Shown: positions 1 to 44,419 of the stretch, piece after piece | Numbering within the stretch: position 1 is the first letter of the stretch | Layout: each line of letters starts with the position of its first letter | Virus genome (UHGV): UHGV-0384003 | Direction: 5' to 3' (one strand) | Length of the DNA: 44,419 nt | DNA from: a virus | Made by a program: the position numbers and the translations under genes | Notes under the pieces: model-generated | The model's database searches: none | What the model saw: the letters and a program-made list of their open reading frames with translations, nothing else | Told to the model about the DNA's origin: nothing

Positions 1-129
1 TTCTGGATAAACTTGATTTTGCATTATTAATTACCTCCCATATGACTATTCGAGAGAAACTCGAGTAGTCTTTTTTATTACAAATATAAAGAGTATTTAA
101 CGTAAAGGCGTGTGATAACGTGAAAAGAA

Positions 130-627
130 ATGATTAAACTCACCCCGAAACAAGAAAGGTTTGTTTTAGGACTTATAGAAGGTAAAAGCCAACGCAAGGC
201 ATACATTGACGCAGGTTATTCGACCAAAGGTAAGAGTGGCAAATACTTAGATAAAGAAGCAAGTACACTTTTAAAAAATCGGAAGGTTTCCGGAAGGTAT
301 GAAGAATTGCGTCAAGAAGCAGCCGAACAATCAAAATGGACACGCCAAAAGGCTTTTGACGAATATGAGTGGCTAAAAAACATATCTAAACAAGATATAA
401 ATGACAATGGCTTAAAAAAGTCATCAGCAGATGCATTTGTAGCTGGTTTAGATGGTATGAACAGAATGATGTTAGGCAATGAGCAACTAACTAACAAGAA
501 GATTGAAGCAGAAATTAAGATGCTTGAAAAGAAAATCGAGCAAATGGATCGTGACAATGAAGCAAGCACCGAAGATAAGATATTACAATTACGCCAATCA
601 ATTAAGGATGTGTTGATAGATGAGTAG
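130..627 (+). CDS. terS: terminase small subunit
   Basis: First gene of the late operon, immediately upstream of and overlapping the large terminase. Basic N-terminal HTH-like segment (KQERFVLGLIEGKSQRKAYIDAGYS) typical of phi11-family TerS. Acidic coiled-coil C-terminus. Confidence 0.75.
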   Translation: MIKLTPKQERFVLGLIEGKSQRKAYIDAGYSTKGKSGKYLDKEASTLLKNRKVSGRYEELRQEAAEQSKWTRQKAFDEYEWLKNISKQDINDNGLKKSSADAFVAGLDGMNRMMLGNEQLTNKKIEAEIKMLEKKIEQMDRDNEASTEDKILQLRQSIKDVLIDE

Positions 628-1843
628 ATTAGATGCACTATACACACCTAAACAGATTGATATATTAAAAAATACTTCAAAGCGTGATTGGTTTATGCTT
701 ATCAATCATGGTGCCAAACGTACAGGAAAAACAATATTGAATAACGATTTGTTTTTAGATGAATTAATAAGAGTTAGACAAATAGCTAATAAAGAAGGTG
801 TAGAAACGCCTCAATATATTCTAGCTGGTGCAACGCTAGGAACGATTAGTAAAAACGTACTTGTAGAATTAACTAATAAATATGGCATAGAATTTGAGTT
901 TGATAAATATAATAGTTTTACCTTGTTCGGTGTCAAGGTAGTGCAAGTAGGACATAGTAAAGTTAGTGGTATCGCAGCAATACGTGGTATGACTTCATAC
1001 GGAGCATATATCAATGAGGCATCGCTCGCTCATGAAGAAGTATTTGATGAGATTAAATCGCGTTGTAGTGGTTACGGCGCAAGGATATTAGTTGATACAA
1101 ATCCCGACCATCCAGAACATTGGTTGCTAAAAGATTATATTCAGAATGATGACCCAAAAGCTGGTATATTATCTTATCGATTTAAATTAGACGACAACAC
1201 TTTTTTAAATAAAAGATACAAAGAATCTATCAAAGCATCTACACCAACTGGCATGTTTTACGAACGTAACATTAATGGTGAATGGGTGTCAGGTGATGGC
1301 GTTGTGTATGCAGATTTCGATTTGCAACTCAATACGATTACAAAAGAAGAAATGGCAACCATTCCAATAAAAAAATATTTTGCCGGTGTCGATTGGGGCT
1401 TTGAACACTTTGGTTCAATTGTATTACTTGGAGAAGGGATAAACGGAAAGGTTTATCTAATCGAAGAATACGCTTATCAACACAAATTTATTGATGAGTG
1501 GGTAGAAGTAGCGAAAATGTTAATCGGTAAATACGGGAATATTAACTTCTATTGTGATACTGCTCGACCTGAATACCTAACCGAGTTCAGACGTCATGGT
1601 ATTAGAGCAATCAACGCAGATAAAGCTAAATTATCTGGTGTCGAAGAAGTTGCTAAGCTTTTTAAACGTCGCGATTTAATGGTTGTTTATGAATCTATGG
1701 AGAGATTTAAACAAGAAATATATAAATACGTTTGGAATGAAACAACCGGCGAACCTATCAAAGAGTTTGATGATGTACTGGATAGTCTCAGATACGCAAT
1801 ATATACACACTTTAAACCCGAAAGGTTAAGGAGGGCGAGATAA
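620..1843 (+). CDS. terL: terminase large subunit (ATPase/nuclease)
   Basis: 407 aa. Walker A-like GAKRTGKT near the N-terminus and C-terminal RNaseH-like nuclease region with conserved acidic residues. Lies between terS and portal. Confidence 0.88.
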   Translation: MSRLDALYTPKQIDILKNTSKRDWFMLINHGAKRTGKTILNNDLFLDELIRVRQIANKEGVETPQYILAGATLGTISKNVLVELTNKYGIEFEFDKYNSFTLFGVKVVQVGHSKVSGIAAIRGMTSYGAYINEASLAHEEVFDEIKSRCSGYGARILVDTNPDHPEHWLLKDYIQNDDPKAGILSYRFKLDDNTFLNKRYKESIKASTPTGMFYERNINGEWVSGDGVVYADFDLQLNTITKEEMATIPIKKYFAGVDWGFEHFGSIVLLGEGINGKVYLIEEYAYQHKFIDEWVEVAKMLIGKYGNINFYCDTARPEYLTEFRRHGIRAINADKAKLSGVEEVAKLFKRRDLMVVYESMERFKQEIYKYVWNETTGEPIKEFDDVLDSLRYAIYTHFKPERLRRAR

Positions 1844-1845
1844 AT

Positions 1846-3264
1846 TTGTATAAACTGATTGATGATATTAAAGCAAAAGGTGTACTGCCAAAGCATATAG
1901 AAGCCCTTATAGAGTCTCATAAAGACGATAGAGAGCGCATGGTTAACCTTTATAACAGATATAAAACACATATTGATTATGTGCCAATATTTAAACGTCG
2001 CCCCATCGAAGAAAAAGAAGATTTTGAGCGTGGCGGTAATGTTAGACGTTTGGATATATCTATAAACAATAAGTTAAACAACTCGTTTGATAGTGAAATT
2101 GTAGATACTCGTGTGGGTTATTTACACGGTGTACCAATTACTTACGATTTAGATGAAAGTAACAAAACAAATGAGAAACTTAAAGAGTTTATCACTGATT
2201 TTACTATTCGTAATAGTATTGATGATGAAGATTCAGAAATTGGCAAAATGGCCGCTATTTGCGGTTATGGTGCTAGATTAACTTACATTGATACTAATGG
2301 TGACATTCGCATAAAGAATATTGACCCTTTTAACGTAGTGTTTGTTGGAGAAAGTATTATAGAACCAACATATTCACTGCGTTATTTTTACGAAGAAGAT
2401 GACGACAATGGCACTGAGTATGTTTACGCAGAATTCTATGACGACACATATTACTACGTATTCCGTGGTGATGGTATAGATGCATTGCAAGAAGTTGGTC
2501 GTTATGAACATCTATTCGATTACAATCCGCTATTCGGTGTACCGAATAACAAAGAAATGATAGGTGACGCCGAAAAGGTGATTCACTTGATAGACGCTTA
2601 TGACTTAACAATGAGTGATGCGTCTAGCGAGATTAGTCAGACGCGTCTTGCTTATCTTGTATTACGTGGTATGGGTATGAACGAGCAAATGATACAAGAG
2701 ACCCAAAAGAGTGGTGCGTTTGAGTTGTTCGATAAAGATATGGACGTTAAATATCTTACTAAAGATGTCAACGACGGAATGATAGAAAATCACTTAGATC
2801 GCATTGAGAAAAACATCATGCGTTTTGCTAAGTCAGTCAATTTCAATTCTGATGAATTTAATGGAAACGTTCCTATTATTGGTATGAAATTAAAATTAAT
2901 GGCACTAGAAAACAAATGTATGACTTTTGAACGTAAGATGACGGCAATGCTCCGTTATCAATTTAAAGTTATTTTATCAGCGTTAAAACGCAAAGGTTAC
3001 AACGTAGATGAAAACAGTTACTTAAACCTTATATTTAAATTCACGCGTAATATTCCAGTGAATAAATTAGAAGAATCGCAAGTGCTAATTAACTTAAGAG
3101 GTCAAGTATCTGAACGTACAAGACTAGGACAATCACAACTGGTCGATGATGTTGATTACGAGCTTGATGAGATGGAGCGAGATAACTTCGAAATAAATAA
3201 AAACATTCCTGATATAAATGAGGGAAACGACGATGGCAGAACGCAAGATAACCAATCAGAATGA
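1846..3264 (+). CDS. portal protein (SPP1 gp6-like)
   Basis: 472 aa, directly downstream of terL and tightly packed. Acidic C-terminus. Size and position typical of siphovirus portals. Confidence 0.85.
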   Translation: MYKLIDDIKAKGVLPKHIEALIESHKDDRERMVNLYNRYKTHIDYVPIFKRRPIEEKEDFERGGNVRRLDISINNKLNNSFDSEIVDTRVGYLHGVPITYDLDESNKTNEKLKEFITDFTIRNSIDDEDSEIGKMAAICGYGARLTYIDTNGDIRIKNIDPFNVVFVGESIIEPTYSLRYFYEEDDDNGTEYVYAEFYDDTYYYVFRGDGIDALQEVGRYEHLFDYNPLFGVPNNKEMIGDAEKVIHLIDAYDLTMSDASSEISQTRLAYLVLRGMGMNEQMIQETQKSGAFELFDKDMDVKYLTKDVNDGMIENHLDRIEKNIMRFAKSVNFNSDEFNGNVPIIGMKLKLMALENKCMTFERKMTAMLRYQFKVILSALKRKGYNVDENSYLNLIFKFTRNIPVNKLEESQVLINLRGQVSERTRLGQSQLVDDVDYELDEMERDNFEINKNIPDINEGNDDGRTQDNQSE

Positions 3265-4180
3265 TATTGATAATTACATTGAAAAGTTAAATGCACAAGC
3301 TGAAAAAGAAATAGAAATATTATTTGCCAACCGTTTGGAAGTTATCAAACTGGAATTGGCAGATATGTTTGAAAAGTACCATTCCGATGACGTTCATGTA
3401 ACATGGACTGAATTTAATAAATATAATCGCTTAAATAAAGAATTGGAAAGAATAGGACAAATGCTGACCGACGATTACAATCAAATAGCTAAAGCAATTA
3501 AACAGACTCAACATAACGCTTACATTGAGAAGTATATGATGAGTCTTTATTTGTATGAAATGGCTAATCAAACATCTATGCAGTTTGATGTGCCTACTGC
3601 GTCTGCAATCAACAAAGCAATCGAGCAACCAATTGAGTTTATTAAATTGGTGCCTACATTACAAAAACATCGCGATGAAGTGCTTAAAAAGATACGTATA
3701 CACATCACACAAGGCATTATGAGCGGTGAAGGTTATTCTAAGATAGCTAAAGCGTTACGTGATGATATAGGTATGACGAAAGCACAATCACAACGTGTAG
3801 CACGTACAGAGGCAGGTAGAGCAATGTCACAAGCCGGACTAGATAGTGCAAAAGTTGCTAAAGATAACGGATTAGACATGAAGAAACGTTGGTCTGCTAC
3901 TAAAGATGCGCGCACCCGTGATACGCACCGTCATTTAGATGGTCAATCGGTGGGTATAGACGACAACTTTAAATCTAGTGGTTGTGTAGGTCCTGCACCA
4001 CATCTATTTGTAGGTGTAGCTAGTGCAAAAGAGAATATTAACTGTCGTTGTAAGTTATTGTATTACATTGATAAAGATGACTTACCTGGTGTCATGCGTG
4101 TGCGTAATGACGATGGCACAACAGAAGTGATACCACACATGACATATCGTGAGTGGGAAAAACAGAAATGCAAAGGATAG
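3233..4180 (+). CDS. minor head protein (SPP1 gp7 / Mu F-like)
   Basis: Follows and overlaps the portal gene. ORF-track start is 3218; the internal ATG at 3233 (MAERKIT) is the more likely start. This position conventionally holds a Mu-F-like head morphogenesis protein. Confidence 0.7.
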   Translation: MAERKITNQNDIDNYIEKLNAQAEKEIEILFANRLEVIKLELADMFEKYHSDDVHVTWTEFNKYNRLNKELERIGQMLTDDYNQIAKAIKQTQHNAYIEKYMMSLYLYEMANQTSMQFDVPTASAINKAIEQPIEFIKLVPTLQKHRDEVLKKIRIHITQGIMSGEGYSKIAKALRDDIGMTKAQSQRVARTEAGRAMSQAGLDSAKVAKDNGLDMKKRWSATKDARTRDTHRHLDGQSVGIDDNFKSSGCVGPAPHLFVGVASAKENINCRCKLLYYIDKDDLPGVMRVRNDDGTTEVIPHMTYREWEKQKCKG

Positions 4181-4284
4181 CAACCTAACTGTTCGACCTG
4201 AAGTATGTCGCTAAACTGCTTTTTTATTATGCACTTTTCGGGCTGTTACGGTACGCAAAGGGCGAAAAAAAGGAGCAATGATAT

Positions 4285-4869
4285 ATGAATGTCGAGGATA
4301 TTAAGTCGTACTTTGAAGAACATAAAGACGACAAAGACGTAAAAGAGTATCTAAGTGGACTTAAGACGGTGTCTGTTGATGACGTTAAAGGCTTTTTAGA
4401 TACAGAAGAAGGTAAGCGATTTATCCAACCTGAATTAGATCGTTATCACACAAAAGGTTTAGAAAGTTGGAAAGAAAAGAACCTTGAAAACTTGATTGAA
4501 AAAGAGGTTCAAAAACGAAACCCTGAACAATCTGAAGAACAAAAACGCATCACGGCACTTGAACAAGAACTCGAAAAACGTGATGCAGAAGCTAAACGCG
4601 AAAAATTGAAAAGCTATGCGTTAAGCAAAGCGCAAGAATTAAACGTTCCATCTTCTTTAGTAGATAGATTTGTAGGCGAAAGTGACGAGGATACTGATGC
4701 AAACTTACAATCTCTGAAAGAAACTTTTGACAAACACATTCAAAAAGGTGTCGAGTCTAAATTTAAAGCAAGTGGAAGAGATGTGAGAGATGTTCAAGAA
4801 AATAACACTACACCTCCACATGTAAAGTCTATTGAAGAAATGGCGCAAGAAGTAAATATTAGAAAATAA
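4285..4869 (+). CDS. scaffolding protein
   Basis: 194 aa, highly charged and alpha-helical (EQELEKRDAEAKREKLK). Immediately upstream of the major capsid gene. RBS AAAGGAG. Confidence 0.7.
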   Translation: MNVEDIKSYFEEHKDDKDVKEYLSGLKTVSVDDVKGFLDTEEGKRFIQPELDRYHTKGLESWKEKNLENLIEKEVQKRNPEQSEEQKRITALEQELEKRDAEAKREKLKSYALSKAQELNVPSSLVDRFVGESDEDTDANLQSLKETFDKHIQKGVESKFKASGRDVRDVQENNTTPPHVKSIEEMAQEVNIRK

Positions 4870-4885
4870 AGTGAGGTTATAAAAT

Positions 4886-5836
4886 ATGGCAGTACCAAAT
4901 TATACTCCGAGTAATGTAATTTTATCGGATTTTAAAAATGGTGTAATTCCTGAAGAACAAGGTTCTTTAATTATGAAAGATATCATGGCTAATTCAGCGA
5001 TTATGAAATTAGCTAAAAATGAGCCGATGAATGCTCAAAAGAAAAAATTTACTTATTTAGCAAAAGGTGTAGGAGCATACTGGGTATCAGAAACTGAACG
5101 TATCCAAACTTCTAAACCAGAATATGCTCAAGCAGAAATGGAAGCTAAAAAGATTGGTGTAATCATTCCATTATCTAAAGAATTTTTAAAATGGACTGCG
5201 AAGGATTTCTTCAATGAAGTTAAACCTTTAATTGCAGAAGCGTTCTACAAAGCGTTTGACCAAGCTGTTATCTTTGGGACTGAATCACCTTATAACAAAG
5301 ATACAAGTGGAAAACCGTTAATTACTGGTGCAGAAGAAAAAGGTAACGTTGTTAAAGATACAAATGATTTATACGTAGACCTTTCTGCTTTAATGGCAAC
5401 AATCGAAGATGAAGAATTAGATCCAAACGGTGTGTTAACTACTCGTTCGTTCCGTAGCAAAATGCGTAATGCACTAGATGCTAACAAGCACCCGTTATTC
5501 GATGCTAACGGCAACGAGATTATGGGTCTTCCGTTATCTTATACAGGCGCTGATGTGTACGACAAGAAGAAATCGTTAGCATTAATGGGTGATTGGGATT
5601 ATGCACGTTATGGTATTTTACAAGGTATCGAATATGCAATCTCTGAAGATGCAACGTTAACGACATTACAAGCGTCAGATGCATCTGATAAGCCAGTATC
5701 TCTATTCGAGCGTGATATGTTCGCGTTACGTGCTACAATGCATATCGCATACATGAATGTTAAACCTGAAGCATTCGCTACATTACAACCTAAAGGTGAA
5801 AATACAGGAGCGGGAGTTGGTACAGGTGAACAATAA
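4886..5836 (+). CDS. major capsid protein (HK97 fold)
   Basis: 316 aa following the scaffold gene, RBS GTGAGG. Size, composition and position match phi11-like major capsid proteins. Confidence 0.85.
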   Translation: MAVPNYTPSNVILSDFKNGVIPEEQGSLIMKDIMANSAIMKLAKNEPMNAQKKKFTYLAKGVGAYWVSETERIQTSKPEYAQAEMEAKKIGVIIPLSKEFLKWTAKDFFNEVKPLIAEAFYKAFDQAVIFGTESPYNKDTSGKPLITGAEEKGNVVKDTNDLYVDLSALMATIEDEELDPNGVLTTRSFRSKMRNALDANKHPLFDANGNEIMGLPLSYTGADVYDKKKSLALMGDWDYARYGILQGIEYAISEDATLTTLQASDASDKPVSLFERDMFALRATMHIAYMNVKPEAFATLQPKGENTGAGVGTGEQ

Positions 5837-5969
5837 AGCTGAAGTAATTAAAGTAAAATGCGATGGACAAGAGTTGGCAGTAACTCGTAAAGCGTTTGAA
5901 GCTTATTATAGTCATGTAGGCTTTGAAGAGGTTAAGAAACGTCGTTCAACATCTAAAAAGAACGGGTGA
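5826..5969 (+). CDS. small hypothetical head-module protein (start uncertain)
   Basis: The ORF-track frame 5757..5969 overlaps the capsid 3' end. A GTG at 5826 just before the capsid stop gives a 47-aa product. Weak call. Confidence 0.3.
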   Translation: MNNKAEVIKVKCDGQELAVTRKAFEAYYSHVGFEEVKKRRSTSKKNG

Positions 5970-6325
5970 TTGATATGACACTATACGAAGAAATTAAACT
6001 TCTTCTAAAAAGAAATGGTATAGAAATCAAGGAAGATGAAGAGTCGTTGTTCGTTATGGAAGTTGATGGCATTCTTGATGATGTTAAACATGTAACGAAT
6101 AATGACTTTGTTGTTGATGGGCAAACTAATTATCCATATGCAATAAAAAAATATGTTGCAGATGTGATCGAATATTATCAACGCCCAGAAGTTAGAAAAG
6201 GATTAAAATCTAGAAGTATGGGGACAGTATCGTACACATACAATGATGGCCTTCCTGATTATATAAGTGACGTGTTAAACAGATATAAACGTGCTAAATT
6301 CCACGTTTTTAAACCCATAAGATAG
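5966..6325 (+). CDS. head-tail connector protein (gp6-like)
   Basis: 119 aa, small acidic protein at the head-tail joining position. Overlapping stop/start with neighbours. Confidence 0.55.
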   Translation: MIDMTLYEEIKLLLKRNGIEIKEDEESLFVMEVDGILDDVKHVTNNDFVVDGQTNYPYAIKKYVADVIEYYQRPEVRKGLKSRSMGTVSYTYNDGLPDYISDVLNRYKRAKFHVFKPIR

Positions 6326-6327
6326 GA

Positions 6328-6666
6328 GTGTTAATCGTGTTCGACCCATACGACGAGTTTCCACATGCTATTTCAAAAGGTCAAATTGAAGTTGTAGGCG
6401 ATTTCAAGTTTAAAAAAGAGCGCTACAAAAGCGAAAAAAATATAAAAGGTTTTATGGATACGCCTACTACTTCAGAACAACTTAAATATCATCAAATGTC
6501 ATCTGAATACGACAGAAACCTATATGTACCTTATGACCTACCAATAAACGATAACGATTACTTTAAATACGAGGGTAAAATCTTTGGTATTGTAGGTGAG
6601 CCTGTAGATCAAGGTGGCCAACATGAAATTAAGTTAATTCGACTTAAAGAGGCACCTTATGGCTAA
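6328..6666 (+). CDS. head-tail adaptor / head closure protein
   Basis: 112 aa, next in the conserved head-tail joining series. Its stop overlaps the start of the next gene. Confidence 0.55.
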   Translation: MLIVFDPYDEFPHAISKGQIEVVGDFKFKKERYKSEKNIKGFMDTPTTSEQLKYHQMSSEYDRNLYVPYDLPINDNDYFKYEGKIFGIVGEPVDQGGQHEIKLIRLKEAPYG

Positions 6667-6888
6667 AGTGAAATATGGTGCAGATAGTTTAGTCGTTGAG
6701 TTGGAACGGTACCAAAAAAATGTCGAGAAGTGGGCAAAAAAAGGTATAGCTAAAACCACAATGAAGATATATAACACTGCCGTAGCATTAGCGCCAGTTG
6801 ACTTAGGATTTTTGAAAGAAAGTATTGATTTCAAATTCACTAATGGTGGTTTGACTGGTGTAATCAGTGTAGGTGCTGATTACGCGAT
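6659..6888 (+). CDS. HK97 gp10-family head-tail protein, exon 1 (interrupted by a group I intron)
   Basis: The reading frame ends artificially at 6925. The conserved gp10 motif ...GADYAIYVEYGTG... resumes in frame at 7859 after a 970-nt insertion. The last exon nucleotide is U (6888). Confidence 0.6.
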
Positions 6889-7858
6889 AAAACGTATGTC
6901 GCAATTACTGGTAACAGTAATTTAAAAATCGGGGTAAATCGGTGGAAGTCTTATCTAAACAGTTGATTACCGAATTCGGTACAGGTATAATAAGCATGAG
7001 GTGATTAACTTGGATAGAAATTCAAAAGGTCAATTTGTTAAAGGTAAAAATATTAGAGATAAAACTGGTAAAAAGTACGGCAGGCTAACTGTTCTAAGCT
7101 TATCTAAAAAACGATCTGGAAGAAAAACGTATTGGAATTGTATATGTGAATGTGGTAATACGGTAGAAGTTAGAAGTGATTGTTTAGGTACTACACTTTC
7201 GTGTGGTTGTCTGAAAAGAGAACAAAATAGAATTAATTTAACTGCTAATCATTCACATAAACAGAGTAGAACTAGGTTATATCACATTTGGCAAAATATG
7301 AAATCAAGATGTTATAACCAAAACAACAAACGCTACGAAAATTACGGTCGCAAGGGTATTAAAGTTTGCGAAGAATGGTTAGACTTTAATGTATTTTATC
7401 AATGGTCTTTGAAATCTGGTTATAACGATACTATGACAATCGAAAGAAATGACATAGAAAAAGGTTATTATCCGGAAAATTGTTGTTGGATACCATTTAA
7501 TGAACAAGCGAATAATCGAAATAGAACTATTTGGGTTGAATGGAATGGTAAAAAACGAAATTTGAAACAATGGTCAAAAGAATTAGGTATTAATTACGGA
7601 ACGTTGAATTCGAGATATAATCGAAGTGGAATGAGACCTCCAGAATTATTTTATCCAGTTAAAAGATAACACCGAGGTAACTTAATAGATTGCGAAAGGC
7701 TGTTAAGCACCGTAGAGCGTACCAGTTGAATAAATATAATACTGGCAAGAGACTCCGACAACCAATAAAGGTTGTCTTTTTTATTGGTTGAAAATGTACG
7801 CCGAACTCACTGGTGACAGTGAGAAGTAGAGGATAAAAAGCCACTACGATAACAAATG
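6889..7858 (+). other. group I self-splicing intron with embedded homing-endonuclease ORF
   Basis: Exon 1 ends GCGAU (6884-6888) and pairs with intron GUCGC (6898-6902), giving a P1 helix with a U.G wobble at the splice site. A P2-like hairpin ATTACTG-gtaa-CAGTAAT lies at 6904-6921. The intron ends in G (7858). It carries a free-standing endonuclease ORF. Exon junction restores ...DYAIYVEYGTGIY.... Confidence 0.55.
7001..7669 (+). CDS. intron-encoded HNH-family homing endonuclease
   Basis: 222 aa. N-terminal Cys-rich zinc-ribbon-like region (CICECG...CGCL). Central YHIWQNMKSRC...YENYGRKGIKVCEEW motif and IERNDIEKGYYPENCCWIPFNEQANNR motif, both typical of phage HNH homing endonucleases. Lies entirely inside the non-coding interruption of the gp10-like gene. 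Confidence 0.6.
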   Translation: MINLDRNSKGQFVKGKNIRDKTGKKYGRLTVLSLSKKRSGRKTYWNCICECGNTVEVRSDCLGTTLSCGCLKREQNRINLTANHSHKQSRTRLYHIWQNMKSRCYNQNNKRYENYGRKGIKVCEEWLDFNVFYQWSLKSGYNDTMTIERNDIEKGYYPENCCWIPFNEQANNRNRTIWVEWNGKKRNLKQWSKELGINYGTLNSRYNRSGMRPPELFYPVKR

Positions 7859-8042
7859 ATACGTTGAATACGGGACTGGGATTTATGCAACAGGTCCTGG
7901 TGGCTCTCGTGCCAAAAAAATTCCTTGGTCCTATAAAGACGCAGACGGTAAATGGCATACTACTAAAGGTCAACACGCTCAACCTTTTTGGAACCCTGCA
8001 ATAGACGCTGGACGTCAAGTGTTCAATAAATATTTTTCATAA
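7859..8042 (+). CDS. HK97 gp10-family head-tail protein, exon 2
   Basis: The in-frame continuation (A)YVEYGTGIYATGPGGSRAKKIPWSYKDADGKWHTTKGQHAQPFWNPAIDAGRQVFNKYFS* carries the conserved YvEyGT and aqPFw.PA motifs of the HK97 gp10 family. It has no start codon or RBS of its own. Confidence 0.6.
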
Positions 8043-8057
8043 AAGGCGGTAAAAAAT

Positions 8058-8480
8058 ATGTGGGTATCGGTTGAACCTGAACTTACAAGTAGATTATACG
8101 AAACATTAAAAACAGACCCTATCATTAACAAATTAGTTGGTGATAGGGTTTTTGATGTCGTTCAAGATGATGTGCGATACCCATATATTGTTGTGGGTGA
8201 GAGCAACGTCACTAATAATGAAAGCAGTGTAAATATGCGCGAGACGGTAGGCATCGTCTTTCATGTGTATTCGCAATATCCAACACAGTACGAGGCCAAG
8301 CTATTAATTAGCGCTATTGGTTATGTGTTGAACAAACCAATTGAAATAGATAATTACGAATTTAGATACAGTCGAATTGATAGCCAATCAGTATTTCCTG
8401 ATATAGATAGGTTTACTAAGCACGGCACAATTCGACTTTTATTTAATTTCAGACATAAAACTAAGAGAGAGGAAGTGTAA
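8058..8480 (+). CDS. tail completion / head-tail joining protein
   Basis: 140 aa, RBS AAAAGGCGG then ATG. Occupies the conserved slot just before the major tail gene. Confidence 0.5.
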   Translation: MWVSVEPELTSRLYETLKTDPIINKLVGDRVFDVVQDDVRYPYIVVGESNVTNNESSVNMRETVGIVFHVYSQYPTQYEAKLLISAIGYVLNKPIEIDNYEFRYSRIDSQSVFPDIDRFTKHGTIRLLFNFRHKTKREEV

Positions 8481-8482
8481 GC

Positions 8483-9016
8483 ATGGCTCAAAAGAATTAC
8501 TTAGCAGTAGTTAGACCAGCTAAAGATAAATTAGATCCAACTGATGCTTTGCTATTAGCTGACTTACAAGAAGGTGGCCACACAATTGAGAATGACTTGG
8601 CTGAAATCATTCGTGGCGGTAAAACAGATTATGGTGTAAATGCCGTTTCTGAAGAGTTTAAACTCACTATCGGTAATATTCCTGGTGACAAAGGAATTGA
8701 ACAAGTTAAAAAAGCAATTAAAAATGGCGAACAACTGCGTGTATGGTTGTATGAACGCAACAAACGTGATGATGGTAAATATCATGGTGTATTTGCCTAC
8801 ACAGTGCCAGAAAGTTACGAAATGTCATTCGACGATGAAGATAATAAAATTGAATTAACGTTAAAAGTTAAATGGAACTCAGCAGAAGGAACTGAAGCTA
8901 ATCTACCACCAGAATGGTTTGAAGCAGCAGGCGCACCTACTGTTGAATACGAAAGTTTTGCAGAAAAAGTTGGTAGCTTTGAGGACCAATCTAAAGCTAA
9001 AACAACGAGTTCTTAA
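8483..9016 (+). CDS. major tail protein
   Basis: 177 aa, directly upstream of the chaperone pair and tape measure. Followed by a strong hairpin/T-run terminator. Confidence 0.75.
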   Translation: MAQKNYLAVVRPAKDKLDPTDALLLADLQEGGHTIENDLAEIIRGGKTDYGVNAVSEEFKLTIGNIPGDKGIEQVKKAIKNGEQLRVWLYERNKRDDGKYHGVFAYTVPESYEMSFDDEDNKIELTLKVKWNSAEGTEANLPPEWFEAAGAPTVEYESFAEKVGSFEDQSKAKTTSS

Positions 9017-9020
9017 TATT

Positions 9021-9047
9021 AGGGGGCGTGTGTCCCCTTATTTTTTA
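9021..9047 (+). terminator. rho-independent terminator after the major tail gene
   Basis: AGGGGgcgtgtgtCCCCT stem followed by TTATTTTTTAT. Confidence 0.6.
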
Positions 9048-9074
9048 TATAAAATTTGAAAAGAGGTATACATT

Positions 9075-9578
9075 TTGACTGAATTTAACCCAATTACAAC
9101 GCTTACAATCAATGATAATGAAGTAGAAGCTAAAGCATTATTTGCATTTGACTTTAAAGCAAAGAAGTTTGCCGAAGATACGAAAGATAAGGACGGCAAA
9201 ACGGTTACTACACCTGGTTTTAATGTGATTTACAACGGTATTTTGGAACGTGACACGGTTGCTATTGCTAACTTTTGGGAGTGTGCTACTGCATATCTAG
9301 GTAAAAATGCACCTTCTAGAGATGAAATTGAAACAGCTTTAATTGAAATTATTGAAGAAAAAGAGGACACACTTGAATTATTACAAGGCGCTTTAGATGT
9401 ATTAAATAATAGTGGTTTTTTCAAGCAAAAATCTCGAGGGTTCTGGACGCAAATGAACAAAGCGCCTCAAATGGCGAAGGGCGAGGACAAAGAAACAACG
9501 AAAGCTGGTATCGAGTTCATGAAAGAGAACTACAAAGAAATCATGAACGTGGAACCTTACTCAACTATTCAGAAATAA
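9075..9578 (+). CDS. tail assembly chaperone (gpG analogue)
   Basis: 167 aa acidic protein between the major tail and tape measure genes. Contains the U UUU UUC slippery heptamer at 9416-9422. Confidence 0.7.
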   Translation: MTEFNPITTLTINDNEVEAKALFAFDFKAKKFAEDTKDKDGKTVTTPGFNVIYNGILERDTVAIANFWECATAYLGKNAPSRDEIETALIEIIEEKEDTLELLQGALDVLNNSGFFKQKSRGFWTQMNKAPQMAKGEDKETTKAGIEFMKENYKEIMNVEPYSTIQK

Positions 9579-9607
9579 GACAATTAACGAGTAGGTTTAT
9601 AGGTTAT

Positions 9608-9916
9608 TTGCCTGAAAACGAATTGATGATGATGACACCTAACGAATGGAAAGATTGGATAATAGGTGGTCAAGATAAGTATTTAGATCAAAAAGAGTTA
9701 ATGATACAAGTTGCTCAAGCAAACGGGCTTGTACAAGCTAATAAATCATTAAAACGAATGACTAGAGATATTGAACGTCAACGATTTGAAATACGCAACC
9801 CTGGTAGTTATGAACGTATTAAACGTGCAGAACTTGAACATGAAAAACGTAGACGTGAATTATTCAAATCAGGTACTAAGCGTTGGTTAGAAGAACAAAA
9901 ACAGAAAGGAGAGTGA
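9608..9916 (+). CDS. tail assembly chaperone C-terminal extension (gpGT analogue, reached by -1 frameshift)
   Basis: This ORF is in the -1 frame relative to the G gene and open from 9413, so it overlaps the slippery site. It has no independent strong start (TTG only). Confidence 0.6.
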   Translation: MPENELMMMTPNEWKDWIIGGQDKYLDQKELMIQVAQANGLVQANKSLKRMTRDIERQRFEIRNPGSYERIKRAELEHEKRRRELFKSGTKRWLEEQKQKGE

Positions 9917-9920
9917 ATAA

Positions 9921-12900
9921 GTGGATAAAAACTTTATGGTTCGTATCATGGCTAATATACGCGATTTTCAGAACAACGTTAGAAAAGCGCAGACTTTAGC
10001 TAAAACTTCTATTCCAGATGAAATTGAAACTGATGTGAAAGCCAATATCAGTAAATTTCAGCGTAATCTTCAAAGAGCCAAAGCAATGGCGCAACGTTGG
10101 CGAGAGCATAAGGTGGAAATCGATGGAGACACCAACCCTATTAAACGTGCGATATCTTTTGCCAAAGCAGAATTGCAAAGATTACGCGATAAGCAAGTCG
10201 ATATCAAAGGTGATAATGACAATTTAAAGCGTGCAGTAATAAGCGCTAAAGTAATGTTGGCATCATTACATGATAAAACGGTACACGTTAACTTTGATAC
10301 ACAGGGCATGACAAGAGCGCAAGTATTAACTAAAGCGTTAGGTAAGTCTTTAGATGAATATGGCAATAAAATGGACGCTTTAGCTACCAAAATAAGAACG
10401 TTTGGCACTGTCTTTAGTCAACAAGTCAGAGGGCTAATGATAGCTAGTATTCAAGGTTTAATACCTGTTATTGCTGGTTTGGTTCCAGCTATCATGGCTG
10501 TATTAAACGCAGTTGGCATATTAGCAGGCGGTATATTAGGTTTGGTAGGTGCGTTTAGTATCGCAGGTGCGGGCGCCTTTGCGTTTGGTGGTATGGCAAT
10601 TAGTGCTTTGAAAATGCTTAAAGACGGCACACTGCAAGCTACTGCAGAAACTAGACGATATCAAGCGTCTTTAGATCAAGTTAAATCAACATGGGAAAGT
10701 ATCATCAAACAAAATCAAGCGCAGATATTTAATACTTTAGCTAACGGTTTAAACACAGTAAATGTTGCTTTAAGCCGTATGAAGCCATTCCTTGCAGGCG
10801 TTTCTAAAGGTATGGAACAAGCCTCTAAGAGTGTCTTAAAATGGGCTGAAAACAGTCAAACGGCTAGTAAGTTCTTCAATATGATGAACACAACAGGCGT
10901 TAAAACATTCAATACTCTATTAAGTGCTGCTGGACGTTTTGGTGACGGTTTGGTTAATGTATTTACACAGTTAGGACCGTTGTTTTTATGGGTAGCGCAA
11001 GGCTTAGACAGTCTAGGTAAAAAGTTTCAAAACTGGGCTAATAGCGTAGCTGGTCAAAACGCTATCAAAGCATTTATCGAGTATACAAAAACAAACTTGC
11101 CTAAAATTGGTCAGATATTTGGTAATGTGTTTGCTGGTATCGGTAATTTAATGGTTGCATTCGCGCAAAATAGTGCAGGTATCTTTGATTGGTTAGTTAA
11201 AATGACTGGCAAATTCAGAGAATGGTCTGAACAAGTCGGTAAATCGGAAGGCTTTAAACAATTCGTTAAATATGTACAACAAAATGGTCCAGTGATTATG
11301 CAATTAATTGGCAATATTGTACGTGCGTTAGTTGCATTTGGCACTGCAATGGCACCAATAGCAAGTGTGATTTTACGTGTGGTAACTGCGTTTGCTGGCT
11401 TTATCGCAAAATTATTCGAAACACATCCGGCTGTTGCTAAGATGGTTGGTATTGGTATGATACTAGCCGGCATTATGTGGGCGTTACTAGCACCAATTAT
11501 TGCGGTTGGAACGGTATTATCAAACGTCTTTGGTGTTAGTTTACTACAAGCAATCGGCAAAATAGCACGTTTTATGGCTTCTAGCAACATACTAAAAGGC
11601 GTATTAAACATCTTACGTGGTGCGTTTAGCTTATTAGTCAGTCCAATAGCTAATATAGGCAGATTATTACCATTATTAGGCACTGCATTTAGTGCTTTAA
11701 CTGGTCCAGTTGGCATAGTTATTGGCGTTATATTAGCTTTAGTCGGCGTTATCGTATACTTGTGGAAAACGAACGAAGACTTTAGAAATATGATTATAGG
11801 TGCTTGGAACGGTATCAAAGATGCTGTTTCTGGTGCAATCAGTTCTATCGTTGGCTGGTTTGCTCAATTGTGGGCATCTATCCAACAAACATTACAACCG
11901 ATTATGCCAATTTTACAACAACTAGGTCAAATGTTCATGAACGTTCTAGGCGGCTTAGTAATGGGTGCTATCCAATTAGTAATAGGAGCCTTTCAATCAT
12001 TATGGCTTGCAATTTCAGTGATATTCACTGCAATCGGCGGTATTATTTCAGCGGCAGTACAATTGATTGTCGGCTTATTCACTGCGTTTATCCAATTTAT
12101 TACCGGCGACTTTTCTGGTGCTTGGCAGACATTGCAAACTACTGTACAGAATGTTTGGACGACAATTTGGAATACAATCGTATCAATTTTCACTCAGATT
12201 TCCGAATTTATATTCAACACGCTAAATTCTATACTCGGTACGAATATCACAAGTTGGTCTCAAATTTGGTCGGCAATCGTTCAATATGTCACTCAAATTT
12301 GGAATAGTGTAACGCAATGGTTTGGCCAAATGGCACAGTCCGTTTGGAACAAAATGGTACAAGCGTATAACTATGTTGTATCAACTGGTGCGCAATGGGT
12401 AAGTTCTATCATAAGCACTTTAGCCAGATTTGTATCATCTGTAATAAGCGGTTTTATTAGAGTTGTATCAAGTGTTGCATCATATATGGCTCAAGCTTTA
12501 TCAAGAGTAATATCTGTTGGTGCGCAATGGGTATCTGCGATTATTGGTGCTATGGCTCGATTTGTAAGTGGCGTTATCAGTGGTTTTGTCAATGTGGTTA
12601 GTCAAGTACAATCAGGAATGAGTAGAGCGGTTAACACTGTTAGAAACTTTATTGGTCAATTCGTGTCTGCCGGTTTAGATTTAATGCGTGGTTTAGTACA
12701 AGGTATTATGAATGGAATGAAATGGGTAGTCAATGCAGCCAAGAATGTAGCACAAAGTGCAGTTAATGCAGCAAAAAGTGCATTAGGTATACACTCTCCT
12801 TCTCGTGTATTCAGAGGCATAGGTCAATATGTATCTCAAGGCTTGGGAATGGGTATCTTAGCAGACCAACACAAAGCAGTAAATGCAGTTCGTAGTGTTG

Positions 12901-13133
12901 CTAGTAATTTGACTGACGCATTCAAACCAGAATTATCTACAGACTTAACAGACGGTTTAGGTGGTTCGTTAAATGGCAGTGTGGACGCTCACATGACTAA
13001 AGATGTTAGACATAGTATGCAAGAGAACAATCGCCCAATCGTTAATATAACTGTGCGTAATGAGGGTGATGTAGAGTACATTAAATCTTACATTGAAGAA
13101 CAAAACGGCAAAAACAGTAGTATGGGCTTGTAA
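9921..13133 (+). CDS. tail tape measure protein
   Basis: 1070 aa. Coiled-coil N-terminus, multiple hydrophobic glycine-rich segments and long degenerate internal repeats. Canonical position after the G/GT pair. Confidence 0.9.
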   Translation: MDKNFMVRIMANIRDFQNNVRKAQTLAKTSIPDEIETDVKANISKFQRNLQRAKAMAQRWREHKVEIDGDTNPIKRAISFAKAELQRLRDKQVDIKGDNDNLKRAVISAKVMLASLHDKTVHVNFDTQGMTRAQVLTKALGKSLDEYGNKMDALATKIRTFGTVFSQQVRGLMIASIQGLIPVIAGLVPAIMAVLNAVGILAGGILGLVGAFSIAGAGAFAFGGMAISALKMLKDGTLQATAETRRYQASLDQVKSTWESIIKQNQAQIFNTLANGLNTVNVALSRMKPFLAGVSKGMEQASKSVLKWAENSQTASKFFNMMNTTGVKTFNTLLSAAGRFGDGLVNVFTQLGPLFLWVAQGLDSLGKKFQNWANSVAGQNAIKAFIEYTKTNLPKIGQIFGNVFAGIGNLMVAFAQNSAGIFDWLVKMTGKFREWSEQVGKSEGFKQFVKYVQQNGPVIMQLIGNIVRALVAFGTAMAPIASVILRVVTAFAGFIAKLFETHPAVAKMVGIGMILAGIMWALLAPIIAVGTVLSNVFGVSLLQAIGKIARFMASSNILKGVLNILRGAFSLLVSPIANIGRLLPLLGTAFSALTGPVGIVIGVILALVGVIVYLWKTNEDFRNMIIGAWNGIKDAVSGAISSIVGWFAQLWASIQQTLQPIMPILQQLGQMFMNVLGGLVMGAIQLVIGAFQSLWLAISVIFTAIGGIISAAVQLIVGLFTAFIQFITGDFSGAWQTLQTTVQNVWTTIWNTIVSIFTQISEFIFNTLNSILGTNITSWSQIWSAIVQYVTQIWNSVTQWFGQMAQSVWNKMVQAYNYVVSTGAQWVSSIISTLARFVSSVISGFIRVVSSVASYMAQALSRVISVGAQWVSAIIGAMARFVSGVISGFVNVVSQVQSGMSRAVNTVRNFIGQFVSAGLDLMRGLVQGIMNGMKWVVNAAKNVAQSAVNAAKSALGIHSPSRVFRGIGQYVSQGLGMGILADQHKAVNAVRSVASNLTDAFKPELSTDLTDGLGGSLNGSVDAHMTKDVRHSMQENNRPIVNITVRNEGDVEYIKSYIEEQNGKNSSMGL

Positions 13134-13146
13134 AGGAGTGTTATTA

Positions 13147-14088
13147 TTGATTGCTCACGACATAGAAATAATTAAAGATAATAAAAAGTATAAAGTCAGT
13201 AATAACACTTTTACTGGCTCAGTTTTAGAAGTAGTATCCTATGACGTTAAAGGTTCAGGATATGATCGTGAATACAGTACAGTTAATGGCGCGCAAGGTA
13301 GATTTTTTAACTCTGTCTATGAAGAAAAGAAAACAGTTAGTCTCAGATTGCGATATCAAGTAGACAAAATGGCTCAAGTGACACATCTTAAGTCAAATTT
13401 ACAAGCATTATTACGTGGTCATTATTATTTGCGTGAATTATCTACACCGGACACATCTATTAAATATGAAGATATATTCAACACGAAACCTCAAGAGTTT
13501 GAACTTGATTATGTAGACGGTAGACAAATTTTTGTTGGTCTAGTTAATGCGATTTCAATCGATACTACGCAAACGGCTGGTGAGTTTGAACTTGAATTTG
13601 AAACCATTGAGCTACCTTATTTTGAAAGCATCGCATATAGTACTGATTTAGAAAGGGAAAGTAGAAGTGTTGAAAAATGGGCGGTATCGGATAACTTACC
13701 GTTTAATGTAAATGATAATAAACGTAATTATACTTTCCACGATACAAAAATATGTAATGTTTATTATGCAGGTACGGTTGAAATCAATCGAATTAATCAA
13801 GATAGCTCAGTTGAAGTGACTTTAGCGGAAAACGTATCTAAAAATGATAAAAACGGCACTACTTTTTATATGGTTGAAAGTGGTGATGTTATTAATATCA
13901 AAGGCTTAGAGTTGAAAGCGGGCGATACTATCAAATTTGATGGTATCCACACTTTCAGAAACGGTTTAAACATTGATGCCTATAATGTGGGCCGACGTAA
14001 CCCTACTTTAATACCTGGTTGGAACACGTTCAGAAGTACCAAGTTGATGCAAAAAGTTGTGTTCAAGCACAAAGAATATTATATGTAG
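13147..14088 (+). CDS. distal tail protein (Dit)
   Basis: Follows the TMP. RBS AAAGGAG (13132-13138) then TTG at 13147. The ORF-track start 13093 overlaps the TMP by 41 nt. Confidence 0.65.
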   Translation: MIAHDIEIIKDNKKYKVSNNTFTGSVLEVVSYDVKGSGYDREYSTVNGAQGRFFNSVYEEKKTVSLRLRYQVDKMAQVTHLKSNLQALLRGHYYLRELSTPDTSIKYEDIFNTKPQEFELDYVDGRQIFVGLVNAISIDTTQTAGEFELEFETIELPYFESIAYSTDLERESRSVEKWAVSDNLPFNVNDNKRNYTFHDTKICNVYYAGTVEINRINQDSSVEVTLAENVSKNDKNGTTFYMVESGDVINIKGLELKAGDTIKFDGIHTFRNGLNIDAYNVGRRNPTLIPGWNTFRSTKLMQKVVFKHKEYYM

Positions 14089-14098
14089 GGGTGACGAT

Positions 14099-15940
14099 AT
14101 GACGGTATTACTAAAAACATTACAAGGTTACGGTCAAAATTTACCGGTCGAAACGGAACTGAACATTAAATTATCTGACACAGATAGTACGTTAACAATT
14201 GTAATTGACGAAAATAAGGGTACGTTTGATGCTATTGGTGCGATTACAAAAATGTGGACAATAACAGGCGTTGCTGGTCCTGAAGATGAAAACGAGTATC
14301 GTATTGTAATGTTAGACAAAGAAACTCGAGGTCAAAAAAGCAGATTAACGATAAAAGCTAGACCAGTAGAAATTGATGACCTAAATAATAATCGTGTGTA
14401 CGAAATTTATAACGGTAGTTTTACTGGCAAAGCATATTTTGATTTAGTTTTTAAAGGTACAGGATACAAATATAACTTACATGCTAAAGTATCATCTTCG
14501 AAATTTGAAAATCTTGGTAATTGCGATACAAATCTTGATTTATTCAAAAAAGGTTTGGAACGATATTCGCTAGAATATGAATATGACGCAAAAACTAAAA
14601 CATTCCATTTATACGATTACATCGAATACAAACCAGAATATTGGATAAAAGCGGGCGTAAATGCTAATAATATCAAAATACAAGAAGATGCTACTAAATG
14701 TTTTACATTTATAAAGGGGTTTGGTGGTTATACAGATCAACAAACGTACAACGAGGCAAGCTTGCAATTTGAATATACATCACCGTTAGCTGATGTTATA
14801 GGAAAAAGACATGCGCCACCTGTTCAAGACGGTAGAATTACAAAAGAAGATACTTTAAAAAAGAGTATGGAAAAGGTTATTAATGATAGTATCAAAACAT
14901 CTGTAACACTCGATTTTGTATTGTTAAAAAAGTATTTTAAAAACGCCATACCTAGAGTTGGTGATGTTGTTAAAGTGATTGATGATTTAATGGGCTTGAA
15001 TGTTGATTTAAGAATTATCGAAATCACAACTAAACGTGATATAAATGGAAATATCATAAAAATGGACTTGGTACTAGGTGAATTTAGATTGCAAGATAGA
15101 TATGTAAAAGCGGTTGGTAAAGCTGCTAAATACGTTACTAACTTAAAAACAAATAACCCTGCTAAAACGCAACAAGAAATGCAATCACAGACAAACGCCA
15201 ACACAAAAACCACACAAGATTTACTGGGTAAAACAGATGATTTACAGGCAAAACTCGATAAAGCGAATGCTAAAAGCGTAACTACTTCAAACGGAACAAT
15301 TGTACATGATTTCTCAAGCAAATCTAGTATCAAGAAGGTTAAAACCATAGGTACAATTGGCGATAGTATTGCTAAAGGGTCGTTAGCTAAAAGCAATTTT
15401 ACTCAACAATTAGCTAAAAAGATTAAAGCAAAATATACTAATCTTGCTGAAAGTGGCGCTACCATGAGTGATATTTACCAACAAGCTACTAAAATCAAAG
15501 GCGATTTAATTATCATACAAGGTACTGATGATGATTGGGTCAAAAACATAGATATAGGCACTGATAAAACGGATACTAAAACGTTTTACGGTGCTTTTTA
15601 TAGTGCGGTTGAAATCATCAAAAAGAATAACCCTAAAGCGAAATTATTGGTAATGACACCTGCAAGACAGTGTTATATGGAAGGTTCTAAAGTTAAACGT
15701 AAAGATACTGATAAGAATGATAAAGGTAAAACTTTGATTGATTACGTTAACTTACAAGTGGACATTTGTAACGACTTAGATATACCTGTATTCGATGCTT
15801 ACCGATATGAAGCTTTTAAACCGTACAGTCCAGCTTTTAGAAAATCTAGCATGCCTGACGGGCTTCATTTTAACGATAAAGGGCATGAAGTGATTATGTA
15901 CGAATTAATTAAAGATTACTATCAATTTTATGATGAATAA
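14099..15940 (+). CDS. tail-associated lysin (Tal, tail endopeptidase-like N-terminus) with C-terminal SGNH/GDSL hydrolase domain
   Basis: RBS AGGGGTGA then ATG at 14099. C-terminal third has GTIGDSIAKGS (GDSL block I) and a later DGLHFN-like block typical of SGNH esterases. Position after Dit. Confidence 0.7.
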   Translation: MTVLLKTLQGYGQNLPVETELNIKLSDTDSTLTIVIDENKGTFDAIGAITKMWTITGVAGPEDENEYRIVMLDKETRGQKSRLTIKARPVEIDDLNNNRVYEIYNGSFTGKAYFDLVFKGTGYKYNLHAKVSSSKFENLGNCDTNLDLFKKGLERYSLEYEYDAKTKTFHLYDYIEYKPEYWIKAGVNANNIKIQEDATKCFTFIKGFGGYTDQQTYNEASLQFEYTSPLADVIGKRHAPPVQDGRITKEDTLKKSMEKVINDSIKTSVTLDFVLLKKYFKNAIPRVGDVVKVIDDLMGLNVDLRIIEITTKRDINGNIIKMDLVLGEFRLQDRYVKAVGKAAKYVTNLKTNNPAKTQQEMQSQTNANTKTTQDLLGKTDDLQAKLDKANAKSVTTSNGTIVHDFSSKSSIKKVKTIGTIGDSIAKGSLAKSNFTQQLAKKIKAKYTNLAESGATMSDIYQQATKIKGDLIIIQGTDDDWVKNIDIGTDKTDTKTFYGAFYSAVEIIKKNNPKAKLLVMTPARQCYMEGSKVKRKDTDKNDKGKTLIDYVNLQVDICNDLDIPVFDAYRYEAFKPYSPAFRKSSMPDGLHFNDKGHEVIMYELIKDYYQFYDE

Positions 15941-15951
15941 GGAGGTTGTGT

Positions 15952-18618
15952 ATGTTATCCGAATTAAAAACAAAACTACATTCGTTATTTGGTTCTGATT
16001 TTATATCTCAAGTCGAACAAAACTTTGAAACAATAAAATCATGGGCTGATAAAAAAGATAGCGAGTACCAAAACCATGTTACAAATCAAAAAAACGCTCA
16101 CAAATCATCACAAATTAAGCACACAATAAAAAGCGGGCAAGATGTTAACTTACAGGACCATGAACGTTATCAAGACGAGCAAATTACTAATTTAGTGCTT
16201 GGACATAACGGTGACGGAGTTCAAGAGTTAAGAGCGAGTAGAACATCGATGGACGCACAAAACTTTGATGACCTATCCAATCGTTTATATCACGATTTTT
16301 TACGTGAGAATAACGAAAGAGAAAAGTTACGTGCCGAATTACTCAAAAAGATACAACGTATTGTAAATGTAGATGATTTCGGTGGTGATCCAACTGGTCA
16401 AAAAGACAGTACAAAAGCTTTTCAAGACGCGTTAGGCACTGGTAACGTACTTGTAACGATGAGTGCAGGTACTTATTTAACAACTGGTATTAAAATGCCT
16501 AACAACTCAAGATTAGTTGGACAAGGTAAAGATATTACCACAATTAAGTTTATGGATAGTACACCAGCTGAGAACATTGGTATCACTAACTTAAAAATGA
16601 GTGGTAATGCTAAAAATATTAGTTTAGAGAACTTTACATTTGACGGTAATAAGTTTAGACAAGATAAAAAACTCAAACCTACTGGTGGTTCACGTTCAAG
16701 CAATATTCGATTTGCTGGTGTAACTAATGGTTACATTTACAACGTTAAATCGCATAGCGCTTTATTACATTGTATTGACGTAACTTATGCAAATGATGAT
16801 TACTACTATGAAGGTGATGGAAATAGAGTTCCATACGCATTAGAAAGTAAACATATTCATATTGATAATTGTGAAACATACGCTTGTGGTGATGACTCTA
16901 TCACTACCCATCATTCACGTTATATCACGATTACTAATTGTTATGCTCATCATCCAACAATTACTGGTGGGAATAACAACGGTATTGAAATTGATGACGG
17001 TTCACAATTTGTGTTCTTATCAGATAATAGAACAGAAGGTAATTTCGGTGGTGTTGAAATCAAAGCCCATGCACCTGCAAGTGCATCAAGATGCGTGTTT
17101 GTAAATAATCATTTATCAATTGAGGATACAAGAGCTTATAACATTAGACATATTGGCCACCACAGAGCAAAAACGGACGCTAAATCTAAAACAGCCTATG
17201 ATGTATCATTAAACAACTGCGTGGCTCTACGACCTAAATACAACGGCGTATATCCAGGTACAACGCCTAGAGCATTGTTAATTAGTGCTTACAAAAACGT
17301 TTCGGTTAATAATTTTACCGCTATCGGCGATAGTGATTTTAGTAAATTAGCAAACGGTAAAACTGACAGTAATTTACCTGCTATCGCGGTTCAGTTTATG
17401 TCTGAAAACGTAATTCTTAACAATATTACAGTTACTGGTTTTACAACTGCCGGTCAAGATATTAAATTCTTCGGTGGAGATAATCGAGGCGAGCGTTTTA
17501 TTTTAAGTAATGTTAACATCTACAATTCATCACCTAAAGTTGGTATTGCGAGTGGTGGTGGAATTTACGATTTGAAAATTATCAACGGTAATTTAAAAGG
17601 TCGTGGCACAGGAAATGGTATTGAAACATACAACAATACAACTATGATAAGTGGTGTTACTGCAGATAGTTATACAAACGCCGCAGTTATCGCAAACGAA
17701 AAGTATAAAACAGTACCTACCGTATTAAAAGGTGGCTTAAGTGCAGGTTCAACAGGTTCTGCTGCGGTAGATCCTCGAAGTGTAGTTTTAGCAACAACTG
17801 GTAATAGTAGAGCGTATAGCCCACGTTCATTCGTTTTAGGTTCTGGAATGAGTTCTAAAGCTTATGGGTCACGAAGTGGAGTTATTAATTCGTTATCATC
17901 AGAAACATCTAAAGAGAGCCATACGCAAACGGTATTCAATAGTAGAAATGTAAAATCGCCTGGCAGTTACAGAGTGGTTGCAGGTTACTCTAGTACAGGT
18001 AAACCTTCTACCGCAAACATTAAAGTAGATCTTAACACGTTACATGGTAACCTTAACTTAGCTGGTAAATTAACGCAAAATAACGCCGATATCGCAGAGT
18101 TGTTTGAAAGTCAAAGTGGTAAACCTATTGAGTTAGGTACCATTGTTACTTTAGACGGTGATAAAATCAGAAAAGCGCAACCGAACGATGAACCGATTGG
18201 TGTTATATCGGGTACTGCAGCACTCGTGGCTAATGATAAAACATATCATCATAAAGATAGATATTTACAAAATGAGTACGGTATGACGTTGACTAAGCGT
18301 GTTCAAAGAGAGTTTGAAGATGTAGACGGTAACCCAGTGTTTGAATGGCGAGATGAACCAATCGAGAACCCTAACTATAATGAAGATTTACCTTACGTAT
18401 CACGTTCTGAACGTCCGGAATGGAATACAGTAGGGTTAATTGGTCAAATATATACAAACGTCGAAAAAGACGTCATAGCAGGCGATTTAATCAATGGTAA
18501 AGCCGGAATTGGATATAAAGATAATGTGAACGGTAAAGGGCGTGTAATGGCCATTACAACGCCGTATAACGAAGAACGCGGTTTTGCGATTGCATTAGTA
18601 TTGTGGGGTGTTAAATAA
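15952..18618 (+). CDS. tail fibre / baseplate protein with beta-helix (pectin-lyase-like) repeats
   Basis: 890 aa. RBS GGAGG then ATG at 15952. Many N/G/T-rich beta-helix-like repeats (NGIEIDDG, NNITVTGFT, etc.). Lies in the tail-tip module. Confidence 0.55.
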   Translation: MLSELKTKLHSLFGSDFISQVEQNFETIKSWADKKDSEYQNHVTNQKNAHKSSQIKHTIKSGQDVNLQDHERYQDEQITNLVLGHNGDGVQELRASRTSMDAQNFDDLSNRLYHDFLRENNEREKLRAELLKKIQRIVNVDDFGGDPTGQKDSTKAFQDALGTGNVLVTMSAGTYLTTGIKMPNNSRLVGQGKDITTIKFMDSTPAENIGITNLKMSGNAKNISLENFTFDGNKFRQDKKLKPTGGSRSSNIRFAGVTNGYIYNVKSHSALLHCIDVTYANDDYYYEGDGNRVPYALESKHIHIDNCETYACGDDSITTHHSRYITITNCYAHHPTITGGNNNGIEIDDGSQFVFLSDNRTEGNFGGVEIKAHAPASASRCVFVNNHLSIEDTRAYNIRHIGHHRAKTDAKSKTAYDVSLNNCVALRPKYNGVYPGTTPRALLISAYKNVSVNNFTAIGDSDFSKLANGKTDSNLPAIAVQFMSENVILNNITVTGFTTAGQDIKFFGGDNRGERFILSNVNIYNSSPKVGIASGGGIYDLKIINGNLKGRGTGNGIETYNNTTMISGVTADSYTNAAVIANEKYKTVPTVLKGGLSAGSTGSAAVDPRSVVLATTGNSRAYSPRSFVLGSGMSSKAYGSRSGVINSLSSETSKESHTQTVFNSRNVKSPGSYRVVAGYSSTGKPSTANIKVDLNTLHGNLNLAGKLTQNNADIAELFESQSGKPIELGTIVTLDGDKIRKAQPNDEPIGVISGTAALVANDKTYHHKDRYLQNEYGMTLTKRVQREFEDVDGNPVFEWRDEPIENPNYNEDLPYVSRSERPEWNTVGLIGQIYTNVEKDVIAGDLINGKAGIGYKDNVNGKGRVMAITTPYNEERGFAIALVLWGVK

Positions 18619-20117
18619 TGGAATTAGAAAAAGTGGCTAAAATTGATTTAGAAGAAGAAGCGTATTTAAAACCGATATCGGATAGGGGTATCGGTTTTTA
18701 TAATTTAGATAAAAATACAGCACAGTTCCAATTTAGGGTAACAAAAGATAATCTTCCATTGCTAATCAGTACAAACAATGTTAAAGGGTACGCCTTTTTC
18801 AAACAGATTACTGTAAAAAATGGCGATAGACCTTCCACGTCTGGCGTTTTAGATGTTGAATTCATCGACCCTATGACAGGTTTAATTGGTGTAACGGTAC
18901 CATCTTGGTTTTTGAAAAGTGTTACAAACTCAACTGTTTTAGGAGAGATTTATCTATCGCTTAATGATTATAAAAACGAAGATAAAGACGATACAGTCGT
19001 TTTAGGTACTTTCCAATTTGAAGTGAAAGATAGTTTGGTTAATCAAATCAGTAGCGATATCAAAGTGAGTTACATTCGCATGTTTGATGATTTGCGTGAC
19101 GAATTAGAAAAGAAAGTAGAACAACTCAAAAAAGATATTGGCAGCACTCAAAGTTTGATAGATACAATCAAACAACTATCTGCAAGTGCAACACAAGCTA
19201 TCCAAAAAGCTAAAGACGATAGCATTAATTCAATTAATACAAATAAAGCTGGTGCTTTAAATAACATAGAAGAGCAAACAACATTATCTTTAGCACAAAT
19301 TGATAGTAAAAAGAATGATGTACAAAGTGGTTTTGAAGTTGCTAAAACTGCGTTTCAAAACTCAGTAGATCAAAACACACAAACTTTTGATACAAAGGTA
19401 ACAGATGCTAATAACCTGATTGATAAAAAAGTGAACGACTTTCAAACGAACGGTGCTTTAACTAAAAGCGATGTAGATAACCTTATGGGTAGTTACGATT
19501 GGCAAAAGACTGCATTGACACAAGGAAATGGTGCAACAATACCTGTTTACGATTTAGATTTTGATAATCCTACGCAAATTACTAAATCTGGTTTTTATTA
19601 CTTGTATAAACCTGTTAATGGTCCAGTAACTCTAAATGGTATGCTTATCGTAATTTACGCTAATGCAAATTATATGAAATTTATATACACTCCATACACT
19701 TCAAATGAGGTGCACATTCGCACAAAATCAGGAGACTGGTTGCCATGGCAATCGATTAACGATTTTAAAGATACAGGTTGGATAAATTTACCTTTAGTCA
19801 ATGGAGCGTATGCTAACACTGAATATACAGATAGAAATGGTTATCCTTGCTCATACAGAATAGTAACTCAGAATGGTGTAACAACGAACCATTTACGTAT
19901 CAACGCTAGCAACCTTTTTAGCGGTCAAATATTCGCAAGATTGCCACAAGATATGGTAAAAAACGCGCAATCATTTTCTGTCAGAACGCCAACAGGTAAA
20001 CCGGGTTGTTTTTTAGTTATTAACCCTACCGGTGACGTCTTGTTTTATAAATCATCGATTACTGGAGATTGGACAGAAAAAGATTATATCTACGCTCAAG
20101 TAAGTTGGATAAATTAG
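18618..20117 (+). CDS. baseplate / putative receptor-binding protein
   Basis: 499 aa. ATG overlaps the upstream stop (TAAATAATG). Central coiled-coil stalk and C-terminal beta-rich domain, as in siphovirus receptor-binding proteins. Confidence 0.5.
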   Translation: MELEKVAKIDLEEEAYLKPISDRGIGFYNLDKNTAQFQFRVTKDNLPLLISTNNVKGYAFFKQITVKNGDRPSTSGVLDVEFIDPMTGLIGVTVPSWFLKSVTNSTVLGEIYLSLNDYKNEDKDDTVVLGTFQFEVKDSLVNQISSDIKVSYIRMFDDLRDELEKKVEQLKKDIGSTQSLIDTIKQLSASATQAIQKAKDDSINSINTNKAGALNNIEEQTTLSLAQIDSKKNDVQSGFEVAKTAFQNSVDQNTQTFDTKVTDANNLIDKKVNDFQTNGALTKSDVDNLMGSYDWQKTALTQGNGATIPVYDLDFDNPTQITKSGFYYLYKPVNGPVTLNGMLIVIYANANYMKFIYTPYTSNEVHIRTKSGDWLPWQSINDFKDTGWINLPLVNGAYANTEYTDRNGYPCSYRIVTQNGVTTNHLRINASNLFSGQIFARLPQDMVKNAQSFSVRTPTGKPGCFLVINPTGDVLFYKSSITGDWTEKDYIYAQVSWIN

Positions 20118-20127
20118 GAGTGATATT

Positions 20128-20472
20128 TTGAAAATAGTTTATTTGTGGAAAAATGGACAACCGGTCATTGTAACGACGAATGAAGAGGGCGAATATGAGT
20201 ACCCTTCCGAGAAATGGACGGAAACTAAACCAGATGACGGTATGTATACGCCAATTTATTTTGACGGTCAAAAATGGATAGGCCAGTCAAAAGAGGTTTT
20301 TGAAAAAGAATTGCCACCTGAACCGATTGACGATAAAGATGTTCTTATCTCTAATTTATCGGAGCAATTACTAAACACACAATTAGAAATCGAAAACGTC
20401 AAAAAAGATATGGCTACCGTATTAGAATTATTGGTTGAAAAAGGAAGTGTTGATGATGTACAGAATAGTTGA
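20128..20472 (+). CDS. hypothetical tail-module protein
   Basis: 114 aa. RBS AGGAGTG then TTG. Acidic protein. Confidence 0.45.
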   Translation: MKIVYLWKNGQPVIVTTNEEGEYEYPSEKWTETKPDDGMYTPIYFDGQKWIGQSKEVFEKELPPEPIDDKDVLISNLSEQLLNTQLEIENVKKDMATVLELLVEKGSVDDVQNS

Positions 20473-20596
20473 ACGATACTATAAAATGGGGCTATTCCCG
20501 TTAGAAAAAGTTAAGCAATCTGTTACAGTTAAATGGATAACAGTAGATGAATACAAAAAGATTACTGGTCAAGATTACGAGTCACTAGCTGAATAG
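20456..20596 (+). CDS. XkdX-family small phage protein (absent from the ORF track, under 60 aa)
   Basis: 46-aa ORF MYRIVERYYKMGLFPLEKVKQSVTVKWITVDEYKKITGQDYESLAE. It matches the XkdX signature (..ryY.mGl...e.Vk..V.kgwIT.eEYkeITG..Y). RBS AAAGGAAG 8 nt upstream. Overlaps the previous stop by 17 nt. Confidence 0.55.
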   Translation: MYRIVERYYKMGLFPLEKVKQSVTVKWITVDEYKKITGQDYESLAE

Positions 20597-20610
20597 CTGG
20601 TGGTTTTATT

Positions 20611-21066
20611 TTGGATAAAAGCAGGTGTTATATGAAAAACAATATGAAAGATTTGACACTGGCCGAAACCATAGCAGCAATAATGGTTTTTAGTTATGGT
20701 TTTAGAGAGTTTTTAAGAGGCTTCTTTTGGTTCAAAGAACAAGATGACGTTTTAGATGATAGTTCTTTTTATCTAGCGTTACATCATATTATGCCTATTT
20801 GGGGTTGGGGAATTGTTGTGATGTTTGCAGGTTTAATCGTAATGATTTCATCAATATTCCTTGCATCAAGTGATCAAAACACTAAATTTAGCAAACTTAT
20901 TACATTGGGTGGTTTTTTGTCAGCTATTCTTTATTTTTTGATGACCAGTGCAAGTATCTATCACTCAATCAACTGGCTAACCACTGTACATATGGGGCTA
21001 ATGTCAGCAACAGGTTTTGTTGCGTCCTTTGTTGGAGGTGCTGACTTATATGCCAGACGAAAATAA
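20611..21066 (+). CDS. polytopic membrane protein (four predicted TM segments) within the tail module
   Basis: 151 aa with four hydrophobic stretches (IAAIMVFSYGF, IWGWGIVVMFAGLIVMISSIFLA, LITLGGFLSAILYFLMTSA, LMSATGFVASFVGGA). Confidence 0.5.
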   Translation: MDKSRCYMKNNMKDLTLAETIAAIMVFSYGFREFLRGFFWFKEQDDVLDDSSFYLALHHIMPIWGWGIVVMFAGLIVMISSIFLASSDQNTKFSKLITLGGFLSAILYFLMTSASIYHSINWLTTVHMGLMSATGFVASFVGGADLYARRK

Positions 21067-21445
21067 GTATGTACTACGCCACGAATGGGTTAAATCAAAC
21101 GGCGATATTTACGAAAAGATTAACGAAAATGATAAAAAGAACATCAAAGAAATAGGCGAATTAAAAACGAAAATTGAGACACAAACAACATTACAACGGC
21201 AAACCTATGAGGCTCAAAAAGAGACCAATCACAACATCAAAGACTTAACTAAAGTCATGACTAACGTAGGTAATGAAATGACTGATATTAAGTACAAAGT
21301 CATGTCTCATGACGAAAAAATAAAAACCATTCAAGGAACAATAGAAACAAAACAAAAGGGTAGTGTTCAAATCATTGTAGCGCTCATAGGTTTGGCCGGT
21401 ACTTTAGTGGGTGCTGCCTTTGCGTTTGCACAAGTATTTTTTTAA
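21050..21445 (+). CDS. coiled-coil protein with C-terminal transmembrane anchor
   Basis: ATG at 21050 (MPDENKY...). Charged coiled-coil body and a C-terminal TM segment (IIVALIGLAGTLVGAAFAFAQVFF). Followed by a terminator. Confidence 0.5.
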   Translation: MPDENKYVLRHEWVKSNGDIYEKINENDKKNIKEIGELKTKIETQTTLQRQTYEAQKETNHNIKDLTKVMTNVGNEMTDIKYKVMSHDEKIKTIQGTIETKQKGSVQIIVALIGLAGTLVGAAFAFAQVFF

Positions 21446-21476
21446 GTCGACTTTAATTAGTCGGCTTTTTATTTTG
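21444..21476 (+). terminator. rho-independent terminator
   Basis: AAGTCGAC-tttaatta-GTCGGCTT stem followed by TTTTATTTT. Confidence 0.55.
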
Positions 21477-21487
21477 GAGGTGGATAA

Positions 21488-23422
21488 ATGGGATTACCAA
21501 ACCCAAAAAAAAGGAAACCTACTGCATCTGAAGTTGCAAAATGGGCTAGAAGTAGGATAGGTAAAAGATTAGATGTCGACGGATATTATGGCGCACAATG
21601 TTGGGACTTACCTAACTTCATTTTCAAAAGGTATTGGAATTTTTTTACAACAGGGAACGCTATTGCTATGGCATGGTATCGCTATCCTAGAGGGTTTAAA
21701 TTTTACAGAAATACAGCGTCATTTGTTCCCAAGCCTGGTGATTTTGCTGTTTGGGGGACAGGTTCATTTAACAACGGTACAGGTCACACAGCTGTAGTTG
21801 TAGGACCAAGTAACCGCAATTATTTTACTAGCGTTGACCAAAATTGGCGAAATGCCAACGGCTATACAGGTTCTCCTGGCTCATTAGAAAAACATAGTTA
21901 TTACGGTATTAGTGGGTTTGTTAGACCACCATATCAAAAAGAAGTTAAAAAGAAACCTAAACCAACAACTAAGCCTACTAAACCTACTAAACCTGTACCT
22001 AGTACATCGCCCACACCAGACAAGAATACCACTGAACAAACAAAGCCAACTACCAAAAAAGTTAAAAAAGTCCAATACACTGACTTTCTATACTCTCTAG
22101 ATAAAGAATTAGAATACAACGACCATTTAATCGTAGATGACGGCAATTTGATGACTAAGCCTAAAGGTATATACATCAAAGAATGTCCTCATTTACGCGA
22201 TGTTGAAGAATTGTATTTGCAACGTAATAGGTTTGTTAGCAAAGATGAATATCCACACGTCTATATTGATCGTGAACAAATATGGACCCCAAGACCACCT
22301 GATACAGAGGCGCCCTCACACCCAGGTTGGTTAGTGTTAGAAGTTTGTGGCGCGCAAACAGAAAGCAAACGCCAATTCATGCTAAACCAACTACAAGCGT
22401 TGATATATGGTGTGTGGTTAATGAGTTGGTCAAAAATCAAGCTATCTGAAAGCACAATTAAAGCAGACCCTAATATTTGGCGCTCAATGAAAGATTTAAT
22501 CAATTACGACATGATAAAAAACGGCATTCCTGATGAAAGTAAGTACAAAGAAGTCGAAAGTAAGATTATTGAGATGTACCTCAAAAAAGATAAGTTACTA
22601 AAAGAAAAAATAGTAACAACTACAAGCACAAAAATAATCAAAATTAAATCTGACAAAGAGGCTAAAACAACTAAACCGACAATTACAACGCCGTCTACTT
22701 CTAAATCTAAAAAAACTACGCCACCAAAACAAACTAAAGCTAAGGTTACAGTAGAAAAGAGTGGGTTTACATTTACTCAAGCACTTAACTTACAGATGAG
22801 TAGAGGGTACCCACAAAAAAGTAATGGTTATAGTTGGTACTTCCCTAGCCGTTCAGCTGTTAGTGCAGCAATGAACCCTACATCCATATGGAATAGCTCA
22901 TCACAAAGATACCAAATGCTTAATTTAGGTAAATATCAGGGCGTTAGCGTAGATAAGTTAAATATAATATTAAATGGTCGCGGTACTCTATCAGGACAGG
23001 GCAAAGCGTTCGCAGAAGGTTGTAAGAAGTACAATATAAACGAAATATACTTAATTGCTCACGCATTATTAGAAAGCGGAAATGGACGTTCTTACTTTGC
23101 AAGTGGTAGTTCAGGTGTATATAACTACTTTGGTATAGGTGCTTATGATAACAACCCTAACAACGCTATATCTTTTGCGCGTGGAAGAGGTTGGACGACA
23201 CCGGCAAAAGCAATTATCGGTGGCGCTAAATTCGTTAGACAAGATTACATCAACAAAGGACAAAATACATTATACCGTATGCGTTGGAACCCTAAAAACC
23301 CTGCCACGCATCAATATGCAACAGACATTCGTTGGTGTGAACATCAAGCAAGCACAATATACAGTTATTACAAAAAAATAGGGTTAAAAGGTCTCTACTA
23401 CATTAGAGATAAATACAAATAA
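21488..23422 (+). CDS. virion-associated peptidoglycan hydrolase (N-terminal CHAP + C-terminal glucosaminidase)
   Basis: CHAP motifs (QCWDLPNF ... GHTAVVV). C-terminal mannosyl-glycoprotein endo-beta-N-acetylglucosaminidase motifs (LIAHALLESGNG ... YNYFGIGAYD). Two Pro/Thr/Lys low-complexity linkers. RBS GGAGGTG. Confidence 0.85.
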   Translation: MGLPNPKKRKPTASEVAKWARSRIGKRLDVDGYYGAQCWDLPNFIFKRYWNFFTTGNAIAMAWYRYPRGFKFYRNTASFVPKPGDFAVWGTGSFNNGTGHTAVVVGPSNRNYFTSVDQNWRNANGYTGSPGSLEKHSYYGISGFVRPPYQKEVKKKPKPTTKPTKPTKPVPSTSPTPDKNTTEQTKPTTKKVKKVQYTDFLYSLDKELEYNDHLIVDDGNLMTKPKGIYIKECPHLRDVEELYLQRNRFVSKDEYPHVYIDREQIWTPRPPDTEAPSHPGWLVLEVCGAQTESKRQFMLNQLQALIYGVWLMSWSKIKLSESTIKADPNIWRSMKDLINYDMIKNGIPDESKYKEVESKIIEMYLKKDKLLKEKIVTTTSTKIIKIKSDKEAKTTKPTITTPSTSKSKKTTPPKQTKAKVTVEKSGFTFTQALNLQMSRGYPQKSNGYSWYFPSRSAVSAAMNPTSIWNSSSQRYQMLNLGKYQGVSVDKLNIILNGRGTLSGQGKAFAEGCKKYNINEIYLIAHALLESGNGRSYFASGSSGVYNYFGIGAYDNNPNNAISFARGRGWTTPAKAIIGGAKFVRQDYINKGQNTLYRMRWNPKNPATHQYATDIRWCEHQASTIYSYYKKIGLKGLYYIRDKYK

Positions 23423-23473
23423 GGCTAACTGTTGCCAACAGTTAGCCTTAAATATTATACAAGAGGTGTCTGA

Positions 23474-25606
23474 ATGGATTACAAACTAAAGGATATTAAC
23501 ATTAATTTTACAGCGGAAACAGCAGAAATCGGGGATATTAATACTCGTTTCTATACCGAAGATGATGGTTCAGCTTATATCAGAATGACGATTAACGGTG
23601 ATAGTAAGCCATTCGACTTCACTAAAACAGACTTAGTACCTAAATTGACATTATTTGCTAAAGATGGATCTATTTTTGGCAATGAATTAGTTGAAATTGT
23701 TTTACCAGACAAAGGTGTTATTCAATATAAAGTTTCAGATAACGTCATAAAGCACGCCGGTCGTATGAATGCGATTTTACTTCTTGTTAATGATGAAAGA
23801 AGTATACATGCAGCTAATTTTTATTTCACTATTAAAGATAGTGGTCTAATTGGTGCAATAGGCAAAGAAATTGAAGTTGATAGTTTAAAAAGTATAGTAA
23901 AAGAAGTAATGAGCAATAATGCTATGGGCTTACTAACTGAAGATTATCGTAAACAATTATTAGATAATATTCAAAAATTTTTATTAGATAATGAAGATAC
24001 ATTCAAAGGTAAGGCGGGGGATATCCCAGAAGAAATCGTTGACGCAAGAGGTAGAAGTAACTCATTAAAAGAAGAGATGGATAGAATAGAAAATAAAACA
24101 TATACAAAAAATTCTAATAAAGTTAGACCTCTTGTTTCTTTTTATTTAGATGACGGATATCAAAACGATTACGATGTTGTTTATCCTAAGGCTAAATCAC
24201 TAAACATACCAATAACAGCATGTTTATATAACACAAGCGAGTTACTTTCTACTCCAGATAAATTAAATGAATTAATAGATAATGGATGGGAAATTCATTC
24301 TCATACAGCACATCACGTAGATTTAGATAAAATGACTTACGAAGAACAAAAGAAAGAAATGTATGACAATATCATGTACTACAAAAATATAGGTATCGAT
24401 TTAAAAGGTATTTGTTACCCTAAAGGCTACTCAAATGAGCATACACCTAAAGCTGCACGTCAATTTTTTGAAGTGGGTATGAGTTCAATTCCGGGTATTA
24501 ATAGTTCTCCGATTGATACTTATTACGTCAAACGTGATTTAACCGATCAAACAGACATGAACAAAATGAAAGAACGTGTAGATAAAATCCTAGCAGATGG
24601 TAAGGGTTGGTTAGTATTCTATTCACATACTAATATTTTTAAACAAAATACAGAAGTTCGTGATAGATACTTTGAAATGATGGACTATGTTAAAAGTAAA
24701 GATATTGAATGTGCCACAGTACATGATGCTATGAAAGTTTACGGAAATACTTTAGATATTGGTGATGTAAAATATAGTGAGAATTATCTTAAAGTTGGTA
24801 GTGATGGTGTATTAGATACAAGTAATTTACCAATTATTTATAATAAAAATTTAACAAATGTTAGTTCTATTAAAGGAACTGATTTCAAAGACGGTAAAAT
24901 CACAATTACATCATTTGACTTATCTAAAAAAAGTGATATTCCATTCGATAGCGGTGTAGGTACGTTATACACAGACAGACGTTTTGAATTGAACGAATAC
25001 GGACAACGTGCATTCCAACGTTTTGAAGGAATAGACGGAACAATTGTTCAACGTGTTTATAATGGAGGTAAATGGTCTGATTGGTCTACTGTTGGTGGTA
25101 TGAATACTGTAAGAGGTACATTTAACAGTGCATCTGTTATTACTGATTTCCCTAAATTCAAACGTACAACATTTGCAGTCTTAGCGGGCGATAACGCTGG
25201 CTTCCCCGAACAAATCGGTACAGTAGAAACGAATCGTTTTAGTTCAGCAGATGTATTAGGATATCAATTGTTCTACCCTTATAATCGCAACTATTTCTAC
25301 AAACGCTATTGGACTACTAACGGTTGGAGTGATTGGGATAAAATATCCCCTACATTAGGATTAGCACAAAGTTTTGACTTTGGAGATATTGAAGCTAACT
25401 CAACAAGAACCTACTCATTTACAATCAACGGTGTAAATGATAATGATGTACCTAGCATTAACTTCTCACAAGGGTTAGCTAACGGACTCATTCCATTTAT
25501 CTATACAGCAGGAAATAACACCATAGTAGTTAAAATTATTAATGTTTACAATAATAAAACAACAATTGGCACTCGACCTATCAGAATTAAAGTGCTTAAA
25601 AACTAA
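23474..25606 (+). CDS. baseplate/fibre protein with embedded polysaccharide deacetylase (NodB / CE4) domain
   Basis: 710 aa. CE4 motifs in order: YLDDGY (MT1), HSHTAHH (MT2), CYPKGY (MT3-like), WLVFYSHT (MT5). N-terminal region resembles baseplate upper protein (BppU-like). C-terminal beta-rich domain. Confidence 0.6.
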   Translation: MDYKLKDININFTAETAEIGDINTRFYTEDDGSAYIRMTINGDSKPFDFTKTDLVPKLTLFAKDGSIFGNELVEIVLPDKGVIQYKVSDNVIKHAGRMNAILLLVNDERSIHAANFYFTIKDSGLIGAIGKEIEVDSLKSIVKEVMSNNAMGLLTEDYRKQLLDNIQKFLLDNEDTFKGKAGDIPEEIVDARGRSNSLKEEMDRIENKTYTKNSNKVRPLVSFYLDDGYQNDYDVVYPKAKSLNIPITACLYNTSELLSTPDKLNELIDNGWEIHSHTAHHVDLDKMTYEEQKKEMYDNIMYYKNIGIDLKGICYPKGYSNEHTPKAARQFFEVGMSSIPGINSSPIDTYYVKRDLTDQTDMNKMKERVDKILADGKGWLVFYSHTNIFKQNTEVRDRYFEMMDYVKSKDIECATVHDAMKVYGNTLDIGDVKYSENYLKVGSDGVLDTSNLPIIYNKNLTNVSSIKGTDFKDGKITITSFDLSKKSDIPFDSGVGTLYTDRRFELNEYGQRAFQRFEGIDGTIVQRVYNGGKWSDWSTVGGMNTVRGTFNSASVITDFPKFKRTTFAVLAGDNAGFPEQIGTVETNRFSSADVLGYQLFYPYNRNYFYKRYWTTNGWSDWDKISPTLGLAQSFDFGDIEANSTRTYSFTINGVNDNDVPSINFSQGLANGLIPFIYTAGNNTIVVKIINVYNNKTTIGTRPIRIKVLKN

Positions 25607-25610
25607 TTAC

Positions 25611-25641
25611 AGCTGACCTTTTTAGGTCGGCTTTTTATTTT
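25611..25641 (+). terminator. rho-independent terminator (near-duplicate of the one at 21444)
   Basis: AGCTGACC-ttttta-GGTCGGCT stem then TTTTATTTT. Confidence 0.55.
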
Positions 25642-25658
25642 GAATAAGGAGTGTATAC

Positions 25659-25928
25659 ATGAAAACAGATGTAGGTTCAATCGTTAGAACAATTGTATTT
25701 ATTTTAGCTTGGGTTAACCAATTTTTAGCTACAAAACATATATCACCTATTCCAGTAGATGAAGTAACTATCAGTTCTATTATAACTGGTGCAGTTTCCT
25801 TGTGGACTTGGTGGAAAAATAATAATTTCTCTCACGCAGCACAAAAAGGGCAACAAAAAATACATGAAGTTAAAGCAGGCACAGACTCAACAGGCGCTGC
25901 GCCTCAAATGAATGGAGATGATTTTTAA
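25659..25928 (+). CDS. holin
   Basis: 89 aa. Two hydrophobic TM segments followed by a charged C-terminus. Immediately upstream of and overlapping the endolysin start. RBS AAGGAG. Confidence 0.8.
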
Positions 25929-27343
25929 TGACATCAATCAGAACATATAAACAAGCTATAAGTTATCTGAAAAGTTTAGAGGGGAAAGCATGGAACCCTG
26001 ACAGAACCTACGGGGTGCAATGCTTTGATCTAGCTAATCAATATTGGTTGTATCTATTCGGTCATACTTTAAAAGGTGTAGGTGCTGCGGATATTCCGAC
26101 ATGGAACAATTTTACTGGTGAAGCTACTGTTTATGAAAATACACTATCATTCTTAGCTAAACCCGGAGATGTCGTAATATTCAATAGAAATTATGGTGGT
26201 GGTTATGGTCACGTTGGTATCGTCATCTCTGCTACCTCTAACTCTATAACGATACTTGAGCAAAACTGGTTGGGTGGCGCTTATTGGACACCACCCGAAG
26301 TAACTACGAGACGCACACATGGTTACGACTTCCCTATGTGGTTTATTAGACCTTTCTATGCTAAAGAAACGACTAAAAACAAACTTAAAAGCAAAGCTAA
26401 GCCAGTTAAGAAAGCGAAAGCTAAGAAAGGTAAGAAAATATTACTTGTAGCTGGACATGGTAAAGGTGCTTATTCAAATGATCCCGGTGCAGTGGCAAAT
26501 GGATATAATGAGCGTGACTTTAACAGAAAAGAAATTATCCCTAGAATCAAGAACTATCTTGAAAGTGTAGGCAATACGGTTATTTTATATGGTGGCAAAT
26601 CGATGAACCAAGACTTGTATCAAGATACGTTATATGGACAACGTGTAGGCAACTATTCAGATTATGGTTTGTATTGGGTTAAAAAGAACGTGAAACCTGA
26701 TGCGATTGTAGAATTCCACTTAGATGCTGCTAGTCCACAAGCAAGTGGCGGACATGTCATTGTAAGCGACAGATATCCGGCAGATGATATTGATAAGGCA
26801 TTATCTAGCGCTCTAGGTAAGACAGTTGGCAAAATTAGAGGTGTGACACCTAGAAATGATTTATTAAATGCCAACGTTACTGGACAACTTAATTTAAATT
26901 ATAGATTAATCGAATTAGGTTTCATAACAAGTAAAAAAGATATGGACTATATAACTAAGAACATCAACAGTTTTACTAAACGAATTGCAGAGGCTATCAA
27001 TGGTAGACAAATCAATGCGCCTAAGAGTAAGCCTTCCAGCAAAAAGACAACATGGAACTGGGGAGGCACTTTTTACCCTAACGCACCTAAAAGTGGTATT
27101 AGAGTTAGAAGGTCGCCGGGTATCAATGGTACTATTGTTGAAAGTGGCTCATGGTTATACGGAAAGACAGATTGGGTTGAATTCGACCAAGTTATTAAAA
27201 AAGATGGATATTGGTGGCTTCGCTTTAAATATCAAGCACCCGGTTCAAGCAAAAAAGATTTCTACTGCGCTGTTTGTAAAATTACAGATAAACAACAAAA
27301 AATAAAAAACGAGAAATATTGGGGTAAAATAGATTGGAAATGA
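25928..27343 (+). CDS. endolysin: CHAP + N-acetylmuramoyl-L-alanine amidase (amidase_3-like) + SH3b cell-wall-binding domain
   Basis: CHAP motifs ([10 protein letters not shown] ... GHVGIVI). Central amidase motifs ([17 protein letters not shown]). C-terminal SH3b ([23 protein letters not shown]). Canonical position after the holin. Confidence 0.9.
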
Positions 27344-27370
27344 TATAATTAAATTACCACGACATTACAC

Positions 27371-27401
27371 AAGGGTAGTCCTAGCGACTGCCCTCTTTTT
27401 T
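27371..27401 (+). terminator. rho-independent terminator of the lysis cassette
   Basis: AGGGTAGTC-ctagc-GACTGCCCT stem followed by a T8 run. Confidence 0.65.
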
Positions 27402-27402
27402 T

Positions 27403-27411
27403 ATGTTATAA
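27403..27411 (+). promoter_or_regulatory. extended -10 promoter element (TGtTATAAT), copy 1 of a duplicated CTCTTTTT(T)ATGTTATAAT motif
   Basis: TG at 27403-4, TATAAT at 27406-11. The same 20-nt motif recurs at 27473-27492. Confidence 0.45.
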
Positions 27412-27417
27412 TCAAAT

Positions 27418-27481
27418 AGAAATTGCGGTACACATCTAAGGAGTGTATCTGAGTATAACTGTTGCGACGGTTATCTCTTTT
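27418..27481 (+). ncRNA. putative short non-coding transcript 1 (~60 nt)
   Basis: Lies between promoter copy 1 and the T-run that precedes promoter copy 2. Contains GGAGTG but no usable start codon or ORF. Internal imperfect hairpins. Confidence 0.3.
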
Positions 27482-27483
27482 TA

Positions 27484-27492
27484 TGTTATAAT
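27484..27492 (+). promoter_or_regulatory. extended -10 promoter element (TGtTATAAT), copy 2
   Basis: TG at 27484-5, TATAAT at 27487-92. Confidence 0.45.
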
Positions 27493-27498
27493 ACATTT

Positions 27499-27641
27499 AC
27501 AAAGAGCCAAGCGCTCATCCTAAATTCTCGGTAGCCATTCCGATTTAGTGGAGGCCTTGCTTGCGTTTAGCAGTAAGTAACTGACCACTCATTTGATAGA
27601 CGTCTAGTAACCGTATCTTAATAGGTACGGTTATTTTTTTA
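27499..27641 (+). ncRNA. putative non-coding transcript 2 (~140 nt) ending at a strong intrinsic terminator
   Basis: No ATG-initiated ORF. Bounded by promoter copy 2 and the terminator TAACCGTA-tcttaatagg-TACGGTTA + T7 (27608-27641). Confidence 0.4.
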
Positions 27642-27673
27642 TGCGTAATTTTCGGAAAAACATATAAAAGCTA

Positions 27674-27702
27674 TTGCTTTTATATCTCATATGATATATA
27701 AT
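27674..27702 (+). promoter_or_regulatory. sigma-A-type promoter (-35 TTGCTT, 17-nt spacer, -10 TATAAT) for the micro-ORF transcript
   Basis: TTGCTT at 27674-79 and TATAAT at 27697-702, followed by RBS AAAGGAGGG at 27714-22. Confidence 0.5.
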
Positions 27703-27731
27703 TGTATTATAGTAAAGGAGGGACAAACGAA

Positions 27732-27842
27732 ATGAACCGAAGACGAAGAAATAAAAAAGAACGTCAACAAGAACTAACGATTTGGTTAATGGTAGCGAGC
27801 CTAATAATTCAAATCATAGCACTTATTAAAACGTTCTTCTAA
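27732..27842 (+). CDS. hydrophobic micro-protein (36 aa; basic N-terminus + one TM helix), type I toxin-like
   Basis: MNRRRRNKKERQQELTIWLMVASLIIQIIALIKTFF. Perfect RBS AAAGGAGGG 9 nt upstream. Own promoter. Absent from the ORF track (under 60 aa). Confidence 0.45.
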   Translation: MNRRRRNKKERQQELTIWLMVASLIIQIIALIKTFF

Positions 27843-27892
27843 ACAGGTTAGGGCGAAAGCCCTTAACCTCATTATATATGGAGGTGCATAAG

Positions 27893-27982
27893 ATGAAAAG
27901 TGAAAAACGAATTACAATTACATTTTATCTATCAATCGTTATTTTAATACTATCAATTATAAATTTAATCTTAACATTCTAA
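27893..27982 (+). CDS. hydrophobic micro-protein (29 aa; one TM helix), type I toxin-like
   Basis: MKSEKRITITFYLSIVILILSIINLILTF. RBS GGAGGTG 6 nt upstream. Preceded by a GAAA-tetraloop stem-loop (27846-27868). Confidence 0.45.
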   Translation: MKSEKRITITFYLSIVILILSIINLILTF

Positions 27983-28008
27983 ATTAATTCGGTTCATTTC
28001 TTAAATTT

Positions 28009-28596
28009 ATGAATAATCTAAGTGAGATAAAAAACACAATACAAAAGTTATTAGATGATAAATCAATATCAAATTACAGAATTCAAAAAGATACAGGTGT
28101 ATCGTATGGAAACATTAGTGAATTGAGAAACAAAAAAAGACAATTGAAGAACTTAACCTTGGAAACAGTCGAAAAACTATATAATTATCAAAAAGGGATA
28201 GAAAAAATGAACGAATTGAATAGCAAAATGATTGAAGATGTAGTATTAGGCGAAGTTGAATTAGTGGAAAGTTTAGGTCAATACTTTATCGATATTGAGG
28301 GAGATTACAAGTATAACGTAGAATTTGCCACACTTTCAGAAGTTGATTATAAAGTTTGTGCATTATATGAGGTTGCTACAAGCAAAACTTACGAAGTTCC
28401 TTATCACGATAAATTAGAAAAAGAAGATATGAAGTTATTTTATGATAAATGGTTAGAAAAAGATCAACAGGAAGAAACTTATATCGAGAGCGTATTCTTT
28501 GTAAATAAAGAAGATGCAGAAAGCTATATTAAAGATGTATTGAAAGGCAAAGAAAGTTTAACAGAAATTGCAGAACAAATTGGTTATTTCGAATAA
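28009..28596 (+). CDS. HTH (XRE-like) domain protein with uncharacterised C-terminal domain; attP-proximal moron
   Basis: 195 aa. N-terminal ~60 aa has an HTH_XRE-like pattern (ISNYRIQKDTGVSYGNISELRNKKR). C-terminal ~130 aa acidic domain with no motif recognised. Weak RBS at 28009; an alternative start is MNELNS at 28207. Followed by its own terminator. Confidence 0.5.
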   Translation: MNNLSEIKNTIQKLLDDKSISNYRIQKDTGVSYGNISELRNKKRQLKNLTLETVEKLYNYQKGIEKMNELNSKMIEDVVLGEVELVESLGQYFIDIEGDYKYNVEFATLSEVDYKVCALYEVATSKTYEVPYHDKLEKEDMKLFYDKWLEKDQQEETYIESVFFVNKEDAESYIKDVLKGKESLTEIAEQIGYFE

Positions 28597-28601
28597 AACA
28601 A

Positions 28602-28628
28602 AACCGGGATAAATTCCCGGTTATTTTT
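28602..28628 (+). terminator. rho-independent terminator
   Basis: AACCGGGA-taaat-TCCCGGTT stem followed by TTATTTTT. Confidence 0.65.
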
Positions 28629-28840
28629 GTGTCAAAAGTGTCAAGCATGTGTCAAAATAGTTCTATTTTATTCTGTTTTGTTCTAATGAAAATGCGCGAT
28701 AAATGCTATATCTAAGCCTATTTCATGCTTGTTCTAAAATTAAAATTATCCCGCCGTCTCCATACGACAAGCTTTATACAAAGGGTTTTCAAGCTAGCAA
28801 GTGTCAATAATGTGTCAAGAAAATAATTCTCTGACACGTT
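28629..28840. other. attP region: arm-type integrase-binding repeats (GTGTCAA) flanking a putative core
   Basis: Direct GTGTCAA copies at 28629, 28638, 28649, 28801 and 28812, plus an inverted partial copy at 28832-37. The central ~150 bp contains TCCCGCCGTCTCCA (28749-62), which resembles a tRNA/tmRNA 3' end. Adjacent to the int 3' end. Confidence 0.5.
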
Positions 28841-29864
28841 GACCTTGCTCTTTTTTATGTTCTTCTAGTAAATGTGAATAGGTTTCTAACGTAATAGAAA
28901 TTGACGCGTGACCTAGTCGTTTACTTATATATTCAATTGGCAAGCCTTTGGATAATAAATAAGATGTGTGCGTGTGTCTTAACGAATAAGGGGTTATATT
29001 ATCATTTTCTAAACCCACTTGTTTTTTAGTGTGATTAAACGATTTTTTTATAGCATTGTGACTTAATTTGAAAAGTTTACCGTCAATTCGTCGTGGTAAT
29101 TTAGTTAATTTTGAATTTATCAGTAGAACATCTTTAGTCGACACTTCAACATCTCTTTTACTATTCTTTGTTTTTGTTCCAGGTAAGTGAATGATACCTT
29201 CACTTTTGTTCAAATCTTTATACGTCATATTAATTAAATCGCTATATCTTGCACCAGTAATCGCTAGTAAGTATAAAAAAATATAGCTTTGTTCATCTCT
29301 ACTTTTAAAATAATCTAACATCGCTAAATAATGCGTGATACTCATATATTTGTATCGTTCATCTTTAGCTTTAACAGTACCGTTTATAGCTATGTTATAT
29401 GTTGGGTCTTTTTTGATATGACCGTCATACACTGCATCTTTTAAACACTGACTTAAACAACCATTTACTTTACGCACTGTTTCATCTGCGTGTCCTTCCC
29501 CAAACCTATTTAAAAATTTTTGATATTCTGATCGTGTAATGTTTTTGAGTAACATATTCTTGCCGAAGTATTCATTAAATAATCTTAAAGACCGCTCATA
29601 CCAATAATACTGCATAGGCGATACTTTCTTTTTATTCTTAATGATTAACCACTCGTTATAGTAATCTTCAAATTTTTTATTTTCTTCAAATTTGCTACCG
29701 TCTTCTAAATCTCGGATTAATCTTTGTGCTGCATTGATAGCCTCAGCTTTTGTTTTAAATCCAGATTTACGTTTTTTACCAGATTTAAAACTAGGGTGCT
29801 TTACATCATACTGCCAGCTTGTAGAGTTCTTATTTTTACGTTTTGTAATAGTAAATGACGCCAT
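28815..29864 (-). CDS. int: tyrosine site-specific integrase
   Basis: 349 aa. C-terminal catalytic signature (LRHTHTSYLLSKG ... R..GHASISITLETYSHL). N-terminal arm-binding-like domain. RBS AGGAGGAATG. Confidence 0.9.
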   Translation of the reverse strand: MASFTITKRKNKNSTSWQYDVKHPSFKSGKKRKSGFKTKAEAINAAQRLIRDLEDGSKFEENKKFEDYYNEWLIIKNKKKVSPMQYYWYERSLRLFNEYFGKNMLLKNITRSEYQKFLNRFGEGHADETVRKVNGCLSQCLKDAVYDGHIKKDPTYNIAINGTVKAKDERYKYMSITHYLAMLDYFKSRDEQSYIFLYLLAITGARYSDLINMTYKDLNKSEGIIHLPGTKTKNSKRDVEVSTKDVLLINSKLTKLPRRIDGKLFKLSHNAIKKSFNHTKKQVGLENDNITPYSLRHTHTSYLLSKGLPIEYISKRLGHASISITLETYSHLLEEHKKEQGQRVRELFS

Positions 29865-29881
29865 TTAAATCATTCCTCCTC

Positions 29882-29920
29882 AAAAAAAGTAAAAAAATAA
29901 TAAGGGTAGACGGACTACCC
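29882..29920 (-). terminator. rho-independent terminator of the lipoprotein gene (minus strand)
   Basis: Read on the minus strand: GGGTAGTCCGTCTACCC hairpin followed by TTATTATTTTTTTACTTTTTTT. Confidence 0.55.
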
Positions 29921-29925
29921 ATAAA

Positions 29926-30561
29926 TTATTGAGCTGGCGTATTTTGTACCTCTTGTTGTCTTTTAGCCCAACTGTCGTAACCTTCGTTTTTACCTACCCA
30001 GATCGGACCACCTACATGAGCGTTAGGGTCATCCCAAACTTGTGCGCTTGCTTTACGTGCCTCTTCATATTCCGCGCGTCCATATCCCATTTGTGACTCA
30101 TTATGTGTAGTTGGTTTGTTTTTATTCCATTCGTTAATTTCATCTTGCGTCATATAATTATTGTTATTTTGTGATTGTTGATTGCTACTTTGTTGTTGGT
30201 TATTGTTAGCTTGTTGGTTGCCAGTGTTTTGTTGCTGTTGTTGAGTAGCTTGCTTACCTTGTGGACGTTCGTTACCGTTATCACTTTGAGTTTTCTCATT
30301 ATCGTTTTTAGATGTGCTTTCAGATTCGTTGTTAGCAACATCGTTATTACTATCATCTGAACTAGCTTGTTGTTTATCATCATTAGTGTTTTTGTTCGAT
30401 TTATCTTTGTTTTCTAATTTTTTATCTTTCTTTGGATCATTAGACTTTTTGTCTGATTTACTTTCTGACTTTTTATTATCTTCCTTTTTCTCACTATCAT
30501 TGTTACCACATGCACCTAATACTAATAAACTTGCAAATATTAAAAATAAAACCTTTTTCAT
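29926..30561 (-). CDS. lipoprotein moron (signal peptide + lipobox LGAC, long N/Q/D/K-rich disordered linker, C-terminal globular domain)
   Basis: MKKVLFLIFASLLVLGACGNN. Extreme low-complexity middle (TQQQQQNTGNQQANNNQQQSSNQQSQNNNN). Own terminator. Sits between int and cI, co-oriented with both. Confidence 0.75.
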   Translation of the reverse strand: MKKVLFLIFASLLVLGACGNNDSEKKEDNKKSESKSDKKSNDPKKDKKLENKDKSNKNTNDDKQQASSDDSNNDVANNESESTSKNDNEKTQSDNGNERPQGKQATQQQQQNTGNQQANNNQQQSSNQQSQNNNNYMTQDEINEWNKNKPTTHNESQMGYGRAEYEEARKASAQVWDDPNAHVGGPIWVGKNEGYDSWAKRQQEVQNTPAQ

Positions 30562-30612
30562 TCTACATTTCTCCTTTAAATAAAATTATATTAAAGCGCC
30601 GAAAAGGCACTG

Positions 30613-30750
30613 TTAATCTTTATAAACATCTTTGTTTTCAGTCAATGGTATATCGTTTTGTACCATATATTCTAATTGTTCCATAGTATATACTGGGACT
30701 TTTATTAATTCGTCCCAGTGTTTTGGTTCTTGTTCATAAACTCCACTCAT
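30613..30750 (-). CDS. small acidic hypothetical protein (45 aa; absent from the ORF track)
   Basis: MSGVYEQEPKHWDELIKVPVYTMEQLEYMVQNDIPLTENKDVYKD. RBS AAAGGAG 7 nt upstream of ATG (complement of 30748-30750). Lies between the lipoprotein gene and cI. Confidence 0.4.
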   Translation of the reverse strand: MSGVYEQEPKHWDELIKVPVYTMEQLEYMVQNDIPLTENKDVYKD

Positions 30751-30766
30751 ACCCGATACTCCTTTA

Positions 30767-31405
30767 TTACTCAAAAATTTGATAGTTATAAATCACTTTA
30801 CCTATCACTTCAATTTCATCTGTATTGTCAATATCATATGTATTCGTTTTAAACTCATCTGAATAACTGATAGGGTCTAAATGTAATTTTGTTTCTGTTC
30901 GTCTCACTCGTTTTACAGTATATTCTCCACCTAAACGTAAAACTAAGATATCGTTATTATTCAATCTATAATCTTGGTTGCGTCTGTAATCATGTATAAT
31001 GATATATGAGCCGTTAGATAACACTTTGTTCATGCTATCCCCATTCACTTGCAAAGCAATACATTCTTTAGGGTTTCGACCATTAAAAGCAATATCAGGT
31101 ACTTCTAATTCTTTAGTATCAACTTCCACAGTTTCGAAATTACCAGCTGACACTTGACCATAGTATGGTACTTTGAATTGAGTGTTTATATTAGGCATTT
31201 CTACTTCTTCCACTTCACCTAACAAATAACTTTTTGAAACATTAAATAAACTAGAAATTTTTTCAACCATTCCCATTCTCGGCTCGTTTTTACCATTTTC
31301 CCACATTCGTATTGTTCCTTCTGAAACATCTAATTTTTTAGCCATTTCAACTTTTGATAATTTGTTTTTCAAACGCACTTCTTTTATCGAATTTTTAAAA
31401 GCCAT
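30767..31405 (-). CDS. CI-like repressor (N-terminal HTH_XRE + C-terminal S24 LexA-like autopeptidase)
   Basis: HTH (LSKVEMAKKLDVSEGTIRMWENGKNEP). S24 catalytic Ser in GDSM and Lys in VKRV. Probable start MAFKN at 31405 with RBS AGGAGGG. Confidence 0.85.
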   Translation of the reverse strand: MAFKNSIKEVRLKNKLSKVEMAKKLDVSEGTIRMWENGKNEPRMGMVEKISSLFNVSKSYLLGEVEEVEMPNINTQFKVPYYGQVSAGNFETVEVDTKELEVPDIAFNGRNPKECIALQVNGDSMNKVLSNGSYIIIHDYRRNQDYRLNNNDILVLRLGGEYTVKRVRRTETKLHLDPISYSDEFKTNTYDIDNTDEIEVIGKVIYNYQIFE

Positions 31406-31596
31406 TTCAAAACCCTCCTTATATAGTGATTTTTTAACTACCTTTATTATACTATGAAAAATCATAATTTCAATACATAAAATACGATAATCAAAAATAA
31501 AAATTCGATTTTTTAAAAATAAATTATGAAAAACGCTTGATTTCGTATTTTAGATACGATATACTTAAGTCAGTTCTTAAGCAAGGAGGAAACAAA
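31406..31596. promoter_or_regulatory. divergent cI/cro promoter-operator region
   Basis: AT-rich intergenic region between the divergent repressor and cro genes. Partial inverted repeats share a TACGA(T/A)A core (AAATACGATAATC, GATTTCGTATTT, AGATACGATAT). Confidence 0.5.
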
Positions 31597-31857
31597 ATGA
31601 ATGATACTAATCAAACGCTAACTTTAGAAGAATGGCGTAAAAGAAGACGACACACTCAAGAAACATTTGCTAAGGCTCTTGGTATATCATCTTCAACTTA
31701 TAATATCTGGGAGAACAATCCTGATATGATTAGACCTAAAGAAGCGTTTAGAATTGCTAAAACGTTAGAAGTCTCAATTGATGAGATTATTTTTTTAAAA
31801 GATAAATCGTATTTTAAATACGTTTTAGTTGAAGAAAAAGAACCGCAAACAACTTAA
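31597..31857 (+). CDS. Cro-like HTH_XRE regulator
   Basis: Start MNDTNQ at 31597 with RBS AAGGAGGA. HTH (HTQETFAKALGISSSTYNIWENN). Divergent from cI. Confidence 0.7.
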   Translation: MNDTNQTLTLEEWRKRRRHTQETFAKALGISSSTYNIWENNPDMIRPKEAFRIAKTLEVSIDEIIFLKDKSYFKYVLVEEKEPQTT

Positions 31858-31874
31858 AAAGGAGGAACTTAAAA

Positions 31875-32648
31875 ATGAATGAATTACAGGTTTTTAAAAA
31901 TTCACAATTCGGAAATTTAGAAATCTTAACTTTTGAAGGTAAGGAATGGTTTCCAGCAATTCAAGTAGCAGAAATTTTAGGATATGCAAACCCTCGTGAT
32001 GCAATTAGTCGTCACACTAAAAATAAGGGGGTCGTAAATCACGACGTCCTTTCCAATGGTGGAGTACAGCGTAAGAAATTCATAGACGAAGGTAATTTAT
32101 ATAGATTAATCACACGCTCTAAATTGCCACAAGCAGATGAATTTGAAGAATGGGTGTTTGAAGATGTTCTACCTTCAATTCGCAAACATGGACTGTATGC
32201 AACAGATAACGTAATCGAAAACACATTAAATAATCCAGATTATATTATCAATATTCTAACTGAGTATAAGAAAGAGAAAGAACATAATTTAACGCTCGAA
32301 CAACAAATCAAAGACAACAAACCTAAAGTACTATTCGCAGATTCAGTTGCTGGTAGTGATAATTCAATACTCGTAGGAGAATTAGCGAAATTACTTAAAC
32401 AAAACGGTGTTGATGTTGGACAAAACAGATTATTCAAATGGTTAAGAAATAACGGTTACTTAATTAAAAAGAGTGGCGAAAGTTATAACTTACCAACTCA
32501 AAAAAGTATGGATTTAGAAATATTAGATATAAAGAAACGTGTAATTAACAATCCTGATGGATCTAGCAAGATTACACGCACACCAAAAGTAACAGGCAAA
32601 GGTCAACAATATTTTATTAACAAGTTTTTAAGTGAGGAGGCACACTAA
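31875..32648 (+). CDS. antirepressor (Bro-N + KilA-C-type domains)
   Basis: N-terminal Bro-N motif (LQVFKNSQFGNLEILTFEGKEWFPAIQVAEILGY). C-terminal antirepressor-type domain. Immediately downstream of cro. RBS AAAAGGAGGAA. Confidence 0.8.
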   Translation: MNELQVFKNSQFGNLEILTFEGKEWFPAIQVAEILGYANPRDAISRHTKNKGVVNHDVLSNGGVQRKKFIDEGNLYRLITRSKLPQADEFEEWVFEDVLPSIRKHGLYATDNVIENTLNNPDYIINILTEYKKEKEHNLTLEQQIKDNKPKVLFADSVAGSDNSILVGELAKLLKQNGVDVGQNRLFKWLRNNGYLIKKSGESYNLPTQKSMDLEILDIKKRVINNPDGSSKITRTPKVTGKGQQYFINKFLSEEAH

Positions 32649-32720
32649 AAGATATTCAACTGTATTCAAACCCTTTTCTTTAAGGGATAACAACATTACA
32701 CACGAAAGGAGTGTTAATAA

Positions 32721-32933
32721 ATGAAACAAGAATACAAATACTTTTTAGATGTTAAAGGTTTTGTCGAAGTAAGCGGTCTTTCGAAAGATGATTTCGAAAA
32801 GAAAGTTGCTAAGATACAAGAATTTAAAAAATTTATCTATAAATTCGAAGACAGTCGCAAACGTTACATCAAAGTTAAACCGGCATTAGAGTTTATCGAA
32901 AACAATTTGATGATTAGCGAAACTGATTTATAA
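32721..32933 (+). CDS. hypothetical early protein
   Basis: 70 aa, RBS AAAGGAG. No recognisable motif. Confidence 0.4.
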   Translation: MKQEYKYFLDVKGFVEVSGLSKDDFEKKVAKIQEFKKFIYKFEDSRKRYIKVKPALEFIENNLMISETDL

Positions 32934-32947
32934 AGGGGTGATAAGAA

Positions 32948-33139
32948 ATGTCAATCAAAGACAAAACAATATTAATCGCAGGAATGATGTTCAACGTTAC
33001 TTTCTTTTTAGCGATGATGATGAGCGTATTCATAACTAACGCATTAGCGATAGGTATGGTTGCGTCAGGAGTAACTTATCTGTTTTTCGACAAATTATTT
33101 TACGCACAAAAAAAGACCGAAAGTCGCTGCAACGACTAA
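32948..33139 (+). CDS. small membrane protein (2 TM)
   Basis: 63 aa with two hydrophobic helices (ILIAGMMFNVTFFLAMMMSVFI / ALAIGMVASGVTYLFF). RBS AAGGGGTGA. Confidence 0.4.
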   Translation: MSIKDKTILIAGMMFNVTFFLAMMMSVFITNALAIGMVASGVTYLFFDKLFYAQKKTESRCND

Positions 33140-33193
33140 CAGTCAAACACTTAACAAAAATTTCATCTTAATCATATAACGGGAGGCACATAT

Positions 33194-33442
33194 ATGCAAG
33201 AGGTAACTATATCTTTAAAAGAATATAACAACCTACTTAAAGATAGGAGCGATTTAACGATAGTTAGTCTGCAAAATGACTATTTACAACGCCAATTAAA
33301 TACCGCAAACGAACATATAGATGCTTTGAATGACAGTATCAATCATTATATCAAGATGTATCAAAGCGCAGATGCTAGAGCAGACAGAGCGGATAAACGA
33401 CTGGAGGAGTTGATCAATGCAAGAACCAATATCAAATTGTGA
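33194..33442 (+). CDS. hypothetical coiled-coil protein
   Basis: 82 aa, RBS GGGAGG. Confidence 0.4.
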   Translation: MQEVTISLKEYNNLLKDRSDLTIVSLQNDYLQRQLNTANEHIDALNDSINHYIKMYQSADARADRADKRLEELINARTNIKL

Positions 33443-33674
33443 AGTAGAATATCGCATAAAAGATAATCACTTTGGACGTTGGATCACTAATAAACCTACT
33501 GCTCAAGAATATGCTAATTACAATGCTTTAAGACGTAATGCACGTAAATTCGATGGCTTGCAAGAAATAGATATAGATTGGGATAAGCACTTGATTGAAG
33601 TATCGAGAATTGAAACGAAAGAAACACGTAAAGTATACAGTTTTGAAGATTTGGAGGAGGTCAAAGATGGCTGA
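33417..33674 (+). CDS. hypothetical protein
   Basis: 85 aa. Overlaps both neighbours, operon-style. Confidence 0.4.
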   Translation: MQEPISNCEVEYRIKDNHFGRWITNKPTAQEYANYNALRRNARKFDGLQEIDIDWDKHLIEVSRIETKETRKVYSFEDLEEVKDG

Positions 33675-34317
33675 ACAACTTAATTTATTTCAAAAGATAG
33701 CAGATGTTAAAGCCAATATTGATGGTTTTACTAAAGACACCAAAGGTTACAACTATTCTTACGTAAGTGGCTCTCAAGTCCTTCATAGAATAAGAAACAA
33801 GATGATTGAACATAATTTATTACTTGTACCATACACAGAAAACGAAGAAGTAACTGAAACCACAAATACGAAAGGTAAGCCAGAACATATTATTAAATTG
33901 AAACTGACTTATAAATGGATCAATGCAGATAATCCACAAGAAATTTTAGAAGTACCTTTCTTCGCAGTAGGCCAACAAGACGATGTATCGAAAGCACATG
34001 GTACTGCATTAACTTATGCGGAAAGATACTTCTTAATGAAATTCTTCAATATTCCAACCGATGAAGATGATGCAGATGCTAAACAAAAACAAGAAAAATA
34101 TAACAAGGTAAGTAGTAAAACGGTTGGCGTTCTAAAACAAGAAGTGTTTGATTTTGTTGATTTGATGAAGTCATTAGGAAAAGACGTAACGCAACAACAA
34201 GCAGAAAGTACATTTGGAATACAAGATTACACGTCAATGTCTGAACAACAAGCAGTAACTACAATCAATAACATTCAAGCAATGGCGAAAAAATATAAGG
34301 AGAATGGCAATGACTAA
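33667..34317 (+). CDS. single-strand annealing protein (ERF/Sak-like recombinase)
   Basis: Start MAEQ at 33667 with RBS GGAGGAGG. N-terminal pattern ADVKANIDGF...KGYNYSYVSGSQVL...HNLLLVP resembles the ERF-family core. Immediately upstream of ssb. Confidence 0.5.
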   Translation: MAEQLNLFQKIADVKANIDGFTKDTKGYNYSYVSGSQVLHRIRNKMIEHNLLLVPYTENEEVTETTNTKGKPEHIIKLKLTYKWINADNPQEILEVPFFAVGQQDDVSKAHGTALTYAERYFLMKFFNIPTDEDDADAKQKQEKYNKVSSKTVGVLKQEVFDFVDLMKSLGKDVTQQQAESTFGIQDYTSMSEQQAVTTINNIQAMAKKYKENGND

Positions 34318-34723
34318 TTTAACAATTTTAACAGGACGTATCACTAAAGACTTAGAACTAAAACAAGCAGGACAAACTCAAGTAACTAACTTCTCATTAG
34401 CAGTAGATAACCCATTCAAAAAAGATGACACTTCATTCTTCGACATTGTAGCGTTTGGTAAAACTGCTGAACTACTTAATAACTATTGTGGTAAAGGTAG
34501 CAAAATCTTAATCGAAGGCAACTTGAAACAAGATAGATTTCAAGACAAAGAAGGAAACAATCGTTCAGTAGTACGAGTGATTGCTAACAGAATTGAATTC
34601 TTAGATAGCAAAGGTAGCAACCAACAAAACGGCCAACCTCAACAACAAAGAGGACAAGCAACAGCAGGAAATAATCCATTTGATAATGGTACAGACATCG
34701 ATAACTCAGATTTGCCTTTCTGA
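34304..34723 (+). CDS. ssb: single-stranded DNA-binding protein
   Basis: OB-fold SSB pattern (LTGRITKDLELK ... FFDIVAFGKTAE ... RVIANRIEFL). Gly/Gln-rich tail ending in the acidic DNSDLPF motif. Confidence 0.85.
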   Translation: MAMTNLTILTGRITKDLELKQAGQTQVTNFSLAVDNPFKKDDTSFFDIVAFGKTAELLNNYCGKGSKILIEGNLKQDRFQDKEGNNRSVVRVIANRIEFLDSKGSNQQNGQPQQQRGQATAGNNPFDNGTDIDNSDLPF

Positions 34724-34737
34724 TTGGACTGATATAG

Positions 34738-35421
34738 ATGCCGATTATTAAAAATTACATCATTCAAGACGACGGTACAACTACCGTTGTCATTGAGGGT
34801 GTAGAACTAGATAACAAGACATCGCTATTACTCGATAACGGTTTTGATGTAGAAGTTGATGTCATTCCAGTTGATCCATTCAGAATAACCGATAAACAAC
34901 GTCGTAAGATATTTGCACTTGTAAAGGACATAGAGGCTCATACTGGAACGCCTATGGATTACATGAGGCATTTATTCATCGAATACGTTCGGACTTACTA
35001 CGGCTACGACAAGCGCATCTCATTAAGCGATTGTACACGTACACAAGCTAGCCAAATTATCGAGGTTACATTGGACTGGATATTTCATAACGATATACCT
35101 CTTGCATATAAAACGAGTGACTTACTCAAGCAAGATAAATCATTTTTATATTGGTCTACGGTCAATCGTAACTGTGTTATATGTGGCAAACCACATTCTG
35201 ATTTAGCACATAGATATGCAGTTGGTAAAGGTCGTAATCGTAACAAGATAAATCATGTAGGCAATCAAGTATTAGCGTTATGTCGTTCACATCATACGGA
35301 ACAGCACCAGATAGGAATGGATACATTTAACAAAAAGTATCACTTAACAGATAGTTGGGTGGATGTAGATGAACGACTAAACAGAATGTTGAAAGGAGTG
35401 ATTTCATGGGTGACAGATTAA
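34738..35421 (+). CDS. HNH-like zinc-finger nuclease-domain protein (DUF968-like)
   Basis: C-terminal CVICGKPHSDLAHRYAVGKGRNRNKINHVGNQVLALCRSHHTEQH (Cys/His HNH-like cluster). Confidence 0.45.
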   Translation: MPIIKNYIIQDDGTTTVVIEGVELDNKTSLLLDNGFDVEVDVIPVDPFRITDKQRRKIFALVKDIEAHTGTPMDYMRHLFIEYVRTYYGYDKRISLSDCTRTQASQIIEVTLDWIFHNDIPLAYKTSDLLKQDKSFLYWSTVNRNCVICGKPHSDLAHRYAVGKGRNRNKINHVGNQVLALCRSHHTEQHQIGMDTFNKKYHLTDSWVDVDERLNRMLKGVISWVTD

Positions 35422-36134
35422 TAGATATAACTGGTGGATATGGAACTGTCTATAAAGAGGTTTTAAAAGATAAAGAATTAAGCATTGAAGCAAAAGCAAT
35501 ATACAGTTATTTATCTTCTTATGCTGGAGGTAAAGATACAGCTTTCCCTAGTATCGGGCTAATATGTCATGAATTGAATATAAGTGAAAAACGTTTCTAT
35601 AAGCACCGTAAAGAACTTTTAGACAAAAACATCATTAGTAAAACACGAGAAAGAACAAATAACGGTTTTAGCAAAACGATATATACGATTAATCACCATT
35701 TCGTACACGGTCAATTCGTACGCGTACGAAACGTACACGGACAAAACGTACACGGACAAAATGTAGGTACTAAGAATAACAGTATTAAGAAGAACAATAA
35801 TAAGAAGAACAATAATAAGAGTGACACGTCACAAATTTTTCAATTAGTTAGTAAAGAATTAGAAATGATACAAAGTCCTTTAAAAGTACAGGAGTTAGAA
35901 GATGAACTCAATCTTATTAAAGGAAACAAGCTAGAAATAACAGGAGTAGCTATTAATTACTGTAAACAAAATAAGAAAGGTATTAACTACCTAATTAAAG
36001 TATTAAGAAATTGGAATAACGAAGGTGTAGATACTAAAGAGAAAGCACTAGCTAAAGTAACGCCTAAAAAAAAGAAAACTAATGAAACCGACGATTTAAT
36101 TGCAGCGATGGAACAAGAATTAGGTGATGAGTAA
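35406..36134 (+). CDS. DnaD-like replication initiator / replisome organiser (contains the origin iterons)
   Basis: N-terminal winged-helix replisome-organiser-like domain. C-terminal DnaD/DDBH2 motif (INYCKQNKKGINYLIKVLRNWNNEGV). Internal tandem DNA repeats at 35700-35820. Confidence 0.65.
   Translation: MGDRLIDITGGYGTVYKEVLKDKELSIEAKAIYSYLSSYAGGKDTAFPSIGLICHELNISEKRFYKHRKELLDKNIISKTRERTNNGFSKTIYTINHHFVHGQFVRVRNVHGQNVHGQNVGTKNNSIKKNNNKKNNNKSDTSQIFQLVSKELEMIQSPLKVQELEDELNLIKGNKLEITGVAINYCKQNKKGINYLIKVLRNWNNEGVDTKEKALAKVTPKKKKTNETDDLIAAMEQELGDE
35700..35820. repeat. putative origin of replication: iterons inside the initiator gene
   Basis: CGTACACGG(T/A)CAA(TT/AA) appears three times with the last two copies adjacent (35702, 35732, 35747), plus a CGTACGCGTACG variant at 35717. 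AAGAAGAACAATAAT is tandemly duplicated at 35788-35817. Confidence 0.5.
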
Positions 36135-36493
36135 TGAGTATGACTAAGAAAGAAGCATTACAAATCATCAAAAAAATTAGGAACATCTATAATTTAGAGT
36201 TCGACAAACCAAAGTTAGAAACATGGATAGAAGTTCTTAGCGAAAATGGTGATTACGAACCAACACTAAAAACACTAGATAACTATATTAATTCCGGCAA
36301 TTCATATCCACCTAACTTACCTAAAATCATGAGAAAAGCACCTAAGAAAATGGAATATGAAGAGGCGCCAGATGATGTAAAAGAGCATCGTTGGAAAATG
36401 AAAAACGACCCTGAATATGTAGCTGCACGAAAAAAGATACTTGATGACTTTGCAGAACAACTTAGAAAGTTCGAGGTGAACAACCATGAATGA
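36134..36493 (+). CDS. hypothetical protein (replication module)
   Basis: 119 aa, between the organiser and helicase genes, overlapping both. Confidence 0.45.
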   Translation: MSMTKKEALQIIKKIRNIYNLEFDKPKLETWIEVLSENGDYEPTLKTLDNYINSGNSYPPNLPKIMRKAPKKMEYEEAPDDVKEHRWKMKNDPEYVAARKKILDDFAEQLRKFEVNNHE

Positions 36494-37721
36494 ACGCAGA
36501 GATATTGAAAGTACGATTATTTCAAGTTTGCTTAAAAAGCCTGAACTTATCGAAAAGTTGCGTGTTAAACCTTATATGTTCTATTACGACGATTTTAGAA
36601 CGTTTATGGAATATGTATTTGAAGTTGGCAAGGTGGATCATCAAGAAATATTTTTAGAAACATCAAAGAATAAAAACTTTTTAGATTTCGACACGATACA
36701 AAAGCTATATAATTCCGATTTTATTGGTTACGGCATATTTGAGCGCTATCAACAGAATTTATTGGAAAACTATCAAATATCACAAGCGAATGAAGTAATC
36801 AACGAATTTAACCAATCACCTAACATGCAATCGTTTGAAGCAATGCTTACTGACTTAAATCAAGTATCACTGATTAGCGCGACAGATGAAACAAGTACAA
36901 AACAAATTGTAGATGAGTTTGTAGAAGAGTTGTATAGCGATGAACCTAAGAAAGCCATTAAGACAGGTTTTCCATTAATGGACTATAAAATAGGCGGTTT
37001 AGAGCCAACACAACTCATTGTAATTGCAGCGCGACCTTCAGTAGGTAAAACAGGGTTTGCGCTTCAGATGATGCTTAATATCGCTAAACAGGGTTATAAG
37101 ACATCGCTATTTAGTTTAGAAACAACAGGCGTAGCAATATTAGAGCGAATGTTATCTGCAGCGACTGGAATTGAATTGTCACGTATTAAGAAAAAATCAG
37201 ACTTAAGCGCTGATGACTTAACTAAATTAACAAGTGCTGCAAGCGAAATATTGAAACTGGAAATAGATGTTAATTCACAAAGCAACGTAAGCACTCAGGA
37301 AGTCCGTAAGCAAGCTATAAAGAACAAAGATAAGCAACAGGTCATATTCATCGATTATCTACAATTAATGCAAACAGATAGCAAATTAGACCGTAGGAAC
37401 GGTATTGAAAAAATAAGTCGTGATTTAAAAATAATAGCAAACGAAACAGGTGCAATTATCGTTTTACTTTCGCAACTTAGTCGTGGTGTAGAAAGTCGAA
37501 ATGACAAACGACCTATGTTATCTGACATGAAAGAAGCAGGTGGAATTGAGGCAGACGCAAGTTTAGCCATGCTTTTATACCGAGATGATTACTACAACCA
37601 AGATGAAGAAGATGAACTCGGTAAGTCGATAGTTGAATGCAATATTGCAAAAAATAAAGACGGAGAAACAGGTGTCATCGAATTTGAATACTACAAACGT
37701 ACACAAAGGTTTATGACATGA
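36486..37721 (+). CDS. DnaB-family replicative DNA helicase
   Basis: Walker A (AARPSVGKTGFALQ), Walker B (VIFIDYLQLM). C-terminal RecA-like fold. RBS GAGGTGA. Confidence 0.85.
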   Translation: MNERRDIESTIISSLLKKPELIEKLRVKPYMFYYDDFRTFMEYVFEVGKVDHQEIFLETSKNKNFLDFDTIQKLYNSDFIGYGIFERYQQNLLENYQISQANEVINEFNQSPNMQSFEAMLTDLNQVSLISATDETSTKQIVDEFVEELYSDEPKKAIKTGFPLMDYKIGGLEPTQLIVIAARPSVGKTGFALQMMLNIAKQGYKTSLFSLETTGVAILERMLSAATGIELSRIKKKSDLSADDLTKLTSAASEILKLEIDVNSQSNVSTQEVRKQAIKNKDKQQVIFIDYLQLMQTDSKLDRRNGIEKISRDLKIIANETGAIIVLLSQLSRGVESRNDKRPMLSDMKEAGGIEADASLAMLLYRDDYYNQDEEDELGKSIVECNIAKNKDGETGVIEFEYYKRTQRFMT

Positions 37722-37942
37722 CGGTTATCGAATACAAAAAGTTACTCGGAACAATGTACCGACGAGATTATAGCAACGATCAACTTATCGGGACGTTATT
37801 AATTGAAGTTGGTCGGGCTATCAATCGCTTGCTGGAAGAGAAAAAAATATCGCCATTCGATGACTATGAAAAAGTGAAGGACATTATCGAAAATGATACG
37901 AAGTGGAGGCAAAGCGATGGGACTTATAGAAAATCAACCTAA
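37718..37942 (+). CDS. hypothetical protein
   Basis: 74 aa, overlapping stop/start. Confidence 0.4.
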   Translation: MTVIEYKKLLGTMYRRDYSNDQLIGTLLIEVGRAINRLLEEKKISPFDDYEKVKDIIENDTKWRQSDGTYRKST

Positions 37943-38159
37943 CGCATATAGCCTATATGAAAGCGACGGTTGGGAAATGCTTAGGGTTCTGCCTAGAGAT
38001 GACGGTACTTTCTATCTTGCTAATAAAGGTGGAATGAGTGATAAGCATTTTAAAACATTTGTGACTAAAGATGAGTTAGCAAAGATGAAACGTAAGCATA
38101 AATTATTTAGAAAAGAAGAATTACAACAACAGACAACAATAGATGAATTCTTGTTTTAG
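37917..38159 (+). CDS. hypothetical protein
   Basis: Start MGLIEN at 37917 with RBS GGAGG. Confidence 0.4.
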   Translation: MGLIENQPNAYSLYESDGWEMLRVLPRDDGTFYLANKGGMSDKHFKTFVTKDELAKMKRKHKLFRKEELQQQTTIDEFLF

Positions 38160-38169
38160 GAGTGACAAC

Positions 38170-38574
38170 GTGCAGATAGAAATCAACTTTAACGAAACGT
38201 ATGAGGCACCTATTGGCTCGCCTCGTCCACGTTTCAGAAATACAGGTAGATTTGTTCAAACGTACATGCCAACGTCATATACGGCGCATAAGAAGTTTAT
38301 ACAGAGCCAGTTACCTAAAAAGATGTTGAATACACAACTTAAGGTGTCGCTTTATTTTTATTTTAAACCACCTAAGAGTTGGTCGAAAAAACAGAAACTG
38401 ATAGCGATAGGTCAGTACAAACGTACTAAACCAGATATAGATAATTTAATCAAAACTGTGTTAGATGCAGCAAACGATCACCTATGGAAAGACGATAATC
38501 AAATCGTTGAAATACACAGTTTTAAGCAATATGCAGAGGAACCAAAAATTATTTTAGAAGTGGAGGAAGTGTAA
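38170..38574 (+). CDS. rusA: RusA-family Holliday junction resolvase
   Basis: RusA motifs (KPDIDNLIKTVLDAAN ... WKDDNQIVE). GTG at 38170 follows AGGAG. The ORF-track start 38143 has no RBS. Confidence 0.7.
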   Translation: MQIEINFNETYEAPIGSPRPRFRNTGRFVQTYMPTSYTAHKKFIQSQLPKKMLNTQLKVSLYFYFKPPKSWSKKQKLIAIGQYKRTKPDIDNLIKTVLDAANDHLWKDDNQIVEIHSFKQYAEEPKIILEVEEV

Positions 38575-38768
38575 TGCAGGAAGAAACACTAAAACTCACA
38601 TTCGATTTAACTGTGGAAGTGGAACAACCTATTTGGATAAACAAACATGCAGATAGAGAAAACTATATCGAACATTACTCTAATAGATATAAAAATGATC
38701 CTGACAATTTACTCGATAATATCAAAAACATTACTGACGTTAGTGTCAGTTACGCAGATTGGAAGTGA
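38574..38768 (+). CDS. hypothetical protein
   Basis: 64 aa acidic protein. Confidence 0.4.
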   Translation: MQEETLKLTFDLTVEVEQPIWINKHADRENYIEHYSNRYKNDPDNLLDNIKNITDVSVSYADWK

Positions 38769-38772
38769 CACC

Positions 38773-38943
38773 ATGCCGAAAGTGAATTTAGATGGTAAAC
38801 GTTACAGATTATGTGATGTGTATAAATATTTTGATGTATCTGATAGCACAGTTCGCAAGAGATATAAAGAAGGTTTACGTGGTCCAGAATTAATACATGG
38901 TAAGGGAGTATATCAATATGGTGCAGATGTACGAAAGAAATGA
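38773..38943 (+). CDS. hypothetical small basic protein
   Basis: MPKVNLDGKRYRL..., RBS GGAAGTGA. The upstream part of the track ORF overlaps the preceding gene. Confidence 0.35.
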   Translation: MPKVNLDGKRYRLCDVYKYFDVSDSTVRKRYKEGLRGPELIHGKGVYQYGADVRKK

Positions 38944-39169
38944 AAAGCAATTAACAGCTAAGCAGTTGTACGAGATACAGCAGGCTGAAATTAGACACGA
39001 AAGAGCTTTAAAACGTAAACGTAGAGAAGAACGTATTGCTAGGGCTAAACGTGCAGAACGTGAGGTTGCTAAGCATAGAGTGAACACTAGATACTTTAAA
39101 AATCTAGTACAAAACAATCTTGTGGTTAAAGTCAAAACAGATCAGTACGGCAATGTACAGAGGGGGTAG
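38918..39169 (+). CDS. hypothetical Arg/Lys-rich coiled-coil protein
   Basis: RBS AAGGGAG. Highly basic (RKRREERIARAKRAERE). Confidence 0.4.
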   Translation: MVQMYERNEKQLTAKQLYEIQQAEIRHERALKRKRREERIARAKRAEREVAKHRVNTRYFKNLVQNNLVVKVKTDQYGNVQRG

Positions 39170-39173
39170 CGGA

Positions 39174-39356
39174 ATGGAATTACATGAATTAAATCCAGGC
39201 GATGACATTTGGTTTAAATATCCTAAAGCTAAAACATCATTCCCAGCAGTTGTGGAAGAGTTGAATTATAACTTTGATGGCGAACCTTATCTTATGGTTC
39301 GTGTTGGTAGTGAGTTAGTAAAGATTGATGATAGATACGACATAGTAAAGGTGTAG
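39174..39356 (+). CDS. hypothetical protein
   Basis: MELHELNPGDD..., RBS GAGGGGG. Confidence 0.4.
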   Translation: MELHELNPGDDIWFKYPKAKTSFPAVVEELNYNFDGEPYLMVRVGSELVKIDDRYDIVKV

Positions 39357-39602
39357 ATGAAAATGACAATTATTAGTAATAAAAAAGTAGACATGGTGAA
39401 TGAACCACCACATTATCAATTCGGTAAGTTCTCGGCAAGAATGATTATCGAATTAGTAGGTAAGACGTACAAATCAGCATCAGTATTTTATCACGTAGGT
39501 AATGCACTTAAATACTTAATGAGAGCGCCTAGAAAGAATGGTTTAGAAGATTTAAAGAAAGCTAAGCAAAGTGTTGAATTTGCGATAGAAAATTGGGAGT
39601 GA
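39357..39602 (+). CDS. DUF3310-like phage protein
   Basis: PPHYQ ... IELV ... ALKYLMRAPRK ... EDLKKA pattern characteristic of DUF3310. Confidence 0.45.
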   Translation: MKMTIISNKKVDMVNEPPHYQFGKFSARMIIELVGKTYKSASVFYHVGNALKYLMRAPRKNGLEDLKKAKQSVEFAIENWE

Positions 39603-39608
39603 TGGTAT

Positions 39609-40043
39609 ATGAGTGTTCATTTTAGCAGTAAATCAAATGAATGGACTACACCGCAATATTTATTTGATGAATTGAATGAAGAATTTAATTTCACGTTAGA
39701 TCCATGCGCAACAGATGAGAATGCTAAGTGTAGTAAATACTTCACTATTGAAGATGACGGTTTGAGTAAAGATTGGTCAAATGATGTTGTGTTCATGAAC
39801 CCACCTTACGGCAGAGAAATAAAAAAATGGATCAAGAAAGCATACGAAGAAAGTTTGAATGGTGCAACGGTTGTTTGTTTGATACCAGCAAGAACAGATA
39901 CAACATACTGGCACGATTTTATTTTCGAAAAAGCAGATGACATTAGATTTTTAAAAGGTCGCTTGAAGTTTGGAAATGGTAAAAATAGTGCGCCTTTCCC
40001 AAGTGCAATAATCATTTATGAGTGTAAGGAGGCCGAACAATGA
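39609..40043 (+). CDS. phage N6-adenine DNA methyltransferase (Dam-like, PF05869-type)
   Basis: LDPCAT motif and the catalytic NPPY motif (VFMNPPYGRE). 144 aa. RBS GGGAGTGA. Confidence 0.8.
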   Translation: MSVHFSSKSNEWTTPQYLFDELNEEFNFTLDPCATDENAKCSKYFTIEDDGLSKDWSNDVVFMNPPYGREIKKWIKKAYEESLNGATVVCLIPARTDTTYWHDFIFEKADDIRFLKGRLKFGNGKNSAPFPSAIIIYECKEAEQ

Positions 40044-40504
40044 TTTATTTAGGTGGCGACATGCTAAGTATAGGACAACAAATGCGTCGTGAGTGGGAGA
40101 AGCAAGAGTTACAACGATTAGGCTTTAAAGTCTACGCACCACACGACGACAAAGACATCAACGATAAAGAAAATGCTAATCAAGATAAATTAGCAGAACG
40201 TATTGTGTTTAATGACACATTAGGCATGGAAACAAGCGATGTCATGATATTCGACTACTTACCTCATGCACAAGGTACAATTTGCGAAATGGGGTACGCA
40301 CAGCACCTTAAAAGATCAAGCGAGAAAGATATTAAGGTTTATGTCCAATGTACTGACATTAGACAAGGAACGGGACATATTTCAGATGAACAAGATCGTG
40401 CAGAGTTCAGTATTAATCAATATGTGTATGGCGTAATCATGGATGTCACTGATGGCAGAGGTATTCAAACGTTTGACGAGATATGTGAGGAGTTAATCTC
40501 ATGA
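40040..40504 (+). CDS. nucleoside 2-deoxyribosyltransferase-like protein
   Basis: N-terminal IYLGGDM motif and conserved Glu in GTICEMGYA (family pattern GTaFElGyA). RBS AAGGAGG. Translationally coupled to the MTase gene. Confidence 0.55.
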   Translation: MIYLGGDMLSIGQQMRREWEKQELQRLGFKVYAPHDDKDINDKENANQDKLAERIVFNDTLGMETSDVMIFDYLPHAQGTICEMGYAQHLKRSSEKDIKVYVQCTDIRQGTGHISDEQDRAEFSINQYVYGVIMDVTDGRGIQTFDEICEELIS

Positions 40505-40698
40505 TACTTAGCGACACAATCAACCAACGCTATCGCTATGCTACACAAGGCAAGACACCTACACAGATACAACAGGAATTACGCAAGCTAGGTGTCAACG
40601 GCTTTGTAGTTAAGGTGGCAGGAAGTAGAGTGACGATGTTGGTAAGTGAGAACGATATTAAAAGGAATAGGGTGTGTGTAAGGAATGACAAAGATTAA
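40501..40698 (+). CDS. hypothetical protein
   Basis: 65 aa. Confidence 0.4.
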   Translation: MILSDTINQRYRYATQGKTPTQIQQELRKLGVNGFVVKVAGSRVTMLVSENDIKRNRVCVRNDKD

Positions 40699-41065
40699 AC
40701 GTAAGGTAGAGATGACATTACCAGAATTAATTGAGTGGGCGTGGGAGAATGAAGTTAGTGATAAGGCTTTTTATAGCAATCTTGATGGTGGTTCTGTGTA
40801 TTTCGATAAAATTCAAAATTTGTCGATAGAGCATGAAATTGCTATAAATGAAACTTTCACAGTAGAAATTGAAGAAGAGATTACGAAAGAAACGGAGATA
40901 CCTAAATTAGTATCTATCAATAGAAACAATTTAAATGAAGTTAATATAAATTTCAATTGTAGTATCGGACAGTTTTTAGATAGAAGTGATTATAACTATT
41001 ATATCTTAAACGACGACGACACAATGACTTTAATTTGGAAGGACGGTGCTATGGTTGATGATTAA
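40685..41065 (+). CDS. hypothetical acidic protein
   Basis: 126 aa. Confidence 0.4.
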   Translation: MTKIKRKVEMTLPELIEWAWENEVSDKAFYSNLDGGSVYFDKIQNLSIEHEIAINETFTVEIEEEITKETEIPKLVSINRNNLNEVNINFNCSIGQFLDRSDYNYYILNDDDTMTLIWKDGAMVDD

Positions 41066-41453
41066 ATTTAGAGTGTGGGATAAAGAAGAAAATAAAATGC
41101 ATAAAGTAAAAACTATTGAATTCAGTCGTAGAGGTGCAAGAATTATACATTTAGCCGAAGTAAATTCTAACGGTAAAGGAGATCATAAAAGATGGCATTC
41201 ATCTGTTGAACTCATGCAATCAACAGGCTTGAAAGATAAGAACGGTGTCGAAATTTATGAAGGGGATATTGTTCGACATTCAGAGAAACCTAATCCATGT
41301 TTTAGTTACCCCTTTAAAGTTATACAAGCTAGAACTGGAGAATGGAGATTAGATAATTTTAGATGTGGCACAGTGTTAGCATTTAGTAATCAAGATGAGT
41401 TGGAAGTATTAGGAAACGTATTTGAAGATAAAAATTTATTAAGTGAGGAGTAA
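41058..41453 (+). CDS. YopX-family protein
   Basis: MIKFRVWDKEENKM ... GLKDKNGVEIYEGDIV is the YopX signature. Confidence 0.55.
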   Translation: MIKFRVWDKEENKMHKVKTIEFSRRGARIIHLAEVNSNGKGDHKRWHSSVELMQSTGLKDKNGVEIYEGDIVRHSEKPNPCFSYPFKVIQARTGEWRLDNFRCGTVLAFSNQDELEVLGNVFEDKNLLSEE

Positions 41454-41458
41454 ACGAA

Positions 41459-42001
41459 TTGATTGTTAATTCACAAAAAAGAATAAAATTTAAAAATAAA
41501 TGTGATTGCAAAGTAGATTATGAAGAATTAGAAAAAGCTATATTGTGGGTTCAAAACAAACCTACTTCAAGCAATAAGAAAATTTATATGCACGGTTTTT
41601 ATCCTTGTGTTTCTGTACATGACAAGAAATATCATGTACATAGATTGTTAATGATGTATTGGTTAGGTAGAAAGTTAGAAACGACTGAACACGTTCATCA
41701 TATTAACGGCGACAAATCAGATGCAACAAAATCAAACCTTACCATCTTAACAGCAAGTCAACACTTGTCAAATCATAACAAAGGGAAATCTTTGGCACAA
41801 AGTCATAGAGATAAAATTGCTAAAGCTAATTGTAAAAGAAAAGGAATGAAGATGAAACGTAAATATAACATTGGCACAAAAGAATTAAAACAGCATTTGG
41901 AAAATGGGTTAAGTATTAGCAAAATTGCCAAAATATATAATTGCGATTGGACAGTAATAAAACAAAGAATTAACGAAAATCCAGAGTTATTGGAGGGATA
42001 G
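41459..42001 (+). CDS. free-standing HNH endonuclease (NUMOD4/HNH_3-type) with C-terminal HTH
   Basis: HVHRLLMMYWLG ... EHVHHINGDKSDATKSNLTILTASQHLSNH. C-terminal LENGLSISKIAKIYNCDWTVIKQRI is HTH-like. Confidence 0.7.
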   Translation: MIVNSQKRIKFKNKCDCKVDYEELEKAILWVQNKPTSSNKKIYMHGFYPCVSVHDKKYHVHRLLMMYWLGRKLETTEHVHHINGDKSDATKSNLTILTASQHLSNHNKGKSLAQSHRDKIAKANCKRKGMKMKRKYNIGTKELKQHLENGLSISKIAKIYNCDWTVIKQRINENPELLEG

Positions 42002-42003
42002 GA

Positions 42004-42282
42004 ATGGCAGAATTACATTTTGGCTCAAAAGAGTATTTTGAAAAACAATCAGAGTTTTGGTTTAAAGAGAATTCGAAACATATTTCAGAACGTGACGCTT
42101 ATAAGAAGCAACGTGACGAACTCATCAATGATATGGCAGAAACGAAAAGAAAGGCAGAGGCGTTTGATGAGATAGATGATTTAATCGTTAACGGGACATT
42201 AAAAGATAGAGAGCCAAATGCAATATTTCAAAACATCTGTCATGTAATTATAAATTTAAAGGAGCGTGGTAGTGATGAGTGA
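42004..42282 (+). CDS. hypothetical protein
   Basis: 92 aa. Confidence 0.4.
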   Translation: MAELHFGSKEYFEKQSEFWFKENSKHISERDAYKKQRDELINDMAETKRKAEAFDEIDDLIVNGTLKDREPNAIFQNICHVIINLKERGSDE

Positions 42283-42526
42283 ACAAACTATACTCCTTGA
42301 TGAAAATGACTTACTCAGTTTATTAAATGGTGGCAGTTTTCATACATTGGTCGGTAACCAAAAAGTAGTTATTAAGCAGTCGTTACTTAAACCAGCATTA
42401 GCACCTATGTTGAATTACCGATATCAAATAGTTGATACAAAAACAGAACGTGAACGTTTATCAAGAATGGTATCACATTCAATTAATTCAAATATTGGAG
42501 GAACAATAAATGAAAAACGTAATTAA
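42266..42526 (+). CDS. hypothetical protein
   Basis: 86 aa. Confidence 0.4.
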   Translation: MVVMSEQTILLDENDLLSLLNGGSFHTLVGNQKVVIKQSLLKPALAPMLNYRYQIVDTKTERERLSRMVSHSINSNIGGTINEKRN

Positions 42527-42731
42527 ATTTGTAGGTAAATCAATAATTAGAACAGTAGTCACTAGAATAGTTAAGGACTTAATTGCAGCATATAAATTTA
42601 CAGAGTATGCAAAAAGAGAACAATCAAAAGAAGAACAAGCTTTTTTCAGAGCGTGTAACAGAATAGGAATGTCTGATATTCAAATATATCGTTTATCACA
42701 AATTATGGAAGAAGAAACGGAGAGAAAATAA
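42510..42731 (+). CDS. hypothetical protein
   Basis: 73 aa. Confidence 0.4.
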   Translation: MKNVIKFVGKSIIRTVVTRIVKDLIAAYKFTEYAKREQSKEEQAFFRACNRIGMSDIQIYRLSQIMEEETERK

Positions 42732-43153
42732 TGTCAATTTTACCAATTAAATTATTATCAGAAAATGCAATCTTGCCAACGAGAGCAAATCCAACAGATA
42801 GTGGATTAGATTTATATGTCGCAGAAGATACAACAATTCCAGCACATAGTACAGTCGTAGTACCAACACACATTGCAATTGATTTAGCGTATGGATATGA
42901 GGCGCAAGTGAGACCACGTTCAGGTAATTCACTTAAAACTAAGTTACGTGTAGCGTTAGGTACAATCGATCACACTTATAACAAAGAAATTGGAATTATC
43001 ACAGACAATATCGGTGATGAGGCAATCGTAGTTAAAGCAGGTACACGTTTAGCACAATTAGTCATTGCGCCAGTAATGTTACCAGAGCCAACGGAGGTGC
43101 AAGAGTTTGACGAAGTATCGGAAAGAGGAGCATACGGAAGCACAGGAGAATAA
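42731..43153 (+). CDS. dut: dUTP diphosphatase (trimeric dUTPase)
   Basis: Conserved dUTPase motifs (PTRANPTDSGLDLY ... RPRSG ... C-terminal RGAYGSTG). 140 aa. Confidence 0.9.
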   Translation: MSILPIKLLSENAILPTRANPTDSGLDLYVAEDTTIPAHSTVVVPTHIAIDLAYGYEAQVRPRSGNSLKTKLRVALGTIDHTYNKEIGIITDNIGDEAIVVKAGTRLAQLVIAPVMLPEPTEVQEFDEVSERGAYGSTGE

Positions 43154-43192
43154 AGATGATATTTATCAACGTGTAAAAGAGGTGCTGGGGAA

Positions 43193-43447
43193 GTGAAAAC
43201 GACAGATTTTATTGAATTAGTTAAACGTTTAGGATACAAAGTCAACTTGTCATACAAAAATGTAAATCATAAAAAGACTAAACTTTTAATCTATACAGAA
43301 AATGAGAGGCATCCAAGTGCATGGGTTTTTGTACATGAACAGTATTCTTTTAGAAGTTTAGGAATTAATAGTGAATTGTTCACATTGTTAGTGATGTATG
43401 CAAGCACTTCTATTAGTGAACGAGGTGGTAACTTATGCAATACCTAA
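43193..43447 (+). CDS. hypothetical protein
   Basis: 84 aa, GTG start after GGGGAAG. Confidence 0.4.
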   Translation: MKTTDFIELVKRLGYKVNLSYKNVNHKKTKLLIYTENERHPSAWVFVHEQYSFRSLGINSELFTLLVMYASTSISERGGNLCNT

Positions 43448-43644
43448 TACGTCAATTCAAAGACAGCACAGGTCACATTCACACTGATATTGAGAAAGCA
43501 CGCACAAACGAAACTCTCTCTATTGTAGAGGCAGAGAGTAAGGAGCAAGCGTTGAAAGCATATAAAGCGCAACGTCAGAAAGAGGCTTTGATGTCCGTCA
43601 TTAAAGGTTACAAAAAACTTAAGGAGCGATTGTTTAATGATTAA
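43435..43644 (+). CDS. hypothetical protein
   Basis: 69 aa, charged helical. Confidence 0.4.
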   Translation: MQYLIRQFKDSTGHIHTDIEKARTNETLSIVEAESKEQALKAYKAQRQKEALMSVIKGYKKLKERLFND

Positions 43645-43813
43645 ACGCATACTAAAAATATGGTTCATCATCGGAATGTATGAACTTAGTAAATATCTAA
43701 CTAACGAACTTATCGTTAAGTTGCAGAGTGAAGATGATGTGGATACTGCACCTAAGGACTTTGCTAGTGAGAGTGATCAATATGATATTAACGATTTGGC
43801 AGGTGGGTATTAA
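43637..43813 (+). CDS. rinB: RinB-like late transcription co-activator (absent from the ORF track)
   Basis: 58-aa ORF MIKRILKIWFIIGMYELSKYLTNELIVKLQSEDDVDTAPKDFASESDQYDINDLAGGY. Shares the pattern MIK.IL...MYEL.KY.T...DDV..P.DFA..SDQ.D remembered from phi11 RinB. RBS AAGGAG. Confidence 0.6.
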   Translation: MIKRILKIWFIIGMYELSKYLTNELIVKLQSEDDVDTAPKDFASESDQYDINDLAGGY

Positions 43814-43814
43814 A

Positions 43815-44231
43815 TTGATAACGATTGAACGTCATGATATTAGAAAGTTAGAAGAATATATCCAACATGTAGAACGTTATCGTAAGGAATTAAAGGTTTG
43901 TGAGTATGAATTGCTAGAAAATCACGAACCAGAGAATGTAGGTGCTGGGAAAAGTAATTTACCTGGTAATCCGATTGAACGTCAGACGATTAAAAAATTA
44001 AGTAATAAGCGATATGTCATGTTAAGTAATATCGTTAATGGCGTTGATAAGTTAGTAGAAGAAGCAGACGAAGATACACTTGATATGATTAACAAACGAT
44101 ACTGGGAATGTCCTATTGGTTGTTATGAGTGGGAAGACTTAGCTGAATACTTTGGGACAAGCAAGTCGAGCATATTAAGACGACGTAACGCAATGATTAA
44201 TAAATTAGCTGAGTTAATTGGTTACGTGTAG
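43815..44231 (+). CDS. rinA: RinA / ArpU-family late-gene transcriptional activator
   Basis: TTG at 43815 follows AGGTGGG. C-terminal sigma-region-4-like helix (SKSSILRRRNAMINKLAELIGYV). Position immediately upstream of terS, as in phi11. The ORF-track start 43728 has no RBS. Confidence 0.65.
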   Translation: MITIERHDIRKLEEYIQHVERYRKELKVCEYELLENHEPENVGAGKSNLPGNPIERQTIKKLSNKRYVMLSNIVNGVDKLVEEADEDTLDMINKRYWECPIGCYEWEDLAEYFGTSKSSILRRRNAMINKLAELIGYV

Positions 44232-44419
44232 ATGGACTTGAAAGACGTATAAGTCCGTGGTAAAAGTCGTTATTATGATACTGTAAGAACTATCCACACG
44301 AACCCTCGTTTGAGGTAGCTGGTTAGTTCTCAATAAAAGTGATTAGGTTTGGTAATGGTCATATTGACCAGCCACTGATTGCTTGAGTGCCTATCCGTTG
44401 GGTAGGTACTTTTTCTCCT

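Follow-up and report, generated by a model that had tools for sequence, protein, structure and literature searches.

Phage group I introns such as those in T4 td and nrdB and in Staphylococcus phage Twort are self-splicing, with splicing initiated by guanosine, and belong to subgroup IA with extra helices near P7. They carry an endonuclease ORF in a peripheral loop (P6 in the td intron) and home with co-conversion of flanking exon. The endonucleases belong to curated families: I-TevI is a GIY-YIG enzyme, and I-TwoI and I-HmuI are HNH enzymes.

The terL intron of Lactobacillus delbrueckii phage JCL1032 is reported to be self-splicing (Riipinen & Alatossava 2004, as cited in PMC6669764), and the JCL1032 record gives the terL CDS as a join. 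In the Bacillus cereus group, the introns term-IVS2, TMP and tail-tube are of the IA1/IA2 phage type, reside in virion or packaging genes, have stops early in P1/P2 and optionally carry an endonuclease gene (PMC2504315). For the B. cereus prophage term-IVS2, Tourasse & Kolsto 2008 (PMC2504315) reported a match of at least 80 nt of catalytic RNA with ‘Staphylococcus bacteriophage ROSA’, giving neither the host-gene function nor the structure of the ROSA element. The element meant is probably the intron in the ROSA tail-completion gene described below. The CapR domain has been described as a putative zinc finger through which homing endonucleases of phages would bind DNA (Netter et al. 2021, PMC8096241).

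We analysed a 44,419-nt stretch of the viral genome UHGV-0384003 (the window, to which all coordinates refer). Positions 6889–7858 very probably constitute a mobile, self-splicing phage IA-type group I intron, with an extra P7.1 between P7 and P3′, in the tail-completion gene of a Staphylococcus siphovirus.

Like the JCL1032 intron, this element sits in a late phage gene and follows the order P3-J3/4(UAAA)-P4-P5-P6(GAAA)-P7-P7.1(UGAACAAAUAUAAU loop)-P3′-P8-P7′-P9(GNRA)-P9.1(AUAAAAAG)-GAUAACA...G. The two are 78.8% identical over 85 nt (the P4′-P7.1 stretch). The JCL1032 intron differs in being ORF-less (~240 nt), in its location in terL and in its P7, which is GCAUA/UAUGC rather than GCGUA/UACGC. 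Splicing of the JCL1032 intron was reportedly shown by experiment; that of the window element is predicted. The features listed above for the B. cereus-group introns are shared by the window intron, but those introns occupy other host genes in other bacteria. Unlike the td intron, the window intron holds its ORF in the P5 loop rather than P6; unlike I-TevI, I-TwoI and I-HmuI, this ORF matched no curated nuclease model, and the intron family is missed by the Rfam model RF00028. PLE CapR and the ICP1 CapR-domain homing endonucleases share with the ORF product an N-terminal Cys-rich domain (weak matches to Pfam accession PF21817). The C-terminal domain of the ICP1 proteins is of the T5orf172/GIY-YIG type, whereas the window ORF has a beta-beta-alpha element and a helix-turn-helix-like region instead.

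The tail-completion gene is split by a 970-nt insert

The window’s tail-completion gene (HK97 gp10/SPP1 gp16.1 family) is encoded in two exons separated by a 970-nt insert:

6659–6888, plus strand: exon 1, codons 1–76 and the AU of codon 77, with terminal base U6888
6889–7858, plus strand: group I intron (very probable), 970 nt, with a full helix set, covariation in 55 relatives and identity with ROSA
7859–8042, plus strand: exon 2, from the last base of codon 77 through YVEYGTG...FNKYFS to the stop

Exon 1 matches Pfam accession PF04883 (E=7.4e-07) and positions 92–169 of the phrog_5 profile, and the exon 2 match (positions 170–201) abuts it exactly. The PF04883 score, 30.5 bits before joining, reaches 42 bits (cutoff 21.4) and covers the full model (profile positions 6–78 of 78) only with the exons joined; the spliced protein matches phrog_5 with E=3.6e-28. 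Joining the exons yields a 137-aa protein that is colinear with intron-less homologues, aligning end to end with Sebago gp22 and StauST398-3 gp50. Homologues occur in 229 phage records, mostly in one piece in 176 of these. The gene lies between the head-closure and tail-terminator genes, and ROSA, Sebago and StauST398-3 show this synteny too. The spliced protein had no match in the PDB by sequence or profile search.

The exon boundaries 6888 and 7859 are self-consistent and split codon 77 as AU^A (6887–6888 and 7859; ^ marks the junction). Without splicing, the gp10-like ORF (6659–6925) ends at TAA 6923–6925, directly after P2, and encodes an 88-aa product. The exon 2 reading (YVEYGTGIYATGPGG...FNKYFS) runs in frame from 7860 to the stop at 8040–8042. 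It is immediately preceded by an in-frame TGA (7857–7859), has no Shine-Dalgarno sequence and contains no in-frame ATG, GTG or TTG until near its end. A preliminary description of this DNA had claimed a premature end at 6925, an exon 2 resuming in frame at 7859 without start or ribosome-binding site, and a splice that restores ...DYAI^YVEYGTG; each of these agrees with the coordinates and the homologue alignments above. Exon 2 is open and of equal length in ROSA and BE28; the window and ROSA differ in it at 15 codons synonymously and at 14 non-synonymously. The conservation of this start-less exon leads us to infer that virion assembly may depend on splicing.

Predicted splice sites and guide helices

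The predicted splice sites are flanked by the following elements:

6884–6902, plus strand: P1, exon GCGAU(A) (6884–6889) paired with the internal guide sequence (U)GUCGC (6897–6902)
6892–6897, plus strand: P10 guide strand ACGUAU, 6 bp with AUACGU at the start of exon 2 (7859–7864)
6903–6922, plus strand: P2 hairpin, 6903–6910 with 6915–6922, 8 bp, GUAA loop 6911–6914
7858–7858, plus strand: terminal G (omega G), predicted 3′ splice site

P1 (GCGAU 6884–6888/GUCGC 6898–6902) places a U6888.G6898 wobble at the 5′ splice site, and both P1 and P2 appear in the minimum free energy fold of 6870–6935 (z = -3.0). The P1 guide covaries with the exon in relatives from IMG/VR, including GCGGU/GCCGU in L062, AUGCCU/GGGCAU in L007, GGGAU/GUCCC in L073 and GGGGU/GCCCC in L074, and also in L125. 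P10 covaries in L062 (ACGUAC/GUAUGU), L073 and L074, and the P2 stems are fully compensatory, with the GUAA loop kept, in L062, L041 and L073. In these other exon contexts P1, P10 and P2 change together with their partners, and every predicted splice brings back the reading frame and the motif. In all relatives examined, exon frame and motif are taken up again directly after a G. In the window, the predicted ligated junction is ...GAUUACGCGAU^AUACGUUGAAUAC... (...GCGAU^AUACGU...), with the predicted junction peptide ...SVGADYAIYVEYGTGIYATGPGGSR (ADYAIYVEYGTG).

The exon end at U6888, the P1 pairing with its U.G and the intron-final G7858 lie where the preliminary description had put them. The same holds for P2. 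The 6-bp P10 (6892–6897 with 7859–7864) was absent from that description.

The predicted ribozyme core

The remaining helices form the core and its 3′ periphery:

6929–6934, plus strand: P3 5′ strand UCGGGG, pairs with 7753–7758; compensatory changes at 5 of 6 pairs, 98% of cells paired
6935–6938, plus strand: J3/4 UAAA, always 4 nt (NAAA) across 105 loci
6939–6944, plus strand: P4 5′ strand UCGGUG, pairs with 7670–7675; 100% of cells paired, compensatory changes at 3 of 6 pairs
6948–6952, plus strand: P5 5′ strand GUCUU, pairs with AAGAU (7663–7667); J4/5 GAA 6945–6947, J5/4 AA 7668–7669
7670–7675, plus strand: P4 3′ strand CACCGA, supported by pairing and covariation
7676–7711, plus strand: P6 (7676–7677 with 7710–7711) and P6a (7681–7688 with 7700–7707), with a C-G-closed GAAA tetraloop at 7694–7697
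7715–7721, plus strand: P7 5′ strand, G7715, bulged A7716 and GCGUA 7717–7721; pairs with UACGCC (7797–7802)
7722–7745, plus strand: P7.1 hairpin CCAGU/ACUGG with a conserved 14-nt loop UGAAUAAAUAUAAU; compensatory changes at 5 of 5 pairs, 100% paired
7753–7758, plus strand: P3 3′ strand CUCCGA, supported by pairing and covariation
7760–7789, plus strand: P8, AACCAAUAAA/UUUAUUGGUU, 10 bp, outer 5 pairs all compensatory
7797–7802, plus strand: P7 3′ strand UACGCC, with J8/7 GAAAAUG (7790–7796) just before it
7806–7823, plus strand: P9 hairpin, 7 bp, GUGA (GNRA) loop 7813–7816; compensatory changes at 6 of 7 pairs, 94% paired
7826–7847, plus strand: P9.1 hairpin GUAG.GG/CC.CUAC with the conserved AUAAAAAG loop; compensatory changes at 5 of 6 pairs, 99% paired

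The order P3-P4-P5-P4′-P6-P7-P7.1-P3′-P8-P7′-P9, with a P3/P7 pseudoknot, is the group I canonical one. The whole anatomy comprises P1 with its U.G, P10, P2, the P3/P7 pseudoknot, P4–P9.1, a P7 with a bulged A and a terminal G, and every helix is canonical and intact in the window sequence. P6a has compensatory changes at 8 of 8 pairs (99% of cells paired), and P6 is 100% paired. P7 crosses P3 to create the pseudoknot and is invariant in the 55-sequence set; it changes from GCGUA/UACGC to GCAUA/UAUGC in JCL1032, SA2, Lbo-JY46 and a second copy in L066. In the latter, the outer G-C pair is replaced by A-U and the bulge is C. The pair G7717-C7801 beside bulged A7716, with G7715-C7802 as the outer pair, follows the classic pattern and is the predicted guanosine-binding site.

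P5 is short and statistically the weakest helix. It has 5–8 bp in the window-like subfamily, where its loop holds the ORF; in ORF-less relatives it is a hairpin of 3–4 bp, with P4 and P4′ 22–38 nt apart. An initial P5 register (6951–6956/7664–7669) was dropped in favour of 6948–6952/7663–7667 on account of the conserved AA of J5/4 in the family comparison.

Covariation in an intron family missed by Rfam

We identified at least 119 related loci in a core-motif scan of IMG/VR. Among the core-motif matches, 105 of 123 have P3, a 4-nt J3/4 and P4 upstream, at a bimodal spacing of either 22–38 nt (ORF-less) or about 700–1200 nt (ORF in L5). In an alignment of 55 sequences, 95.4% of the proposed cells pair, compared with 30–42% in slid controls. 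The paired percentages of P3 and P4 are inflated, as their 5′ strands in the relatives were found with a search that demanded pairing; neither the constant NAAA spacer of 4 nt nor the bimodal distance depends on it. Double (compensatory) changes occur at 42 of the 55 pairs in this alignment, and the covariation score is 0.623 (0.07–0.11 in slid controls, 0.19 in shuffles). Approximately 310 nt of non-coding sequence flanking the ORF is thus a conserved, covarying structured RNA, and ORF-less versions of the element also split genes. Within one small gene, members of this family sit at two positions separated by 8 codons, retargeted through the P1/P10 guide sequences.

The preliminary description had proposed a scan with a group I covariance model as a check on the intron, and here the outcome went against it: Rfam RF00028 (Intron_gpI) gave no match, whether with the gathering threshold or with E<=10 allowed, in the whole window, in 6700–8000 or in 7660–7870. 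The sole Rfam returns were chance-level (snoU83D, DUF3800-I, Teg49 and mir-73). The same model also misses this family at 8 related loci, including the JCL1032 terL intron, at 13 ORF-less loci and, at E<=10, in a compact 401-nt member, while finding a different intron in L066. Because RF00028 misses the JCL1032 intron and ORF-less relatives, a negative result from this model is uninformative for the family. It is a model-coverage gap, in line with the observation that covariance models may fail to recognise phage variants (PMC11878797).

The intron-encoded ORF and its predicted expression signals

The loop of P5 contains an ORF and a predicted promoter:

6963–6991, plus strand: predicted promoter-like site TTGATT-17-TATAAT inside the intron, 5′ of the endonuclease gene, with 10 of 12 consensus matches
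7010–7669, plus strand: putative homing endonuclease gene in the P5 loop, 219 aa from TTG 7010

The preliminary description had given this ORF as a 222-aa HNH endonuclease at 7001–7669. The ORF exists, but its start is more likely TTG 7010, 5 nt after a Shine-Dalgarno sequence (GAGGUGA, 6998–7004) within which the mechanically called GTG 7001 falls; the TTG start is also annotated in ROSA and IME1365_01. The last codons and the stop form the P5 3′ strand and J5/4. The -10 element of the promoter-like site is conserved in BE28.

The HNH assignment finds no curated counterpart. The label derives only from PHROG family names and a weak fold match, and curated HNH profiles (Pfam, NCBIfam) match neither the ORF nor any of 56 homologues. 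NCBIfam searches with the ORF and PDB sequence and profile searches returned nothing, and Foldseek against PDB returned nothing significant. Pfam detects only the CapR domain among the 56 homologues: 34 match PF21817 weakly at E<=1. In the window ORF product, the N-terminal domain, which is beta-rich and Cys-rich (CxC...CGC), scores 19.3 bits (cutoff 24.2). The ORF also has a beta-beta-alpha element and a C-terminal helix-turn-helix-like region. No second intron or endonuclease paralogue was found in the window.

A terminator-like hairpin (GACAACC/GGUUGUC followed by U6, 7757–7782) represents an alternative fold that overlaps P8. Among distinct relatives, it occurs in 14 of 29 with the ORF and in 3 of 50 without. 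We tentatively raise two rather doubtful possibilities. The ORF may represent an uncharacterised homing-endonuclease family, with a CapR-like zinc ribbon, Arg at the place of the HNH catalytic His in the beta-beta-alpha element and a C-terminal helix-turn-helix. Separately, the hairpin, in competition with P3′/P8, may act as a functional switch. If true, such a switch would couple termination of the endonuclease transcript to ribozyme folding.

Probable mobility among staphylococcal phages

The window intron is identical to that of S. aureus phage ROSA at 970 of 970 positions, within flanks that are 77–80% identical. The identical tract spans 6878–7879 of the window, coinciding with the intron. 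The intron is also nearly identical in IME1365_01; both ROSA and IME1365_01 were deposited as complete phage genomes. A block of identity in diverged flanks indicates recent mobility, in agreement with the mobile element proposed in the preliminary description. PMBT9 carries an intron-less allele at the insertion site (GCAGATTACGCTAT^TTATGTCGAATATGG).

Public records do not reflect this organisation. The GenBank records of ROSA and IME1365_01 annotate only the truncated ORF of the tail-completion gene, and the BE28 record has a separate ‘hypothetical protein’ over exon 2. In phage Rosita, the sole feature listed under the 3′ part of the intron and the end of the endonuclease gene is a dUTPase.

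Alternative explanations

The element might be a decayed, splicing-dead group I relic within a pseudogene, in which case the phage would get by on the 88-aa N-terminal part or lack the protein altogether. We consider this improbable. A dead intron would be tolerable in principle, as gp16.1 essentiality is listed as ‘n.d.’ for SPP1, and the annotation of the truncated ORF alone in GenBank fits it. It is at odds with the intact helices, with the 100% identity to ROSA (and near identity to IME1365_01) in genomes deposited as complete, and with the retention of frame, length and motifs in exon 2 across 77%-identical alleles (15 synonymous versus 14 non-synonymous differences), since decay would be expected of a remnant that is not translated.

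T4-like phages are known to have genes split by free-standing homing endonuclease genes, and the ‘hypothetical protein’ in BE28 could be read as one of two halves that are translated separately and come together in trans with no RNA splicing. Such an arrangement is highly unlikely here: exon 2 follows an in-frame TGA without a Shine-Dalgarno sequence or an in-frame ATG, GTG or TTG until near its end, the ORF is embedded in ~310 nt of covarying RNA whose ORF-less versions split genes too, and the guides covary with the exons. The lack of any matching Rfam family could instead point to another structured RNA (a group II intron, riboswitch or sRNA) or to recoding such as translational bypassing across the gap. 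This we regard as hardly credible, given that the P3/P7 pseudoknot, the P1 U.G, P10 and the omega G are specifically group I and that the 970-nt gap is about 20 times that of T4 gene 60 (50 nt), to our knowledge the sole well-studied bypass. A group II intron was rejected for the insert, which has neither a reverse transcriptase nor group II domains, as was an intein, the insert being out of frame with its own Shine-Dalgarno sequence.

A group I intron with an endonuclease gene that splits the HK97-gp10-family gene, as the preliminary description had it, fits the complete structure, the covariation in 55 relatives and the JCL1032 homology. Gene colinearity, RNA architecture, covariation and the horizontal-transfer signature are directly visible in the comparisons above.

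Proposed mechanism and implications

We propose that the late transcript would fold into P1–P10. A free guanosine would occupy the P7 G-C pair next to the bulged A and attack after U6888, held in P1 by the U.G wobble. Exon 2 would be aligned by P10, after which the terminal G7858 would take the place of the cofactor and the exons would be ligated. The predicted product, ...GAU UAC GCG AU^A UAC GUU GAA..., reads ...DYAI YVEYGTG..., such that only spliced mRNA would encode the full 137-aa protein. On unspliced RNA, ribosomes would halt at TAA 6923–6925, after P2 and short of the ribozyme core. The putative endonuclease, with its own Shine-Dalgarno sequence and promoter-like site, would presumably cut intron-less alleles during co-infection or in prophages; repair of the cut allele would then bring in the intron and a few bases of adjoining exon. 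Catalysis, endonuclease activity and the endonuclease target are thus predicted features of this scheme.

The intron represents a known type of mobile element, missed by public annotations and by the standard RNA model, and knowledge of the group I intron mechanism is unchanged by it. Shared in full by an S. aureus phage and by a phage with 98% identity to IME1365_01 of S. haemolyticus, it appears to be a clear case of recent homing from one lineage of staphylococcal phages to another. For ROSA, IME1365_01, BE28 and the window, the gene appears in the records as a truncated ORF and a second fragment that is unannotated or called ‘hypothetical’; the correct product is predicted to be 137 aa from joined exons. 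Surveys based on RF00028 will under-count phage introns. With a large family (at least 119 IMG/VR loci) invisible to this model, the number of group I introns in the structural genes of phages may be substantially underestimated.

The tail-completion gene is split by a 970-nt insert

The window is the genome of a Staphylococcus siphovirus. Its 6300-8500 region shares 98.3% identity with the S. haemolyticus phage IME1365_01 and 88-89% with the S. aureus phages ROSA and Rosita. The gene at 6659 is flanked by head-closure and tail-terminator genes, in the same order as in ROSA, Sebago and StauST398-3. The preliminary description held that this gp10-like ORF (6659..6925) stops prematurely and that its C-terminal half resumes downstream without its own start, and both points are borne out. 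The sequence and the ORF list place a TAA at 6923-6925. The frame from 7860 encodes YVEYGTGIYATGPGGSRAKKIPWSYKDADGKWHTTKGQHAQPFWNPAIDAGRQVFNKYFS up to a stop at 8040-8042; an in-frame TGA (7857-7859) comes just before it, ATG, GTG or TTG occur in it only close to the end, and it lacks a Shine-Dalgarno sequence. The last base of exon 1 is U6888 and that of the insert G7858, the boundaries originally proposed, and the split codon AU|A encodes Ile.

Joining the exons restores a full-length family member. Exon 1 alone matches PF04883 with 30.5 bits, and the joined protein reaches 42 bits, covering positions 6-78 of the 78-position profile. Against phrog_5 ('tail completion or Neck1 protein'), exon 1 covers profile positions 92-169 and exon 2 positions 170-201; the two pieces therefore abut exactly (joined protein, E=3.6e-28). 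The joined 137-aa protein is colinear end to end with the unsplit proteins of Sebago (80% identity) and StauST398-3. A tblastn search identified homologues in 229 phage records, 176 of which contain most of the query at one place. Homologues at two places occur in eight phage records, and the intron RNA is present in eight phage records as well.

Exon 2 is open, identical in length and conserved in its motifs in ROSA and BE28, with 15 synonymous versus 14 non-synonymous codon differences between the window and ROSA. A start-less exon whose frame is nevertheless maintained must be translated within a larger mRNA.

In public records (ROSA NC_007058, IME1365_01 KY653129, BE28 OQ355704, Rosita PP197657), exon 1 is treated as a truncated protein named 'ORF049', 'capsid and scaffold protein' or 'tail completion', and exon 2 is left unannotated or called 'hypothetical protein'. 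In Rosita, the sequence matching 7665-7860, which covers the final bases of the endonuclease gene and the 3' part of the intron, has as its sole listed feature 'deoxyuridine 5'-triphosphate nucleotidohydrolase', which looks like a mislabel.

Anatomy of the insert

The insert folds into the elements below, and every listed pair was checked as canonical in the window. The P1 helix with its U.G wobble, the P2 hairpin and the terminal G all lie where they had been described.

Group I elements of the insert (window positions)
6884-6889 / 6897-6902: P1, with U6888.G6898 at the splice site
6892-6897 (ACGUAU) with exon 2 7859-7864 (AUACGU): P10, 6 bp
6903-6910 / 6915-6922: P2, GUAA loop
6929-6934 / 7753-7758: P3
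6935-6938: J3/4, UAAA
6939-6944 / 7670-7675: P4
6948-6952 / 7663-7667: P5, with J4/5 GAA and J5/4 AA
7676-7677 / 7710-7711: P6
7681-7688 / 7700-7707: P6a, GAAA tetraloop
G7715-C7802, bulged A7716, 7717-7721 / 7797-7801: P7
7722-7726 / 7741-7745: P7.1
7760-7769 / 7780-7789: P8
7790-7796: J8/7, GAAAAUG
7806-7812 / 7817-7823: P9, GUGA loop
7826-7832 / 7841-7847: P9.1
7858: omega G

P3 is crossed by P7, forming the group I pseudoknot. In the Michel-Westhof scheme, having one additional hairpin between P7 and P3' (here P7.1) is typical of subgroup IA. Related B. cereus prophage introns belong to IA1/IA2 (Tourasse and Kolsto, PMC2504315), consistent with this trait. The P5 loop holds the ORF, whose last codons and stop (AAA AGA UAA) form the P5 3' strand and J5/4. 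Ribosomes continuing from exon 1 meet an in-frame stop directly 3' of P2, an arrangement general for prokaryotic group I introns (Tourasse and Kolsto, PMC2504315).

A covarying intron family

By blastn, the 3' core resembles non-coding stretches within split genes of many phages, including terL of JCL1032 (a Lactobacillus delbrueckii phage), SA2 and S-CoN phages, the DNA polymerase of Leptolyngbya phage Lbo-JY46 and a gp10-family gene of Clostridioides phage phiCDKH02. We identified at least 119 loci in IMG/VR with the core motif GTAGAGCGTA-N-TGAATAAATATAAT-N-CAAGAG. Among the matches listed, 105/123 have a P3 strand, a NAAA spacer and a P4 strand upstream, and the spacer is 4 nt in all 105, though 3-5 nt were permitted. 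The P4-to-P4' distance in these listed matches is bimodal (22-38 nt or about 700-1200 nt), reflecting forms of a single ribozyme without and with an ORF. The family core is almost invariant (GUAGAGCGUA, P7.1 loop UGAAUAAAUAUAAU, CAAGAG and GGAUAAAAAGCC; L012-L130 in IMG/VR plus loci L008, L009 and L010), and the family's host genes include terL, DNA polymerase, gp10 and others.

We counted the proposed structure on an alignment of 55 distinct sequences, with the ORF cut out of 19. Standard pairs occupy 95.4% of cells (slid controls, 30-42%; shuffles, 72.7%), 42/55 pairs changed on both sides (21-30; 33.4) and the covariation score is 0.623 (0.07-0.11; 0.19). P6a, P7.1, P8, P9 and P9.1, which are independent of sequence selection, are 90-100% paired with compensatory changes at nearly every pair. 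The 5' strands of P3 and P4 in relatives were located through a pairing search, and the P7 5' strand is part of the scan motif. P7 is invariant among the 55 sequences and covaries outside them, from GCGUA/UACGC to GCAUA/UAUGC in JCL1032, SA2, Lbo-JY46 and a second intron in viral contig L066, where the outer pair also becomes A-U and the bulge C. P5, poorly aligned in the 55-sequence set, has 3-8 bp once the conserved AA of J5/4 is used as an anchor, modestly above shuffled controls.

The covariance-model check proposed in the preliminary description returned nothing: RF00028 (Rfam Intron_gpI) matched neither the full window, scanned with the gathering threshold, nor 6700-8000 (E≤10), nor 7660-7870. 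The model is also blind to the family, including ORF-less members of about 210 nt. It gave no match in eight related loci including JCL1032 terL, no match to the studied family in thirteen ORF-less relatives and none in a compact 401-nt member at E≤10. The search is able to detect introns, as it recovered a different group I intron in L066 (59.9 bits). The JCL1032 terL CDS is annotated as a two-piece join, and the JCL1032 introns are cited in PMC6669764 as proven self-splicing group I introns. A 2025 survey describes the Rfam group I model as incomplete and warns that phage variants may escape existing models (PMC11878797). Because JCL1032 terL and ORF-less relatives are missed too, we do not count the RF00028 result against the intron. 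Colinearity, anatomy and covariation thus support the original claim, and 6889-7858 is very probably a functional group I intron.

The L066 contig carries, on its minus strand, two different group I introns back to back (the studied family at reverse-complement 403-650, missed by Rfam, and the RF00028 match at 13106-13379), as well as a tRNA gene cluster.

Splice sites in relatives

Each relative examined for splice sites has a G before exon 2, and joining recovers the frame and the family motif. Loci L062 and L089 share the window's site, with exon GCGGU and guide GCCGU (compensatory relative to GCGAU/GUCGC), P10 ACGUAC/GUAUGU, a fully different P2 stem that retains the GUAA loop, and the joined product DYAV|YVEFGTG. 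The clostridial-type loci L007, L020, L123 and L125 are interrupted one nucleotide upstream; their guides (GGGCAU or GCGCAUA) match their own exons and the products read EYAS|YVEFGH and EYAS|HVEYGH. In staphylococcal phages L073, L074, BE20 (L006), L026 and L029, a member of this intron family interrupts the gene 8 codons downstream of the window's site (TG[I/V]|YA...). In L073, L074 and BE20, guides GUCCC and GCCCC fit exons GGGAU and GGGGU, giving TGI|YATKGSR and TGV|YAVGPG. At each site the P1 and P10 guides are retargeted to the exon sequence found there.

The intron-encoded ORF

The ORF likely starts at TTG 7010, 5 nt past GAGGUGA, the start also annotated in ROSA and IME1365_01. The preliminary description called its product an HNH endonuclease; the ORF is present and PHROG families it matches carry that name (phrog_374, E=5e-73), but the evidence does not establish it as an HNH-family protein. 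The one Pfam hit, to the CapR homology domain, is below threshold, NCBIfam and PDB searches found nothing, and 0/56 ORF homologues match HNH Pfam models, while 34/56 match CapR. More than 950 homologues exist, named, where names are given, 'hypothetical protein' or after the CapR homology domain, which PMC8096241 describes as a putative zinc-finger module that binds DNA in phage homing endonucleases.

The AlphaFold model (pLDDT 90.9) has three parts: a beta-rich N-terminal Cys-cluster domain, whose CxC...CGC cluster weakly matches CapR; a beta(142-146)-beta(158-162)-alpha(163-168) core around invariant R146, Y153, N157, Q166 and N169; and a helical C-terminus of helix-turn-helix-like appearance. 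No invariant His was found in the family's beta-beta-alpha element. BFVD neighbours bear mixed depositor names (HNH, AP2/ERF, HTH homing endonuclease, PVL ORF-50-like). Overall, the product is a plausible homing endonuclease whose core resembles a His-Me finger.

Within the intron, just before the endonuclease Shine-Dalgarno and start, lies a promoter-like TTGATT-17-TATAAT (6963-6991, + strand; 10/12 matches). BE28 shares its -10 element; transcription of the endonuclease gene may not depend on the late operon. A hairpin GACAACC/GGUUGUC with U6 after it (7757-7782, + strand) resembles a terminator. It shares sequence with P3'/P8 and competes with the 10-bp P8 for pairing; the window-like subfamily preserves both alternatives. 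Among the matches listed, P8 has a hairpin-plus-U-run, in at least three sequence designs, in 14/29 distinct ORF-bearing versus 3/50 ORF-less relatives, counts that are phylogenetically non-independent.

Relation to known introns and mobility

Phage late and structural genes interrupted by group I introns that carry endonuclease genes are well documented; examples are Twort tmpA, JCL1032 (PMC6669764) and the tape-measure, terminase and tail-tube genes of B. cereus prophages (PMC2504315). ROSA was listed among phages with introns matching the B. cereus terminase intron, its host gene not being named (Tourasse and Kolsto, 2008, PMC2504315). The literature searched yielded no description of an intron in a gp10 or tail-completion gene, and the public records of ROSA, BE28 and IME1365_01 leave it unannotated. 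The present intron is therefore a new, well-supported case rather than a new mechanism; the overall observation is confirmed and its interpretation holds except for the HNH label.

The description of the intron as a mobile element is upheld by comparison with ROSA. Both exons and the neighbouring genes are 77-80% identical, and the intron is identical throughout (970/970; 5' part 121/121, ORF 660/660, 3' part 189/189). The identical tract (window 6878-7879, ROSA 1950-2951) extends beyond the intron by 11 nt into exon 1 and by 21 nt into exon 2. At the insertion site, the closest intron-less allele, that of PMBT9 (85% protein identity), has the sequence GCAGATTACGCTAT^TTATGTCGAATATGG. Such an identity block would be expected after homing with short co-conversion tracts and is a signature of very recent horizontal movement of the intron by itself from one lineage of staphylococcal phages to another.

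Follow-up and report, generated by a model that had tools for sequence, protein, structure and literature searches.

The 44,419-nucleotide stretch of DNA analysed here (virus genome UHGV-0384003, hereafter the window) holds, between its lysis genes and the integrase, an accessory region in which two conserved small-RNA-like units precede the first half of an AcrIIA13 anti-CRISPR operon. Positions 27344–27641 comprise a string of modular small transcription units, here called units B and C, and positions 27662–28622 the acrIIA13 operon, with two micro-ORFs (pep1 and pep2) at its head. A preliminary description of this DNA already recognised an accessory, signal-dense and largely unannotated stretch without any ORF of 60 aa or more after the endolysin terminator, and in this regard it was right: the longest ORF between the endolysin stop (27343) and 28009 has 46 aa, and every feature that it listed is present in the sequence, with coordinates shifted by 1–2 nt. 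Its comparison with type I toxin/sRNA loci gives way to a different reading, in which the micro-ORFs do not form a locus of their own and are the predicted first cistrons of the acrIIA13 operon, behind an operator with the published pattern of inverted repeats. Transcripts presumably arise from the region, for which we describe predicted transcription starts, RNAs, peptides and a long-range RNA helix. The reading that joins units B and C, as modular small RNAs, to an acrIIA13 operon carrying pep1, pep2 and a helix over a start codon seems to us moderately probable.

Judged by its sequence, the ORF at 28009..28596 (+) is a full-length AcrIIA13, that is, a fusion of an N-terminal HTH domain (an Aca-like autorepressor) with a C-terminal SauCas9 inhibitor domain. 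Residues 67–195 match AcrIIA13b (8k4m_A, E 3e-75) and AcrIIA13 (7eni_C, E 4e-28), the HTH matches the N-terminal domain of AcrIIA15 (E 4e-10), Aca11 (E 1e-5) and Pfam HTH_26 (28.9 bits, cut-off 22), and the ortholog in phage IME1318_01 is listed as phage AcrIIA13. Inhibition of SauCas9-type Cas9 has been shown for homologs (PMC7104187, PMC10901769, PMC13147308). The HTH of AcrIIA13–15 is a promoter-binding repressor that recognises inverted repeats, with autorepression shown for AcrIIA13 and AcrIIA15, and the acrIIA15 promoter has one inverted repeat at or upstream of the −35 and another between the −35 and the −10 (PMC7104187, PMC10901769). In the window, the sigma-A promoter that the preliminary description placed at 27674..27702 (+) is indeed found there (TTGCTT, 17-nt spacer, TATAAT), at a position identical in all window-type homologs; it was absent from the list of a consensus scan because its −35 matches at just 3/6 positions. 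Two overlapping inverted repeats at 27662..27701, assigned to neither strand, probably serve the AcrIIA13 HTH domain as operator: IR1 (27662–27671/27676–27685) spans the −35, and IR2, a palindrome at 27680–27701, lies between the −35 and the −10, with palindromes at the equivalent place in homologous loci. Inhibitor-domain homology, the shared HTH and two inverted repeats at the promoter, the marks of an AcrIIA13-type acr-aca fusion, are all found here. A promoter that fits the published auto-repressed acr promoter, together with acrIIA13 at 28009, makes pep1 and pep2 the predicted first two cistrons of the acr operon, which would end at a terminator at 28602..28622 (+; 8-bp stem, found on both strands).

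Of the two micro-ORFs, pep1 (27732..27842, +) encodes 36 aa, MNRRRRNKKERQQELTIWLMVASLIIQIIALIKTFF, behind the Shine-Dalgarno (SD) sequence AAGGAGG at 27715–27721 (−12.9 kcal/mol), and pep2 (27893..27982, +) encodes 29 aa, MKSEKRITITFYLSIVILILSIINLILTF, behind GGAGGTG at 27880–27886 (−13.0 kcal/mol). Both peptides end in about 22 hydrophobic residues, as befits small hydrophobic membrane peptides, and in pep1 this C-terminal hydrophobic helix follows a basic N-terminus. The frames are intact in 6/6 loci compared, with lengths of 35–39 aa and 27–31 aa, and pep1 is broken in two further loci (L019 and L021). Moreover, motifs are conserved in pep1 (KKER, LIIQI; pN/pS 0.62) and in pep2 (LTFY, LILSIIN; pN/pS 0.64; the HTH domain, for comparison, has 0.35), and synonymous sites are near saturation among the loci that share the length, topology and motifs of these peptides. 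The 36- and 29-aa micro-ORFs with near-perfect SDs thus stand as probable conserved genes for small membrane peptides, with pN/pS near 0.6. They are mostly unannotated: pep1 is a hypothetical protein in three phage records, and a 46-aa extended pep1 matched only two S. haemolyticus hypotheticals in a large protein database. None of nine peptide variants has a family in Pfam, NCBIfam, PHROGs or PADLOC, and a role for peptides that match no described family is a guess.

Directly 3′ of the pep1 stop we find the GAAA-loop stem already noted between the micro-ORFs, a GC-rich element at 27845..27869 (+; z = −3.5) that precedes the conserved CCTCATTATATATGGAGGTG and is kept, with changes, in all clades. 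The whole cassette of promoter, pep1, stem-loop, pep2 and HTH gene occurs in about 20 distinct loci, in phages or genomes of at least nine Staphylococcus species (phi11, 2638A, phage 96, phi2 and PMBT9 among the carriers), and in one Facklamia genome. Distant HTH homologs in Latilactobacillus and Streptococcus phages have ordinary upstream genes and no micro-ORF leader, so the leader is not general to all relatives.

A further part of this leader is a predicted 13-bp helix between positions 27729–27741 and 27988–28000. Its 5′ arm (GAAATGAACCGAA, +) takes in the start codon of pep1 while the SD stays unpaired, with a pair probability of 0.83–1.0, and its 3′ arm (TTCGGTTCATTTC, +; p = 0.001) is separated by 5 nt from the pep2 stop and by 8 nt from the ATG of acrIIA13 that follows. 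The helix joins the pep1 start codon to a segment 5–11 nt upstream of the next cistron in 11 of the 13 representative loci. An RNAduplex test of the pep1 start region was confounded by the strong SD, which pairs with any CCUC, and was therefore replaced by a test for exact complements anchored on the start codon. By this test a perfect complement over the pep1 start codon is significant in 10/11 start-codon-type loci (p = 0.001–0.043 each; Fisher combined 3e-14, to be read with the shared ancestry of loci within architectures, which leaves about four independent architectures and not 13 tests). Each clade has arm sequences of its own, for example ATG/CAT as against GTG/CAC, and the ensemble pair probability of the helix is 0.87–0.99 in 12 loci. 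Inverted repeats acting at the DNA level, as recombination sites, were rejected as an explanation of the arms, given that the 3′ arm changes in step with the start codon and first codons of pep1. The cistron after the 3′ arm is SD-less in 11/11 loci (+0.2 to −3.1 kcal/mol, acrIIA13 itself at −3.1), against −9.4 to −17.0 kcal/mol for the other cistrons, with the L022 HTH gene as one outlier (−5.4). In two phi11-type loci the helix masks the SD rather than the start codon, and there the next cistron has its own GGAGG.

In the mechanism that we propose, the sigma-A promoter with its two inverted repeats would be silenced through binding of the HTH of AcrIIA13, the product of the operon itself, and the mRNA would encode first the two membrane micro-proteins, which begin with a basic stretch and end in a hydrophobic helix, and AcrIIA13 after them. 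On the nascent transcript pep1 would be translated. Once the full leader has been made, the 13-bp helix would bury the pep1 start codon while the pep1 SD stays single-stranded, with the SD-less acrIIA13 AUG positioned 8 nt beyond it, and in this folded transcript pep1 would be blocked and initiation gated at the SD-less downstream start. Such gating could follow two routes: the pep1 SD may be brought within 9–16 nt of single strand from the downstream start, a summed spacing that was counted by eye and that reaches or exceeds what is usually functional, or ribosomes completing pep2 may have to melt the 3′ arm. By either route the synthesis of peptides and Acr would be coupled post-transcriptionally; the function of the peptides and the working of the helix are both matters that we infer. 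A bolder proposal, tentative and in our estimate rather doubtful, makes the acr leader an RNA toggle in which one strong SD would serve two start codons in turn, and the micro-proteins a new class of early-infection factors. In the nascent RNA the SD would drive pep1, and with the 3′ arm made the SD-less AUG of the next cistron would be offered to the same SD, this cistron being acrIIA13 here and, in other phages, a pep2-acr pair coupled in translation. Both timing and dose of the anti-CRISPR would then be set post-transcriptionally, and the micro-proteins would be co-deployed with anti-CRISPRs for anti-defence, superinfection exclusion or timing.

A fold-back block on pep1 alone would explain the covariation equally well, and start-codon masking is what the pairing directly implies. 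It is possible, if not what we would expect, that the helix is a brake on pep1 only, with acrIIA13 weakly translated or re-initiated after pep2, and with the peptides as independent accessory proteins that are merely co-transcribed, for instance with a part in superinfection exclusion or another anti-defence role. In this regard, the gap between the pep2 stop and the acr AUG is just 24–32 nt in window-type loci, the HTH gene abuts or overlaps pep2 in other architectures, which is classical coupling, and the peptide sequences are under purifying selection. However, a simple brake leaves unexplained how initiation occurs at the SD-less pep2 of the PMBT9, phi2, 2638A, phage 96 and L022 types, whose start lies 52–61 nt and a GC stem-loop past the pep1 stop, and why the 3′ arm is constantly placed 5–11 nt before an SD-less start. 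The same micro-ORFs might also be purely regulatory upstream ORFs, of which only the act of translation matters and whose peptides have no function, since they are located in the leader of a regulated operon and translating ribosomes would remodel the helix. We hold this to be very unlikely: length, topology and the four motifs named above persist despite nearly saturated synonymous sites, pN/pS stays below 1, and both micro-ORFs carry strong SDs.

The type I toxin-antitoxin reading of the micro-ORFs is neither supported nor excluded by these observations, and as a module within the acr operon (a membrane toxin encoded by pep1 and perhaps pep2, an mRNA made inert by fold-back, and an antisense RNA antitoxin) we consider it unlikely. 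The peptides are small and hydrophobic, and their first translation start is sequestered by a predicted long-distance interaction, as is characteristic of toxin mRNAs of the hok and aapA1 kind. Moreover, a promoter-like site on the minus strand at 27871..27899 (TTTTCA, 17-nt spacer, TATAAT) would read back through pep1. It is the best minus-strand site at that position in 6/6 window-type loci (10–11 of 12 hexamer positions matched) and likewise in both phi11-type loci, and near-consensus antisense promoters are co-located in 8/13 loci (TTGTCA, TTGCCA, TTTTCA or TTGAAA, a spacer of 17–18 nt, and TATAAT or TATTAT). In the phi11, 2638A and phage 96 types, pep1 has the polarity of Fst-like toxins, hydrophobic first and then with a charged C-terminus, but that of window-type pep1 is opposite, with a charged N-terminus. 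The resemblance to Fst, SprG or BsrG toxins suggested earlier found no backing in Pfam, NCBIfam, PHROGs or PADLOC, where none of the peptides belongs to a toxin family, and no terminator for the putative antisense RNA was found by eye. The antisense −35 overlaps the pep2 start codon, and its −10 is the conserved intergenic ATTATA between stem-loop and SD, elements that are conserved for other reasons. An Aca-type auto-repressed promoter shared with an Acr would also be an untypical layout for such a module. Pairing between units B and C and the peptide mRNA, which had been put forward as a check, accounts for 0 of the 10 strongest non-self pairings of these units in a crude duplex scan blind to accessibility.

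Upstream of the operon, unit B (27413..27481, +) is a small-RNA-like unit of about 65 nt, with a hairpin at 27427–27449 and a terminator hairpin at 27455–27474 followed by a T-run. Unit C (27493..27641, +), of about 140 nt, comprises a hairpin at 27528–27543, a conserved core at 27548–27588 and the terminator that had been called very strong (27606–27640, +; 13-bp stem and T7). Both units, hairpins included, are found again in one Mammaliicoccus phage and in phages from at least six species of Staphylococcus. Among 25 distinct variants of unit B, 96.5% of cells are paired, against 21–45% with the partners slid, with compensatory changes (C-G/U-G/U-A and A-U/G-C) and a fold z of −2.5. The core of unit C (fold z −3.5 for the unit) recurs in PH15, StB20, E72, IME1318_01 and S. 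aureus phage 96, with an outer helix that covaries (AGTGG/CCACT, GTGCAG/CTGCAC, ATGCAG/CTGCAT). At permissive thresholds Rfam gave no family for unit B, unit C or the acr leader in the window region and 13 related loci, the top scores within 26500–30000 being mir-5 (27 bits, threshold 75) and sau-63 (17 bits, threshold 100). Unit B is annotated as an RNA feature in 0/16 phage records that carry it, and a full-text literature search returned no earlier description of the core sequences of either unit or of the stem-loop that follows pep1. Two coding candidates were rejected, a 26-aa GTG ORF within unit B (27443–27523), whose GTG overlaps the sole SD-like motif, and a 7-codon ORF in the unit C core, which is non-conservative between clades. 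The crude scan for targets, run on the whole window, gave nothing beyond self-antisense, which, with accessibility ignored, is not evidence of absence. The two ORF-less transcripts of the preliminary description thus look like real small-RNA genes, conserved and structured RNAs of staphylococcal temperate phages whose hairpins are kept across species; they are also present in loci without the acr cassette, and may therefore be unrelated to it.

The borders between these modular ORF-less units are marked by joints of terminator and promoter. The intrinsic terminator of the endolysin/late operon (27372..27399, +; stem 27372–27394 and T-run) has a 9-bp stem with 5 GC pairs and a T-tail, and is kept 3′ of the endolysin genes of many Staphylococcus phages. 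Its T-tail runs into the extended −10 box TGTTATAAT (27404–27412), and the T-tail of the unit B terminator runs in the same way into the box of unit C (27484–27492), so that each unit would start within the T-tail of the preceding terminator and end at its own. The duplicated motif noticed earlier consists of these joints, CTCTTTTTTTATGTTATAAT at 27393..27412 (+) and CTCTTTTTATGTTATAAT at 27475..27492 (+). Its two copies are real, even if the first lies at 27393–27412 and not at 27392–27411, and it is a modular terminator/−10 joint instead of a special regulatory duplication of a promoter; the T-tail nature of the copies had been overlooked. The exact 14-mer TTTTATGTTATAAT occurs twice in 44 kb, both times at the motif copies, and the 29-nt repeat (D1) is 83% identical. 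A shuffle control allowed 2 mismatches and is no measure of the significance of the exact duplication, and we take the motif as real because over 25 further phage loci have it at homologous joints, 5′ of unit B or unit C.

That the units are modular, with an order shuffled between phages, and that the terminator hairpin of unit B is re-used with a different 5′ part in phage 2638A, would also suit a mere stack of terminators, insulators and promoter remnants at a joint prone to recombination, or else RNA anti-CRISPRs that mimic CRISPR repeats, which often adjoin acr operons as these units do. We regard this as distinctly unlikely, given that outside its paired segments unit B hardly varies among the 25 variants from several host species, that the distance from the −10 box to its conserved 5′ end is fixed, and that compensatory changes maintain the pairing. 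As for an RNA anti-CRISPR, local alignments of 27344–27672 scored no higher than shuffles against the S. aureus type II-A repeat and tracrRNA and the S. epidermidis type III-A repeat, the sequences that this comparison covered, and this reading was dropped for units B and C.

AcrIIA13-type inhibitors are a well-studied family of Cas9 inhibitors and an off-switch in genome editing, and here such a gene sits behind two conserved micro-ORFs and a predicted, covarying long-range helix, with a start codon that lacks its own ribosome-binding site. In the current view Aca repressors, acting at the promoter, exert most of the control over anti-CRISPR operons; to our knowledge, control at the RNA level has been reported only recently, for one unrelated system, and a full-text literature search returned no earlier description of translational coupling in acr operons. 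Were the helix to gate the translation of Acr, it would add a new layer to the way in which phages time anti-defence, and if the peptides are active themselves, they would be new candidates for early phage functions. Workhorse phages such as phi11 carry the cassette, without annotation, in HTH-only versions, which makes the idea directly testable. Units B and C, for their part, would add to Staphylococcus two uncatalogued and widely conserved phage small RNAs.

Among known systems, the Spr RNAs of S. aureus phages (e.g., SprD) and the DUF3800-I motif resemble units B and C as independently transcribed elements of the accessory zone 3′ of the endolysin, and a weak SprD-like match in phiIPLA88 and a DUF3800-I match in phi11 both lie in the equivalent zone, but units B and C match neither of them nor other Rfam families. 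Long-distance fold-back inhibits the mRNAs of type I toxins, hok (fbi/tac) and aapA1 among them, and these mRNAs share with the predicted acr leader a downstream segment that pairs with the initiation region of a small hydrophobic ORF, as well as a full-length mRNA that is closed where the nascent RNA is open. Here, however, the 3′ arm lies inside the mRNA, just before the start of the next cistron, instead of at an mRNA 3′ end awaiting trimming, the peptides match no toxin family, and the main cargo of the operon is an Acr. Genes 38 and 25 of phage T4 have split, discontinuous ribosome-binding sites, in which RNA structure shortens the path from an SD to a distant AUG that lacks one nearby, as may be the case for acrIIA13; the segment looped out here is 130–270 nt long and holds one or two ORFs, the SD would serve two alternative start codons, and the residual spacing of 9–16 nt is long. 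Aca2, which controls the translation of acr mRNA by binding an RNA mimic of its own operator, is a precedent for acr operons regulated post-transcriptionally besides at the promoter; in the present operon the element would be an RNA–RNA helix, and the operator is located 5′ of the transcript. The nearest precedents are the AcrIIA13/14/15 operons of Staphylococcus (PMC7104187; AcrIIA15 structures, PMC10901769; AcrIIA13b structure 8K4M, PMC13147308), whose main texts present the promoter and the Acr only, with no description there of two micro-ORFs, a stem-loop, a covarying start-codon helix or an SD-less acr cistron, although "GF5 gene 1" of Watters et al. 2020 (PMC7104187) could be one of these micro-ORFs. 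With these operons the window shares the fusion of an HTH with the AcrIIA13 inhibitor domain, the promoter logic of two inverted repeats around the −35 and the −10, and a location in mobile elements.

In the window, a temperate siphophage of Staphylococcus, the gap following the endolysin gene (end at 27343) appears to hold the first part of an anti-CRISPR operon. The minus-strand integrase gene is at 28815-29864, and positions 27404-28050 share 96% identity with the S. haemolyticus phage IME1318_01. All the features listed in a preliminary description made from the sequence alone were found there, including a strong terminator (27606-27640), a promoter (27674-27702) and two micro-ORFs, pep1 (27732-27842) and pep2 (27893-27982), with a GAAA-loop stem at 27845-27869. 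Directly 3′ of them, an ORF of 195 aa (28009-28596) at first resembled a Cro/C1-type HTH protein in family searches. Searches against solved structures revealed matches of the last 129 residues to AcrIIA13b (8k4m, E 3e-75) and AcrIIA13 (7eni, E 4e-28), and of the N-terminal HTH to Aca11 and the N-terminal domain of AcrIIA15. By homology, the ORF is a full-length AcrIIA13 with an HTH and a Cas9-inhibitor domain, and the IME1318_01 ortholog was counted as a phage AcrIIA13 in the 8K4M paper (PMC13147308). After acrIIA13 there is a terminator-like hairpin on both strands, and beyond it TGTGTCAAAA occurs twice at a distance of 20 nt (28602-28657), in a zone where attP is expected.

Watters et al. 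(2020, PMC7104187) showed that the HTH common to AcrIIA13-15 binds inverted repeats beside the sigma-70-type promoter of their own operons; in the AcrIIA15 structural paper (PMC10901769), which also shows repression, IR1 is upstream of the -35 and IR2 is in the spacer separating the -35 from the -10. The window promoter has the same two-repeat pattern, with a perfect 10-bp inverted repeat spanning the -35 (IR1, 27662-27671/27676-27685) and a palindrome between -35 and -10 (IR2, 27680-27701), and palindromes occur at the equivalent place in homologous loci. The repeats and the AcrIIA13 downstream indicate that the sigma-A promoter described as separate would be the auto-repressed acr promoter, with the micro-ORFs as the first two cistrons of an acrIIA13 mRNA.

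The order promoter, pep1, GC stem-loop, pep2 and HTH gene is widely recurrent: IMG/VR prophages have it, and so do the phages vB_SepS_48 and PhiSepi-HH1, the S. rostri, S. pseudoxylosus, S. schweitzeri, S. americanisciuri and Facklamia languida genomes, and two genome assemblies with AcrIIA13 homologs of 193-194 aa. One of these assemblies (locus L180) shows a lactose-gene context that corresponds to the S. schleiferi context given by Watters et al. (PMC7104187). With other peptide types, the same order is found in phi11, BM31, 2638A, phage 96, phi2, PMBT9 (whose HTH gene is likewise AcrIIA13-like) and DS12. Among loci with peptides like those of the window (window-type), pep1 (35-39 aa) conserves a basic N-terminus, KKER, and LIIQI within a C-terminal hydrophobic helix, and pep2 (27-31 aa) conserves LTFY and LILSIIN; pN/pS is 0.62 for pep1, 0.64 for pep2 and 0.35 for the HTH domain, with synonymous sites close to saturation. 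Order, lengths, motifs and pN/pS argue that both micro-ORFs of the preliminary description are real genes. No micro-peptide variant matched a family in Pfam, NCBIfam, PHROGs or PADLOC.

Other arrangements were also observed. In phi11 (L025, NC_004615; 1290-1800) an unannotated HTH/aca-like ORF stands behind two unannotated micro-ORFs. Beside glnA, S. aureus and S. schweitzeri carry a chromosomal remnant (L178/L179 1300-1830; L019 900-1400) with a frameshifted pep1 and a pep2 that, lacking its stop, continues in frame into the HTH; the resulting 108-aa protein, recorded on 710 contigs, would have its HTH tethered to a hydrophobic helix. Distant HTH homologs in Latilactobacillus phage P2 (L181) and Streptococcus phage CHPC873 (L182) follow genes of 132-162 aa, not micro-ORFs, and the micro-ORF leader seems confined to the Staphylococcus group plus Facklamia.

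A repeat search revealed a perfect 13-nt complement between 27729-27741 (GAAAUGAACCGAA, the 5′ arm, which includes the pep1 start codon) and 27988-28000 (the 3′ arm, 5 nt past the pep2 stop and leaving 8 nt to the acr AUG). With other sequences, the start codon is also complemented in vB_SepS_48 (GGGAUGAGACG/CGUCUCAUCCC), PhiSepi-HH1 (AGGAAAUGAAAAGAA/UUCUUUUCAUUUCCU), S. pseudoxylosus (GAAUGAGGCGA/UCGCCUCAUUC), loci L177 and L180 (GAGUGAAACGU/ACGUUUCACUC), PMBT9 (AAUGAGGUU/AACCUCAUU), phi2 (AUGAGAAU/AUUCUCAU), 2638A (AAUGCUAGAA/UUCUAGCAUU) and phage 96 (AGUGUUAGAA/UUCUAACACU), and the 3′ arm tracks the start codon, with CAC opposite GUG and CAU opposite AUG. The length of the longest perfect complement to overlap the start codon was compared with that in 1000 dinucleotide-shuffled versions of the sequence downstream, and 10 of 11 loci reached significance (p = 0.001-0.043; Fisher combined p = 3e-14, bounded by the shuffle number). 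When whole leaders were folded by partition function, the mean pair probability of the helix came to 0.87-0.99 in 12 loci. phi11 and BM31 differ in that their complement covers the SD (GUGUAAGGAGG/CCUCCUUACAC and AUGUAAGGAGG/CCUCCUUACAU) and adjoins the stem-loop.

The pep1 SD is strong in all loci (-11.6 to -17.0 kcal/mol for hybridisation to the 16S 3′ end), whereas the cistron starting 5-11 nt past the 3′ arm reaches merely +0.2 to -3.1 kcal/mol. The six window-type loci have acrIIA13 or the HTH gene in this SD-less position; PMBT9, phi2, L022, 2638A and phage 96 have pep2 there, and their HTH gene, which adjoins or overlaps pep2, carries its own SD. The two SD-masking loci have an SD on all three cistrons. 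Acr/Aca synthesis would thus hang on an SD-less AUG just past the helix in every start-codon-masking architecture. The Acr, its autorepression by the HTH and the promoter repeats are known; for the micro-ORFs, stem-loop, helix and missing SD, no description turned up in a full-text search or in the main text of the papers on AcrIIA13-15 and Aca11. Watters et al. (PMC7104187) mention GF5 gene 1, an AcrIIA13-operon gene of function unknown there, which lacks Acr activity, has homologs that are widespread, and might be a pep1/pep2-type ORF or the 121-aa gene found upstream in L180.

On DNA entry the promoter would fire, to be shut later by the HTH domain. pep1 would be translated only with its start codon unpaired, either in nascent RNA or while ribosomes hold the arms apart; in the folded mRNA it would be blocked, its SD still being single-stranded in the MFE structure. 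The helix would leave 9-16 nt of single strand (counted by eye) between this SD and the downstream AUG, a spacing that possibly leads to split-SD initiation of the kind found in T4 gene 38/25. Alternatively, in window-type loci, ribosomes terminating on pep2 would have to melt the 3′ arm and would possibly re-initiate 24-32 nt downstream. The simplest rival, a plain fold-back brake on pep1, gives no account of the SD-less pep2 start in five loci, 52-61 nt and a GC hairpin past the pep1 stop.

The type I toxin/sRNA likeness of the preliminary description is kept as a rival. Small hydrophobic peptides and a start region sequestered through a long-range interaction fit a type I toxin-antitoxin module, as does a putative, near-consensus antisense promoter (TTGTCA, TTGCCA, TTTTCA or TTGAAA, a 17-18-nt spacer, TATAAT or TATTAT), which 8 of 13 loci have at an equivalent position in the pep1-pep2 interval. 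However, these hexamers overlap elements whose conservation has other causes, a by-eye search found no antisense RNA terminator, window-type pep1 is charged at the "wrong" end, Pfam, NCBIfam, PHROGs and PADLOC gave no toxin family, and the upstream ORF-less units B and C lack notable complementarity to the peptide mRNA in a crude scan. Such a module is considered unlikely.

Units B (27413-27481) and C (27493-27641) are read, from sequence and fold, as putative phage small-RNA genes. Among 25 distinct unit B variants from IMG/VR and GenBank phages (GenBank hosts including S. haemolyticus, S. epidermidis, S. warneri, S. pseudintermedius, S. aureus and Mammaliicoccus sciuri), the 5′ end AAAUAGAAAUUGCGG is nearly invariant, its spacing from the -10 box is constant, and both hairpins are preserved (96.5% of cells paired vs 21-45% with slid partners), with compensatory changes: one pair occurs as C-G, U-G and U-A, a second one as A-U/G-C. 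Unit C keeps the core GAGGMCUUGCUUGCGUUUAGCAGUAAGWARCUGAC within a helix covarying across clades (AGUGG/CCACU, GUGCAG/CUGCAC, AUGCAG/CUGCAU); both units folded more stably than their shuffles (z = -2.5 for B and -3.5 for C). Both occur with and without an adjacent acr cassette. GenBank OR842880.1 ("Xanthomonas phage SU1"), probably mislabelled or contaminated, carries Staphylococcus-phage-like sequence with unit B and an HTH homolog (~44066-44908).

The duplicated promoter motif of the preliminary description is present in two copies (27393-27412 and 27475-27492), each preceded by a hairpin (27372-27394 and 27455-27474); each is thus a terminator T-tail leading directly into an extended -10 box, TGTTATAAT. 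Its exact 14-mer occurs at only two places in the 44 kb, and over 25 further phage loci have the same joint, with other unit types inserted at TGTTATAAT and a varying unit order (B then C in the window, C then B in PH15). Phage 2638A (L174 ~400-490) re-uses the terminator hairpin of unit B, TAACTGTTGCGACGGTTGCC, after a wholly different 5′ portion, and in some phages the HTH gene has its stop codon within the next unit's TGTTATAAT box, two signs that modules are shuffled at the joints. The acrIIA13 3′ end (28560-28580, AACAGAAATTGCAGAACAAAT) resembles the unit B 5′ end (27415-27435, AATAGAAATTGCGGTACACAT) in direct orientation (21 nt, 81% identity), which could be chance or a recombination scar.

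Rfam gave no match for units B or C, their core sequences were absent from the papers covered by full-text search, no similarity appeared to staphylococcal CRISPR repeats and tracrRNA (the type II-A repeat and tracrRNA of S. aureus and the type III-A repeat of S. epidermidis), and no target stood out in a crude pairing scan across the phage. Rfam places a DUF3800-I match just 3′ of the HTH/aca-like ORF of phi11 (1954-2069 of L025; 54 bits, gathering threshold 44), and S808 ("Staphylococcus sRNA 808") wholly within the endolysin coding sequence of phi11 (L025 596-850) and phiIPLA88 (L005 392-646). The nearest precedent for units B and C is found in the Spr RNAs and the DUF3800-I motif, which occupy the same zone of S. 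aureus phages.

Follow-up and report, generated by a model that had tools for sequence, protein, structure and literature searches.

AcrIIA13 and AcrIIA13b are PAM-duplex mimics that block SauCas9 (PMC7104187, PMC13147308), and both inhibit this nuclease in human cells (PMC7104187); the family literature includes Watters et al. 2020 (PMC7104187), PMC10901769, and PMC12658196. AcrIIA13 of S. schleiferi consists of an N-terminal HTH, which binds inverted repeats in its promoter, and a C-terminal Cas9 inhibitor (PMC7104187). This is the same architecture as in the 195-aa protein analyzed here, although both domains belong to a different lineage. S. schleiferi AcrIIA13 lies second in its operon, behind a gene with reportedly widespread bacterial homologues, whereas two micro-ORFs lie upstream of the gene studied here. 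AcrIIA13b was first named by Watters et al. 2020, and its structure (8K4M) was reported by Lee & Park (FEBS J 2025; PMC13147308). It shares with our protein the fold, the contact residues, and the host species, S. haemolyticus. However, it was published as a "truncated homologue lacking the HTH", whereas here an HTH is encoded in frame directly upstream. Its contacts with the WED/PI region of Cas9 include E31 and E39, which are essential, as well as Q25, Q87, E89, and E94, and its first 15 residues are required for inhibition (PMC13147308).

Two further systems are related through the HTH. The N-terminal domain of AcrIIA15 (8JFR/8JFO/8JFU) is a dimeric repressor that acts on inverted repeats around its own -35 and -10 boxes; its residue K31 makes a base contact, and K31A abolishes DNA binding (PMC10901769). 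The C-terminal domain of AcrIIA15 is unrelated to the one described here. Aca11 of a Streptococcus prophage (9LX2; PMC12658196) is a stand-alone HTH of the same fold, with the NKKR motif and the Y/K/S contacts found in our protein, but it is encoded by a separate gene downstream of its acr, whereas here the HTH is fused N-terminally to the Acr. AcrIIA1 of Listeria phages (cited in PMC7104187 and PMC10901769) likewise joins an HTH autorepressor to a Cas9 inhibitor. The logic is the same as here, with anti-CRISPR and acr-promoter repressor in a single temperate-phage polypeptide that is needed in the prophage state. AcrIIA1 acts on Cas9 by a different mechanism, and no sequence relationship between it and our protein was detected.

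The acr gene and its place in the phage genome

We analyzed a viral DNA stretch of 44,419 nucleotides (UHGV-0384003, hereafter the window), which is 95.6% identical to phage IME1318_01 over the stretch compared (27404-28762) and probably comes from a temperate S. haemolyticus phage. The gene occupies 28009-28596 on the + strand (ATG start, 195 aa plus stop). Homology and an AF2 model (pLDDT 93) divide the protein into an Aca-like HTH domain (codons 1-66, 28009-28206) with a pI of 9.6 and an anti-CRISPR domain (codons 67-195, 28207-28593) with a pI of 4.26 (32 D+E versus 13 K+R). An unnamed PHROG, phrog_1529, matches the whole 195-aa length (E 8e-53), and the 60 homologues of the protein are staphylococcal throughout. 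A scan of species-representative genomes yielded S. petrasii as the only true relative, besides a MAG match that was spurious. The gene is followed by the intrinsic terminator of the acr operon, a bidirectional hairpin at 28602-28628 on the + strand (stem 28602-28622, then a T-run); terminator-like sites in the region number six, against 0.7 expected.

Next comes the attP region (28629-28818), in which the core at 28748-28762 is preceded by three GTGTCAA repeats (28629-28655) and followed by two (28801-28818). The attP-R core annotated in IME1318_01 (ATCCCGCCGTCTCCA) maps to this same position. Five of the seven GTGTCAA copies on the + strand of the window (nine on both strands) flank the core, and these repeats are probably arm sites. 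The acr gene thus ends up ~150 bp from the core, with the integrase on the - strand at 28815-29864, and its homologues always lie directly after the lysin, at the prophage end. The gene is carried by a mobile element of a host lineage with type II-A CRISPR-Cas, an active system having been reported in S. haemolyticus (PMC7104187). An earlier note, made from the letters of the window, had described a 195-aa ORF with an XRE-type HTH (here matched by Pfam HTH_26 and, over its full length, phrog_1529) and its own terminator, adjoining attP as attR-proximal cargo unrelated to lysis or integration. All of this holds, the attP position being borne out by identity to the IME1318_01 core and the cargo being an accessory anti-CRISPR. 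The note was also right that the C-terminal domain is acidic, but not that it is uncharacterized.

This domain was identified through a PDB sequence search (phmmer); it has no match in Pfam, NCBIfam, or PADLOC, and in PHROGs it is covered only by the unnamed phrog_1529. Residues 67-195 match 8K4M ("Anti CRISPR protein", AcrIIA13b of S. haemolyticus) with an E-value of 3e-75 and 121 of 129 positions identical, and 7ENI_C (AcrIIA13 bound to SauCas9) with an E-value of 4e-28 and ~44% identity. The structure prediction that the note had proposed for an unknown domain led to the same known proteins: Foldseek with the AF2 model gave 8K4M (TM 0.90 on the target) and 7ENI_C (TM 0.90) as best matches, followed by the AcrIIA15 N-terminal domain and Aca11. 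In the model, strands at 83-99, 101-114, 117-131, and 157-164 and helices at 138-154, 167-177, and 184-191 form the AcrIIA13 fold, a four-stranded beta-sheet with an acidic surface plus three helices. All six AcrIIA13b contact residues, Q25, E31, E39, Q87, E89, and E94, are conserved (Q91, E97, E105, Q153, E155, and E160 here), and 14 of the 15 N-terminal residues needed for inhibition are identical. The eight substitutions relative to 8K4M include E35K (K101 here) on the acidic face. Inhibition of SauCas9 has been demonstrated for AcrIIA13b, the 94%-identical protein (PMC13147308). By analogy with the work on this near-identical protein, the C-terminal domain would stop Cas9 from recognizing its target DNA, and the infecting phage, later the prophage, would be shielded from CRISPR targeting.

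We put the probability at about 90% that the locus encodes a bifunctional AcrIIA13-family anti-CRISPR that corresponds to the published AcrIIA13b at full length; the anti-CRISPR identity of the 195-aa gene is itself already known. The closest phage orthologue, ARM67820.1 of IME1318_01 (94.9% identical), appears as "Staphylococcus phage AcrIIA13" in an alignment legend of PMC13147308, where the accession is printed with an extra digit. WP_261007165, given for AcrIIA13b in that paper, is a 55-aa entry in the collection we searched. In the TXTL screen of PMC7104187, S. haemolyticus genome fragments were without Acr activity; they came from another strain, and the presence of this gene on them is not stated. 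The S. schleiferi fragment GF8, which carries AcrIIA13a, was likewise inactive in that screen, but the isolated gene inhibited Cas9 (PMC7104187). Native acr expression can therefore be low or repressed. Proteins of the phrog_1529 type, labelled "hypothetical" or "XRE family regulator" in the genomes of phages and Staphylococcus, can now be named AcrIIA13-family anti-CRISPRs with an Aca-like domain. Phages with such a protein can be expected to evade type II-A CRISPR immunity, a point of interest for phage therapy and for tools based on SauCas9.

The Aca-like domain and a candidate promoter and operator

Pfam HTH_26 (Cro/C1 type) matches residues 11-57 (E 1.3e-6), and in the PDB sequence search residues 7-68 match the AcrIIA15 N-terminal domain (8JFR/8JFO, E 4e-10) and Aca11 (9LX2, E 1e-5). 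Identity to the AcrIIA15 domain is 41% over 61 positions, or 48-50% over 58-61 Foldseek columns, with an rmsd of ~0.8-1.1 A. The Aca11 contacts Y18, K22, S32, K38, and R39 correspond to Y23, K27, S37, K43, and R44, and an A7 tract (28132-28138, + strand) falls in codons N41-K42-K43-R44, the "KKR" DNA-contact motif of Aca11. The AcrIIA15 backbone contacts K37 and T43 are kept (R44 and T50), whereas S25/Q26 are S32/Y33 here and the base-contact residue K31 is E38; because of this last exchange, operator specificity must differ from that of AcrIIA15 and is a prediction here. A small HTH next to attP could also be an excisionase, a candidate that we rejected in view of the Cro/C1-type HTH with Aca homologues, the operator in its own promoter, and the Acr C-terminus. 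The P0060/L052-type proteins, in which this HTH is joined to another C-terminal domain, were ruled out as AcrIIA13, AcrIIA14, or AcrIIA15, since the PDB search matched their HTH only.

A candidate promoter of the acr operon, read from the sequence, lies at 27674-27702 on the + strand, downstream of a terminator at 27606-27635. It comprises a -35 box TTGCTT (27674-27679), a 17-nt spacer, and a -10 box TATAAT (27697-27702), and relatives share this layout and spacing. A consensus promoter scan yielded no more sites than shuffled sequences and was not relied on; it missed this promoter because the weak -35 box matches at three of six positions. A palindromic candidate operator with half-sites TATATCTCAT and ATGATATATA (27681-27700, one mismatch) lies between the two boxes and overlaps the -10 box. 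With up to 3 mismatches allowed, no other copy occurs in the 44-kb window, and the number expected is 0. As here, the Aca11 operator is a long palindrome filling a 17-nt spacer, where it overlaps -35 and -10 (PMC12658196). PhiSepi-HH1 (L018), with the same HTH type, has a perfect 10+10 palindrome at the operator position. Where the recognition helix differs, the palindrome at this position differs too: TACTTAAA..TTTAAGTA and ATACTTA..TAAGTAT in P0014-type loci, which have two inverted repeats, CTATGC..GCATAG in S. petrasii, ATCACGATT with AATCGTGAT in 2638A, and TAAACAttTGTTTA in phi11. A second inverted repeat, at 27662-27685, has no mismatch in the window, but the close relatives IME1318_01 and L002 have a degenerate version of it; AcrIIA15 has two inverted repeats, IR1 upstream of -35 and IR2 between -35 and -10, whereas our locus has one convincing palindrome, which is IR2-like.

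Residues 1-66 would dimerize on the palindrome within the TTGCTT-17-TATAAT promoter and, once the protein suffices, switch off the whole operon (micro-ORF1, micro-ORF2, and acr). The sole plausible promoter, together with the operator, precedes micro-ORF1, so repression by the HTH probably extends over both micro-ORFs and its own gene as a single operon.

The leader upstream of the acr gene

Micro-ORF1 (27732-27842, + strand; 36 aa, MNRRRRNKKERQQELTIWLMVASLIIQIIALIKTFF) has a strong SD (GGAGG, 27717-27721) and encodes a basic N-terminus with one TM helix; the peptide, with its motif LIIQI, is conserved in L007, L018, L019, L030, L036, and L039. Micro-ORF2 (27893-27982, + strand; 29 aa, MKSEKRITITFYLSIVILILSIINLILTF) has its own SD, GGAGGT, and is conserved in the same loci and in L057. 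In the S. aureus P0045 loci, gene callers join micro-ORF2 in frame to the HTH gene. Both peptides have one TM helix, and neither micro-ORF belongs to a Pfam, PHROG, or PADLOC family. The possibility that the micro-ORFs correspond to GF5 gene 1, from which Watters et al. started their guilt-by-association search, was considered, but the fit is poor, gene 1 having been reported as widespread in bacteria.

The start codon of micro-ORF1 is covered by the 5' arm of a long-distance helix (GAAAUGAACCGAA, 27729-27741, + strand), whose 3' arm (UUCGGUUCAUUUC, 27988-28000, + strand) ends 8 nt before the acr ATG (28009), a start without an SD. The arms are complementary at 13 of 13 positions, and the helix is present in the MFE structure (p = 1.0), with a duplex energy of -19.5 kcal/mol compared with a mean of -9.2 (minimum -18.4) for shuffled sequences. 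Pairing is alike in 14 loci despite different arm sequences, with spans of 120-260 nt, and in all 14 a gap of 5-10 nt separates the 3' arm from the start of an SD-less ORF (acr/HTH in class A loci, micro-ORF2 in class B loci). From this comparison, the leader appears to organize acr translation, which would begin at an SD-less ATG just past the 3' arm while the 5' arm pairs over the micro-ORF1 start.

Between the micro-ORFs lies a GC-rich hairpin without a proper U-tract (27845-27869, + strand), shared by every class A and class B locus. A candidate antisense promoter-like site (TTTTCA-17-TATAAT, 27871-27899, - strand; 10/12 match in the consensus scan) abuts this hairpin with its -10 box and overlaps the micro-ORF2 start with its -35 box. 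It is conserved in 8/8 class A lineages as TTGTCA or TTTTCA, a 17/18-nt spacer, and TATAAT. No - strand terminator-like site was found within the micro-ORF region, the two detected being at 28622-28602 and 28771-28750. The Rfam search over 27000-31000 returned only a spurious sub-threshold mir-5 hit and no known RNA family on the leader or the sRNA-like units.

Type I toxin mRNAs (hok/sok, txpA/ratA, bsrG/SR4) show a 5'-3' fold-back over the start codon and 3'-overlapping antisense RNAs, hallmarks that the long-distance helix and the conserved antisense site (TTGTCA-17-TATAAT in 8/8 lineages) would fit. The locus might thus be mainly a type I TA-like module of micro-ORF1 and/or micro-ORF2 plus an antisense RNA, driven by an HTH-controlled promoter, with the Acr as exchangeable cargo and a helix that silences the toxin rather than acr. 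In favor of this possibility, S. aureus phages and the neighborhood of glnA commonly carry HTH-only genes that come with these micro-ORFs, the hairpin, the helix, and the antisense site but have no Acr (HTH-only P0045 is found on 710 contigs), and at least two other C-terminal domains (that of AcrIIA15 and the P0060/L052 type) occur joined to the same HTH. Against it, neither peptide matches a known toxin family, and a pure toxin-silencing helix does not predict a 3' arm placed 5-10 nt before an SD-less ORF in 14/14 loci. We consider this alternative possible but rather unlikely; it does not conflict with the 195-aa protein being an Acr.

A candidate internal start at Met67 and a possible nested reading of the locus

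Within the gene, an SD-like AAAGGGA precedes the ATG of Met67 (28207-28209) by a 9-nt gap (28192-28209, + strand), a candidate start that would add a 129-aa Acr-only product. Across 12 loci with ~40-95% amino-acid identity, the motif persists as AAGGGG or AAGGAG; the codon used for it is a rare one, either GGG (5% of Gly codons) or GAG (20% of Glu codons). As a control, a comparable motif occurs at 2 of 161 internal in-frame ATGs in the other genes of the phage. The P0060/L052-type proteins are without an internal SD. On this comparative evidence, an Acr-only protein is probably made from Met67.

This product is identical in extent to the 129-aa "truncated AcrIIA13b" of the literature, and RefSeq gives a 129-aa annotation in many S. 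haemolyticus genomes. Among five contigs so annotated, two are intact upstream, one has a frameshift, one an assembly gap, and one belongs to a decayed lineage. In L002 and L021, an in-frame HTH immediately precedes the annotated start; in the cases checked, the truncation is a RefSeq start-site call on intact 195-aa ORFs. If confirmed, the HTH-less AcrIIA13b would be the C-terminal two-thirds of an intact 195-aa ORF. The reading of its N-terminus as a "dimerisation strand" would then be affected, because the first residues of this segment (67-73) belong to a long helix (51-73) in the full-length AF2 model. If the frame yields two products, the structurally studied protein would not be a gene in its own right but an isoform that occurs naturally, or else a product of annotation.

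A stricter version, in which only the 129-aa product is made and the upstream 66 codons are untranslated or a decaying HTH remnant, could draw on the SD before Met67 and the lack of one before the first ATG, on the RefSeq annotation, and on genuine disruptions: L004 has A8 instead of A7, which shifts the HTH frame and leaves only the 129-aa internal ORF, and in L022-24 a stop and a frameshift disrupt the HTH. However, no stop interrupts the 66 codons, and purifying selection acts on them, the differences in the first codons among the window, L002, and L021 being mostly synonymous (cta/tta, agt/agc, gag/gaa). The HTH is kept down to 41% identity with a confident fold, the operator covaries with the recognition helix, and full-length S. 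schleiferi AcrIIA13 and AcrIIA15 bind promoter DNA (PMC7104187, PMC10901769). We therefore regard a 129-aa product alone as improbable.

Beyond the bifunctional anti-CRISPR itself, a broader reading, to which we tentatively give somewhat less than even odds, is that the locus is a nested, multi-layer expression device rather than a plain fusion gene, with two products from one frame, helix-gated full-length translation, and a toxin-like leader. In the first layer, the SD-less start would yield scarce full-length Aca-Acr, and Met67 would yield abundant 129-aa Acr. In the second, the helix would pair the micro-ORF1 start with the stretch at the SD position, allowing the sharing of one SD or a translational relay. 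In the third, the leader would at the same time act as a type I toxin-like cassette, equipped with a conserved antisense promoter. What a fusion gains over separate acr and aca genes is a question that Watters et al. left open (PMC7104187) and that the two products, if real, would answer; a conserved internal ribosome-binding site could uncouple the dose of the inhibitor from that of the repressor, and the conserved micro-ORF leader with its long-distance helix would bring acr under additional control at the level of translation. HTH-only genes of many S. aureus phages share the cassette, which could therefore serve staphylococcal siphoviruses generally as a platform for anti-defence expression at the junction of lysin and attP. 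The SD-less acr behind a micro-ORF leader with a covarying helix, the conserved candidate start at Met67, and the recognition of the 129-aa form as a start-site call look undescribed.

The idea favored in the earlier note, of defence, abortive-infection, or lysogenic-conversion cargo expressed from the prophage, with the HTH as sensor or regulator and the acidic domain as effector or sensor guarding the lysogen, had in its favor the lysin-attP position typical of morons, the own terminator, and the toxin-like membrane micro-ORFs with a conserved antisense promoter-like site upstream, but it is very improbable, given that the acidic domain is 94% identical to a crystallized and biochemically validated Cas9 inhibitor (PMC13147308), that neither the 195-aa protein nor either micro-ORF has a match among the PADLOC models at E ≤ 1, and that expression would weaken the CRISPR immunity of the lysogen. 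With an AcrIIA13b-type C-terminal domain and an Aca-like HTH with an operator, the acr gene is counter-defence rather than defence cargo; expressed in a lysogen, it would lower, not raise, Cas9 immunity to superinfecting phages. The suggestion that the gene and the micro-ORFs form one regulatory or defence unit survives in its regulatory half, a link being probable through the shared promoter, and fails in its defence half. The check proposed in the note, whether homologues always co-occur with the micro-ORFs, came out negative: in L012-14 and L047-53, an identical C-terminal domain follows a different HTH and promoter, without the micro-ORFs.

An AcrIIA13-family anti-CRISPR gene between lysin and attP

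The acr ORF (28009-28596, + strand) begins with ATG and encodes 195 aa. Residues 1-66 form a basic part (pI 9.6) with a Pfam HTH_26 match of the Cro/C1 type at residues 11-57 (E 1.3e-6), and the C-terminal two-thirds are strongly acidic (pI 4.26, 32 D+E vs. 13 K+R). A terminator hairpin with a T-run lies 3' of the stop codon (28602-28622); six terminator-like sites were found in the region vs. 0.7 expected from shuffles. The ORF, HTH, acidic domain and terminator described in the earlier note were thus confirmed, as was the position between lysin and attP. The window is a temperate staphylococcal phage in circularly permuted form; its lysin-attP stretch (27404-28762) is 95.6% identical to Staphylococcus haemolyticus phage IME1318_01, whose annotated attP-R core corresponds to 28748-28762. 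Flanking this core, at 28629-28655 and 28801-28818, are five of the seven + strand copies of GTGTCAA in the window (nine counting both strands); the integrase gene occupies 28815-29864 (- strand). Between integrase and the cI-like repressor, a predicted lipoprotein of 211 aa is encoded at 29926-30561 (- strand; phrog_11835, function unknown). It has a signal peptide with a lipobox-like LGAC motif followed by a long low-complexity N/Q/S/K-rich region, and might be expressed from the prophage as a surface or superinfection-exclusion protein.

The C-terminal domain (residues 67-195, hereafter Acr domain) matched nothing in Pfam, NCBIfam or PADLOC, and the only PHROGs match of the product was the unnamed family phrog_1529. 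A PDB sequence search with a profile of 24 homologues matched this domain to 8K4M ('Anti CRISPR protein', AcrIIA13b of S. haemolyticus, E 3e-75) and to 7ENI chain C (S. schleiferi AcrIIA13 with SauCas9, E 4e-28). For residues 7-68, the matches were the AcrIIA15 N-terminal domain (8JFR/8JFO, E 4e-10) and Aca11 (9LX2, E 1e-5), a stand-alone anti-CRISPR-associated protein. From the family alignment, AlphaFold2 produced a confident model (pLDDT 93, pTM 0.81), which gave significant Foldseek matches in the PDB to these same structures only, with target-normalised TM-scores of 0.90 to both 8K4M and 7ENI_C and rmsd values of ~0.8-1.1 A for the HTH superposed on the AcrIIA15 N-terminal domain and Aca11. 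The supposedly uncharacterised domain is therefore neither unknown in sequence, 121 of its 129 residues being identical to crystallised AcrIIA13b, nor in fold. The Cas9-contact residues (E97, E105, Q91, Q153, E155 and E160 in the acr product) are retained, and the 15 N-terminal residues on which inhibition depends are identical at 14 positions (roles from PMC13147308).

AcrIIA13, AcrIIA14 and AcrIIA15 have in common an N-terminal HTH, by which each binds inverted repeats in its own promoter, and Cas9 inhibition resides in their divergent C-termini (Watters et al., PMC7104187, which discovered the family). The closest phage orthologue, ARM67820.1 of IME1318_01 (94.9% identical), is listed as 'Staphylococcus phage AcrIIA13' in an alignment legend of PMC13147308, and the exact window protein is already in public collections as 'hypothetical protein'. 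In the legend of Fig. 5 of that paper, the AcrIIA13b accession WP_261007165 leads, in the protein collection, to an entry of 55 aa, and 'ARM678220.1' is one digit too long; both are probably typographical errors.

Sequence, fold, contact residues, mobile-element context and host lineage all agree with the AcrIIA13 family, and the acr product is an AcrIIA13-family anti-CRISPR, i.e., a known family and essentially a known protein. The Cas9-inhibition mechanism, shown for a 94%-identical protein and for AcrIIA13, would be expected to hold for the window allele. The earlier suggestion of defence cargo was right about accessory cargo tied to micro-ORFs but wrong in direction, as the function is counter-defence. 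Since this identity is already known, the remaining interest lies in the expression architecture (internal start, covarying long-distance helix and annotation origin of 'AcrIIA13b') and in a toxin-like leader common to acr and HTH-only genes (homologues without the Acr domain) of S. aureus phages. No description of the internal start, the helix, the shared leader or the annotation origin was found in the literature searched.

Promoter palindrome and micro-ORF leader

Downstream of a terminator at 27606-27635, the candidate promoter of the acr operon consists of TTGCTT (-35, 27674-27679), a 17-nt spacer and TATAAT (-10, 27697-27702). Aca genes are defined by an inverted repeat in their own promoter; the candidate operator here, a palindrome with the halves TATATCTCAT and ATGATATATA, takes up the spacer and extends into the -10 box (27681-27700), and is the sole match in the 44-kb window at ≤3 mismatches (0 expected). 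The same promoter geometry is found in the Aca11 operator (PMC12658196) and AcrIIA15 IR2 (PMC10901769). The comparison between loci is more telling. Relatives sharing the recognition helix (…SYGxISELR…) also share the palindrome, as a perfect 10+10 repeat in PhiSepi-HH1, and those with other recognition helices have other palindromes at the equivalent promoter position: TACTTAAA…TTTAAGTA upstream of TTGACA plus ATACTTA…TAAGTAT between -35 and -10 (type of homologue P0014), CTATGC…GCATAG (S. petrasii), ATCACGATT and AATCGTGAT (phage 2638A) and TAAACAttTGTTTA (phage phi11). This change fits the substitution of the AcrIIA15 base-contact residue K31 by E38 in the acr product, with backbone-contact and 'KKR' residues retained. 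Domain homology and a promoter-embedded palindrome place the HTH in the Aca-like class. Given the unique palindrome, its covariation with the recognition helix and the contact residues, autorepression of the acr operon by the HTH domain through the predicted operator is well supported in silico.

Upstream of this promoter, two copies of a module of terminator hairpin, T-run and extended -10 (TATGTTATAAT) occur 80 nt apart (27372-27412 and 27464-27492), and the terminator at 27606-27635 (region 27606-27649) is a third one. IME1318_01 has one extra copy, and the modules have no Rfam match. Together, the modules and this terminator look like two small stand-alone transcription units (~65 and ~150 nt) between lysin and the acr operon.

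The acr-operon promoter drives the leader first rather than acr directly. Micro-ORF1 (27732-27842, 36 aa) has a strong Shine-Dalgarno sequence (SD), a basic N-terminus and one TM helix; a GC-rich hairpin (27845-27869) separates it from micro-ORF2 (27893-27982, 29 aa, own SD), and the acr ATG follows 26 nt later without an SD. Two loci with Acr only ~50% identical (L007 and L039) have the same arrangement and recognisably homologous peptides, and the same leader precedes HTH-only genes of S. epidermidis and S. aureus phages and of a chromosomal islet beside glnA. The micro-ORFs differ in a second leader class, B (DS12, PMBT9, S. petrasii, 2638A and others); in the first three of these loci, the micro-ORF2 stop overlaps the acr ATG or lies within a few nt of it. 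Co-occurrence with the micro-ORF cluster, which the earlier note proposed to check, is not obligatory: locus L048 and the P0014 group have an Acr domain identical to that of the window (129/129) with a different HTH and promoter and zero micro-ORFs, and locus L008 has another gene in their place. Therefore, it is the HTH/promoter module that the leader travels with, rather than the Acr domain.

A 13-nt perfect inverted repeat joins the start of micro-ORF1 to that of acr: the 5' arm (27729-27741) contains the micro-ORF1 start codon and the 3' arm (27988-28000) ends 8 nt before the acr ATG. In a duplex-energy scan of 10 loci, the start region of micro-ORF1 had its best partner immediately upstream of the SD-less downstream start in all except phi11 (9/10), and whole-leader folding placed the helix in the MFE structure with a pair probability of at least 0.94 in 8/8 independent loci. 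Among 14 loci from phage, genome and IMG/VR collections, the arms occur in at least 10 different sequence forms, all still complementary; in every one AUG1 is covered by the 5' arm, and 5-10 nt separate the end of the 3' arm from the start codon of a cistron lacking an SD of its own (class A, acr/HTH; class B, micro-ORF2). Such covariation argues for a real RNA structure. The distances from SD1 to helix and from helix to AUG sum to 6-15 nt, and hairpin-bridged split ribosome-binding sites are known from T4 genes 38 and 25. We favour a role as translational relay or shared-SD switch, which would couple production of the full-length protein to the leader. The rival reading, a fold-back in the style of type I toxins with no role beyond silencing micro-ORF1, draws on an antisense promoter-like site (27871-27899, - strand; TTGTCA or TTTTCA, 17/18-nt spacer, TATAAT) conserved in 8/8 class A lineages, with equivalents in L007, L018, L019, L030, L036, L039 and L057. 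The -35 of this site overlaps the micro-ORF2 start codon and the -10 borders on the GC-rich hairpin, where it would start an RNA antisense to the 3' end of micro-ORF1, the layout of type I toxin-antitoxin pairs. However, neither the micro-ORFs nor the leader match any known toxin or RNA family.

A probable internal start and the 'truncated' AcrIIA13b

AcrIIA13b has been treated as a natural homologue without HTH (PMC7104187, PMC13147308). Most instances of the 129-aa form in the protein collection are RefSeq (WP_) calls; in the same species, annotations by submitters give 195 aa and 'XRE family regulator'. We checked five contigs with a 129-aa or shorter call. L002 and L021 have an intact in-frame 195-aa ORF, with mostly synonymous differences from the window in the HTH codons. 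L004 (a Logan assembly) has a true frameshift of the HTH, A8 (~2927-2934) instead of the A7 tract at 28132-28138, which encodes the conserved N-K-K-R DNA-contact motif; its internal Acr-only ORF is intact, and the promoter and 5' end of micro-ORF1 are lost. The eighth A could mark the tract as a switch prone to slippage, or be an error of assembly. The call in L003 is interrupted by an assembly gap, and L022-24 form one genuinely decayed lineage. In L003 (GCA_001229605.1, 2505-2930), a copy of the 3' part of acr lies beside an integrase fragment and just upstream of the psm-beta cluster of an S. haemolyticus chromosome, with an N-gap at the junction. It looks like a prophage remnant retaining the Acr domain.

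Gene callers pick Met67 because an SD-like AAAGGGA lies 9 nt upstream of it and none precedes the first ATG. The motif is conserved: in 12 loci (~40-95% protein identity), the codons before Met67 are AAG GGG or AAG GAG (GAG AGA in S. petrasii), GGG being a rare Gly codon of the phage (5%) and GAG its minor Glu codon (20%). A comparable motif occurs at only 2 of 161 internal in-frame ATGs of its other large genes, and is absent from L052, where the same HTH precedes a different C-terminal domain. Two products of acr are therefore likely, if unproven: a full-length repressor-inhibitor and a 129-aa protein with the Acr domain only. In the full-length model, residues 67-73 lie within a long helix (51-73), whereas the crystallised fragment has them at the beginning of its 'N-terminal dimerisation strand'.

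HTH-only homologues and probable module shuffling

HTH-only homologues of the N-terminal domain (62-73 aa) are encoded after the lysin in many phages of S. aureus, S. epidermidis and S. pseudintermedius (L015, i.e., phi11 42935-43123, where the gene is unannotated; L018, L019, L020 and L030-L046) and occur on the S. aureus chromosome beside glnA (L009-L011). One form, P0045 (710 contigs), lies in a chromosomal islet; the three places read adjoin glnA. Most of these loci have the same micro-ORF leader and helix without the Acr domain. Some carry a small downstream ORF that could be a candidate anti-defence gene, e.g., gp48_31 of vB_SepS_48 (65 aa).

P0060 (145 aa) and L052 1501-1923 (140 aa) combine the same Aca-like HTH with a different acidic C-terminal domain of ~75 aa, which has no relative in the PDB and is a candidate anti-CRISPR or anti-defence domain, as yet uncharacterised. 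The HTH of L048 (IMG/VR 2671180654_000002) is 47% identical to that of the window, of another specificity type and behind a different promoter; relative to 28009-28596, the junction falls in the conserved LYNYQK..EKMNEL linker, which suggests recent module shuffling at the domain boundary.
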